From the NCBI GenBank assembly GCA_965113315.1, contig OZ220373.1: a stretch of 64,000 nucleotides of DNA, one strand, 5' to 3'. Of the stretch, positions 1 through 64,000 are shown piece by piece; position 1 is the first letter of the stretch, and the number at the start of each line of letters is the position of its first letter. The notes beneath the pieces were generated by a model that made no database searches, was not told where the DNA came from, and saw only the letters and a list, made by a program, of their open reading frames with translations. The DNA comes from Podarcis vaucheri (Eukaryota). The translations under genes and the position numbers were made by a program.

Positions 1-1220
1 GCCATTTGAGAGCATGCCAAAGACATGGGAAAAATGCAGAAAGCATTCATTTGTCAACAGACATCAAATATCACTGCTGATGGAAATGACCTTTAAAAGC
101 CTGCTCTCCATCAATGTAGTTAATTAAAAGAAACTATATCCACCAAGCTCAAGGGTTCTCGCTTCTTGTTTGCTCTACTCTTTATTGGCTCAGGACAAGA
201 TTTTGCTTCAGTGCTCTTTGTTTATTTTATATACATCCATTCTGTTCACAGATCTCCAAGACTAGTGATGGACCTGTGAACGTGGCAATGTTCAAGGTTT
301 GGCCAGAGTCTCACACATTCAGCTCTCTGGCTGAGAAAATATTTTCCTCCCAAATCAATGGCACACATATTTTCAAAGGAAAATCAATGAAGAATGCTTT
401 CCCCACCCGCCCCTCAAGAAGGGCGGAGGGAACTGTGTTGTACAAATGGAATGAAAAGGGTTTGGTGTGATACTGGGATTCCAAATTCCAAATGCATAAT
501 GACACACGCAGATACAGTCAGACAACAGGACTATTTCTGGGGTCTACACATCATCACCCCATACGCACAGCACTGTCCCCACCTGAGATTCCCAACAACT
601 GGTATTGAAGGACATACTGCCTTCAACAGTGGAGGTAAATAAACACCTACTGGTGCAAGTTGATTTCTGGTTCTCAATCACAAGGAAGAGGATGAAGTTC
701 AACCATCATCCTCAATCTTCCTGCAACACTGAATACACTGAATGAAGTCCAGAATATAGATGGACCCTGAAGGTCAGTTCTGTGCCTTAGCTCCCAACTG
801 AACTTGTTCAGACTAAGAATGCAATTATGCACTTAAATACTACTTTTTAAAAATGCTAGAAATTAGGAGCACAAAGGTAAACCTAATTTGCTCTTAGCTG
901 TTACTGAGAGCAGTTAAGGCTACAACCCTCTGTACGCATACGTGGGGACAAGTCCCACTGAATGCAGCAGTACATAGCCCAAAGAAATGTGTATAGGATC
1001 AGGTCATGTTAAAACCAGAAGGATAAAGCATGTTGTTACTGGATTGCACCCAATGACTGATTTAGAGGTACAATTAGATCATAGGTTGGACCTGTGGTCC
1101 TCCAGAGGCAAACTATTCATTGGCACCAATGAGGTTCTCTCTCTCACATCAGTAAACGCTGCATGACTCATAGACTCATAGAATTGTAGAGATGGAAGGG
1201 TCTTTGAGGATCATCTAGTC

Positions 1221-1845
1221 TATGGTTACCAGATGTCCGCGTTTCCCAGGGAGAGTCCCCGGATTTAAAAATCTGTCCCTGGAATGTTCCCGGATTTCAT
1301 TTAACGTCCCCGGATTTATATTTTAAGTGTTGTAGATTTATTAGTAGGGAATGAATGTTGCATGATTAGTTCAGTGGCACAAGACACATCATATGGGGAC
1401 TTCTGGCGAGGCAAAATGGTGGGCACCACAGCAGCGAGCAGCTCCTGAAGCCAGCCAGAGCCAACTGCACTACCAGGCTGGATCCAGGCTGCTGAGACTG
1501 CCGCTGCCCCTGCCAAGGGGGAACTGGGGACGCCCGGTGCATCAACTGGGGGAACAGCTGATCCCCCCCCATGACCAAATCGAGCCGGGAGTGAGAGCAC
1601 CCAGCCACCCAGCTGACTGCCCAGTGGTGCTCCAGGGCCAGGAAAACCCCGGAGCCGAAACAATGAGAAGGAGAAGGAAGAGAGAAAGAGGAAGAAGAAA
1701 AAAGAGGGGAGCCCCAACCTTGCTGCGCCACTGAGGAGAGGTAGGAGAGCACTGGGAGGGCAAGGACACATGGCCGAGCCCAGGCCCGACTCGAGCCTAC
1801 TCCACAGTAGCTAGCGTTCCAAGAGAACAAGCCGGGCCCCTCAAT
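1221..1845. mobile_element. Second, right-truncated copy of the same hAT element
   Basis: Starts TATGGTTACCAGATGTCC and is collinear with 9142-9770; sits directly after a CR1-type 3' tail at ~1165-1220. Confidence 0.75.
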
Positions 1846-2590
1846 TCTGGAGCCAACACTGTATACATACATAGCTGATTGTTCTCCAGACTGCTCCCCA
1901 ATAGCAAAAAATAAATGGGGTATAAGAGCCTTGGTATAAGAGCTGTAGAGAGAAACTAACTGAAAAGCTCCAATCTAGGTGTTGTTGCTTGCTCACAAGT
2001 AGGTCTCCTTACTGGAACACAGCAAATTTATTCCATATGAACTGGAAATATATATATATCCCATGTTCAGTCCTTCGCATCTCCCAAGTAGGTTTCAGAC
2101 AGGGAAAAGCGCCCTTGTCTGAAACCCTTGAGAGCCCAGAGTAAACAACGCAAAGCTTGAAGGACCAATAGTCTGACTCAGGATGAGTTGTTCCTGTATA
2201 AAGAGGATTACACACACTGGAATCCCTGGCTGCTTCTCGGCAGATATGTTACCATAACATGCCAGCTCCCAGAAACTCAACAGATTGCATCCTTTATGTA
2301 ACATTTCGCTCCTAATACTTTGAAATTCTCCCGATATTGATCTGAGATCCTAATATCCTGCTAAGCCTAAAATTAGAATTCCCCACTGTTCTAAAAAGCC
2401 AGCACAAATCCTTAAAAAATGCTCTCACTAATCCAAGTTTAAAGATGCCAAGGCCAATTTTTCCCTTCTCTGATGATCTCTAGTGGGAATGAAAGGGTAA
2501 TATTTTCAGAAATATTTCAAGGTGAGGTCTCATTGCTCTCATTTAAAAAGCCCACTGACTTAAAAATGAGCCTGGCTAGAAACTGTAGCG

Positions 2591-2621
<31 letters not shown>

Positions 2622-3340
2622 CCCACACCACCACCACCACCCAAATGTAGAAACCAATTTATTTCTGCCTTTTAATCATTCCATTTTTGCCTGCCAATTT
2701 AAGTGAGTCCCTTGCTAATAAAAAGACCATTAAGTCATGTTTTTGCATACAAACCACTAATATATTTTGATCAAATCAAATGCAGACGTCTATTTTATGC
2801 CTATGTTCAGTTACTATTTTTTTCAGATTTTTGGTAATTCTGTTTCTCACTGTACGATTACAGCAATTTAATATGGAGGGCTATCATCTAATAGACCACC
2901 CTTAGCATCAGATTGCTGGCTGTTTTTGTCTGACATAGCTGCTTTTCATCAGAGCTTGCAGTTACCAGCTTTTATTGACTCCATTCCTGCGCTTTTAAAA
3001 GCAGCCGGGCATACAGAAACTAAACAGGTGATAAGAGCAGGGCTAGTAAAAACAAGTGGCAACCACATCTTCTCTTTTTAATATGAACACAAAGGGACAC
3101 TGCACTCTTCATTTTAATTTGCTTATACTTGCAGCAACCCTGTGGTGTAGATTCCTGCAATTTCTGTTTTTACAAATGAGCTCGGTGAAAAGTGATGTAC
3201 AGGAGCACTCAGGCCACTTCCAGATAACTCAGCTATAGAGCATTCATCTCGATTTGTTTGCAGGGAGGTTATACGTGTTGCAGTTTTCATTCCCCACTTT
3301 GCAGTGCATTTTTCCCTCAAAACTTTCCTTACCACAAGAA

Positions 3341-3342
<2 letters not shown>

Positions 3343-3391
<49 letters not shown>
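3343..3391. repeat. (TG)n microsatellite
   Basis: Direct reading; other CA/TG tracts at 2597-2620, 7890-7917 and 20548-20565. Confidence 0.95.
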
Positions 3392-3394
<3 letters not shown>

Positions 3395-3503
3395 ATAGCT
3401 TTGTGGCTCATAAGTACCACATCCACTCTTGTTGCCCAACCTGAATTTGCCAGTATTCAACTGACTCACAGAATTTGTCAACTGAATTTGTCAGTATGCA
3501 ACT

Positions 3504-3843
3504 GGGGACGCGGGTGGCGCTGTGGATTAAACCACTGAGCCTAGGACTTGCCGATCAGAAGGTCGGCGGTTCGAATCCCTGCGACGGGGTGAGCTCCCAT
3601 TGCTGGGTCCCTGCTCCTGCCAACCTAGCAGTTTGAAAGCACGTCAAAGTGCAAGTAGATAAATAGGTAACGCTCTGGCGGGAAGGTAAACAGCGTTTCT
3701 GTGTGCTGCTCTGGTTTGCCAGAAGCGGCTTGGTCATGCTGGCCACATGATCCGGAAGCTGTACGCCGGCTCCCTCGGCCAATAAAGCGAGATGAGTCTG
3801 TCACGACTGGACCTAATGGTCAGGGGTCCCTTTACCTTTACCT
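3504..3843 (+). mobile_element. Sauria SINE
   Basis: GGGGACGCGGGTGGCGCTGTGG head, B-box GGTTCGAATCC, (ACCTTT)n tail. Confidence 0.9.
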
Positions 3844-6800
3844 AACTGACTCACACCTGCAAAACAGCAACAACAGCCCATGGCACAGCCCATTGCTCTT
3901 ATTTATCTTTTATTCAGTGTATCTTCCTTAATATTTAGTTATTTAATGTATTTGAATCCTGCCTTTCTCCCACGCTGGAATTCAAGTTGGGATTCCAGCA
4001 TTTAGAAACATAGAATACAAACTAAGAAAAACAAACTAGTTAAAAACAATAGTTAAAATATATCAAAACACATTTAGAACCAGCAACTAAAACACAGTTT
4101 GTCCTGACAGCTGCCCCATAATCAGCAATGTCTGCCCCTTAGTTTTCAAAGACCTGTCTGAATAGGATGGTCATTGCTTGCTTGTGGAAGGATAACAAAG
4201 AGGCAGTCAATCTAACCTCTCTTTAGAGGGAATGCCACAATATGGGAGCAGCCACAGAAAAGGCTCCGTCTCATGTCACCACCAGCTCTGCTTCTGAAGT
4301 TGATGGGACCGAGAGAAGGTGCTCACCTGAGGATCTTAGCACCTAGGCAGGTTCATATAGGGAAATATTATCTTTCAGGCAGTCTGGGACCAAGCCATTT
4401 TCCTTATTGCTTTTAAAAATCCCATTATTTATACCTACTGTTGCACTTATTATTCACACTGCAGTGGGAGAGAGGGATCTTGTAAAAATGTATGCAGCAT
4501 ACAGATTCTGTGACCAATACTTCAAGGAACTTAAAATCTGGATGTTTTCAAGAAGAGATTTACTCTTGGGGATAGAAAATTCTTACTTTCTAAAGTAATA
4601 ATAGCAACAATTCATCTCCATCCAAAAAACAATATTCAGCTCACTCCTAACACTGGTTATGGATGGAACTTAGTGCAATTTACAAGTATTTTCAACTGTA
4701 TGAAGAACCTATTTTTCTTTATACAGCATCAACCTCAGTTAGGGATTATTGTTAAGACATCATTCCCTGACTGTTACAGCACTGCTCCCAAGTAACTGTT
4801 ATTGCAATACATTACATGGGTTGTTGCAAGCGACAGCCATATAACCATTATGTAAAATGTCATCTGTAAATAGCCAGGGCAATAAATTACAACTATTTGC
4901 CTTAATTAGACCCGGATAAGATCTGACCATATGATAGCTTCCATTATACATCTCCAGGCACAGGGCAGGACACAGCTACAAATGTCATACACCAATAGGC
5001 TGGAGCTCAGCCAGGTTTTTAAAACACACACAATGACCAATGACAGCACACTGTGCTTTTGGTCTGGGACATTAGAGGACGAGCCATCTGTCAAAACGAA
5101 GCACAGATGTTCAAGTATCAGCCCAAGCTAAGTTAATACATCGTGCATGGCATTTTGTTCAGGGAGGGGGAGATGAAAGGATTAAATACCCTAAGCGTCA
5201 CTGTATCTTTTTTAAAAAGTGAATCCATACAGTTTAGGCTTCCATGTCCTTCAGTGAGTGATGGGCTTAGTCAATTCAGGTTCTTGGTACAGGTATATTT
5301 CACATTAACAAGAGTGTGCAGAATATATTTCTTTCTCTTGGGAATCTCAAATCATTTAGTGACTGACTTGTCTAGAACTATCTGCTTCTTATATAGCTTC
5401 TGCATAGAAATGCCAGAGAATTCCAACAGAAACAGAAGTGGAAATTGATGGTGTTCACTTACTCTTCCCATGTCTCGAATGGAAATCAAACCAGTGAATA
5501 GTGATAATGAGTATTCACTGGTGTGTGTGTTCAGTTAGCAAATGATATGTAATTGATTATGGGAGCTTTCCTACTTAAAATGCATTTCCTGAATGGCCTT
5601 TGCATTGAAATTGTGTGGAAAGAATTACATCTTTAAACATGTTAAATTCATAAGTTAGGTAAGCTATATAAATAAACATGTACATTTTAGAATAACTTAG
5701 TATTTGCTGCAAAACAAACTGCATGGGAACTTTTCTCTGCCAACAGGGTGCCCACCTACTTGGCATGAGACTGCTAGCTCTAAGTGACATATGTACACTT
5801 TGCACTGGGTATTAATTTTTTGGTTTTAAAACAATTTAAGTTTAACAAGACAGCAAAGTTCAAAAGGTCAATTTCCAAAATCCCATGGTCCTTTCTCCTG
5901 AATATCAATGGAAAGGATTTATCTGGGCTTTTCTAGAAGTGACTGTAACCATGGCAAATTGCATAATTTTCGTAACGAAGGTTACCGTGTGTTAATTAAT
6001 TAATTCACGGTTAATGTTAAACCTGCAGACAGACACAAGAGATAGTTCTATATCAAACATGGTCATAGCTTCAAAATTTAAAAATAAAAAGAGAACCATT
6101 AAATTCTAAAACAGGTCTTGGCAGAAGCTGGGAAACAGGCTTACTTGAATTTTTAAGAAAAAAATATAGTTGAGTAGACTAGTACATTAGACTGAGGACA
6201 CTACAATTAAATCAGTAATCAAACAATGCAAAACTGTATTTGCAAGGTATGGTACCACCAAAGAGACTGTGAGCGACAAAATCCTTCAATTCCCCCCCCC
6301 CCCCCGCACTGCATCAAGTTCATAATTTCCTCAGTGAAGTGGCATGGCAGAAAAAGCAATCCAAAACACAGAATCATAGAAAAGAAATCTGACAGAGAGG
6401 AAATCTGAACTGGCCAACACAGACCCAAATCTGACTCCACTAGATACCAGTCCACCTGCAGGACTTTTAATAGGGAACACTTTTCTATCTCAGCACTATT
6501 ATTACAACTAGAACTGATAACGGGAAATATTATAGCATTTCAGCTCCCAAGTTTATCAATATGTTATCAATGAGCACAGCCACACTGATCAGCCTCATCC
6601 CTGATCCTGCATGTGCAAATATAGCACTGTAGCCTAGAAGCCCTCATGCATATAGTTATTTGTGCAAAGGCTTCCATAAAAACCTGTGGGAAAACAGTAT
6701 CCATGTTGTACATTTCTAGCATTCAAAGCACTGCAACACACATTGGCCTGGCCTGCAGGTAACACAAAACCAAACGATGGCTTGGTGTGCCTGCTAAGCT

Positions 6801-7884
6801 CCTCTCACACCTGTAACGTCACTTCTCAAAGTGAGGGAAACATCAGGAGGCCCTGAGCTGGACCTCAGTGTCTGGGCTGAACGATGCAGTGACACGCCTT
6901 CAGGTATACAAGGCCAAAGCCACTTAGGGCTTTGGGAGATAACCCATGAGCCCAGGTTCTGATGCAATATTGAGCCAAATCATGGCTCATCTCCTGGCAG
7001 CACTGCAACAGAATTGAGTGAAAGGAGCAAATCAGCCACAATTTTCTCGGTGTGCACCAGCCTACTTGTTCTTTCACACTAAGCCATGGGTTTGACTTAG
7101 TGTTATGTGTGAAGGAGGCAATTACAGTGGTACCTTGGGTTACAGACGCTTCAGGTTACAGACTCCACTAACCCAAAAATAGTACCTCGGGTTAAGAACT
7201 TTGCTTCAGGATGAGAACAGAAACTGTGTGGCGGTGGCATGGTGGCAGTGGGAGGCCCCATTAGCTAAAGTGGTGCTTCAGGTTAAGAACAGTTTCAGGT
7301 TAAGAACGGGGCTTCTTTTACCTTTAATAAGTCTGAGCTGTGGTGTGTTGGAAATTAATCACTGCAAGCTGCTTACATTGTGGTATTGTTTATCACATTT
7401 TTATCCCTGCCCTTCTTCCAAGGAGATTGGAAACAACAACAAAGGTTTCCCTCTACCACCTCCCCGCCATTTTATCCTCACAATTACCCTGTGAGGCTGA
7501 GAGATTATGATACCTCAGAGTCATGCAATGAGCTTTGTGGCTAAGTGAGGATTGAAACCCAGACTGTTGTCGCCACGCTAACACCACCACCACAATGGCT
7601 GTCTTCATCATAGCATGGGATACCTAATTGCAGCCAATGTGAAAGTTTCAAAACAAGAGCCTTGTGTTTCTCCAAGACGGCTTTGGATAGATCCAGAAAT
7701 AGCTTTAATAGCACTATATCATGAAATATGACAAAACATTTTCTTTATACAATAAATTGTTTATATCAAAGCAGGGAAAATACAGCCAGCTATTTTTCTG
7801 GCAGAGAAGAGACTGTCCTGAGAAAGTATACTCCCCAAAGCAGAAAGAGATAAACAAAAAAGCAGATACATTTGTGATTAATCT

Positions 7885-7920
<36 letters not shown>

Positions 7921-9141
7921 CAAAGAAAGCGTTAAGCTGCAAAGAGATGAAAGAGGATTCAAGAGAAAGAGATCGCTGAGCTCATTTGAAGCAAATGACG
8001 CTGAATTTTCTCCAGATAAAAAGCAGGCCTAAGTGGAAACTCTTAAGGCAGATATACATACCTCAAGCCTTTATTTCAAACCAAGTGTTGGTTTACAGGA
8101 TAGTATTTCATAGGATTTTGCTTTACCCGCACTATAGAGTTTGTAATACATTTATAAACAGCCCTCCAGCTTAATAAAACTTCCAGATCAGATATCAAAT
8201 ACAGAAACTTTCCGTCCCTTTTTCCTTTTGTGTTGGGCCTTTCAGATGGCAAGGCTGATGCCAGGAACTATCTGGTCATCTATAAACCACCCTAGAAATT
8301 TTTTTCAGCCAAAGGGTAGAATTAAAAAACCAGCTTCGGTGGCACATGCTAGAAGGCTGGAGGCCTACACAAATAAAAAGTTATTTACCTTGAATAAAAA
8401 ACGTGCACCAAATTTGGCACTTGGGGGAGTATCACACAGGCGGGATACCATAGCTGAAAAATGGCAGGGTCATGTGACAATTGCAGAGCTGTTATGCCTG
8501 CAAACCTAAGACATTGCATACGCTGCATTCTATTAAGATGGACCATCATCAGAGCCCGTCACCACAGGTGGAAAGCCTGGAACAGCAGAGCAAGCAACAG
8601 GGCAAAAAGTTAGCTTTGACCAAAGCGTTGAGTACAATCCTCAAACCCACCAAGAGGCACGTAATAAGCAATGCAGGCACCCATATGCCTTTCACTCCTC
8701 CAGTTCATCCAGAGCAGGCTTCCTCCATCTCGGCCCTCCAGATGTTTTTTGGCCTACAACTCCCATGATCCCTAGCTAGCAGGACCACTGGTCAGAGATG
8801 ATGGGAATTGTAGTCTCAAAACATCTGGAGGGCTGAGGTTGAGGAAGCCAGATCCAGAGCAATGCCTAGAAACCCCATTTGAGACCAAGTCCAAGAAGCA
8901 AACTTCCAATGACTGCATACCCCCCAAAAGTATAATTTATTCCTATACCTGTTTAAACAAGCACTGGCAAAGAAAAGGGGTGCAGTAGGTGAAGCCTTCC
9001 CCGGCTGTCATCCCTGAGGGGGGTGACATTGCCATGCCACCCCCTGGGATGCTTACTGTGGGCGGCGCTCCCCTAGCAGTCTCGCCAAGCCCCCACCGGT
9101 GCACAGCATGTGCGCCACTCCGGGTGCCGGAGCAGCTAGTT

Positions 9142-9930
9142 TATGGTTACCAGACGTCCCCATTTCCTGGGGAGAGTCCCTGGATTTAAAAATCTGTCCC
9201 CGGAGAAAATCCATCCCCAGGATGTCTGTGGATTTCATTTGACGTCCCTGGATTTTTATTTTAAATGTTGCAGATTTATTAGTAGGGAATGAATGTTGCG
9301 TGATTGGTTCAACGGCACAAGACACATCATATGGGGACTTCCAGCGAGGCAAAATGGCGGGCGCCACAGCAGCAGGCAACTCCTGAAGCCAGCCAGAGCC
9401 AACTACACTACCAGGCTGGCTCTGGGCTGCTGAGACTGCCACTGCTATTGCTGAAAGGGAACCAGGGATGCCCAGCATGCCAACTGGGGTAACCTTTGAC
9501 CCCCCGCCCCATGACCCAAATCGAGCCGGGAGCGAGAGCGCCTGGCCACCCAGTCGACTGCCCAGCGGTACTCTGGGGCCAGGAGAACCCTGGAGCCAAC
9601 GCAGGGAGAAGGAGAAGGAAGGAGAGAAAAGAGGGGAGCCCTGACCTTGCCGCTGCCGCCTATGAGGGGAGGTAGAAGAGCACCGGGAGGACAAGGACAT
9701 GTGGCCGAGCCCAGGCCCGACCTGAGCCTACTCCATGGCAGCTAGCACTCCAAGAGAGCAGGCTGGGGCCCAGAGGAAGGCCATGCAACAGAGGAGACCA
9801 CAGAAGAGAAGATGTGACTTCTTTTTTTAAAAAAAAAACAACTTTTAAAAAATAACTTGTTCTCTCTCTCTTCTTCTTCTTTTTTTTTTAAGTGTCCCTG
9901 GATTCTTTGAAAAAAAATCTGGTAACCTTA
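9142..9930. mobile_element. Non-autonomous hAT (Blackjack/Tip100-like termini) DNA transposon with GC-rich interior
   Basis: TIRs TATGGTTACCAGA / TCTGGTAACCTTA; degenerate 8-bp TSD AGCTAGTT/AGCTAACT; subterminal TCCC(C/T)GGA repeats. Confidence 0.78.
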
Positions 9931-10719
9931 AGCTAACTCCACCTCTGTGAACAAGAATTGTTTCTGTGGCAGGCTAGCAATAACTGCTTGGGGAAGAGGT
10001 TGCAAAATGGTTCAACAGGTTGAATAGGAAGCACTGTAGCAATGAAAGATAGATTTCAGTGTCTGTGTGACCAGAAACATTCCCTGCAAAAACTTTCCAA
10101 AACAGTCTCTGTCCGAGTATCTATTTTCTAACCAGTAAAGTGTCACACTCACATTGCCAATGTTTATAAGTGCTGCGAACATGACCCTAAACATGCTAAT
10201 GATGGAAAAAGCATTAGATTTTCTACTTTGCCTTGAAGAGAGACACTAGAGATGCTTTTTAAAAAGAACCTCATTTATCCAAGCCCAATTATCTAGTCTA
10301 GTATCCCAAAAGGCCTCTGCAGTTGGCAGTCCAGATGTGGATACACAGTACATAGCCAAACCCATAGCTATGTATGCAACAAAGTTCAAATCACGAAAGG
10401 GATACCATGAATGAACCAAAGCGTGGTTTTGCATTCCTCCCTTCTTTGAACATTTGGAAGCTCCAACAGAGCTTTATGGGGCCAGTTTTTTCTTCTAAAG
10501 CAGCATTATTCTACTTTAATCAGCCATGGCTTCCCCCCCCCCAAAAAAAAAATCTGGGGCAGTTTAGTTTCTTAAGGGCCCTGAAAGTTGTCAGGAGGTG
10601 CCTGACAATTCTCAGAGCTACAATTCTCAGAGTGGTTTAACAACCAATCCCTCTTTCCTAAGAAACTCTGGGAAACAAAGGTATATTCATTGCTTTATCT
10701 GGTTCTATTTGCAGGTGTC

Positions 10720-11520
10720 TGATCAGGATAGCAACTGAGGAACTTGAAGGCACTGTATTGTGGTGGCTCTGCTCCTACCTATGAGGTCATTACTAGAAAA
10801 CAGCACTAGGTGAATATTGCTCAAACATGTGGTTTTTGAGTTGTGGGGCCCCCACAAGCACCCGTTCTGCCTCCTGTGCTATTCAACATCTATGTGAAAC
10901 TGCTGGGAGCTGTCGTCCAGGGATCTGGAGCATGGTGTTGTCCAGCACTGCCCAAGACTTTTTGGGGGAAGCCAGGTTGTCAATATACTGATGACACACA
11001 GCTCTATCTCTCCATTCCATCTGACTCAGGAGAGACTGTGCAGGTGTTGGGCCAATGTCTGGAAGCAGTGAAGGATTGGATATAGCCAATAAGGCTGAAC
11101 CTTGATATGATGGAGGTGCCCTGGCTGGAGGGAATTAAGTGAACAACCTGTTCTGGGCGGGGCGCCACTGCCAGGAGCTGACAGGTGAGAGGACTTTCTC
11201 AGGGATGGTTCCCTGTTTGTGGAATGTCCTCCCTGGTGGGATAGGCCTGTTTCCCTCACTAATTTTTAGGAAGAAACATTCCTGTTCACCTAGGTATTTA
11301 GGTGGCTGAAAGAGACTGTTCCCGGCTATCTTAAATTTATTAACTGTGATGCAATTATTTGACATGCTTTTAGGTGTTCTTAATGCCTTTAAATGTTTTC
11401 GGATTTTTAAAAATTCTTTAAAAATGGTCTAAACATGTTTTGAATAGCATTTTCCACCTGTTTGCTATGCTGGGCTCCTTTGGGAGAAAGAGCGGGACAG
11501 AAATTCAATAAATAGATAAA
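10720..11520 (+). mobile_element. Degenerate L2-type LINE fragment (reverse transcriptase region and 3' end)
   Basis: ORF 10843..11085 has RT motifs PQ...LFNIYVKLLG...QYTDDTQLY. Confidence 0.75.
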
Positions 11521-12948
11521 TTTCCTAGAAAGGGTAAAATGCAAAAGGCACCATGCTATGATCCAATGATCTAGATAAGCCCTAAAAGCATCAGTCATGG
11601 TGCAGGCTTGGCTGATTCACAGCCCATGTTGATAGCATCTATCTGCAAAGCTCGTTTCACTGCCATTGCAAACTCTCTAATGACAGAGTTACAGGCGTAG
11701 CTTCATAAACGGCTGCATTAGCTATCTTGAAGGCATGCAGAATAGTTTGTATATATTGTAACCCATCTAATAAAAACTGGGTCACGTCTGCCGCGCTCTC
11801 CCTCCCCTCTTGATACATTCATGCTGAAAACTGCCCCATGCATCTGTCTCTTGGAAGTGGAGGACTAAATGTAACATTTTGGACAACAAAAAATGTGCAA
11901 AGGAAATACAAAGCAATGCAAGCAACGCATCATACCAGGAAACGAAGTTCGTCCGAAGGGTCAAAAACATTTAGCACAAATCTTACTCAATTACGGACTC
12001 TTGAAATGCAAAGAGAGAACTAAAACTTCTTCAACCATTTACAGTCATCAAAGCAGAAGGACTGAAGTAGATATATCTGCTAACCTGGGAACACAGGAAT
12101 TCAAGTTGCAGACTACATTTTCTGTTCCACCAATGTACTGGGGGAGGTGTTTGTGGAAAGGGAGAGAATCACTAATCAAGAAACTGCCCGGACTCTAATC
12201 TATGCTAAAAGAAAGTTCCACAGTTGCAACACAAACAGACACTTTCCCTGTTTTAAAAATTCCTAGAAAGCATTATGAATATTGGTTTCTCTTAGACAGT
12301 AATGGTTGTGAGAACATGACACACTAGTGGTTTCCATACAAAATTCCGTAAAATAATAACTGCAATAATAGCATGGCCCAACTATATTTGCCACAAGTAG
12401 AGATGGAGGACAAAATTGATTTTGTTTGCATTTTAATGAAAAACTACCAGGTTTGCACTTCTCGAATGAACATGTGAACCAAGAAACAGCCTCCAAATAC
12501 ACCTTAGAGAACTGAAATTGCCCAGTTTGTCCATGCCTAGCCAACAACAACAAAAAACAACAACCCCAGACCACTTTCTGTTCTACTGTTTGGAAGGGAA
12601 GCCAAATGCCTGTGCATCATCTTAAAATCTCTGCAGCACATGGCAATATTCAAAAGCCAATACAGGAATCCATGGGATACTTTCATTAAAGTGCAAGGCA
12701 CTCTTAAGCATGGTTTATAAAGAAGTGAGCCCCATTGTATTCTGTTAGACTTACTACCTTGTAAACATGATTGCGACTTCAGACATATACTGAAAATCCC
12801 AAGCAGCAGTTTCCATAGTTTTTTAATTGTTATTTTAAGTTCCTCCTAATTTATTACTTAAAATCAGGCTGATCACTATACTAGGTATCATACAGAAGTT
12901 AAGAGGCATGGCCTCACTTGCGGGTTTACAATGAAATAATTGGTTCTA

Positions 12949-13163
12949 CAGTGGTACCTCGGGTTAATAATTTAATTCCTTCAGGAGGTCCGTTCATAAC
13001 CTGAAACTGTTCTTAACCTGAGGTACCACTTTAGCTAATGGGGCCTCCTGCTGCCGCCACGCGATTTCTGTTCTCATCCTGAAGCAAAATTCTTCACCCA
13101 AAGTACTATTTCTGGGTTAGCAGAGTCTGTAACCTGAAGCATCTGTAACCCGAGGTACCATTG
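12949..13163. mobile_element. Tc1/mariner (Tigger-like) MITE
   Basis: TA-flanked TIRs CAGTGGTACCTCGGGTTA / TAACCCGAGGTACCATTG; related copies at ~7124-7310, 25834-26074, 52535-52761, 57780-57857 and 62009-62221. Confidence 0.82.
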
Positions 13164-13829
13164 TATCTAAAAGCCTTGCAGTCTGCTCCTCAGAAGTAAG
13201 TTCAATGGAACTTAGCCACAAGGAGGAGCGCATAAAATTGCAGCTCAAATTCTGAAGTGCTCGTGGCATTTAGTTTTCTATAAAAAGGGGCGAGCACAAA
13301 GTAGCGTTTCAATAAAAAAAAGTTGCTTAAGGCTTCGCCATGAGCTGGTAAAGACTATATATTTAAAAGAAGAAACTTGGGAGGGGGGGTGTTTATTGTG
13401 GCTTTCTAAAAATCATTCGGTGTCTGGAGCCCTCTCCACAGTAATCTCATTGAGCGCTCATAAAGAAAAAGGAAATACAGTTCCTTCCTAACACATACTT
13501 TATGTGTCTTCGATCCAAAGCAGCATCTGCATAGAAAAGTCACAAATACTGCAATCTCATCCCTTTCTAATAAGTGAAAGAGAGCACAGACATAGAATCA
13601 AACACGGCATCATTTCCAAAATAAATACAGCAGTGGATTGCAGTTCAACTGCACACAGTAGACAGACTTAACTCTCTAGGGACTGAGAAGCGCAAAGTTA
13701 ATTCAGAGGCAACGCAGTCCCTCAGCCACTAAAGTTGTCCCTTATGCTAATGTGGTATTGCCCAATTACAGGAGCTCTTGCTTAAAGTGTGCAATTAACA
13801 CAAGGGTTTAAGAAATCAGAGTTACTCAC

Positions 13830-13992
13830 AGAGTCGCCCTGGAGATGCAACAGCCAGCTTTTCTTACGACAGGAAATTCCAGTGCAACATCATGTACGAT
13901 GCAGAACCGACAGGCATGGAGTCAGGAACAGACGGGCCCCTGGGATTACGGCAGTCCCAAGACGCGTGCTAGTGCATGCCGAACTATAATTT
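13830..13992 (-). other. PDE4D: Putative non-coding first exon of a long PDE4D transcript (PDE4D7-type 5' UTR exon)
   Basis: Strong donor GTGAGT on the minus strand at 13824-13829. Blocks of the exon (AATTATAG..AGCACGCGTC; GTTCCTGACTCCATGC; TTCCTGTCGTAAG..AGCTG..TTGCATCTCCAG) resemble my recollection of the human PDE4D7 5' end, and DEPDC1B-PDE4D synteny is in the same orientation. Similarity is recalled, not aligned. Confidence 0.6.
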
Positions 13993-14030
13993 ATGAAACA
14001 GAGCTCGTTTAATCAGCCAATCGGTTGGCT
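13984..14030 (-). promoter_or_regulatory. Candidate promoter: AT-rich TATA-like element plus quasi-palindromic CCAAT element
   Basis: CATAAATTATAG (minus, 13984-13995) and AGCCAATCGGTTGGCT (14015-14030) at and just upstream of the 5' edge of the putative first exon. Confidence 0.45.
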
Positions 14031-14559
14031 TCTCCCTAACAAGTCTAACTGGCTCTGAAGGGCAGAAAGCACTGCAACAGAACAATAAAAAAGAGACGAT
14101 ATCCCACACGCTAAGCTGCTTAGGATGGAATTGCTTTCTGTGACAGGAGTCTTGTGGGGGAGGGAAGCAGTCTCTCCCATTCTCCCTCTCTTTTTAAAAC
14201 AGAGTAACAGGTGATCTGCTTCCATGTAACAAAACAGCTGGAAATCTGAGCTCTGGATTTAATTTGAATCACATGTGCAAGGAAGGATCATGGCAGTACT
14301 CTTCTCTCCTCACTTTCCTCCAGCCCACCACAAATATCCAGCTCTCCCTTTTTGTATGCTGTTACAGAAGAAACAGCCAAAGCATTCATGTTTTGCTGAA
14401 TTGCCGTACTGCTGGCCATTTTAAAACACGCACACACACACGTGCACACATCACATTCTTTTATCTGCTCTTTTCAGCACCCTTGTTTCCAGGAAGAAGA
14501 TGGTCAAATCAAAATTCTGTGAAGAGGAGGATGGTTTAATTTTTAATTTGCACAGAAGG

Positions 14560-15565
14560 CTCTGGCTCAGCCTAGATGATGCCTTCCTACGGCAGATTAC
14601 CAAATATTAAAAAAGGAGAGATATAGTAGTTATGGGAGGCTTCAACTACCCCAATATCTGTTGGAACTCAAACTGTGCCAAAAATGTAAATCCCAGCAAA
14701 TTCCTCCAGCGCCTCAGCGACAATTTCATTTCCCAGAAAGTGGAAGAAGCAACAAGAAGGTCATCTATCTTGGACCTGACCCTCACCAAAAGGGGGCAAC
14801 TGATTGATGAAATAAAGGTAAAAGGTAAGATTAAGGCCAGTCAAGGTTAGGTCCAGTCAAAGGCAACTATGGGGTTGTGGTGCTCATCTCACTTTCAGGT
14901 CGAGGGAGCCGGCGTTTGTCCACAAACAGCTGTCTGAGTCATGTGGCCAGCATGACTAAACTGCTTCTGGTGCAACAGAACACCATGACAGAAACCAGAG
15001 TGCATAGAAACACTGTTTTCCTTCCCATTGCAGCAGTAGCTATTTATCTACTTGCACTGGCGTGCTTTTGTCACCCCATTGCGGGGAGTCAAACCACCGA
15101 CCTTCTGATTGACAAGCCCAAGAGGCTCAGTGGTTTAGACCACAGCACCACCCATGCCCCTCAAGTGGAAGTGGAAGTACTGTGAACCATGGGAGGAAGT
15201 GACTGTGTGCTCTTGGGTTTCATGATACAAAGGTAAGGAAGAGTAATCTGGACTTTAAGAAGGCTGAAGAACTATTCTTCAAAAAGCTGAAGAACTATTG
15301 GGTGAGATCCCATGGTCAGAAATACTCAAAGAGAAGAAAGTGTTCTTAAAGGTTAAATAATGAAGTCCCAAAGGCAGACCATTCCAACAAGTGGGGGGCA
15401 TCTAAAGAAACTGTTGTGGTTGCATAAGAAACTTACAGATGAACTGAGATTTTAGAAAGCCATGTACAAGAAATGGAAAAGATGGGAAATCACAAAGGAA
15501 GCAAAAACATAAGTAGCCAACAGTTGCAGAGAGAAGGTCAGGCAGACCAAAGCTGAGAATGACCA
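14560..15565 (+). mobile_element. Degenerate CR1 LINE ORF2 (endonuclease end/linker) split by a Sauria SINE
   Basis: MGGFNYPNICW...FISQKVEEATR...ILDLTLT, a typical CR1 AP-endonuclease motif; continues GGSD after the SINE. Confidence 0.82.
14815..15160 (-). mobile_element. Sauria SINE inserted in a CR1 fragment
   Basis: AAAGGTAAAAGGT tail and internal CATGTGGCCAGCATGACTAAAC block. Confidence 0.8.
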
Positions 15566-18500
15566 GTAATGTCTGCATATCCCAAGACTGTATCTTTGCA
15601 GTGATGACAGGTTCTGGGGTAAATCCATGGCAAGCTCAATTAAATTCAGCCTAGACAAGAACTGAGCATGTAGGAACAAGTGCAATGTGGCCTTGGAGAG
15701 TCCAGTTCCTATCCTGACAACACTCATTCTCTTATGTAGGTTCCATTTCCCATGCTGCCTTTCTCTTCTTCTACTCCACCAAATCACCTTTCATTTTAAA
15801 CACAGAAGAGCAGGATACCCAAGCCAGCCTCCTAAAATAGTGCCTGGTGTGGTAAAGCAAGAATGGAGAACCAGCAGCCTTCCAAATGATGCTGAACAGC
15901 AACTCCCATCATCCCTAACCATTGATCATGCTAGCTGGGGCTGATGGAGTCCAACAATATCTGGAGGCCCACAGGTTTTCCCATCCCTGTGGTAAAGCTA
16001 CTTTATCCACTTCAGATTACAGATGTGGAAACTGCTCAGCTTAACTGCTTCCCATTTTGCTTAAGAAAAAGATACTCCGCCATTCCTACGAAGTTCAAGG
16101 TGGTTTAAGAGGACCAATAAAATGACAAATATCTAAAAAGCAATGCAGCAGCAACTAAAGCACCACCATAGACAAGTTCCCCAGATCATGTTTGATGGTT
16201 TTAAAAGCTTCTCAGAGGTCCAGGAATCAGTAGGCTTCATCACCCCACTGTCCTCCCAGTGGGAGCCATCTATCAGAGTGACCAACCCAAAGCAGGTTAA
16301 TGCCAAATCAGAAAGTGAAATTGGACTGATGTGGATACAGATAATCAGTGTCTTCTGGGAGGGTCTGAATTATTATAGAACTCCCTGCACTTATGAAACG
16401 TTTTTACTTAGCCTTTCTCCTGACATGTTAGTTTTCTCAGAGGAGGACTGTCTGTGGAGCAGGAGTCAGTCATATGCAGTGCTATTTTTCTAGAAAAAGA
16501 GGTGCCAGAAGTCACCATGAATGCCTCCCTTGTTCTCTTATAATGGCAATGGCACCCACCTGAGAGGTGCTGGAAGTTCCAGCTGAAAAAAGCCCTGGTC
16601 ATGTTTCTCCCAACCTCCAGTTTGTACCAAAACAAAAACAAAAACCCTCAAAGCTCAATATTAGATGTTCAGTCAATACAGATCCAATTTCACCCAAGCC
16701 CCACAAATGATCCGCTTGTACAAATGCCATCTATAACTCACTGCCCTGGCACCAAACGAGACAGGAGGGATGGAATATCCCAACATCTACATCAGGGCAA
16801 TGTTTCAAAAACGTGGCATTCTACTGACATAAAAGGAATGTTAGCATTGGCACAAATAGCTTAGAATCATAACCTTTCAGAGAAGCAACGACGTACAACA
16901 GTCTTGCTTGTGGACAAATGTTCCTTGTGAAAGCTGCAGAAAAGCCAGTTGGACCACCTCCCAAGCCACCACTGTTTGATTTTGAAAGCATGCTTACATC
17001 TTTGCAAGCACTGGCTTTTAAAATAAACTTATAATGCCCATATCTTCTGGCTGCCCAGTTACCTATAGATTAGCAGTTTTTCATCTTTTGCATTTCCAGA
17101 AATCTCTGCCCTTTTGTAGCACACTGTCTGAGCCATCTGGGCTCCCTTGTTAAATTAATTCCTTGTCCTACAGGCACCTTTCATATAGCACACTCTTCTT
17201 GCTTCTGTTTGAGTCATGCCTGTAATCTGGATGATTAGAGGATGCACACTTCCATTATAGAGACTAATCTGTTGTGAACATCTGGGTACAGGAGATCCTG
17301 ATTAACTATAGGGGTTTGAACATCACAGACTCTGTATCTCTCCACATCCCTATAAGTTAAAATTTGCTCAATGCAGGAGGACAGGGGCAGGATGAACAGC
17401 CTGAAATATAAGTAGAACAGCACATACTCTGCATGCATAAAGTACCAAGTTCAGTCCTTGACATCTCCAGGTAGAGATGGGATAAACTCCTGTCTGAAAC
17501 CCTGAAGAGTCATTACTGGTCAGTGTTGGCAAAAACAAAGAAACAAACCACAAGTTGATCCAATGGTCTGATAACTTCCTGTGTGGATCACCAATAAAGA
17601 TTGTGCTCTATCTTGAAGTGTAGTCATTCTCCAGCAGTACAAACAGCGGAAACATATGCTGTACTCCATTTCAGATTGTAAGAAACTTAATTGGTCTACC
17701 AAGCATTGCCAAAGTATAGTGGATGGAAAATGAATTTCCCTAAGTTGCCCACCAGCAACAGGAAGATGCTACTCTATACAATGATCAAGGGGCCACATTA
17801 CATGGTGAATCTGAATCTCCAGGTTCAGTTTTCATCAGGTACAAAGACATTATGAGAACTTAAACCATCTTTGAAATATGCCAGTTAAATTGTATGAATC
17901 ATCCCTCTGTCTCATCCTTTCCCATGTCAAACACCCAACTCTTTAGAGGCTGAGAATCTGTATCTTCCAATGTCAACATCATTTCACCTTACTGTTCAAC
18001 CCTGGGCATGTTTAAATCTACTAAGTGACATGGATCTTATTGGGAGTTACTTCCAAGTAAACATGAAAATAGGTGCAGCCCCAATTTTACACATTTTAGC
18101 AGGACCAGCCCAAGACATTTTGCTGCCTGAGGCAAAGGAAGAGATGATTCCCTTGCACAACATTCAACGTGTAGAAACCAAAGGAACTGGCAGTTGAGTC
18201 TTACTTAAAAATGCCCTTTGTTAATTTAGGGTGCTTCCAGATGGGGACTTCAAACAGTAGATGGGCCACACAGATTCAATTTTCCTGTGGGTGCAATTGG
18301 CACATTAACCTCCACACATTTTTCAGTCTTAATATTAATGGCTATTCCTCCACTTGCCATCCACACAAGTTGACAGAATGTATTCATGATGTGGGAGATT
18401 GAACCTCTCTCCCCTTTTTTCCCCATTCTAGGCATGCACAAACTACAAAGGTGTGCATGCACCTTTTTAAAAATAATAATCATCATCATCATCCCCAGGA

Positions 18501-18979
18501 AGTGTACAAGACAAAATGTTACCAGCATGCTTCACAATAGGCAAAATGGAGGGCTTTGGGGAGGAGGGGGTGATACTGTAGCAAAAATAGATTTATTGCA
18601 TTTCATTGGATTTTATTTCCTTTCCAATCATCCAAGCAGGAAGCATCTTAAACACTAAATGATAGTACTGAAATAATTATTGGTAAGAGATCCAAGGGGA
18701 ACCATGAAATTATAGGCCAGTTAGTTTTCCAGGAAAACAGAAGGGAAAATATAGCACGACCCTCCTTTCTTCCAAGCGGGCTGCTCCCAATTGATCTTGG
18801 CAACTCAACAACTGCGCCACAGGTGGTGCTGTTCTTCAAGCTAGCCAGCAGGTTCTCCGTGAGAGATGTGGATCTGGCCAGCAAACTGCGGACAGAGGGA
18901 ACTCCTTGGTAGGACTGCTATGGTAAATTTATCTTTTTAAACATTTAAACACAGAAGGCTTTTAAACAGACTGAGGCTC

Positions 18980-19348
18980 TGAAATATACTCAGAGTCGCA
19001 AAGTGATTTCATGCTCTTTATTCAGCTCATAGTGGTGAGGAGGAATGAATGAAAGTCCCCTCAAAGTATCTGCTTATATACATTATTTACACAATGGGCT
19101 GCACATGATTGGTTAATTCTGGAATTCTACTGTAAGCCAATCAGGTTGTGGATTCACTTATATCTGGAGCATGATTGGGTGGTTCCTGCCAACCAATCAC
19201 ACTGCTGCATTGTTCTTGGACCAATCAGACTGCTGCATTCTGAATCCTATTGTTCTAGGACCAATCAGACTGCTGCAATTTGGATCCTATTGTTCTAGGA
19301 CCAATCAGACTGCTGCAGTTTGGATCCTAGTCAACTCAGTACATAACA
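18980..19348 (-). mobile_element. Solo LTR with ~40-bp CCAAT-containing tandem repeats in U3
   Basis: Minus strand TGTTATGTACTGAG...TATTTCA; perfect TSD GGCTC; TATATAAG and AATAAA in correct order on minus; repeats of GGACCAATCAGACTGCTGCA at 19212-19330. Confidence 0.88.
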
Positions 19349-19707
19349 GGCTCTTACTCATAAGTAAGAAAGAGATCTTTATTCAGGCAGGTCACAGTAC
19401 AGATTCAGTAGCAGATGCAGAGCTGAGGAATTACAGTTCAGGGTGAAATTATCACATATGTCCCAGTAAGGCCCCCTGACCTTCCTGCCAAGCCATTAAA
19501 GATGAGGCATGGTGTCATCACTCACAAGAGACTCTTGTCCTGGGGGAATGTTGGGATTGCAAACATGCACTATGTCAGGGTGTGTGGGTCTGCTACCATC
19601 AGTGAAGGCAGCGCCTGATTCTGATCAAAGCACTGTGATGGGTAAACTACAGTTCCCAGGATTCTTTGGTGAGAGCCGTGATGGGTATAAATGTGATTTA
19701 AGCATAT

Positions 19708-20057
19708 GGGATGCGGGTGGTGCTGTGGGTTAAACCACAGAGCCAGGGCTTGCTGATCAAAAGGTTGGTGGTTCGAATCCCCACGACGGGGTGAGCTCCT
19801 GTCGCTCAGTCCCTGCTCCTGCCAACCTAGCAGTTGCACATCAAAGTGCAAGTGATAAATAGGTACCACTCTGGCAGGAAGGTAAACGGCGTTTCTGTGC
19901 ACTGCTCTGGTTCACCAGAAGCGGCTTAGTCATGCTGGCCACATGACCCGGAAGCTGTACACCGGCTCCCTCGGCCAATAAAGCGAGATGAGCTCCGCAA
20001 CCCCAGAGTCGGCCACGACTGGACCTAATGGTCAGGGGTCCCTTTACCTTTACCTTT
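19708..20057 (+). mobile_element. Sauria SINE
   Basis: Full head and tail; TSD TTTAAGCATATG; interrupts a MITE. Confidence 0.9.
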
Positions 20058-21230
20058 AAGCATATGGTGTGGATGTAACCTAATACATGTATAGTCAAAC
20101 TGTCCCCATTACCTGGGGATTGTTAAATCACTATCAGTTTGCATCCAGGAAAGCTTTTTTGGTGTGTGGTGGGAAGATTTTTGATTTTTTTCCTCAGTGT
20201 TGCTGGACTACAACTCCCAGCAGCCTCAGCAAGCATGGCCAGTGGCCCGGGAAGATGGACATCTTAGAGTGGCTGGGGCAACCTAGCCCGATGGACAGGG
20301 TATAAATAATAAAGTTGTTGTTAGTTCAGCAATGTCTGGAGAGCCAAAGGTTCCCCACAAAGGCTTTAGGTGTTTTCCAAGAAGCATGGGGCCAGTTAAC
20401 TGTGAACAGGTCACAATCATCTGGGAGTATGTTTAAAAATGTCTCTAGCATAGAGGCATGAAAGACCCTCATGAGGAACCTCCAATCACATAGTTGAGTG
20501 ATTTAGAAGTTTAGAGATGTGTCCCTGATAAGGCTGACATACAGTCATACACACACACACACACACTCCCCCCCAAAAAAACCCCACAATAAATTGGATG
20601 GCAGAGCACATGTTTTGAAGCAACAGTGCTCAATTGTTGGACTGGGAAAGATCTGGTAAGTTGCTGCCAGCCTGAGTGGACAGTACTAGTCTACATGGGC
20701 AAACTCTCTGGCCTAGCATAAGTCAGATTCATACACTGGCTGCTGTGGTGTGCTGCAGACACACATATTGTGGCATGAGCTTTTCTAAACATTTGTAGGG
20801 ACAAATCAGAAATTTGTCTCAGCTGCATTTTAAACCTTATTAATTCACCACCCTGTGACTTATATGCAGATCAGAATGCAGCTATAAATTGGATTACATA
20901 CTTCTCTGAAACTGCATCACAAAATTCAATTACAATGAGAAAGCTTATTTTTAGGAGAATTTTCCATACCTTTTTTTAAAAAACAAACAAACACAATAAA
21001 ATCTAGAGTGGAACAGACCTATGACTGAGCAGATGTGAAACTGAAATAGACAGATCCCTCAGTATCCATCAGATGCTAGCCTTGTATTTCTGCTGAGTTT
21101 GCCATACAAGGTCACAAAATATTCAATGGTAATTAATTTTATGTCCATTTGATACAGCAGGAAGCCAAGACATCAGAGGTTTACACAATTAGCTCACAGA
21201 TCAGCCCAGAATTGGTATGGCACATATTAA

Positions 21231-21594
21231 AGGTAAAGGTAAAGGTACCCCTGCCCGAACGGGCCAGTCTTGACAGACTCTGGGGTTTGTGCGCCCATCT
21301 CACTCAAGAGGCCGGGGGCCAGCGCTGTCCGGAGACACTTCCGGGTCACGTGGCCAGCGTGACAAAGCTGCATCTGGCGAGCCAGCGCAGCATACGGAAC
21401 GCCGTTTACCTTCCCGCTGGTAAGCGGTACCTATTTATCTACTTGCACCCGGGGGTGCTTTCGAACTGCTAGGTTGGCAGGCGCTGGGACCGAGCAGCGG
21501 GAGCGCACCCCGCCGCGGGGATTCGAACTGCCGACCTTTCGATCGGCAAGCCCTAGGCGCTGAGGCTTTAACCCACAGCGCCATCCGCGTCCCC
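21231..21594 (-). mobile_element. Sauria SINE (young)
   Basis: Full length, CpG-rich; perfect 14-bp TSD ATGGCACATATTAA. Confidence 0.92.
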
Positions 21595-21663
21595 ATGGCA
21601 CATATTAAGCATATACAATCCAGCACCACACCGGAATAATTTGAAGTCCACTAATTTCCCCTA

Positions 21664-22028
21664 TGGGACGTGGGTGGCGCTGTGGGAAAAACCTCAGTGC
21701 CTAGGACTTGCCAATTGTATGGTTGGCGGTTCGAATCCCCGCAGCGGGGTGAGCTCCCGTCTTTCGGTCCCAGCTCCTGCCCACCTAACAGTTCGAAAGC
21801 ACCCCTAAGTGCAAGTAGATAAATAGGTACCGCTTTATAGCGGGAAGGTAAACGGCGTTTCCGTGTGCTGCGCTGGTGCTGGCTCGCCAGAGCAGCTTCG
21901 TCACGTTGGCCACGTGACCTGGAAGTGTCTCTGGACAGCGCTGGCCCCCGGCCTCTTAAGTGAGATGGGCGCACAACCCTAGAGTCGGACACGACTGGCC
22001 CGTATGGGCAGAGGTACCTTTACCTTTT
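21664..22028 (+). mobile_element. Sauria SINE (young)
   Basis: Full length; TSD TAATTTCCCCTAT. Confidence 0.92.
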
Positions 22029-22875
22029 TAATTTCCCCTATAAGTTCAAGTTTAAATATTGGATATTCTTCAATACATGACATGCCTGGAAATGTTTCAG
22101 AAATGTTTCCCCAGTGTCTGTAAGCAAAAATTCTACATTAAAGGACTTGAAGCAGAAATGCACTGCTGTTAAATAGCTGTGAAGAAGGCTTAATAATTTA
22201 GCCTGCTGTTTTGCCAGATGCTTGAAGGACATAAAAGATCTTTATGTGATTGCCAGAACTCTTCTCTCCACACACAAAACAGGAGGAAGGAAAGTATGTG
22301 AGGAATCAAGACATGTCATGGCTTGAGCAGCCTTCACCAACCTGATACCATCCTGACGTTTTGGACACAAGTTCCCATAATTCCCAGCCACCATGGCCAG
22401 GGCAGCAGGTTGATGAAGGCTAGAGTAATGTCAAATGCAGAAGAATCTGAATACTACAACAGAAATGCAATGGTGAGTAGGGATTTGCGCTGCGAGCACA
22501 AGGAAGCACCAGAGAGGTTTCCCCCTCCACATGACTAGCAGCCTGGTGCCAAATGCTGGCCGAGGGAGCTCTAATGCTGACGACAGTGAGGATACCAGCT
22601 GTGCTTTACAAGATACGATTTGGGGATTGGACCCACGGATATGGGTTGTTCGTCTTCCAAGCAAGCATCCAGATCTGCCTGCTGTCGGTTCCAAAACAGA
22701 AACACAAAATGCCAACGGAGCATGAACTTTCTCTGTGTGCTTTTTTAATGCTGCTGAGACCACAAGGACAGACTGATGCTGCAAAGGTCCCAGTCCATGG
22801 TGGGTTGGCGGTGCTAGCACATACAAGGGATGGATGTAAACTGAGAGCCAGCTGTTTTTTGCAGCTGAAGAATTA

Positions 22876-23382
22876 CCATATTTTTCCATGTATAACACGC
22901 CCTCATGTATAAGACGACCCCTATTTTTTGAGACCGCAACAAAAAAAATGGGGGGGGGGATTGCCCAAAGTTGTTCAGCTTTTTTTGGGGGGTGGAGATT
23001 GCCCAGAATTGTTGAGCCTTTGGGGGGGGCACTGCCGCCAATTGCTCTACAGCCTGCCCACCACTGCAAATCGCAGGCATCGCCGCAGCCACCAATCATC
23101 TGCACGTTCGCCATCAAAAGTCCACCTGCCCACTCGCCGCAACCACAGCCGATTGCACGCATGCCTCGCCGCTGCCATAAATCGATATCCATTTGCCGCA
23201 GCCAATCAGCAGTAGGCCTTGCCGCAGCAACCAATCATACGCCCGATCGCCGTTGCCAATCTCCTGCTGGCTGCTGCTACCCATCTCCCATCCCCCCTCT
23301 GCTATCCATGTATAAGACGACCCATAATTTTTGCCTATTATTTCTATGGAAAAAATATCGTCTTATACACGGGAAAATACAG
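22876..23382. mobile_element. Tc2/pogo-like MITE with internal CGCCGCAGCCAATCA-like tandem repeats
   Basis: TA|CCATATTTTTCCATGTATAA...TTATACACGGGAAAATACAG|TA; a related family spans 58271-58893. Confidence 0.75.
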
Positions 23383-25833
23383 TACCCTTGCACATTGAGG
23401 TGGAATCAGAATTGCAACTGTGGTTCTGCACTGCATCTCATCCGGGGTTTTTATCACAAAGGTGACTTCGCAGGGTCCCCGCTACAAGGCAAAAGTTGGA
23501 CAGCATTACAGAGATGGGACGGGCATCCTTACAGTACAATCTTAACTATGCTCTTTTTTCCCCAGTGGTCCTTATGTCCTAAAAAGTTTAGGTGGTTTAA
23601 AGCACTCCCTGCACACCTTCAACATGGTTGAAGCTTCTCTTCAATCACTTCCTGAAGTGTTTCCCCTTCTGCCAGACCCCCCTGCCCCCCCTCCTCAATT
23701 ACTTGTGCCATTATTTTTACTGGCCTTGCTCCTATGCTTTAAACAGCAGCCTGTCCAATGGTTAGCAATGCAGCTGGAGCTTTTTCCACTACTTATTTCC
23801 ATGCTAGGAAAAGCTATACATGCTTATTTTCTGTGTGGCAGGCTGCTGTTAAAAGGTAATTGAGCAGGGCTATAAAAATAACAACACAGCAGCGACTGCT
23901 CTGGTTAGAAACAAAGCAGCATCTGCCAGTAGCCTAAAGATTAACTGGGCAATTGCAGCATGAGAAGCACCTACCTTGTTATGCGCACTTTCAGGAATGA
24001 AAGCCCTTTTCTCCACTAAGCTTCCTTTTACACCTGCTGTTTGCATACACTCTGACATCCCCAAAACCTCTGAGCCCTATTGGCACAAAGCACAGAGCCC
24101 CCATGGTATGGTTTTCACTAGCCTTGCCCTTCTAGGGCGGCCACTTGTGCATCACCCCCAACCCCCAAAAGAGGACACATGAGCAAACCGTTTTCACTAA
24201 GCCAGATATTGTTGGACTCCCAACATCACATCGACACATAGAACTGTAGAGTTGGAAGGGACCCTCTGAGGATCATCTATCCAACCCCCTGCAAGGCAGG
24301 AATAGGCAGCTGTTTCACACAGCGATCAAACCTGCAACCTTGGCATTATCATCAGCATGCTCTAACCAACTGAGCTCTCCAGGCAGCCTGAACCCGATCA
24401 AGGATGATGGGAGTCCAACATCTGAACAAGTCCCCCAGCCTGGCATAAGCTAATAGAGTATCTGGATAGATTAAAAACAAATAAGAAAAAGGCTATAATT
24501 TAAACCTAAATATATATCTCAGCATAGCAGAGAAGACTGCAACCAGGTTACCTTTGCACCTGCTTGGTCTGATGCCCAGGAATCAGCAACTAGAAGACCT
24601 TTGCTCTTCCTTATCTTTCAACTTATGACTGGACAGGCCTTCAAACACATAACTATTTCATTTAGAGGACTGTCCTCTGTAAAGCAGGGCACATCACCAC
24701 CCTATTTACATCTGGAAGTTTTCCCTCTGGTCTGCCACAAAGCCCTGCCCCTTGAACAAGCCAGCTCCCACTCAGATTGGCTGTTAAAGCCTCGTGAGCG
24801 TTCCCCAGTCTTGGCATGACTAGAAAGGAGGGGGGAAACCTTTCCCACCTGCTCCAAAACCAGGAAGGAGCCAAGCACCCACTACACCTGCCTTGCTACA
24901 ATTGCCACCCCCAACAATACCACAAGGACAGGTATTCATTTCACTAAAGTTGACTTATGCTTTTGCACAGTAACGCTGTTTGCTAACCATCTTGACCACT
25001 GTCAAATTATCAAACAGGCTAACCAAGGTCAGGCCTACTGGAATTGGCACAATATGGCGCCCGCCAACCCCAAAATTTCCTGGTATAAGGGCCCTTCTCA
25101 GGAGCGCAGGCCCTCTTCAATCTATGACACTGGTTTGGGATCATGTCAGTGCTGAAGTAAAAGAACCGATATTGTGTTACTGTTATTGTAATTGAGCTCC
25201 TGTATTGCAACATACAAGATCCACGTCTCTGGGGAGACTGACATGTGTATAAGTACTATTTGGAAGCATTGGCGACTTCAGTTGTTTACAGAACTTAAAA
25301 AACGGTCAAGGCTGAAGTGCATCTAAGAAAGGAGTTTAACTGACACGGAACTAGCCAGCAAAACCAGTTGTGTAAAGTTCAGTAAGCCTGATTTGCCAAG
25401 TGCCCTGGGATTTGCCAAATACAACAGCTTTCACCAATGGGATCGTGGCAATTGAGACGATGCGTAACAGAAAGGGGGGTGGAATACACAAAAGCAAGCG
25501 GAGCTATGCAATTTTTCCATGCTCTCATCCCCCAAGCTCCACAAAGCCTCCCTCACCTAACCAGGTATCATGCAAAACCCGAGCAGAAACCTCGACTATG
25601 TACAGCAGCCTTGATTTCAAGTTTATTAGTCTTCTTGCACTTTTTTTTTTTTACATGAAAGAAGGGCTATTGATGAACTGAGAACAATGCCATACAGAAC
25701 CACAACACATTACTTTATAACCTAGCAAACCAAAACAAAGGCCCAATCTCCGAGCAGTGAGAGATTCCAGGTATGCTTACCCAGAGTTCGGTTTCCTTAG
25801 AATGAAGTTCGTTCTGTTGTGTGTTTAGGATAA

Positions 25834-26074
25834 GGTGGTACCTCGGGTTAAGTACTTAATTTGTTCCGGAGGTCTATACTTAACCTGAAACTGTTCTTAA
25901 CCTGAAGCACCACTTTAGCTAATGGGGCCTCCTGCTGCCGCCGCGCCGCCGGAGCCCGATTTCTGTTCTCATCCTGAAGCAAAGTTCTTAACCTGAAGCA
26001 CTATTTCTAGGTTAGCGGAGTGTGTAAACTGAAGCATATGTAACTTGAGGCGTATGTAACCCGAGGTACCACTG
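25834..26074. mobile_element. Tc1/mariner (Tigger-like) MITE
   Basis: GTGGTACCTCGGGTTA...TAACCCGAGGTACCACTG|TA. Confidence 0.82.
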
Positions 26075-29000
26075 TATATTGTTTTATTTACACATATATA
26101 CAACCCGAGAACAAGACGGAGGGGCTCTAAGCATTAACACCCCAGGAGATCTTGCTTCCCCATTAAGCTTCCAGGGGAGCCCCAAAGCCCAGTACAGATC
26201 AGGAATGTCTCTGTCTCCAGTTTCAGGCCTGCTTCCAACCCATATCAACAGCAGTGGCTTTTGCTCTCCTACCTAACTGCTGAGTGAGCAGAGGTTGGGG
26301 GGAAGGCCCACCCATTTGTTCTATGGCACAGAACAACTTCTGTGTTTATGCTACTTAACTAGCTAGCCAAAGGGATTACCTTAATAAAGGAACTGGGTTG
26401 GCAAGCTTATTCTTATACATTCTACTCTCACAGATACAGGATTCCAATAACTAGAAGGGACTCAGGGTATCATCCAAACTGACCCCACCTCCCAAACTCA
26501 GAACAGCATTATGGTTTAAAATTTTATCATGTAACCCTAGCAAAACAAACAGAACAATATCAAAGTGGCAGTCAAATATGTGTGACAAAACACAACACTT
26601 TTTTTTTCAACAGCATATCCAGTAGTGTATATCAGCAAAGCACAGAAATGCATTCCTCATTCATCAATATTCTATATTTTTCAGGCGTTTTCCCACTCAC
26701 CTTTTCACATCCTGGAAAATGTTAAAGGAAGACAATTGCTAAAATGAGAGCTTGATGGGATAATTGTTCACCTGTGCTTTTCTGCTGCTTTTCTTCTGAA
26801 AATTGCTTGCTTCAGAAAGATGCTCACTGTGCAGGAGTCAATTTGTTTATTGTCTGTGTTGTGATAAAGCACATGCAATGGTGCAGGGGAAAGGAACAAG
26901 TTCATAGCTGTAGGAGGGGCCTTCCGCCTTCCAGAGGCAAGAGAGAAAGATGTCACCCCTGGATGTTGTCTGTGTATTTGATAGGATGGCTGGCTGCTGT
27001 TAGAAGCTCTAGGCCTCAGTTTTGGTTTCTATTAAAGCAAAGATTAAGTTCCTTTGTTAAGTAGCAGTTCTTACTGAAAGCTTGCCAACCCCTCTGGCTC
27101 AACTACAGCATATATTGTTACTGCAGGGTGGTTCTCTTTGTTAGAGTCACTGAGGCAGCTGTAATAATTAAGGAAAAGGAATACAGGTGACTTCTGGTTC
27201 TGAGAACCAATCAGAGGCTTGGAAGAAAAGGAAGGCCCAACAAGGCCACAATCACACCATCCATTTAAAATGCTATAATACCACTTTAAACTGCCATGGC
27301 TTCCCCCAAAGAATTCTAGGAACTGTAGTTTGTTAGGGTGCTGAGAGTTGTTAAAAGGCCCCTATTCCTCTCACATAGTACAATTCACAGAGTTCCCTGG
27401 GAAGCATCATTGTTTGTTAAACCACTCGGGGAACTGTAGCTTTTTAAAAACTAAAAACAAAAAAGTGATTAAGAATGTCAATATGTTGTTGCTGGGAGGG
27501 AAGTAAACATATAATACATACAAATAAAATGAATATGCTTTACAGTGCAATCCCATGCATGATTACTTGAAAGCAACCCCACCCACCTTGTGGCCAGCAG
27601 AATATACTTTCATGTAAACGTGGCAAGGAGTTCAGCCTAACTCTCCTGCTGAAATCATGGAGTGGCAAAATAGTTAACTTTTGGTTGTTCTGCAGGCTTG
27701 GGTCAGTGGATTCTTCTGTAATCTTACTGTCAATGTGACCAGACCTCTGTTATTACATTGCTCCTTACATGAGGAAGATACTTTGGTGGGTGATTTATTT
27801 ATTTTTATTAAAGTCCTCAAACGTTTATAAACAGGAAAGGAAAAGCATGGTAATTCTTAAAGTGTCTAGAGCCTTCCCTTAAGCCAACTTCTGATGGAGG
27901 AATTTTAAAATAAAGATAATGCTTTTGTTTTGCTTTGTAAGCCTTTCCTTACGTCCTGCTCTGTCGTAGGCTGAGCTTCTTCAACAGGAACGTCTGATTG
28001 TACTGCATGACATCTGAAAACCAGTTTGGCACCAAAACTCTTGCTTCAACATTCCTCACAGTCTTATACTGCTGGTCAATCTAGCTCAGTGTTGTCCACA
28101 CTGACTGGCAACAGCTCTCCAACATTTCAGCCGTTTCTGGAGATGCTGAGCCTTGAACCTGGGACATGGCTGATGCTCTACCACTGAGCTACCTACGGCC
28201 CTTCCTCTGAAGTCATCATTGCTGCATCTGAAAGGAGTGGTCCAGGTGTGCTTGGGCCTCTCTCTCTGGATCCCAGCCACATCCTCTGTCCCTTATAGGT
28301 GTTGCAGTTGAACAGTCCGTCCCTTTTGCCTTTAAAATAAATGTTCAGTTAAAGTATCTGAGAAGGAGGAGGAAAGGATTCAAGTCTGTTGACCTTTTAA
28401 GTATTTATGCTTAATTATAATAAGCCTAGACCTGGAACAAGATCGACTCTTGCATAATGTTTGTTTTGTTTTGTTTGGTCTCGTTTCCACAACGTATGGG
28501 ATGGGTTCCGTGCTGGGTTTCTTTAAATTATATATTATTTTAAAAATAGTCTCAATGGGTGCATTGTCCAAGGACTCCAATATGTGAGTCATCCCTCTCC
28601 ATTTCTAGATATTTCCTTTCACCTGCTAATAGAGGCAGGTAAGGATTCCAGAGGACTCTCTCTGTGTGGTTTTTGCTCCCTGCTGCTGGATGGGGAGAAA
28701 TGGGGTGGACAAGACACCAGAGAGTGGTCTTTTTAAGTACAGACACATAGTAGTTATACAAAGACTGATTTTCAGTGTAAAGGTCTGAAGATGAGTATGT
28801 ACACAGGGGCTTTGAGATTCTTGCTGAGCCCATTCAAATCTAGAACTGGGGCAGAAATGTGATTCAGTTTTCATTTAAAGGCAAATCTACCTATTACACA
28901 CTTTCTGAAACAATATACAAACTAGAACACAAACACCCATCAAAATTTGCACTTCTCCAAACAAGTAATGTATTGAATAAAATGCATATACTAGATAAAG

Positions 29001-29264
29001 CATGCCTTAAAATGCATATATTTATGAAAGTAACAGACGAAAAAGCATTATATATGAGGAAACTGTAGATTATGCAAAATTGCAAACAAAAATGTGTATA
29101 TTGGGAGAAAAATCACATGAGGGCTTTCATGAGGACTAAAAAAAAAAAGGATTTGAGAAACTGAAATTGACAGATTCACCCATCCTTATAAATCTCAGTG
29201 TCAAAGCTAAGTGAAAGATGTGATATACTTTTCTATGCATATAGCATCACAGGATTACTTGAGA

Positions 29265-29393
29265 AGGCTAGCTCAGCACAATCTTAATCTCAGGGTTGTG
29301 GGTTCAAGCCCCATGTTGGGCAAAAGATTTCTGTAACGCAGGGGGTTTGACTAGATAACCCTCATGGCCCCTTCCAACTCTACAATTCTATGA
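29265..29393 (+). mobile_element. Short tRNA-headed SINE with CR1-derived 3' tail (POM/Squam2-like)
   Basis: TCTTAATCTCAGGGTTGTGGGTTCAAGCCCC head plus CCCTTCCAACTCTACAATTCTATGA CR1 tail; a related reverse copy lies at ~24237-24385. Confidence 0.65.
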
Positions 29394-30236
29394 GAAGTCA
29401 GCCTATGGGAATAAATTGCTGCATCTGAAGAGGCCCACCCACATCCATCCCCACTCCACCCCACACAATCTAGATATACGAAAAGGGAGAACCATTTTCA
29501 ACATTTTGTACTTATCTGGATTCAAATTTCCATCACACTCCATGAGAAAATCGATACTCCAAGATCATAACCAACCAGGGATCAATGTCACATAGTGTCC
29601 ATTTGTTTCAATGGGACTCACCCAGGTCATCCTAGGACTGCAATCGCAATGAAAACAGTAGGGCATGCTCTTGAATAAATGCACATAAGGCGGGTCGTAA
29701 GGCTCCAATTCTCAAACCATTTTCTTTGTAATCGTCCCAAAGCCCAGTTGCTGCAGCAAATTATTCAAGAGCTGAATTCCAAATGGTTTCTTGTATGTAA
29801 AGTGAATGGCTAATAGCAGTGATCAAAAGCAAACTGTCAGTAAGTCTGAGCAATGAACAGTTTTGAATGATGAGGGATGTCCTTTCCTGCTCATAAGTAA
29901 GGACTTAAGAAACGTTGATGGAATGCACAATTCATAAATATTCCGACTTTAACCATGAGTTCCTTGTACCAGACAGCCTCTGTCCCTGTTACTATTTCCC
30001 CCTTCAACACAAGGTGTAGGATGGGATGGAACATCCTGTTCCATTTTAAATTCAGTTCCCCACATTTCCTCAGCAGTTTACAATTAAAATACAATAAATC
30101 CCCATTAAAATATGCACGGAACAACAAAGTAAATAAACAGGGAAGATCAGCTCGTCTGTAGCTGTGGGGCTGTTAGGAAGACAGGAAAGCTCTTGGATTT
30201 GTGGGAGGAAGCAAAGAATGTAAATTCAATCAATAT

Positions 30237-31318
30237 TGTCCTGGCCCTCACTGCCAGATGAAGAACTCAAACTCCCAAAGGTTTCTGCCAAAGACTTTAA
30301 TGCTTAAATCAGAGCTGTGCATAAGCAAGGCACAATTACAAGGTACGGCAGGAGTGCAGGAGAATACATGTCCGGGAGCCAGCTAAGGTGTTTGTTATGG
30401 TTCCAAGGGGTTGCTCGAGAGCAAGCAGGCAAATGCCTCCCTCTCGGCTGTGAAGCCTTGCTTTTGATGCCAAAATAAAATTTATCTGTCCAGAGCGCCA
30501 CTCTCCCGTGGCTGGCTCATTCACTGGCAGAATCCGTGAGTGGGCGGTCCTTAAACCTTCCCCAGCAGAGTAGTTTCTTGACGCCCAGTCTGCGCCTCCC
30601 CTCTTGGCGCGGAAGCCTACTGCGCAAGGAAGGCGTGGGTAACGGGGGACCTCTCTCCTTCCCGCTTTGCTCAGGCAAGGTGTCCTGGCACCGCCTCGCC
30701 TCCTCCGAGCCCTGAAGCTCCTCTCCACTGGAGGCGTGGTTACTCTCCTCCGCTGAGGAGGAGCTGCTTCCCATGATCTTTGGGGGCTCTCTGTAATCCA
30801 TCCGGCTTTTCCCCTCTCCCCCCTGAGCCGATGGCAGTTCCCTGACAGTGTTGATCCATCAAGTAACATGCCTCCTGCACCTTCCTTCTGCCAGCCAGAA
30901 TCCCAAGACCGGGCAAGCGAATGGAAACTACAGCTGCGCTGAGCTTGCAAGCTCCGTTTGTGTCAATTCTGGCGTTCCTGTGCCCTAGGAGGTGGAGATG
31001 GAGTCAATGCCTGTTTGGCGTCAGATTCGATCTCAGCGGCCTCCCTCATCACTGACAAGGGAGTGTGCTGGAGGTGGTTCTATGACAGGAGGGATCTGAC
31101 TAGCTGTGTCCCGTGTCACTAGAGCAGAATGCTCCTCTGGCAACCTGCTTGGTCCCTCCCCAAGAACTAACTCACCATCCTCCATGCTCTTTCCCTGACC
31201 CTTCTTGGTCATCTCCCACTGATGCTTTCCCAATCTCCGCTAGGATGCTCCCCAGCTCCAGCTAACTGTGCTCTTCCCAGTCCTCTTCGGGATCAAACTA
31301 GCCCCCCCCCCCACGACA
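30237..31318 (-). mobile_element. Older solo-LTR-like element (family C) interrupted by the 30393-30847 LTR
   Basis: TGTC/GACA termini, purine-rich 5' half on the minus strand, ATTAAA on minus at 30296-30301; no clean TSD, so the left boundary is uncertain. Confidence 0.5.
30393..30847 (-). mobile_element. Solo LTR, family A (divergent subfamily), nested in another LTR
   Basis: Minus strand TGTCAGGGAACT...CCATAACA; perfect TSD GTGTT; open frame 30846-30517. Confidence 0.88.
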
Positions 31319-31920
31319 TAAATAAAAAAAGAAATAAAATCCACTTGAATAACCGCAGCAATCAGATGGTGGTAAACTTAAAATACAGACCTTCATGCGA
31401 GGAAGTTTCCCTGCCACCAAATCTTCCTGTACCAATTTCCTCTTCAAAACTTGGAGAGAGTCAATTATATCTGAGTGTTGTTATGTATTGATGTCATCTC
31501 CACAATGACCTTGTTTTTATGATGCTGTAGGTACTTGATAAAAAGCTTCTTATCCTAATGAGCCGTATAGCGGGAGGAAAGGACGGCAAGGTCGAGAGCG
31601 TATGTGCTAATAAGACAAGCAACGGAAGTATTTGTGTACTCAGCATCAAAACAAATTGCAACACCTTCCACCTTCCCTGAGAACATTGTTTACGGCTGGC
31701 CAAGAGACAGCGTTCTCAACAAGGCCAACGTAGAATTGATTGCATCCGTGGAACAGCCAGGAATAAATAAATGAATTGTTTTATTATAAGTAGTGTTTTC
31801 CCTAATAATGCAAAGCAGACGAGGCAACAAACAAAATGCGGTGTTTGTGTGTTAAAATCTGTAAGTCTACCCATTATTAATGCATTACATATTTGCATTA
31901 CATTACATATCTTTGTTACA

Positions 31921-32277
31921 GGGACGCGGGTGGCGCTGTGGGTAAAACCTCAGTGCCTAGGACTTGCCGATCGCATGGTCGCCGGTTCGAATCCCCATGG
32001 CGGGGTGCGCTCTCGTCGTTCGGTCCCAGCGCCTGCCAACCTAGCAATTCAAAAGCACCCCCGGGTACAAGTAGATGAATAGGGACTGCTTACTAGCGGG
32101 AAGGTAAACGGCATTTCCGTGTGCTGCGCTGGCTCGCCAGATGCAGCTTGTCACGCTGGCCACATAACCCGGAAGTGTCTGCGGACAGCGCTGGCCTATA
32201 GAGTGAGATGAGCACACAACCCTAGAGTCTGTCAAGACTGGCCCGTACGGGCAGGGGTACCTTTACCTTTACCTTTA
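31921..32277 (+). mobile_element. Sauria SINE
   Basis: Full length; TSD ACATATCTTTGTTA. Confidence 0.9.
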
Positions 32278-33678
32278 CATATCTTTGTTACCTACATAGG
32301 CAGATTTTTCTTTCTCCTCTATCTCTAGTAACACCTATTGAGCTCAGTGGGGCTTACTTCTAAGTAAGCATGTATAGAATCATTTACACTTTACATAAAA
32401 GGGCTGCAAGCAAGCAAGCAAGCAAGCAAGCAAATAAATAAATAAATAGCATTCTAAATGCCTGAAAGCCTGCTTTTCTATTTATCGTTTTAAACATCAT
32501 AGCATCAAGAGCTGGAAGGGATTCCAAAGGTCATCGAGCCCCAGCCTCTGCAATGCAGGAATCACAGCTGTATTTTGAGGCACAACTTATTTTGCAGCTG
32601 GTTAATATTTTGTTATTTTAAATTAAAGCTTTTTTGTAGCCTAGGACTATTTCTGCGATACATAAATAAGAAGTTAAAAATAAACCGAAATGTTATAATG
32701 AGGAGTGACCGCTCTTAAACAAGTATCTTTATTTTTTTCCACTTTCAGTCTCTAAATACCCAATATATTAGTAGCACGGGGCATCAGAAAGCTAAGCGAT
32801 GCCACTATGTATGTAGCTTCTACCTCTTTCATTGAGGTTATGCACGCACATCTCTACTTTAGTTGCTACTGTGAGCTGCCACGGGACTGACCTCTGCTGG
32901 AAAGAGTTTTGATTGCACCGTAAGTTTTCATGCACTGAACAGAACTCCTCAAAATAAACCAAAAATATACATACCTATATTTGAGATTGAGCTTCAAAAG
33001 CATCCTCCCTCGTTCCATCATGCAGGTTCACAGCCAACGTATTCTGGGGCAAGAAAACTGACATCACACAGGAGGTTAATCACATAAAGAGAGCCTCCGG
33101 CCAGCAACTATTCCCTGAATCAATGAACTGGAAGTGCCATGTGACGGCTCCTGCTTACATAATTTTCTTGACACATCAGCATTATAAGTAACCCAACGAT
33201 GGATCTTTGCAATAGATCATGATGACGTTTAGCACTAGGTTCGCCAAAGATGCCAGGACAGCATTTAGCACACCTGGAAACAAAATGATTATAGACGAAG
33301 GCGGTGGGGGAACAGAACAGAACATCAGACGCAAAGAGATTTACAATATTACCTCCTACCATATTGGGTGCTTCTAGAGCTTCAGCCAGTCCCAACATCC
33401 TTGTGCTGGTTTGAGCAGGGCCTGACAAGCCTAGTGGCCAGCAGAAAACTAGTTTCTCTCATATAGAAGTTAATACCCATAGCAAAACAAATTCCAGAGG
33501 GCTGGTTGTGCCCTGTTTGCTGTCAGACGCAGTCTTTTGACAACAAGCTTCTGCAACAAGAAATTATAGGCACCACAATAAATTTCTCTCTCTCTCTCTC
33601 CTTTTCTCTTTCTCCCTACCCCTTTCGCCTTGCAGAAGGTTTTCTGCTAGTCTTAAGCCACTGTTGGATAGACTAGAT

Positions 33679-33813
33679 CAGTGTTTCCCAAACTTGGGTC
33701 TCTGGCTATTTTTTGAACTACAACTCCCATCATGCCTCGCTAGCAAGATCAGTGGTCGGGGATGATGGGAACTATAGTCCAAAAACAGCTGGAGACCCAA
33801 GTTTGGGACACTG
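33679..33813. mobile_element. Short palindromic hAT MITE
   Basis: CAGTGTTTCCCAAACTTGGGTCTC / GAGACCCAAGTTTGGGACACTG; perfect 8-bp TSD GACTAGAT; relatives at 8715-8851 (TSD ATCCAGAG) and 54774-54912. Confidence 0.85.
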
Positions 33814-34410
33814 GACTAGATGGTAGATAGGGAACCTGTGGTCCTCCAGACGCTGTTGCACTCCCAACCTCTATCATCCCAGACCACTGGCTGTGTTGAC
33901 TGGAGCTGACGGATTTTGAGAGTCCAGCAACATCTAGAGGACCACAGGTTCCTCACTTTCTGCAACAGACCTTTAAAGGGAAGACTCATTCTCAGGAAAA
34001 AGTGAGTGACCTACCACGGAATGGGAGAGAGGAGGCAAACCATCCAATAATAAGTGAAAATAGATCTTTGCCGTGGGTCAGTTTTCTAGCAGGTAGAAAT
34101 ATTCAATGGAATAGCACATGCCCTCTTGTAGTGCCTCTTGTCAGTAAATCAAGTTGGGATTTGTGCCGAGTAGGGGGTAATGTTTTGGTATCACGCCTCG
34201 AGCTACTGAACACAATGACACACTGAAAAGAGGCTGAAGAAATTGCTTTGAGTCCCTTATCCAGCAAGCAAGGGGTTTCTCAAAAAAAAAAAAAAAAAAA
34301 GCTTATTCACAAAATTGCTATATTGTAAATGACGTTGGTTCCTCTGCCTCCACTGCAACTCAGCGCTAAGTTTACCTGGAAGTAAATCAACAGAGTTAAT
34401 TTCTAGAATA

Positions 34411-34747
34411 CATTGGTGCCCCGCAAGACGAATGCCTCACAAGACGGAAAACCCGCTAGACGAAAGGGTTTTCCGTTTTTCAATGCGCTTCGCAGGACGA
34501 ATTTCCCTATGGGCTTGCTTCGCAAGACGAAAATGTCTTGCGAGTCTTGAGATTTTTTTTCGCTCCCCCCCTTTTTCTAAGCCGCTAAGCCTTTAATAGC
34601 CTTTTAGCAGCTAAGCCGCTAAGCCTTTAATAGCCGCTAAACCGCTAATAGCGCTAATCCGCTAATAGGGTTGCTTCGCAAGACGAAAAAACCGCTAGAC
34701 GAAGATACTCGCGGAACGGATTATTTTCGTCTTGCGAGGCACCACTG
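34411..34747. mobile_element. Tigger-like MITE, CGCAAGACG family
   Basis: TA-flanked TIRs CATTGGTGCCCCGCAAGACG / CGTCTTGCGAGGCACCACTG; internal GCCGCTAA repeats. Confidence 0.82.
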
Positions 34748-35060
34748 TATGTGCTTAGGAGTGCAGGCATGGCTCAGCTCGAAGGGGACCACCTGCAAGT
34801 TTTGTCTAAGCAAGCCAACAAAGTTCAACAGGATATTCTTCCTCCCATGAAGTGTGAGATAAAAATGGGCCTGAAGCAAAAACCCTTTAAACCATGGAAG
34901 ATTTATTCCTTGAAATGTTTCAGAAGTGCAGCATCTTGGGGTACATTCAAAAGTGTTACATTTACAGTATGAACACACAGAGACAGAGCTGAAGGATCCA
35001 CATTCAAGTTAGTGCTCAACCATGAAACTCATTAGGTGACCTTGGACCTATTGCTTGCGT

Positions 35061-35062
<2 letters not shown>

Positions 35063-35106
<44 letters not shown>
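35063..35106. repeat. (TC)n microsatellite
   Basis: Direct reading. Confidence 0.95.
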
Positions 35107-35109
<3 letters not shown>

Positions 35110-36746
35110 CTAACCTATCTCACAGGGGTGTTGCAATGATAAAGGGTTGGGGGGGGGGAGAGACGACACATGTTTGTGGGCCTGAGCACCTTGGAGGAGT
35201 GGAAGCAGGATAAAACCTGCATGTCTTTATGTTAGGAATACCAGCTTAGAGGAGCTGGAACCCATTCATCAATCATGATATGCTCCTGTTGGGTTTTCTA
35301 CAAACTGGAAGGGGTGTCTCTGTAGCAATAGGATTGTTTCAAGTGTGTGGCCATCTTCTCCCCAAGGACAGCACCCACACAAGCCCTACATGGGCGAGAA
35401 AGAACGCAGGAGTTCGTGAGACAAAAACTGTAGAAAGCGATGGAGGCAAACTTTCCAGACTGTGGCAAAAAAACACCAGTAGCTGCGCAAGCAAGAGGCA
35501 GGGGGCACCACAACGCTCGCTGCCGCCCCCCCCCCCAACTAAGACCAAAATATTTCTCCTTGGTTGGCCTAGCTCTACAATCGAGATCACATGCAGAGCA
35601 CCTGAAGGCATGATCCTGCACCTCAAGGCCCCTTTCTGAAATGGCTGTTCTTCATCATGCCTGTGACCAAGAACACAAGCCTGTTGTTGAAATCAGTAGT
35701 ACAAAGTTTAGTTAACTATCTGATCTACAGCTAGTACAATTATCCAGTGTTTCAGGTTCATTCAAGTAATTACAGTACTTTACACCCTTCAGAAATTCGA
35801 TATTGCCTATATACACAGTAGTTTAAGCTTCTTTTAAGGCTTTCCAAAGTAAGCATGAAGGTTTCCAGAGAGATTGCTGCCACTGCACTCCAGGCAAACC
35901 ACTCAATGCTTCTTCTTAAGTTTCCAGCTCATGGTTTGCCTAGAGACAAACCATGAACCTGGGTTCAGATGACACGCTAAATCATGGCATGCTCAGAGCA
36001 GCAGCAGCAGCAGCAGCACCAGAGAAGGACAGTGGTCAGTTTTCTCTCCAGGAACCCTCAGGCACATGAGCTCATACTAAGGCATGGTTTGGCTTAGTGT
36101 CATGTCAACCAGTTCACTCCAAGTAGTAACTGATATATAAATGAGCATTTATCCCATGAACACAACCCCTTCACTCTTCCCCCTTTGTGTCATTAAAGCA
36201 GGGAGTCTTTAATTAACCACAATTGAAAATAGCCAAGATATTGAGCGAACTTCAAACCCTGGTTTAAGATCCCAGCCTCTTCCAAAGTTCCACAGCTCCC
36301 CAGTTCAGATAAAATAGAAAACTATGGTTAATTAGGCTTCCTTGTTTGGTTATAGCTCGTTTGAAGGGAGGAGCCAAAGGGACAGCATGCACAGATAAAA
36401 AGCTTGTTCCGATCTTATGTTGTTGAGATATGATCATCAAACCAGCTCATTGTTTAAAAAAAGAAAGAAACACAAAGGCTTGGATCCAGACTATAGTCAT
36501 TACCATAGGCCTATTGAAATCATGACTAATTTGTCCCCTTGTTTTCCATGGGTCGACTTTAAGCATAGCTAAGTCTGGCTCCAACTCAGTAGATTTACAA
36601 AAGAAAATACTGATAATGGCTCAGCACAGCAGTTTGCTGCCCAGAATTCTTTTCCCTCATTCAGTGTGATTTCAGTAGTCAACGAAATTCCAGCTGCACC
36701 AGATTCACAAACCTGGTCATTAATGAGATGCAGTTCATTCAGAGTC

Positions 36747-36908
36747 TTACATCCGTAAGCTTCTTGTTCTTTGAAAAGGCTGGAAAGGCTTTTTAAATGC
36801 CCACCCCAACAGCATTGGTCTCTGCTTGCTTTTTTCTGGAAACAGAACCGCTTCACTTTCAGGAGTAGGAAATCGCTCCTTGTACACCTCAGGATAGGAT
36901 TTCTGAAA
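36747..36908 (-). CDS. DEPDC1B: DEPDC1B last coding exon 11 (162 bp including TAA)
   Basis: ttctag|TTTCAGAAATCC...CGGATGTAA; [53 protein letters not shown]. Confidence 0.95.
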
Positions 36909-38845
36909 CTAGAAAGGAAGCATGCAAAGATTAGCTAATGAATTTATTCGGGCCATTTGAAAGTGACTTGCTTATTCAAGCAGAACATGTCCAGTCTCTG
37001 ACTACAAGGGGGGTGGGGTGGGGAATGCGTTCATCTCTTGCCAAACATTATGGAAGAGGAACTTAACTGCATAACAGTGCTGTGCTGGGAGACTTTTGTT
37101 CCACTCTTTGCTCACTAACATCTGGAGTCCCATCTTGTCCCCTCTTGCCTTTCAACATCTACAGAAAGCTGCTGGGAGAAGTCATTTAGAGGTTTGGGCT
37201 CAGGCTTCATCAATATACAGATGGCATGCAGTTATTCCATCATTTAATTCTAGGGAGGCAGATGAGACCTTGAGCCACCTGGGGGCAGTACTGAGATGGA
37301 AGAGGACTCGAAAAGCTGGATCTGTATCCAGACAAGAGGAAAGTACTGCAGCTGGGGAAATCTGCTAATCTGCATGGAGATTTGAATCTGATTATGATGG
37401 GGTGACACTACAGTCTGTGAATAGGTACAAGAGAGCTGCAGGTGGCGTTGCTTGCCAAGAGTGCTTTTGACCGGCAAGGGCTAGGTCAGTAGTGCAGCCC
37501 AGTTTCGGGAAAACAGTCCTAGCCACTGTGATCCACCCCCTGGTTAAATCCATCTTAGATTACAGTAATACTATGTGTGCCTGAAGCTGCTCTTGCAGAG
37601 GATTTGGAAACTGAAACTGAGGAGCAATGTGGTAGTGGGAACCTTTGCAAAAGTTGGGCATACTTATCTTATCTCACCTCTTGTGTACTGGTTAACTTGG
37701 TCACCCATTTTCCCCCATTTTAAAGTGCTGACTTTAAAGTGATAACATCTGGGGGATGTTATCTGAAGGACCAGTACACCTGTATGAGCTGGCCCAAGCA
37801 TCTGAAGGCCTCCTCTCTGGGCCTCCAGCAAGAGCTTATAGGGATTTCTCAATGGCAACACCCTTTGAACTCCTTCCCTAGGGAGGGGTGTGTGGCCTCA
37901 CCATTGCTGGTCTCTTTTTAAAAAAACAAACAAACAACCTTTAAAACATGTTTATTCAAGTCTGCATTTGGCTAAATAGTTTGTACTCAGAAATACATTT
38001 AGCTGTTAATTTTTCAGTGTGTGTGTGTCTGTTGTAACTGTATTTTCTTTTTTTAAAAAAATCAACGTGAAACTTTTCAACGTACAATACAATAAAAGCC
38101 AAACTAATCTAAATAAAAATAGAAGAGAAAACAAAACACACTAAAATATAAAAGAAAGAAAGAAAACAAAGAGAAAAAGCATAAGAAAAGAAAAATACTA
38201 TCAGAGGGGCATATTAACCCTTGTCCCACACAAAAGATGGTGGACCCTTTCCGGCTCTCACCTGTATTTTCAAGTCCTGTAAGCTGCCTTCTGAGGGCTG
38301 TGAGCCCTAAAAGGGGAATTAAACCATTTTTAAACTGCCTCATTCTGGAGAAGTTCCACATTTTCACTACCCTCAAGTTTGTAACTGATGACGTCTCAGC
38401 CATGAAAGTACGGTGTGTTATTTAACACCACACAAACTGCATTTAAACCATAAATTGGTATAACATTTCTGCTAGGCAAGCCTATATTTAGGGACCTTAC
38501 AATAATGACTTCCCATACTGTCATGTGAACCAGGAGGCCTATTATGTCTAGAAAGGGTATTAACTGGAACCCAGTTGGTTTTGCCACATCCTGAAGGCTA
38601 TCAGGCTTATGAGGACACAGAAGCAGGTTTTTTTTTTCTGTTGGTGGGGTGGCACCAGTGTTGTGAAATGTTATCCCTGCTAAAATAAAGCACACCACTT
38701 TGGTATTGAAATTCCACCAGCTCTTGAAGACATACCTATCCTCCTCCTAATCTCCTGAATTGAACCTCCTGCTTTTGCTGTTGTTGCAACTGTAACACTG
38801 TTTTAATAGCCCTGTTTATTATGTATTTTAATTATGGATACAAAA

Positions 38846-39266
38846 TGTAATGGGTTTAGGGGTTGCTCGTGTGTAAGTTGCCGCCACTGCTGGCGAGGTT
38901 ACCTGGTTAAACCCTTTCTGACTGAACAGCCTCCAGCATCGTGACTGTCTCAGTCGCTGGCAGAATCCGTCAGTGGGCGTTTCTTAAACCTTTTCCAGCA
39001 TAAAAGCTGTTTGACGCCAAGTCTCCTCCTACTCTCTTCTGCGCAGGGAGGGTGTGGGTAGCGGAGTACCCGTACTCTCTCCGCTGGTCTCCGGCGAGGA
39101 GTCTTGGAGCCTCCTCTCCGATTCCCCCATCTGCCCCCCTTCTCCACTGGTGTTACGCTGATTTCCTTCCCCAGCAGATGGGCTGCCTCTCTCCCTACTG
39201 GGACCCTCTCCGGCATCCCTCTGGAGCCTTCCCTCCACCTCTAGCTCCGATGGCAGTTCCCTGACA
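38846..39266 (-). mobile_element. Solo LTR, family A
   Basis: Minus strand TGTCAGGGAACT...CCCATTACA; perfect TSD CAAAA; homologous to 63454-63889; one internal deletion breaks the frame. Confidence 0.88.
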
Positions 39267-39300
39267 CAAAACTACATGCATTAATTAGCATGGTGTAGTA

Positions 39301-39615
39301 CAGTGGTGCCTCGCAAGACGAAAAGAATCCGTTCTGTGGTTATCTTCGTCTAGCGGTTTTTTCGTCTTCCGAAGCAAGCCCATTGACAGATTAGCGGATT
39401 AGCACTATTAGCGGCTTTTAGCGGCTTATCGGATCAGCTGATAAGTGGCTTAGCGGCTTAGAAAAGGGGGGGAACCCGCAGGAACTCGCAAGACATTTTC
39501 GTCTTGCGAAGCAAGCCCATAGGAGATTTGTTTTGCGAAGCACCTCCAAAACAGAAAACTCTTTCGTCTAGCGAGTTTTCCGTCTTGCGAGGCATTCGTC
39601 TTGCGGGGCACCACT
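39301..39615. mobile_element. Tigger-like MITE, CGCAAGACG family
   Basis: TA|CAGTGGTGCCTCGCAAGACG...CGTCTTGCGGGGCACCACTG|TA; further copies at ~47500-47716 (partial) and 49563-49792. Confidence 0.85.
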
Positions 39616-40517
39616 GTACTTAGGCGTGTCAGACTGGGAGAACAGAGTCACAGAATTGTATAGCTGATCGTCTTAGTCCAAGCCCTGCAATGCATAAGCA
39701 TCCAAAAAGGAGGAGGCGAAACCAGACCGGAAGAACTAGCACTTGAGGAGCAGAGATATGAGACAAAATGTACATATTCTTCTCATCTGTGTGTGAGGGA
39801 GAAATTAGCCTGCCTTCTCCTGCCAGAAAAATTCCTGTCCGTGCCTGAAAGACCAGAGTTCCAGTTCCAATTCAGCCATAAAGTTCACTGGGTGACCTTG
39901 GGCCAGTCACAGTCTCTCCTACCTCAGAGGTTGTTGTGAAAAGCATGTATGCTACCCTGAGCTCCTTGGAGGAAAAAGATGGGATATAAATGGAATAAAT
40001 AAGTGATTTTAGAAACAATTCTAAATTCCGTACAGGGCCCACACACATACAGAGGAGCTGTGTTTGTTGTGGGGGTGAGGTGCTTGAAAAATGACTGGGA
40101 AACCTGCCAGGACCAGGATCCTGGTCTCATGTAGAGAGAAGAGGGGTGGGGATCCCTGGTCCCTAAACCACCCCTGCTTTGTAAATGTTTCCCTTTACAA
40201 ACATCAAGGTTGTTTTTTTTCTGTAGCACTGGTGAGAATATTTACATATGCAATACATATGCTCTTGTCACACAAATATTTGCAGATGTTCTCATGCCAT
40301 GAAAATCTTCCAGTGAGTTTACAGGATCACAACCAACACAAGCAGATTCAAAGGCGAGAGATAGAAGGGACAGAGGAAGAAACAAAGACCAGAAGATGAC
40401 TATTTACCATTCCCCATGATAGATAAGAGTAAATATCACATCAAAATCCTTTTTTGGGGGTGGGGAACAATGTGAAGAGGAAAGCTTTAAAAGAGAAATT
40501 TTGACCATTTATTTTAC

Positions 40518-40703
40518 CTGCTTCAACTTTTTCTTCTTCTCCTTGATGGACATCTCCCGATTCATCGCAATTTCTTCCAACAAACCTACCAAGGGTTCTT
40601 GGCAGCCATTTGTTCTTTGGTGTTCAAACTCATCTGCGCTGATCTGATGACAAAACGACGGTGCAGGCAAGGTCGAATCTGCATCAGCTCCTGGATATTT
40701 TAT
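40518..40703 (-). CDS. DEPDC1B: DEPDC1B coding exon 10 (186 bp)
   Basis: acacag|ATAAAATAT...AAGCAG|gtaaaa; [62 protein letters not shown]. Confidence 0.96.
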
Positions 40704-41433
40704 CTGTGTTAGAACAGGTGGGAGGTATGCTGAGAAAAAGAGCTTAAATTTTGGTATCCCAGGATAAAATCTTTTGTGCACGCCTCTCTCGATGGTTATG
40801 ATTTGAGATCAGGAGATATACACAACCACCACTGCAGGACCTTTAGATGCTATGGCTTGCTTGTCAAATTCCTTCTTGCAAGAGAGATGCAGGAGCAGCG
40901 AATTATCTTTATTTTGCCAGGCCTCTCTCCACAAGGACCTACGCTCGTTTTAGAAATCGCCTCGTCTTTTGTGCTGCGTTTTATTAACTGCGCCTTTCAT
41001 CGTAGCTTTTCAGAACGGATGTTGTAAGCCGCTTTGGGGATACGGTTGAAAAGCAGCACACAAATGCAGGAGTAATAGTAAAAAATAAATTGTGTGAGAA
41101 AGACATTTGCATCTTGGCTTGCGGGTAGATGCCACTGGATGAGTTATTTTCATCTTGTGTTGCAGGTGATGCCAAAGGATTAAAGGATTAGAAAGGCGCT
41201 TCCAAGGTCCAGGGATGGGAGAACTTTTTGGCTCTACGGATCAGCCCTGTGGGCCAAAGTTGACAGGTGAGCACTGCCACCCACCTGTCAAAATTCCTTG
41301 CATGGGAATTTCCAGTAGAGGGCTGGCAAAGCAGTTGTTTCCTCCATCTTCACACCACTTGACGGGCACAAGATAAATAAGTCAAGGCCCAGCGCTAAGC
41401 AAGTTCAGCTGAGGTGAAAGGAGAGTAAGTAAA

Positions 41434-41805
41434 GGTAGAAAGGTAAAGGACCCCTGGACAGTTAAGTCCAGTCGAAGGCGACTATGGGGTTGCGGCGCTC
41501 ATCTCTCTTTCAGGCCAAGGGAACCGGCATTTGTCCACAGACAACTTTCCAGGTCATGTGGCCAGCATGACTAAACCGCTTCTGGCGCAACAGAACACCA
41601 TGACGGAAGCCAGAGCACACGGAAACGCCGTTTACCTTCCAGCCACAGTGATTAATCTACTTGCACTGGCGTGCTTTCGAACTGCTAGGTTGGCAGGAGC
41701 TGGGACAGAGCAACGGGAGCTCACGCCGTTGTGTGGATTCTAACCACCGACCTTCCGATCAGCAAACCCAAGAAGATCAGTGGTTTAGACCACAGCACCA
41801 CCCGC
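41434..41805 (-). mobile_element. Sauria SINE
   Basis: AAGGTAAAGG tail and consensus internal blocks. Confidence 0.85.
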
Positions 41806-42018
41806 TGTGATCCTGCTTACCACTGGGTTCCTGCTTTGTGTGGTGCTTCCGAGGCTCCTAACAACCAGCTGGCTGCCGGGTGCTTTGGGAGCTGCACAGA
41901 TCAGACCTTGGGCAAGCCCAGCTTTCACCTGTGTGATGTCAGGTGAAGGGGTGAGTGGCTATGTTCGGCACCAAACGGCCTTACAGCCCCAAACGGGGAA
42001 GGCTGGTGGGCCGCCAAG

Positions 42019-42542
42019 TGTCAGGAGCCTGAGTCAAGCGTAAGTCAGCAATAAAAAACAAGGTTAACTATTTATTAAAATATTTTTTAAAAAACTAAGT
42101 TAACTATTTATTCAAAGAATCCAAAACAGCTCAGGCCTAGTGATTCCAGGGACTTCCCAATAGGACCTGCCGCAATGAGGCAGTTATGAAGACTGAAGGT
42201 CCCCACTACCCCACCCCTTTCTAAGGCTCCTCCTCTCCGGGGTGTTTTCCAAGCAATCGTAAAATGTGTTGGCGCACAACCAATCTCTGTTCTGCTCTTT
42301 TCATTGCTGTCTTTTTAGGGGTCGCACCTTGGATTCTTCAGCAGCCTGACCCCACTCCTTCCCAGCCTCCACTTCAGCCTGGGAGTCTAAACTGCTCTCT
42401 GCCACAGCCTCTCCCTGCTCACTAAACCCTATTACCTCTTCTGCTTCCGACACCTCCTCCTCCCAGTCTGCTCCCTCATTGTCATCCCACCACCAAAGCT
42501 GGTGCCTCCTTCCACTCCTCTGCAGCCAGCCAGCCTATGACA
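42019..42542 (-). mobile_element. Solo LTR, family B
   Basis: TGTCA...TGACA termini; near-perfect TSD CCAAG/CCATG; AATAAA near the 3' end on minus; homologous to 53487-54056. Confidence 0.7.
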
Positions 42543-42599
42543 CCATGACTGGCCTGCAGGCTGGAGGCTCCCCATCCAGTGCAACTTCGTGGTCAATTC

Positions 42600-42920
42600 A
42601 GGATCCACAACACTGGATGCAGCTACTGCATCCCTGGTAGACGGCCATCCGACCTCTGCTTAAACACCTCCAGCAAAGGAGAGTGCACCCCCCCCCTCCG
42701 AAGCCAGTCTGTTCCACTGTTAAAGCAGTTTCCGCTATTAGTGTTGGCGCTGGCACCTGCTTCCCTGACAACTTCTATGCACTGGTTCTTGTCTGGAGCA
42801 ACAGAGAACGTGCCTCCGCCATCTTCTGCGAGGCTGCCCTTCTGAGATTTTAAGACTGCTATTGTGTCTCCCCTTTGCCTTCTTTTCTCTAAGCTAAACA
42901 GGCCCAAATCTTTCAACTGA
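42600..42920 (-). mobile_element. CR1 LINE 3' fragment
   Basis: LGLFSLEKRRQRGDTIAV...SPLLEVFKQRSDGRL, the CR1 ORF2 C-terminus. Confidence 0.8.
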
Positions 42921-43926
42921 TCTCACAAAACTTGGTTCTATCCTGGTTCCCCTCCTCTGGGCACACTCGAGGGCAGGGGAAAGGGAGCCCTGCATGGGTC
43001 ACTTGTGTTGCGGGAACATGAGGAGAGGGGTGGACCCTGCCATCATCATCTGAGGCCCTTCTTCGTGTGCCTCTCCCACAAGAGGTCTGGAGGGCAGCAA
43101 AATGAGAATGGGCCTTTTCTGTGGTGGCTCCCAGTTCATGGAATGCTCTCCTCAGGGACGCCTGGTGCCTTCATTCAACCAGGCCTTGGGATGATTAACA
43201 TTCTATGGCATTTTAAATGTGTCACTGGTAGGTGGGGTCTCCACTCCTGGTCCAATTCTCTTTCACACACAGCCTTTTCCCTGCACACTGTCACACATGT
43301 GCCCTTCCTCCTCGTCCAACCTTGTACCCTACCTCCTACCCCACGTCCAACTGACTGAACTGGAAGCAACCAAGAAGCATGAGGGAGCACAAGCCCTGCC
43401 GGTTGTTCCCGTTACCAAATCAGCTGGGCAACTGGGAGGTGTAGGATGGAATCTTAGTTATGCCATGACGTGCCTCTGCTGTCCCTTGCAAATACGATTC
43501 CTTCATCCTTTCCCCCTGCCCCCAGCTGTTTGGCAGGCCACAGAGAACAAGAATGCTAGTATGGAGTTATTTTGATAGTGGAGCCCTGGTTGGGCAATCT
43601 GCAGCAGGCTATAAGAAAGGCCTGAAAGAGCTGCCTGCTGCCCACAGATGGTCAAGCGGCTCACAGGCATTAATGGCCAAAGTCTGGCAATGGAAAATAT
43701 GGACAAAACAAACAAGAAATGTAGCAATTCTAGAACAGCAACCTTAACAGTACAAATGCTCAGAAATAAGACCCACTCAATTCAGTGGTGCTTACTCCCT
43801 GATAAATGCTTACTGGATTATAGCTACATGTCACTTTATTTGTTGCATGAGAAGAACTGGTTTGGTTTTAAGAAGGTAATAAAGAACTGAGTTGGGGAGA
43901 AGACATTTATGTTCTACAGCTCTCAC

Positions 43927-44103
43927 CTGGACCCTTTGGAGATGTGCTACATGCTCCTCTATTTTAGCTTTCAGGGCACAAGGTACACTTAAGATCTCTT
44001 GAGATTTGTCCATCAAGAATGACACCAGTTTAGCAGCCAGAAGTTCATCCAAGTCCACATCATCCTTGGAGCAAAGAATACAGCGAGAAAAGGACTGAAC
44101 CAT
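43927..44103 (-). CDS. DEPDC1B: DEPDC1B coding exon 9 (177 bp)
   Basis: tttcag|ATGGTTCAG...GTCCAG|gtgag; [59 protein letters not shown]. Confidence 0.96.
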
Positions 44104-45127
44104 CTGAAACAAAGAAGACTGGTTATCACAACAACACTTTCTTATTCATGGGTCTTCCCCATTCTTGCCATACCAAACACTCTCAAAGTGGCTTGCAACA
44201 GGGGAGCGCAGACTTCAGATTTTCAGGAGGTACTTTGTGCTTGACTAGAACCCCCCAAATCCACCAACAGGGCCCAGGTGCAAAAGATGTACACATTGAA
44301 TTAAACAGCAGGGTGCCTCTGAGCGGCTGCTGAGCCCAGGGATTTGTTTCAACTTTCAGGACCAATCTCAGCTCACAGACCTTTGACGCACAACAACATT
44401 CCTGGCTACCTCCAAGTTTGCTTCATTTCAGCCGCCTAAGCTGCATTAGGGGAGACATTTTTTTAAAAAGCTATTTGAGACACTTTTGTCTACCTACTGT
44501 ACATGAGCCAGATATCTATCAGCGAATCCCCATCAAACACCTGCTGACCCCTGGGCTTCCTGGTCCCATCCACCCTCAAAGATGGCTGAGCACTTTGGTT
44601 CAGTGCTGGTGCCATTGAAGACCTGCTTCCAGAACTGTCAACAGCTGAACAAGACAGAAGCTGCCACTGGGGAGGGGGAGGGGAGAGGTTTCCTAGAGAA
44701 GGCAAGGTGAAAGCCAGGCTGAAACCTGAGAAAGAGCCCCGACAAAACTGGAGGAGAGATTCCTCCCCCTGTCCTGCCCTTCCCTATCAGCTCCCGCTCC
44801 TTGCAGCACACAGTATATCTGATGCTGTGCAGCAGGAAATGCGTGGGGAGAGAGACAGACAGACAAAAGGGCAGCGATGGGAACTGGGTGGGAGAACCCA
44901 TAGCTGCTAACTCTTGTCAGCTCTATCGAACACACAGCGTCTGCTGCAGGTTGCAACCTGGTGATTCATGTTACACAGGCAGAGAAAGGGAGAACTTCCA
45001 CGCCACACCCTCGGTTAAATACTTTGCTGCTTTCTCTTTGGTAACTAAGGAGAGCCTTTCCCCCAAAGCAATTCCAGGAAGATTTTGCAAGCCCAGCTCG
45101 GTCTCTCAGTTCCCAGAAGACGCTCAC

Positions 45128-45294
45128 CAGCGTTCTCGTCCCGACTGTGTCTGAGAGGGGCGGCAGATCTTTATTTGAGCCAATCCTGGCCAACAGAGTC
45201 ATCAGCAGCTGCAGCTTTCGGCGGTTCGCTGGCGGAAGGAGGAGACAGCAAACCCGCAGAGCTTCAATGGCCAGCTTCTCTTTCTGCAGGAGAC
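45128..45294 (-). CDS. DEPDC1B: DEPDC1B coding exon 8 (167 bp), RhoGAP-like domain
   Basis: cccag|GTCTCCTGCAG...ACGCTG|gtgag; [56 protein letters not shown]. Confidence 0.96.
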
Positions 45295-46329
45295 CTGGGT
45301 CGGAGAACATGGCAGGAGAGCACACTTCAATGTCGGACCCTTCTCATAGTTTATTTTCCAAAGGGGGGGGGATGAGTCTAATTCTTGAAGGCAAGACATC
45401 TACTGGCACACTATTCTATGGTTAGCAGAAACCAGAATCGCCTTGTTAACCATAGTTTGCAAATCAGCTCAAGCTCTGGTTATTTGCAGTGAGAAACCTC
45501 ATTAGCTTTAACCATGGTGAATGCCAGGGCACAGAAGAAACAATAATCTATTGTTGAAAGGCCGGGAGGGAACTTTGTGACCCTGAAGAGAGGAGAAGGA
45601 AGGAGAATTTGAGTCCAAGGCCTTCTCTCAGTCCTATAACCATAAGAGACCAGCAGTATCACTTCTACTCCGAGCCAAAGTCTCTCAGGGCAGCCTGCAA
45701 GTCAAGTCTAGGCTCCAACCAAGCCTTATCTGTCAGTTTTGCTAACAGGTTCTCTCTCTTAAATTTCTCTCCTTCCTGATTGGCTGACACTTCACCCAGT
45801 CTCTTCTGGGTCTGCAGGAAGATGACCCAAGGTCTGTCCATCACAGATGTTAAGTACATATTCATCTCCCGCTTTCATTGCCCTCTGTTGCTGCCTTTCT
45901 CTGTGGTTTCTCTGCACCTCTTTTAGATTGTAGGCCCCTTCAGGGCAGGATCTAGACACACCTGTTCTTTGCATACAGATGCTACTATATCATAATTACC
46001 ATGAAGAATTCTCAAGAAACTAATGTACATAAATCTCACATCCCATTCCAAACATACCATTTAGCTTTCCAGTCAAACGCTTATCCAACAGGTTTTAAGG
46101 GGTGTGTGTGAGAGAGAGAGCTATATAAAGGAGAAATTAATTTCAGCCAAAATGAAATGTCAGCAAGCCAGGAGACTAACCATAAAAAGCATATATAGTA
46201 CATATACCTCTAAAAAGGATATGTACAATTCACAAACATATCCTTCATACATCTTTTTTTTATTTCAACACAGAAATCTTCTAATTGATGGAGAATGCAA
46301 GCCAAACTCTGTCAACTGCATGTGAAATA

Positions 46330-46368
<39 letters not shown>
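46330..46368. repeat. (AAT)n microsatellite
   Basis: Direct reading; adjacent to an L2-like 3' end on the minus strand. Confidence 0.9.
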
Positions 46369-46369
<1 letters not shown>

Positions 46370-46707
46370 TCAATTTATTATTTCTACTCTGCCTATCTGG
46401 CTGGGTTTCCCCAGCCACTCTGGGCAGCTTTCAATAGAACATTAAAACCAGAATAAAACTTCAAATATTAAAAACTTCCCTAAATAGAGCTGCCTTCAGA
46501 TATCTTCTAAAAGTCGGATAGTTGTCATCTGATGGGAGGGCGTTCCACAGGGCGGGCGCCACTACCGAGAAGGCCCTCTGCCTGGTTCCCTGTAATCTCA
46601 CTCAAGTCAAACATAATGAAGTATCAAAGTCATATTAGCAGAGACAACATAAAATAAATTCTATAAAAAGCCTGAGTTTTCGCTCCTATAGCCCAGCGTG
46701 GCTCCCA

Positions 46708-46947
46708 GAGCCAATGTGGTGTAGTGATTAAGAGCGGTAGACTTGTAATCTGGTGAACCGGGTTCGCATCTCCGCTCCTCCACATACAGCTGCTGGGTGA
46801 CCTTGGGCTAGAAACACTTCTCTGAAGTCTCTCAGCCCCACTCACCTCACAGAGTGTTTATTGTGGGGAAGGGAAAGAAGAATGTTAGCCGCTTTGAGAC
46901 TCCTTAGGGTAGTGATAAAGCGGGATATCAAATCCAAACTCTTCTTC
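46708..46947 (+). mobile_element. tRNA-derived MIR/CORE-type SINE (Squam3-like)
   Basis: A-box TGGTGTAGTG, B-box GGTTCGC, CORE block GCTGGGTGACCTTGGGC, (TCT)n tail. Confidence 0.75.
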
Positions 46948-48269
46948 AGTGGTAAATGGTTTTGAGGTTCAATCCATAACCTTGCTGCCCTGCACTGATA
47001 GATCGCCGAGCCTAGCATATTCTAGGTACACATAACCTTGAAATCAGCAGAACCGGCCTAATTAAGGTTGCAGGCTTCCACATTTGGCTCACAAGGTTGT
47101 TCTGGCCATGCTAAATGCCCTGGCCCTACAACTGAACAATATATGAATTCCCTATGGTAGAGCAGGAGTCTTGCTGGGGCTTGTATAGAGTACTGTGCAT
47201 GGGGCTAATCACTGGGAATTGCAAATCACTGTGCCTTTGATTTCAAACTGCATGAGCAGCACATGGTTGCCTGATGAACCATTTCCCCATCCCTGCTCTA
47301 GATTCTGCCTAGCCCACAGCCTGCGCAATAAATGAAAACACAGTGCAAAAGTTTTAATCTCTTTTGACAATCTCCCAGAGAGAAGCTACGTGCATGGACT
47401 GCCGCCCTGTACCTGGCCAGGAGTGGTGGCAACTGCCCTGGCACCTTGCAAGGATAATTAGCAATAACTGCATATGTTCTGGAATAAAATAGTGTGACGA
47501 CAATGTCTTGCAAGTTCCTGCTGGGTTTTTTTCCTCCCCCCCTTTTTCTAAGCCGCTAAGCCGCTTATCAGCTGATCCGATCAGCAGATAAGCCGCTAAA
47601 AGCCGCTAATAGCGCTAATCCGCTAATCCTTCAATGGGCTTGCTTCGCAAGACGAAAAAACCGCTAGACGAAGAGAATCACAGAACGGATTCTTTTCGTC
47701 TTGCGAGGCACCACTGTACAAGATGTTCCCACTGCTGCAACTACAAGGCCAGTTACGCCTGGCTTCTTGCACAGGTGTTGGAGAAGGCGGGAAAATTGTT
47801 GTGCATTTGTGACAAATCCAGTAGCTCAGGGTTCACTCCCAGGGCTGAGTGTGAACTGCCAAATAAATTTGCGGTTGCAGGCAAAGACAAATGGCAGCTG
47901 CCCAGAATCACTACGAAATGATTCAGTTCCCACATCACTGCAACCTTGAATTTCAAAACATCTGCTGAGATAGTAAACACGATCGTTCAAGACTGGTAAA
48001 CTCTGACTTTAACAGTTATATCTTTCGGGAATTAGCATAACCATGTTTAGGATGAAGTAGATTACTAGAGTTTCAAGAAAACCGCAGTAGCTGCAACCTT
48101 TCTGCTCTTCTCATCTGCACTGCCTCCCTGAAAAGAGGTTTCATTTCCAGGCTTGGGAGAAATCCCAGGTCAAAGTTCTTCCTTTCAAACCATAGCCATG
48201 CCTCCAGCAGTGGAGTAACTTTACACCTACAAACCCCCTCTCCACACAGACTGACACCCTTCATGTCCG

Positions 48270-49150
48270 ACTAGGGTCATCTAGTCCAACCCCCTGCAAT
48301 GCAGGAATCTCAGCTAAAGCATCCATGACAGGTGGCCACCCAACCTTTCAAGGAAGGAGAGTCGACCACCTTCCGATGAAATCTGTTCCACTGTAAAACA
48401 ACTCTTATTGTCAGAAATCTTCCTGATGTTTAGTCAGAATCTCCTTTCTTGTACCTTGAAGCCATTGGTTTAAGTCCTACCCTCCAGAGAAGGAGGAAAT
48501 AAGCTTGCTCCCTCTTCCACGTGACAGCCCTTAATATATTTGAAGATGGCTATCTTATCTCCCCTGGAAAAGACCCTGATGTTGGGAAAGATGGAGGGCA
48601 CAAGGAGAAGGGGACAACAGAGGACGAGATGGTTGGACAGTGTTCTCAAAGCTGCTAACATGAGTTTGACCAAACTGTGGGAGGCAGTGGAAGACAGGAG
48701 TGCCTGGCGTGCTCTGGTCCATGGGGTCACGAAGAGTTGGACATGACTAAACGACTGAACAACAACAACAACAATCACATCTCCTCTCAGTATCCTCTTT
48801 TCCAAGCTAAAAATACCCAGCTCCTACAACCATTCCTCATAAGGCTTGGCTTCCAGACCCTTGACCATCTTGGTTGCCCTCCTCTGCACGTGTTCCAGCT
48901 TGTCAACATCCTTCTTAAATTGCGGTGCCCAGAACTGGACACGATATTCCAGTTGTGGTCTGACCAAGGCAAAATAGAGTGGTACTATTACTTCCCTTGA
49001 TCTGGACACTAGACTTCCGTTGATGCAGCCAAGAATAGCATTAGCTTTTTTGGCTGCTGCATCACACTGTCGACAATGTTAAGCTTGTGGTCCGCTAAGA
49101 CCACTAGATCCTTTTCACATGTACTGCTAATATGCCAGCAGTGTCCCCCC
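48270..49150 (-). mobile_element. CR1 LINE 3' portion, interrupted by a Bov-B fragment
   Basis: [51 protein letters not shown]. Confidence 0.9.
48560..48773 (+). mobile_element. Bov-B (RTE clade) LINE 3' end
   Basis: LEKTLMLGKMEGTRRRGQQRTRWLD...WRALVHGVTKS plus (AAC)n tail; flanked by a degenerate duplication of CR1 sequence (ATCTTATCTCC/ATCACATCTCC). Confidence 0.9.
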
Positions 49151-52005
49151 TCAGTTGCTGAGATCCTTCGACAGGCCATTTTTGGTGCTCCCAAATGCCC
49201 CTGAAGTTCAGTCAGCCTTTATGAGGCACTGAGCTTTTAGTGTGGCAGCTCCTCTCTCCTGTGGAGCTATTCACGGACAGAAGAACAGTGGGAGGCATCC
49301 TCATTTTCCGTCACGCATATTTCAAAGATGGCACTGTTCAGCTGGAATTCCTAACTGCCTTTGGAATTGACTTTTTATTTTTAAAAAATCAACTAATTTT
49401 TGTTGACATGTGTGTTGCGGGTGCTTTTGATAGGTGGATTCCCTGAATTGGGACCCAGCTGGATCCCATCACCTGGGGCTAGATGTCAGGACCCATAGTC
49501 AGCCCAGCCCAGCCCACATCATGTTCTCTCGCAGTCTGTTTATGCAGCCCATATTTCTGATACAGTGGTGCCCCGCAAGACGAAATCAATTCGTTCCGCA
49601 ATTTTTGCCGTCTAACGAATTTTTCTTCTTGCGAAGCACGGTTTAAATGGCTTAACAAAGTCGCAAGACGTTTTCATCTTGCGAAGCAAGCGCATAGGGG
49701 AATTCGTCTTGCGAGGCAAATCGCGAATGAAAAAACCTTTCGTCTAGCGAGTTTTTTGTCTTGCGAGGCATTCGTCTTGCGGGGCACCACTGTACATGGG
49801 TGCCATAACTCAAGAGGTGCCATAACGCTGAAGTCTACACATCACATATGCAGCTGAAGCCTGAGTCTGCATAAACACACTCCCAGTCACAAGTACAAGA
49901 TGTTCCCACTGCTGAAACTACAAGGCCAGTTACGCCTGGGCTGGCCTGAATTCAGGATAAGGGTCAGGAAGCAATTATTCTGTAGACAAGAAGAGAACTT
50001 AGGCATGCTTTGCCCACACACATTCCTAGCTAATAGCAATAGTAAAAGTAATAGTAATAATATTTCTTTTATTTATTTATACCCCACCCATCTGGCTGGG
50101 TTTCCCCAGTGACGCAAGAACTCACACATTCATGTGCTTGCTACAATGGTGTAAATGCTTTGTGATCTCTACACTCAGTCTTTTTGAGATATTCTGCTGA
50201 GACTCACTGTTGCAGCTTTTAATTAACTCTTTTTACCCTTCCACCCACTGTCTCTTTATTGGCTTGGTGGCGACAGCGTTCTGGACTTGGTAACACTTTT
50301 ACCAATGTTACAGTGGCTTTGTGTTATACACTGCCTTGCTATGTTTCCTATGTAAGCGTGGTTTATACATATTCAAATAAACAAGTGAATGAATTATTAT
50401 TTTTTATTAATGAGGCTGTCGTTTTTGTTTTATTAGCCTTGGGCTTACCCTGAAAAGGGAGACCAGGATATAAGCCATAAACGAAATGAAAACTCTGACT
50501 TCTTATTGTGCCTGAGGAGACCAATTGCCTCAAGAACATGTTCCAGCCAGGCAAGAACGCTTGAAGAGGTCATGGAGCAGAGGCAATGAGGGGCATGACT
50601 TAGGGAAGGTGAGATGGGAGCTAGGGAGAGCCCCAAGGGCCAGGCATGGAGGTCTACAGGGCCACATTGCCCCTCAGGCCTGAGGTTCCCTACTCCTGTC
50701 TTTCTCAGTCGTTATGGGTGACGAGGCCCTCCTGGTCATGGCGCAGGCTATGGTACCACAGCTAGGAGCTGCTAGAAAGTGGGCCTTTTTGACGGATTCA
50801 TTTTCCCTCTGAGTTTAGGAGACCACCAATGACGTCCAGGTGTCTTTTACAAACATACATTTGGGCTCCTAGGCCTTCTCTGGTACTCAGTCTCATTCTA
50901 TTATAAGATTTTTTTAATCCTAGGTTTTTTAGTTGCATTTTCTTCCTGTATTTTAATATACTGATGTGCATTTTAATATTGTTGCATAGCACATCAAGAC
51001 TTGCCACAGGAGGCGATACAGGCATGCTTTAAATAAACAAATAGTTAATAGTGTTTTCATTTTGCTATTGCATTTGTTTTTGTACAAGGTTAGCTGCTCT
51101 GGGCTCCCTTTGGAGGCTGCAAATAAAAAGACAGCGGCGAAATGCTCGAAATTGAATTTTTGTACTGTTTTTTATTATCATTATTATTATTTGCTTGCTT
51201 GTTCACTACCAGATGTGTACATTTCTTGGTCTAGAACTTGCTAATGAACATTTGCTCCTCATTATTCGCTGGATTTATTGCTCCACGAAAACTCACCTGT
51301 GCAATTTTAATTTGTATCCTGTTTGTGTTCCAAAGAGGAAATTTATTTATTTATTCAAAGTATTTATTTATTTATTCATTCAAATTTTCATACCACCCAT
51401 CACCTCCAAATTCCACAGTGGTTTATAATACTTAGAACACAACAAGGTAAAAACAGCTCGCGCCAGAGACACGGACAACTGCCACTCAAGCATTATGTCT
51501 GAATTTGACATGTGCTGCAGGCCCAGGGCTGCAAGTAACCACACCCCGTCACTACCCAAAAATTTCCCTGCCTGCTCAGTCCCCCCAACCTTCCCACGTT
51601 GGGCACAGGAGGTCTGAAGGGGGTCTTTACCTACTTTTGCTGGAATATAAGTAGAAGCTTCTGAGCCTGTATTATCAGGGTCCCCAAATAAACAGCAGCT
51701 TCTACTTTTCTTCAAGCAAACGACAGCCATAAAACTATTAACTTTAAACAGGAGGGCAATAAAGAATCCCCACTGACCGGGATTTGCCAAGCAGGTTCCC
51801 TCCAGATGTTTTGAACCACATCTGGAGAAGGTTGGAGAAGACATTGGCGGGTCATTCTGTGACTCAACAGTTCTCTCAGCCTGACTAACCAACAACCTCA
51901 GGGAAACCCCAAGGCCTGGTTGAAGAGACACATCTTTACAAGTTAAAAAAAACTGGGGGAAAATAGTCAAAGAGTGACAGACCTCCAGAGGGAAGGAGTT
52001 CTTAC

Positions 52006-52146
52006 CTAGCACATTGACGAAGAGATCAAAAAACTGGAAAGTGAGAAGAGGCTCCTTCATGTGGCCATAGTAATCCGCTATGGTTCTGAAGACATCTCTT
52101 TCAAATCCTGAGTATGTCGGTTGTTTCAGATCCGGACACCTGGGCC
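52006..52146 (-). CDS. DEPDC1B: DEPDC1B coding exon 7 (141 bp)
   Basis: aatag|GGCCCAGG...GTGCTAG|gtaag; PRCPDLKQPTYSGFERDVFRTIADYYGHMKEPLLTFQFFDLFVNVL (inside ORF 51380..52246). Confidence 0.96.
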
Positions 52147-52534
52147 CTATTGTGATGGGGCAAAGGAGAGAGAAGAAATGAATGGCTTGTGCTGGCTGAC
52201 AGAAATTATCAACAGTTACATTTCTACTCAGTATTGGTGTGTCCACGAGAGCAAAGAGGAAACGGACAAATTATTTGACAGGAGGGGGGAAATGTGTGAC
52301 ATTCATCAGATCGGAGTAGGCTAGAATTCTGCCTCCTCCTCAGAACACTTTTTCTGACCAATGAGTGACCAAGGATTTCTACCCTGCAAGCCAATCAGAA
52401 ATGAAATGGTACAACCCTCCAACTTGATGCAAGAGCCCAGCTTTCCCCCAGGCCAGTCTTACACAACTAAAGAACTTCAATGAATCAATGGGCACTTAGT
52501 ATTTCAAGCTTAACCCTTCATATAACCCCATATA

Positions 52535-52761
52535 CAGTGGTACCTTGGGTTAAGTACTTAATTCGTTCCGGAGGTCTGTTCTTAACCTGAAACTGTTCTT
52601 AACCTGAAGCACCACTTTAGCTAATGGGGCCTCCCGCTGCTGCCACGCCGCCGGAGCACGATTTCTGTTCTCATCCTGAAACAAAGCTCTTAACCCGAGG
52701 TACTATTTCTGGGTTAGTGGAGTCTGTAACCTGAAGCGTATGTAACCAGAGGTACCACTGT
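52535..52761. mobile_element. Tc1/mariner (Tigger-like) MITE
   Basis: TA|CAGTGGTACC...GGTACCACTG|TA. Confidence 0.85.
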
Positions 52762-53486
52762 ACACATTAAACTCTTATACACTGTATACAGAACAAACCC
52801 TGCCCCAGTGAATTCTCCACAACAAATTGGGTTGGCAGAGATGCTGCTTTCTCAGTATCACTTTCCCCTTTAGGATGGCAATGTAAGGAGGACCACATGG
52901 CATATACTCTGGCATAGTGGGGGTGGGGGATTTGGCCCAAGGGCTTCTAGTGGCTCACATCCCATGAAAGCATTGTACATGGAGGGAGATCTTCACAAAG
53001 ATTGCTTCAGATGGAACAATCACACAGAAGTAGCTGCCCATATCAGTCAATTCTGGGTGGTGGTTGATCATGTGATACAACATAGCAGGACAAAGCCCAG
53101 CATGAGGATTTAAGATGAGGACTACCACACAAGATACCCATAACTGATGAGCAGCCAATGTTTCCAAATAAGCAGCCAAGCATCCCTGAGCCATACGTGT
53201 GAAGAGGAAGAGGAAGGGGTAGGGCTATAAGGCTGCTCAGCTGGGGCTTAGTCAATGCTGAAGCAGAATCCTAACTTATTGTGCTCCCTGTGTCTCCATG
53301 CAAGACAGTTTTCTTGTTGTCTTGAACGTCTTGATCCACTGGGCAGTTCCTAGGGCTCCCCAGTAATACAAAATTTGAAGTCAAGCAGCAAAGGTAGTAG
53401 GAATGGGATACTATACTATGAACTAAGTTCCGCCCATGTGAGCTTGGACTTCTGTCCTTACTGAGCAAACAGGGAAAGAACAACAC

Positions 53487-54056
53487 TGTGCAGAGTGTAA
53501 TGATGAATGAAGCCTTATTGACCGAGCAAGTTGGAGTTAACTCTCTATTAGCAAAAACAGGATCTGCACAGGAGTGCCAGGCCAAATGAGCACAGCAGCT
53601 CTTCTCCAGCATGTCTTGCCCACATGAAGCAGTTGCTAAGAATGAAGGTTTCTGCCTTCCCACAGTTGCCTTAGCCTCCCCCTCCCCCGGGGTCTTACCA
53701 AGCAATCTGAGACTACGCCTGTCTCTGCTCCTCCCTCTTCATACTTCTTCTGGTCCTGGGATGCCGGAAGGGGAGCTTGTCACAGCAGTGATCCTTCACC
53801 AACCTGACTCATCTCTTGGCCTCTCTGCTTCAGATTCCACCTCTGATTTTCGACTTCTCTCTGCTACACTTTCCCTGCTCCCTAAGCCCTGTTGCTTCAG
53901 CTTCCAACATGTCCTCTTCCCAGTCTTCTCCTTTTTCCCCCTCTGACCACTCATCGGTGTCCTACTACCACTCCCTGGGCTCTGAGCCTTCTTCCCCTGG
54001 TGGTTCCACAGATTGGTTCCTCCCATTATTCCTCTACGTCCAACTAGCCCGTGACA
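53487..54056 (-). mobile_element. Solo LTR, family B
   Basis: Minus strand starts TGTCACGGGCT; TSD AACAC/AACAG; shares acidic W-rich and ...LRLLGK blocks with 42019-42542. Confidence 0.65.
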
Positions 54057-54185
54057 AACAGACAGCCTCACACTGCGGCTCGTAATGATGAATGAAGCCT
54101 TATTTGCCCTTGTCAAAGTGGCTTTCTTAAAACAGAAAAGGGGGAGGAGTTTCCCTATTCACACTGAAATCAAACTGATACTTAC

Positions 54186-54233
54186 AACTTGCCAGACACT
54201 TCATTGCTGATAGAACCCAGTGAGGCAGCTCCT
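54186..54233 (-). CDS. DEPDC1B: DEPDC1B coding exon 6 (48 bp)
   Basis: ctgcag|AGGAGCTGCCT...GCAAGTT|gtaag; ELPHWVLSAMKCLAS(W), a hallmark DEPDC1-family motif. Confidence 0.95.
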
Positions 54234-55114
54234 CTGCAGTGAATAGAGATGTGAAAAATTTTCAAAAATCATTAAATAGATCAACACCGACTTTTATGAA
54301 GCAGAGGAATGGATTTACAAGCTACAGGAAAGCCTCATCCAGAAGCTCATCAACAGCCATAGAGTCATCCCAATCAACTCCAGGGTGGTAGCCTGCCAGA
54401 AGGCTTTCTCTATGGCAACCCAGGTTTTGGAACTTCCTCCCAACAGGGGTGAATCTGGAATCTTTGTTATACATCTTTCAACAAAGCCTGCAGACTCTTC
54501 TGTTTACCCTGGCTTTTGAAAACTGGGGTGTATATTTTCAGGACCCGCCTTATTTCTGTGATTGCAAGTTGTTTTAAAAGGTTTTCAACACTGTGCTTTA
54601 ATTGATGTAACCCGCCCTGGGAACTTCGGGGAAAGGGCAGGTAAATAGTAGTGATGATGGTGATTAGGACAGCGATTTCCATCAGAGAAGTACACAATAC
54701 AGTCTCCACCTCAGTCTTGAGCCATAAAAAAGAAAGGCATGTATCACTGAGGACAGACATAGTCACTCTTTGTCAGGGTTTCCCAAACTTGTGTCTCTGG
54801 CTGGTTTTGGACTACAACTCTCGTGACCCCTAGCTAGCAGAAGCCAGTGGTCAGGGATGATAGGAATTGTAGTCCAAAAAAACTACTGGAGACCCAAGTT
54901 TGGAAAACCCTGCTCTATATCTTTGGACAGTTTGTATTGGCGGCAGCTGCTCATTTCCATCCCAAGAACCACTTCACATATGGCACAGGTGGAAACAACT
55001 ATGTCCTACTTAGATCCATTGAACCCAAGTTAGTCATGTCCATTAACTTCAATTGGACTACTCTGAATAGGACTGCCATTGGATCCAACCCAACACCTTT
55101 GCAGAACAAGTGCT

Positions 55115-55575
55115 GTTAGGACCCTTGTACCTACGGGACCGCCTCTCCCGGTATGCCCCACGGAAGACCTTAAGGTCCATAAATAGCAACACCCTAGAGG
55201 TCCCGGGCCCTAAGGAAATTAATTAGCTTCAACCAGAGCCAGGGCTTTCTCAACACTGGCTGCGGCCTGGTGGAACGCTCAGTCTCATGAGACCAGGGCC
55301 CTGCAGGATCTGATTTCTTTCCCCAGGGCCTGTAAGACAGAGCTGTTCCACCTGGCCTTTGGCTTGGAGCCAATTTGATTCCCTCCCCCTTTCTTTTTTC
55401 TTTCACCTCCTGTGCTGAGGCTGCATTTTAATATTTTACTGTTTCAATATTTTACTGTTGTATTTTAATCTTGTTTTTAAGTTGTATTCATTCAGCTTGT
55501 TTTTATTGTTGCTTGTTGGCCGCCCTGAGCCCGGCCTTGGCTGGGGAGGGCGGGGTATAAATAATAATAATAATA

Positions 55576-55623
<48 letters not shown>
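55115..55623 (+). mobile_element. L2-type LINE 3' end with (AAT)n/(TAT)n tail
   Basis: GGACCGCCTCTCCCGGTATGCCCC...TGGAACGCTC...GGGCGGGGTATAAATAATAAT. Confidence 0.65.
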
Positions 55624-55625
<2 letters not shown>

Positions 55626-56431
55626 AGGTTAGTCGCTTGTTGTACAATAAAGGTTTCCAATTGACCTCCATTTTTTACATGCATAAGGACATGTGTGTTA
55701 ATAACAATAATAATAAAATTTAAAAGTAAATAATAATATATTATCATAAAAACATTTGCAGTGGATTACGCTCTGTTAAGCAGCCCCCAATAATAGCAGC
55801 AAAATGCTTCAGCGGCACAGGATCACCTAGGTTAGCTCATGTAGTCTAGCATCCTATTCTCACAGTGGCCAACCAGATGCCTGTGGGAAACCCACAACAG
55901 GACCTGAGAACGAGAGCCCTCTTCCCTCCTGGCATCTTCAGCAACTGGTATTCAGAAACATTGCTATCTCTGACCATGGAGGCAGATTAGCCATTGACAG
56001 CCTTATCCTCTGTGAAGGTGTCTAATCCTCTTTTTTTAAGGCCATCCAAGATGCTGGCCACCACGGCTTCCCGCAGGAAGGAATTCCGCAACAATACGCT
56101 GCAGAATCACCATCGTGCAACAAAGACCTATGTGCACAAATGCGTCAAGTTTGGAAACAGGGAAGTATTTAATTTTGCGGAGCGACAGGGAGCCATCTAA
56201 ACAGATGTAACTGCAGAAAAACAAAACTCATGCTGCCTTCAGATTACATGCCCACAGATTATGTCCATACGAAGGATGTGTCATGTGGGGAAGCCAGCCT
56301 TAATAAGAAACAATTGCACCATGTTTGTTGGTTGTGTAATTAGCCTCAAACAGGTTGGCATCACATAAAAGGAAATTACTCAGTAAGGTGATGTTGAATC
56401 ATGAAACTTTAACACTTCTGCTTATCTACTT

Positions 56432-56781
56432 AAAGGTAAAGGGACCCCTGACCATTAGGTCCAGTTGCGGACGACTCTGGGGTTGCGGAGCTCATCTTTC
56501 TTTATTGGCCGAGGGAGCCGGCGTACAGCTTCCGGGTCATGTGGCCAGCATGACTAAGCCGCTTCTGGCGAACCAGAGCAGCGCACGGAAACACCATTTA
56601 CCGTCCTGCCGGAACGGTTCCTATTTATCTACTTGCACTTTGACATGCTTTCGAACTGCTAAGTTGGCAGGATCAGGGATTGAGCAACGGGAGCTCACCC
56701 CATTGCGGGGATTTAACCACCGACCTTCTGACCAACAAGCCCTAGGCTCTGTGGTTTAGACCACAACACCACCCACGTTCC
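56432..56781 (-). mobile_element. Sauria SINE
   Basis: Full length; TSD CTTATCTACTTA. Confidence 0.9.
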
Positions 56782-57185
56782 ACTTATCTACTTAGATGAT
56801 AATAAAGAACAGCCTGTCTTTTAATTATGGATTTGTTTACCTCCATAAAAATAGTGTACAATTACCACCTAATGCTCTTACCGGTTCAGAATGTCTTATG
56901 GAAAGGACATGAAGTTGTATTCGTGGATAACTTATCAGAAATCATTCAAAAATATACCATAGTCCAAACTTGAGAAGCCCTACAAACAACTAAATAAATT
57001 TAAATAACATGACACTCCCCAATATACTCTTTGATGGTATATAGTAATTTTCTTCTTCTGGGGAGAAATGTCTATCTTTATGATTCAGCTACAGAATGTT
57101 CCTCCCCTCTCCCCGCTGAATTACCATATTATCAAGCACAAATCCTAGAAAAGCTGTAACAAACTAAACAAATTACTCTACTTAC

Positions 57186-57316
57186 TTGATTTATCTTCTA
57201 GGATGACAACTCCCTGCTTGTTAACATTATACACATTCTGAATTATATGCTTTGGATTCACAAGTTTAATGTCCAGCATGTCATTCAGAGAATCCAAGCC
57301 TAAAGTCTTTTGCAAG
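57186..57316 (-). CDS. DEPDC1B: DEPDC1B coding exon 5 (131 bp)
   Basis: ttgcag|CTTGCAAAAG...AAATCAA|gtaag; [43 protein letters not shown]. Confidence 0.95.
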
Positions 57317-58099
57317 CTGCAATAAGAGGGTGGGAGGTTGGGAAACAAACAGGTTTATCAGACTAGTAGCACAGTTAGTTGTAGAAGCACCGCACATCAC
57401 AATTAAGTACTTTTACTAGAATACAAAAAGTTCAGCAGATGCAGTATTTTTTAATAGACAGCACAAGCCGCCTTGAAGCTCGCAATTCCAATAGAAAAAC
57501 ATTCTGGTTTAAAACGAACACTTTACAGCGCCCGTATATTTTAGATACATGTGACTATAATGCTGAGGTTGCATGTCATAATGAAAAACCCGTTCTTACC
57601 CATCAAAGTGCATTTTATAAATGCCAACCTCCCCCCAGTTGGGAAAAACCAGTGAGAGTGTCCACATGCTAGTTTCCCCACCTGCTCTAGAGAACGAAAC
57701 AACCCCAAAATAACTAAAATAACTAACCAAAATAACTAAAGGAATCACGCACCGCATTCCAGCAATATTCTATAGTAAACAGTGGTACCTCTAAAACAGT
57801 TTCAAGTTAAGAACGGACCTCCAGAACGAATTAAGTATTTAACCCGAGGTACCACTGTAGTATTATTATTTTTAAAAAGCTGGGCATTGCAGTTCAGGGG
57901 CTTGAGTCAACAAGCCAGCTGAAAAAAGGCAAAAGAATTTCAGTTTATGGATTACTGAATTGCTGACTTTGTATTTTCTTAGTGGCAAGTTGGAATATTT
58001 ATTTACGCATGCATGCATGCATGCAAAGCACAGCCTATTGCTTTCTGCTACTTACTCTCAGCTTAGGTTGACAGAGAAAGGTTCATGCAATCTACTTAC

Positions 58100-58227
58100 T
58101 GCGATAGAGTCATGGACCTCCATATATCTTCCAGATTTGACTCTGTTAATTGTCGGCGATGTATGAGTTTGCACGTTGGTACTTCTCCAATTGCAATACT
58201 GTGACGTTTGAACCACATTTCAGAACT
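58100..58227 (-). CDS. DEPDC1B: DEPDC1B coding exon 4 (128 bp)
   Basis: ttgtag|AGTTCTGAA...CTATCGCA|gtaagt; [42 protein letters not shown]. Confidence 0.95.
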
Positions 58228-58365
58228 CTACAAGAGACGAGAAAGATAACAAGTTTTAGTATTGTATATACCGTATTTTTTGCACCATAACACTCACTTT
58301 TTTCCTCCTAGAAAGTAAGGGGAAATGTCTGTGCGTGTTATAGAGGGAATGCTTACAGATGGGCT

Positions 58366-58621
58366 GAAGAAGAAGAAGAAGAAGAGTTTGGATTTGATAT
58401 CCCGCCTTTCACTCCCCTTCAGGAGTCTCAAAGCGGCTAACAATCTCCTTTCCCTTCCTCCCCCACAACAAACACTCTGTGAGGTGAGTGGGGCTGAGAG
58501 ACTTCAAAGAAGTGTGACTGGCCCAAGGTCACCCAGCAGCTGCAGGTGGAGGAGCGGAGACGCGAACCCGGTTCCCCAGATTACGAGACTACCGCTCTTA
58601 ACCACTACACCACACTGGCTC
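58366..58621 (-). mobile_element. tRNA-derived MIR/CORE-type SINE (Squam3-like) nested in a MITE
   Basis: Reverse complement of the 46708-46947 family with (GAA)n tail. Confidence 0.78.
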
Positions 58622-59029
58622 TGGGGGGATCTGCTGCAGTCGTGAGCAGAGGATCCATGGTTCCCCTTCCTTCCCTCCTCCGTGGTTACAAAGCATGCAT
58701 CCACATGGATCCTCAGGATTTTTGCACTGGGCTACTCCAAACTCACCGTCAGATCACATGTCTGTGGCCACAGCATGAACCACAAAAATCATATATCCAC
58801 TATTTCGTTTAGAATATTTTTTTTCTTGTTTTCCTCCTCTAATAACTACGTGTGTGTTATGGTCTGGTGCGTGTTATAGAGCGAAAAATAAGGTAATAAT
58901 TATTTCCCTTAATAAGGACCCTAATCCTACACCGATCCAGAGATGTTAGTTGCAAATAATTGCCAATTCTTCAGTACATTTCTAAGCAACAGTGCAGAGA
59001 AGATAATGTGTCCTACATGCTAGTGCAGA

Positions 59030-59572
59030 ATTCAGCGGCCAGGTTGCTCACCGGAGCAAGACAGTTTGAGTATATTACACCGATACTGGTCTGACTGCAC
59101 TGGCTACCAACTGGTTTCCAGACCCAATTCAAAGGTTATAGGCTTTGACCTATAAAGCCTTAAATCTCAAGGACCACCTCTTCCCATATGAACCTACCCG
59201 GACCCTGAGATCATCTTCTGAGGCCCTCCTTCGTGTGCCTCCTCCTTGAGAGGTCCAGAGGGCCTTCTCTGCAGTAGCTCCCTTCTCTGCAGTGGCTCCC
59301 CATCTGTGGAATGCCCTCCCCAGGGAAGTTCGTCTGGTGCCTTCATTATACACCTTTAGGTGCTAGGCAAAAATGTTCCTTTTTAACCAAGCCTTTGGTT
59401 GATCTGATTGACATCCTATGCCCTTATAAAATGCAGCTCTCTTTTTTTGGGGGGGGGTTGTTATTGGGTTGCTGTTTTTATTTTCATTATATACATTGTT
59501 GTTTTTCTGTTGATCTCTCTTGTGAACCGCCCTGACCTCTGGGTATAGGGCAGTGTGTACATTCAATAAATA
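59030..59572 (+). mobile_element. L2-type LINE 3' fragment
   Basis: CTGCACTGGCTACC...ACCTATAAAGCC...TGGAATGCCCTCCC blocks typical of the L2 ORF2 end. Confidence 0.7.
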
Positions 59573-59973
59573 GTAAGATTAACCATAAGCTCTTAATTGC
59601 TGTAGGGAAGGCAAAATCCATACCACACCACATGCCGTGAGTAGGACTCCTTTCCAGCCCCTACAACTATTGACTAATCATAGTCCATAGCAATTATGTT
59701 CTCTACCCAGAGGGAGGAAGGGAAAGTTGGTGATGGCAATACCAAAGCCACAGCCCAGGATTCTCTGGTCCACACCCAAGTGGAAGTCAGCTCCAAAAGG
59801 TGTCAGGGACTGGACTGGGTGTAGCAACACTTCTCCACAGAGCCTGATTGGCTCCTCTGTTGCTCGCCCCTTGGGAGGAACCAAAGGATGCCTTCACAGA
59901 TATTTCAGTGAACAAGAGCTTGTAGTTAGCATCTTCCGCATCAAAATAATATTCGTACAGATGGAAATCTTAC

Positions 59974-60109
59974 CAACATGAGGGGCTTCCCTGGGATCTG
60001 TTGTTGGAAAGTATCCCTTTCAAAATCATTCCAGTTTGGGAATTTGACAACTTCCTTTCGGTACGGGGATCGTTTGGGATATGGTTTGAGTGGCGAGAAA
60101 GGAGGAAAT
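59974..60109 (-). CDS. DEPDC1B: DEP domain-containing protein 1B, coding exon 3 (136 bp)
   Basis: ttttag|ATTTCCTCCT...CTCATGTTG|gtaag; translates (R)FPPFSPLKPYPKRSPYRKEVVKFPNWNDFERDTFQQQIPGKPLML, matching recalled vertebrate DEPDC1B (FPPSSPLKPYPK...); phase joins the next exon. Confidence 0.93.
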
Positions 60110-60430
60110 CTAAAATGAAAAACAAAACGTTAAAGCCACAACTGAGTCCAGCTTGTGAACATTGTGAGGGGCAGGGAGAGAGAAAGGCCTCACATCTTCT
60201 GGTTGTAATCTAATTGTTTGAGGCCCATGTGAAATGTTTACACACTGGCCTTCTTGACCTAGAAGCTGATTCTAGGATGAATCCAACGAAGTCATCAATG
60301 TGCAAAAGGAAAGGCTGGAACTCTTTCGTATCATGCATTGACTTTGTAGGTGGAAACAGCAGAATAATATTCTATTGCTCCATCAGCATGGACCCTTTCC
60401 AGAGCTGGGCCAGTTAATGAAAAAAGTAAT

Positions 60431-60760
60431 GGGCCCCATCTACACTATAGATTTAAAGCAGTATCATACCGCTTTAAACAGTCCTGGTTTCCCCCAAATA
60501 ATCCTGGGGACTGTAGTTTGCTAAGCATACTGAGAGCTCTTAGGAGACCCCTGTTCCCCTCACAGAACTACAGTTTCCAGAATTTCCTGGGTAGAGGGTT
60601 GATTGTTAAACCACTCTGGGAATTGTAGCTCTGTAAAAGCAATAAGCGCCTCACAACATCAGCAGCCTTAACAAACCACAGTTTGCAGGATTCTTTGGGG
60701 AAAGGCATGACTGTTTAAAATGGTATGATACTGCTTTAAATCTATAGTGTAGATGGAGCC
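60431..60760. mobile_element. Fold-back MITE with long TIRs
   Basis: CCATCTACACTATAGATTTAAAGCAGTATCATACC / GGTATGATACTGCTTTAAATCTATAGTGTAGATGG; partial relatives near 10520-10680 and 27243-27440. Confidence 0.8.
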
Positions 60761-61807
60761 AAGGGGAAATGCCCTCATGAGGAAAGTGGATGGGTGAAAA
60801 GCCAGGAGCTAGTATGTTCTTCTAGGGAGCAGTTTCTCTCATTAAGTTGCTTATAGAATTATACAGGAGCTCAAAACTAGTACAGCTCATCAGCTGGAGT
60901 GTTATCCTTTGACCCTAAATCAAGTCAAACCACAGACCCAGTTGATAACTTCTGCTCTCTTTTCTCTGTCTGTGAAAAAAAGAAAGGGCAACTGACCCAA
61001 GCCATTATTCTGAAAATAACAAAGCTTAGATTAAGGCTTTAGGCATCATTGATTGCTGTGTAAATAAGCTTCCCCTATGTGTTCCTATGCTATTTAATTC
61101 ATTTATGAATCACTCGCCATAAAACATCCCAAAGCAATTTAACAATAAAGACTGCAAAAGTAAAAGCAACTAAACTCCCACCTGCCATAATTACTAGGTG
61201 CAAGGGGGGGGGAGAGAAACTGTTTGCAATTGTCCACCAGATGGTGCTCCAAATATATCCATTGTCCTGAAAGTTAAGAAGAAGAACATGCTTTGGTAGA
61301 TAAGATATAGACCTCCAAAACTACAGCTTTAGTTTACTGCATTGATCTCTGGCAAGTTAATTCACTCTACCGGGACAGCCATACAAAATTCTTAATAAAA
61401 AAACTGGCAAAATAATACCAAACTGCTGAACAATTAACACCAAGCACTGCTGAAATCTGAAAGTTCCTTTACATTTTTTTAAAGAAGGGAAACTAGTTGA
61501 GAACCATGCTTTGTCACTGCTCTATTCTACATCCTCCTTGAGTGGTTTTGCCAGTCTGGAATGTGATGCTGAACTATGATAATGCTTCTTGCTTGAGCCT
61601 TGATGGAAGACGGAGAGAGAGGCGTGTGTGTGCAAAAGCCTCTGGATTTCTGCATGGCTGGAATGTAGCCAACTGTACAAAGGTTTAAGTCACATATTTT
61701 GATCCACCCATTGTTACCTTTGCCCTGCCTTACATTATTCTATAAAAATATAAATTTGTTTCATCTTCTGGTACAGAAGCAGGTAGAACAAATGCCAAGA
61801 AGACAAA

Positions 61808-61862
61808 AGGAAGGAAGGAAGGAAGGAAGGAAGGAAGGAAGGAAGGAAGGAAGGAAGGAAGG
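61808..61862. repeat. (GAAG)n tetranucleotide microsatellite
   Basis: Direct reading. Confidence 0.95.
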
Positions 61863-63453
61863 TCCAATAAAAGAGAAAAACAATACAGTGGAAACACAAT
61901 TATTATTTATTAAATTCGTATACCTCCCTTCATACCGGTTCACAGAATAAAAAGATAAGATGATTACTCAGCAACATGTAGATTATGGGAGAAAGCACCA
62001 CAGGGATACAGTGGTACCTCAGTTTTAGAATATAATCCATTCCGGAAGGCCGTTCGAGTTCCAAAACCAAAAACTCAATATGGAAAACTCAATACAGAAG
62101 CTGAGCTTCCTGTTTGACTTCAAAGGCATGTTCAAAAACTGAAGCATTGACTTCTAGGTTTATGGCATTCAAGTTCAGAAATGTTCGTCAATGGAGGCGT
62201 TTGAAAACGGAGGTACCACTGTACAAGAAAAATACTGCAAAATATATTTTTGTCTCTATGGACAGTCACCATCCCAAACCATGGGTCTCCAAAAGTTGCA
62301 CCCTGCTCACTTTTAAATCTGGAACTGCCCAACACTGGAATATGGGCCCTGGAAGACGGGCCACAATGAAATTCAGCCCACAGGTTGTAAAAGGTTTTCC
62401 CATTTTGTTTGAAACAGAATAGTTACAGCCTTAATTTTTCATGCTTGATAACACTACTGATAAATACTAACTGGACAAAGAGAGGTTTCGTGTAACTCCT
62501 TCCCTAAAAAAATAACTTCTAGCTTTTTAAAACTACTTTGATACACATTCTGGGAACTTGGGGCGGTGGGGAGGGACACACGTTTAAGATGGGGGAGGAA
62601 GAAAAAAAGCAGAAACCGACTTCAACCTAGAGAGGGAAAAGGTTGGTTCAGAAGGGTCAGGGGACCAATCCAGGAAATCAGAAGGGAGTTAGTTTGTTCT
62701 TCTTTCATGAAGATCCTGCTGCACCCTGCATAGGGCATGTGTTGAAAGGAGACCTGGATGCACTGAATGAAGGTTCTGCTTTACAACACTTCTAACTGTA
62801 CGCTAAAGTTAGGGGAAGGATAACTGCTAGGGGAAGGATAACAGTTGTGCTTTGTATGCAGGAGGTCTCGGGTTCAACCCCTCTCACCTGCACTTAAAAG
62901 GTCAGGTAGCAAGAAAGGCCTCACTGCCGGAGACCATGGAGAGCCACAGGCAATGCAATGCAAAGCTAAATAGGCTAATATGTGTGGCACTTACATAACG
63001 CCGTGAACCTATTTCATCACGGCTGCAGCATAAACAAGCAGGGATCGGCCGCCACGGAATAAAATCCATTATTTTGCAACTTATTACGACATCATTTGTA
63101 TAAATAAAATGACTGGTACACCCAAGGGAACACAACAGTATAATTATAAAATTGCATTATGGCACTATCTGAAAAGATTAAAGTTCAGCATTGCAAAAAT
63201 GCAAATACCCAATTGGTCTTAAAGGTAGACCAGTGAACAGGGACACTTATTTATTCGTTTCAGTATTATAAATTGTTTCATATAAAACACATTGTTTTAT
63301 AGTATACTGTGTGTTTCATTCATGTTGTAACACACAGTATTACAATAAAACCAAAGAAAAACGTAAATAAAAGAAGAATCCTGAAATAACATTGTTGGGT
63401 ATATTCAATGGAGACAACCAAGGATTATTATAGAAACATTTACTTATTGGTTA

Positions 63454-63889
63454 TGTCAGGGAACTGATATCGGAGCGAGAGGCAAAGGGGAGGCTCCCAG
63501 ATTATGCTGGCGAAGGTCCCAGCAGCAGGGGGAGAAACAGCTCAGTAGAGGGGGAAGCCAATCAGTGCAACACCAGGGATAAAGGGGGACAGACGGGGGA
63601 AGTGGAGAGAGGACTCCAGGACTCTTCACTGGACATCAGTGAGGAGAGCCCAGGTCCTCCGCTACCCACACCTTCCCTGCGCAGAAGACTCCCGCGCAGC
63701 GAGAGGAGGAGGAGACTGGGTGTCAAACAACTTTTATTTTGGAAGAGGTTCAAGAAACGTCCACTGACGAATTCTGCCAGTGACTGAGGCAGCCACCATG
63801 AGAAGGGGCTGTGCAGTTAGAAAGTTTTAACAAGGCAAATTAGCCAAGAAAGGCACCAGTTTACGCACGAGTAACTCATACCCATTACA
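63454..63889 (+). mobile_element. Solo LTR, family A (ORF-bearing), inserted in an L1-like fragment
   Basis: TGTCAGGGAACT...CCCATTACA termini; perfect 5-bp TSD GGTTA; open frame 63455-63787. Confidence 0.88.
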
Positions 63890-64000
63890 GGTTACTTATT
63901 AATGGCAGCAAGAATGATAGCTAGGAACTGCAAAAGAACAAAGAGTTTAAATGGACAAAATTGGTATAATGTAGTTTCAGACATAGCACTTTAGTAGGAT

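Follow-up and report, generated by a model that had tools for sequence, protein, structure and literature searches.

The open frame in the LTRs of a lizard chromovirus is the C-terminal end of Pol and probably part of an integrase tail for nuclear import and chromatin tethering

The window analysed here, the whole stretch of 64,000 nucleotides from Podarcis vaucheri (G000:C31:25358001-25422000), holds three solo long terminal repeats (LTRs) of one retrotransposon family, which share the start TGTCAGGGAACT and the end ...ACA and are each flanked by a perfect 5-bp target-site duplication (TSD). They are a subfamily A copy of 436 nt on the plus strand (63454..63889, TSD GGTTA at 63449-63453 and 63890-63894), a subfamily B copy of 421 nt on the minus strand (38846..39266, TSD TTTTG) and a subfamily C copy of 455 nt, also on the minus strand (30393..30847, TSD AACAC). 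From base 2 of the subfamily A copy a frame of 110 codons plus stop runs without a start codon (63455..63787, plus strand), and the subfamily C copy has a frame of 109 codons plus stop (30517..30846, minus strand), the two stops being at homologous positions; these frames and the coordinates, duplications and common start of the three LTRs are as the initial annotation gave them. The subfamily B copy carries a 14-nt deletion, absent from its relatives, which shifts the frame after codon ~78. In the subfamily A copy, codons 7-66 (63473..63652, plus strand) code for a Ser/Gly/Glu-rich linker predicted to be disordered, and codons 67-110 (63653..63784, plus strand) for a Pro/Arg-rich block with an LGV..LLCW helix and a basic end. 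In first-look searches the three LTRs gave 2783, 1869 and 3892 candidates and the peptide gave 9860; these are candidates and not copy numbers, and the family consists of thousands of candidate copies. The target sites of 59 solo LTRs show a mild preference, with G/C at the outer positions and T/A at the inner three. In addition, a stretch resembling an exon lies on the minus strand of the window at ~52010-52140; its Atlas lead (score 0.89) is of RhoGAP type, and we take the stretch to be DEPDC1/DEPDC4-like. The solo LTRs on the minus strand may lie in introns of this RhoGAP-type gene.

The parent element was recognised from two LTR matches 10.3 kb apart on C41, which enclose one element with a TSD and LTRs 98.4% identical. 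This element codes for gag with a zinc knuckle, protease, reverse transcriptase (RT), RNase H, integrase, SH3 and chromodomain as judged with Pfam, the chromodomain (PF00385) lying above the cut-off at the integrase C-terminus; env is not present, and no tandem repeats of note were found in the element. A Ty1/copia element with one 1330-codon frame is nested in the chromovirus pol (L031:2985 to L032:977, G000:C41 ~6534484-6538476). C41 itself (41.3 Mb, 2.6% of the assembly) carries 57 of the 90 listed internal-region matches by hand count and 2 of the 40 listed LTR matches, which are both ends of one element. It looks like a non-recombining chromosome, likely the W, where full-length copies would escape solo-LTR formation.

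The relation of the LTR frame to Pol is given by natural copies. Among 30 loci found with the stretch from chromodomain to LTR, the chromodomain is in frame with LTR base 2 in 19; 13 of the 30 reach the LTR stop without a break, and in 11 the acidic stretch is interrupted. In four copies (L042, L046, L049 and L056) an open frame of 698-750 codons spans integrase and LTR. The 5.6-kb element L183, which has a TSD and LTRs 97.9% identical, keeps a pol frame of 1420 codons between the protease and the LTR stop; its gag overlaps this frame and is read in a different one. The layout of subfamily C is likewise, the frame of L077 continuing upstream into the acidic stretch. Pol thus has the order protease, RT, RNase H, integrase, SH3, chromodomain, an acidic stretch of ~95 residues and ~110 LTR-encoded residues, with a single stop at LTR ~333, and ~210 residues lie beyond the chromodomain (Pfam end 488 of 702 in L042), half of them LTR-encoded. 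It is practically certain, therefore, that the LTR frame is the C-terminal end of Pol, read through the polypurine tract (PPT) into the 3' LTR. The initial annotation had noticed that the copies share no ATG and had placed the beginning of the frame in the internal region, as either an unusually long Pol/integrase tail or an accessory gene; the former is what the natural copies contain. Since both LTRs derive from the same ends of the RNA, every LTR, solo ones included, carries this frame, although Pol cannot be made from a solo LTR.

A single open frame of 110 codons is weak evidence on its own, being found by chance in 3.5% of 20,000 composition-matched random sequences. The frame is open, however, in 26/30 of the closest A-type copies and in 20/30 C-type loci, six of the latter having one common flank. 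These six (L074, L076, L079, L083, L086 and L088) lie on different contigs with identical flanks and represent one insertion carried inside a larger duplicated repeat. The most central natural copy is open (102-112 codons) in 14/14 subfamilies with at least two members, and in older groups the frame has 109, 113 or 116 codons.

Selection on the frame was examined by codon comparisons. Between the copies 63454 and 30847, the last 44 codons comprise 21 identical codons, 14 synonymous differences and 9 amino-acid changes, which reproduces the earlier manual count (35 residues identical); the differences fall 10/3/18 on the three codon positions and the NG86 dN/dS is 0.21. For the family, 164 distinct LTR copies were clustered after exclusion of L093-L122, which had been picked by peptide identity, and of duplicates with the same flank; 133 open copies entered the codon count and 31/164 were left out, nearly all of them with stops or frameshifts. 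Between nine subfamilies dN/dS was 0.23 (CI 0.14-0.37) for codons 67-110 and 0.72 (0.54-0.95) for codons 7-66, and between eleven, after addition of two older subfamilies (14 used of 20 open copies among L225-L264), it was 0.25 (0.17-0.35) and 0.75, respectively, where the comparisons are pairwise and not independent and the intervals, as column bootstraps, are approximate. Within the block, codons 83-99 gave 0.15 (pS 0.63, pN 0.18; eleven subfamilies), and codons 103-110, which overlap the self-primer described below, had a lower pS of 0.31. The four non-mirror frames of the block gave dN/dS of 1.07-2.34 with 8-25 stops, and the antisense mirror frame gave 0.30, as expected. Variable columns of the block are distributed 20/11/32 over the codon positions, second positions varying least, and Leu70 and Leu88 are invariant though encoded by four to five different codons. 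In the three subfamilies with internal regions, dN/dS was 0.08 for the integrase core, 0.05 for SH3, 0.12 for the chromodomain, 0.17 for the acidic FxGF stretch, 0.77 for the PPT region, 0.49 for the LTR linker and 0.21 for the LTR block.

Purifying selection on the protein is therefore strong only for the last 44 LTR codons. The initial annotation had claimed it for a frame of ~110 codons and had proposed a dN/dS comparison across subfamilies as a check; the claim holds for codons 67-110 and does not for codons 7-66, in which the frame is retained and the constraint on the sequence is weak. Changes private to single copies gave 0.65-0.83, with pN/pS of 0.65 in the block; these values lie below 1, probably owing to CpG mutation bias and to the use of open copies only, and part of the deficit between subfamilies may have either source as well. 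Selection acted on the replicating element, and solo LTRs have private changes that come much nearer to neutrality.

No tRNA primer site was found after the 5' LTR. Instead, an 11-nt word two bases after the 5' LTR is the exact complement of LTR ~307-320 in 13 of the 22 listed cases, while 6 of the same 22 have private changes and 3 look like chance hits; such a complement is expected by chance at about 1e-4. Word and primer site covary, in that for three variants of the LTR word, which occur in different subfamilies, the primer site is altered to match, and the R-U5 stretch folds with the self-primer pairing at z -4.2 and -4.1. In the window the word lies at 63763..63773 (plus strand) in the subfamily A copy, with one private change against the primer-site complement of full-length copies, at 38974-38964 in the subfamily B copy and at 30541-30531 in the subfamily C copy. 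A long hairpin is also predicted directly after the Pol stop in R in both subfamilies folded (L031:757-905 and L183:5417-5566). The self-primer implies a predicted transcription start near LTR ~310, so that the word would mark the RNA 5' end and the U3/R border, and with this start the frame would span all of U3 and end about 22 nt into R, its last ~8 codons doubling as the predicted RNA self-primer. In the accessible text of the papers on Tf1/Sushi elements, self-priming is a trait of this group (PMC6317226, PMC4600332) and Sushi att ends have the form TGTYANR ... CNTNACA (PMC3601003). The 5' motif fits all three LTRs of the window, and the 3' motif fits A and B with one mismatch in C. By domain order, chromodomain, self-priming and att ends, the element is a Tf1/Sushi-type Ty3/gypsy chromovirus.

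Searches with the LTR peptides gave nothing above the Pfam cut-off, with HTH_92 at E 0.25 only; the PDB sequence search with the LTR block gave no match and the Atlas clusters no usable match for the tail. A profile search of 1.84 billion representatives returned six matches, all of the same family or Podarcis gene models and none from a named non-lacertid species, which does not imply absence there. Because the LTR block matches no Pfam family, solved structure or Atlas cluster, its role is read from composition. AlphaFold2 predicts the tail as mostly disordered (mean pLDDT 52.5), with helices only at 6-14 and 189-199, the second being LGV..LLCW, and the basic block has the spacing RRR..10..RFKKR, which we take to recall the consensus of a bipartite nuclear localisation signal. 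Among sequencing runs carrying the element, no RNA run is listed. The raw RNA reads of four runs with the same species label as some of these runs (148-209 each) cover the LTR at a depth of about 1-30 on both strands and the internal region at 0-4.5; at this low depth they give no start or end sites and are uninformative on pol expression, and no splice joint into the LTR frame was found among them.

Upstream of the LTR, and so outside the copies of the window, the acidic stretch contains two units, each consisting of a putative helix with Phe, 8-9 acidic residues (a D/E/S/T-rich linker of 8-9 residues) and FxG[FW]; the last motif is present in 41/41 long internal copies, twice in most. The accessible text of PMC9987994 describes the TND-interacting motif as a helix, an acidic linker of 8-16 residues and an optional FxGF, and FxGF as essential for binding to LEDGF and HRP2 (PMC9987994). 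With the solved-construct sequences of the LEDGF partners JPO2, POGZ and MLL1 as reference, a strict pattern (hydrophobic residues at -4 and -1), which fits the four known motifs, was found in 24/56 tails. A widened pattern, which admits Q/G/A before the helix Phe and was chosen to include subfamily A, gave at least one unit in 52/56 tails and two in 38/56, as compared with one unit in 0.4% of shuffles and two in none. In subfamily A of the window, position -1 is G in unit 2 and Q in unit 1. The strict pattern occurs in Podarcis Pol models and in P0001, P0129-P0131 and P0133. The last of these, a distant relative (53% identity), retains LLCW close to its C-terminus as well as a strict helix-acidic-FxGF unit. 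In copy L256 (~2440-2500) an internal deletion has brought the middle of RT next to the last part of the second FxGF unit, which precedes the 3' LTR; this copy belongs to an older subfamily, which means that older subfamilies also had the FxGF motif. AlphaFold2 predicts a helix at unit 1 with low confidence, and the PDB sequence search with the acidic stretch found only FTO, at E~1.

The chromodomain aligns to HP1 with E 2e-6. Of what are presumably the HP1 aromatic cage positions, L049 has N at the first and E at the third, and the other tails compared have H/N and E there; judged by these residues, the chromodomain lacks two of the three methyl-lysine cage aromatics and is not of type I (the type II definition is given in the accessible text of PMC3059260). 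The host genome contains the IBD exons of PSIP1 and HDGFL2. When the lacertid LEDGF domain was modelled in complex with unit 2, the prediction scored 0.34, with 0.01 for the best control, 91% agreement of contacts and a partner pLDDT of 55-58; the method is uncalibrated for peptides, a score as low as this was given to only 5/78 solved microbial complexes but to all 4 passing mismatches, and like complexes have been solved, so that the pass may be owed to memorised structures. The model thus lends weak support to binding of unit 2 by LEDGF.

We consider it probable that the open frame, as the last ~110 residues of Pol, closes an integrase tail of ~210 residues, predicted to be mostly disordered, which would serve nuclear import and chromatin tethering. 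The basic LTR block with its conserved LGV..LLCW helix would be the import or docking segment, a role suggested by composition and by analogy with the Ty1 tail. More tentatively, the two helix-acidic-FxGF units may mimic the cellular motif and would bind the TND (IBD) of LEDGF or HRP2, steering integration in place of a chromodomain without two of its three cage aromatics. HIV integrase also uses the host protein LEDGF; to our knowledge, lentiviral integrases bind it without an FxGF-type motif. Loss of the cage would then have been offset by the gain of TND-motif mimics together with the LTR-encoded basic docking segment, and integrase would reach transcribed gene bodies via the tether of HIV, which we put forward with the same caution.

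The tail could instead be selected as protein and act inside the particle, in RNA/cDNA binding or stimulation of RT, with FxGF coincidental or meant for another partner. The Arg/Lys-rich block could indeed bind nucleic acid, and the Ty1 integrase C-terminus, in the accessible part of a preprint, also stimulates RT (bioRxiv 2022.07.13.499880). The strict motif in only 24/56 tails and the weak complex prediction suit such a role as well, but the acidic-FxGF units are conserved (dN/dS 0.17), duplicated and kept in the relative of 53% identity. Acidic motifs, moreover, generally bind nucleic acid poorly, and on the whole we regard action inside the particle alone as unlikely. Much less probable is conservation of the block as DNA or RNA (core promoter, transcription start, self-primer and R hairpin), with Pol reading through to the first stop. 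The position of the block, which extends from shortly before the predicted transcription start to beyond it, the near-neutral linker (0.72-0.75) and the strong R-U5 fold (z -4.2 and -4.1) would agree with it, and because of the self-primer overlap it has real force for the last eight codons (103-110, pS 0.31), but not for codons 67-102, for which it is already largely refuted. There, pS of 0.63 stands against pN of 0.18 in codons 83-99, Leu70 and Leu88 are kept over four to five codons and second positions are least variable. Furthermore, the central copy is open in all 14 subfamilies, yet the length after the stop varies through all three phases, and A and C both keep LLCW but have different TATA-like words.

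A separate U3 accessory gene like nef or sag, expressed by splicing or through an internal start, was the other option of the initial annotation and is hardly tenable now that natural copies show the frame joined without interruption to integrase and chromodomain. The placement in U3 fits such a gene and a spliced or proteolytically released form is compatible with the DNA, but the frame has no shared start codon, the element has no env and the RNA reads, at their low depth, contain no splice joint into the frame. Co-option of the peptide by the host from solo LTRs can be given hardly any credence. Pieces of the LTR peptide do occur in three Podarcis muralis UniRef models, namely an ATPase (A0A670JKR6), a SEC7 protein (A0A670J3D8) and Gla (A0A670JKI3); these models are, however, automatic and each a single-member cluster, the candidate copies number thousands, and solo copies decay, with 31/164 left out, nearly all for stops or frameshifts, and private changes near neutral. 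The three models (P0002, P0124 and P0125) represent mis-annotation or exonisation.

The reading of the frame as a Pol tail for import and tethering can be set beside several known systems. The V-clade Tf1/Sushi elements of vertebrates, e.g. Sushi-ichi and Amn-san, are alike in domain order, with SH3 and chromodomain after the integrase, and in the self-priming site and att ends, as far as the accessible text goes (PMC6317226, PMC4600332, PMC3601003), whereas the lizard element adds the post-chromodomain tail of ~210 residues, half LTR-encoded, with FxGF units. Pol that runs into the 3' LTR and codes there for a targeting segment is described, in the accessible text, for plant CRM group A and some beet chromoviruses (PMC3059260, PMC3605345). 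CRM-A resembles the lizard element in this respect, but its hosts are plants and not a vertebrate, its CR motif (CHDCR) replaces the chromodomain and it is primed by tRNA-Met, while the lizard element keeps an upstream chromodomain and self-primes; the two LTR-coded tails are likely convergent. The Ty1 integrase tail, according to the same preprint, is long, disordered and CK2-phosphorylated, with a bipartite NLS at its end that holds a short targeting domain (bioRxiv 2022.07.13.499880), and may be likened to the lizard tail by layout; Ty1 differs in belonging to Ty1/copia, in a tail that is not LTR-encoded and in binding AC40 of Pol III. The motifs of JPO2, POGZ and MLL1 have a helix ending in Phe, an acidic Ser/Thr-rich linker of 8-9 residues and FxGF, a shape that the lizard units follow with a putative helix, but in many lizard copies no hydrophobic residue precedes the helix Phe and binding is weakly predicted. 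HIV nef and MMTV sag likewise have coding sequence in U3 of the 3' LTR; they are separate genes made from spliced RNA, whereas the lizard frame is the end of Pol.

The LTR frame is new neither in principle, in view of the plant CRM precedent, nor as a sequence, since UniProt Pol models of Podarcis muralis, e.g. A0A670HKZ8 and A0A670K6E2, already hold the tail, unnamed; what stands is the vertebrate case. In the literature covered, which comprised open texts, partly accessible, and not subscription journals, supplements, Repbase or Dfam, no LTR-coded Pol tail of a vertebrate and no FxGF in a retrotransposon integrase was found, and an earlier description in those other sources is possible.

The element is thus a clear vertebrate case of Pol encoded across the whole of U3, a layout that we found described only for plant centromeric chromoviruses, and one stretch of it would serve at once as protein, promoter region and RNA primer. 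The LTR-encoded Pol tail also explains the LTR-derived peptides that contaminate lacertid gene models. If the FxGF units bind LEDGF/HRP2, a retrotransposon would have arrived convergently at the tether of lentiviruses through imitation of a motif of the host cell, and the choice of integration sites by chromoviruses with degenerate chromodomains could then be tested directly with peptides.
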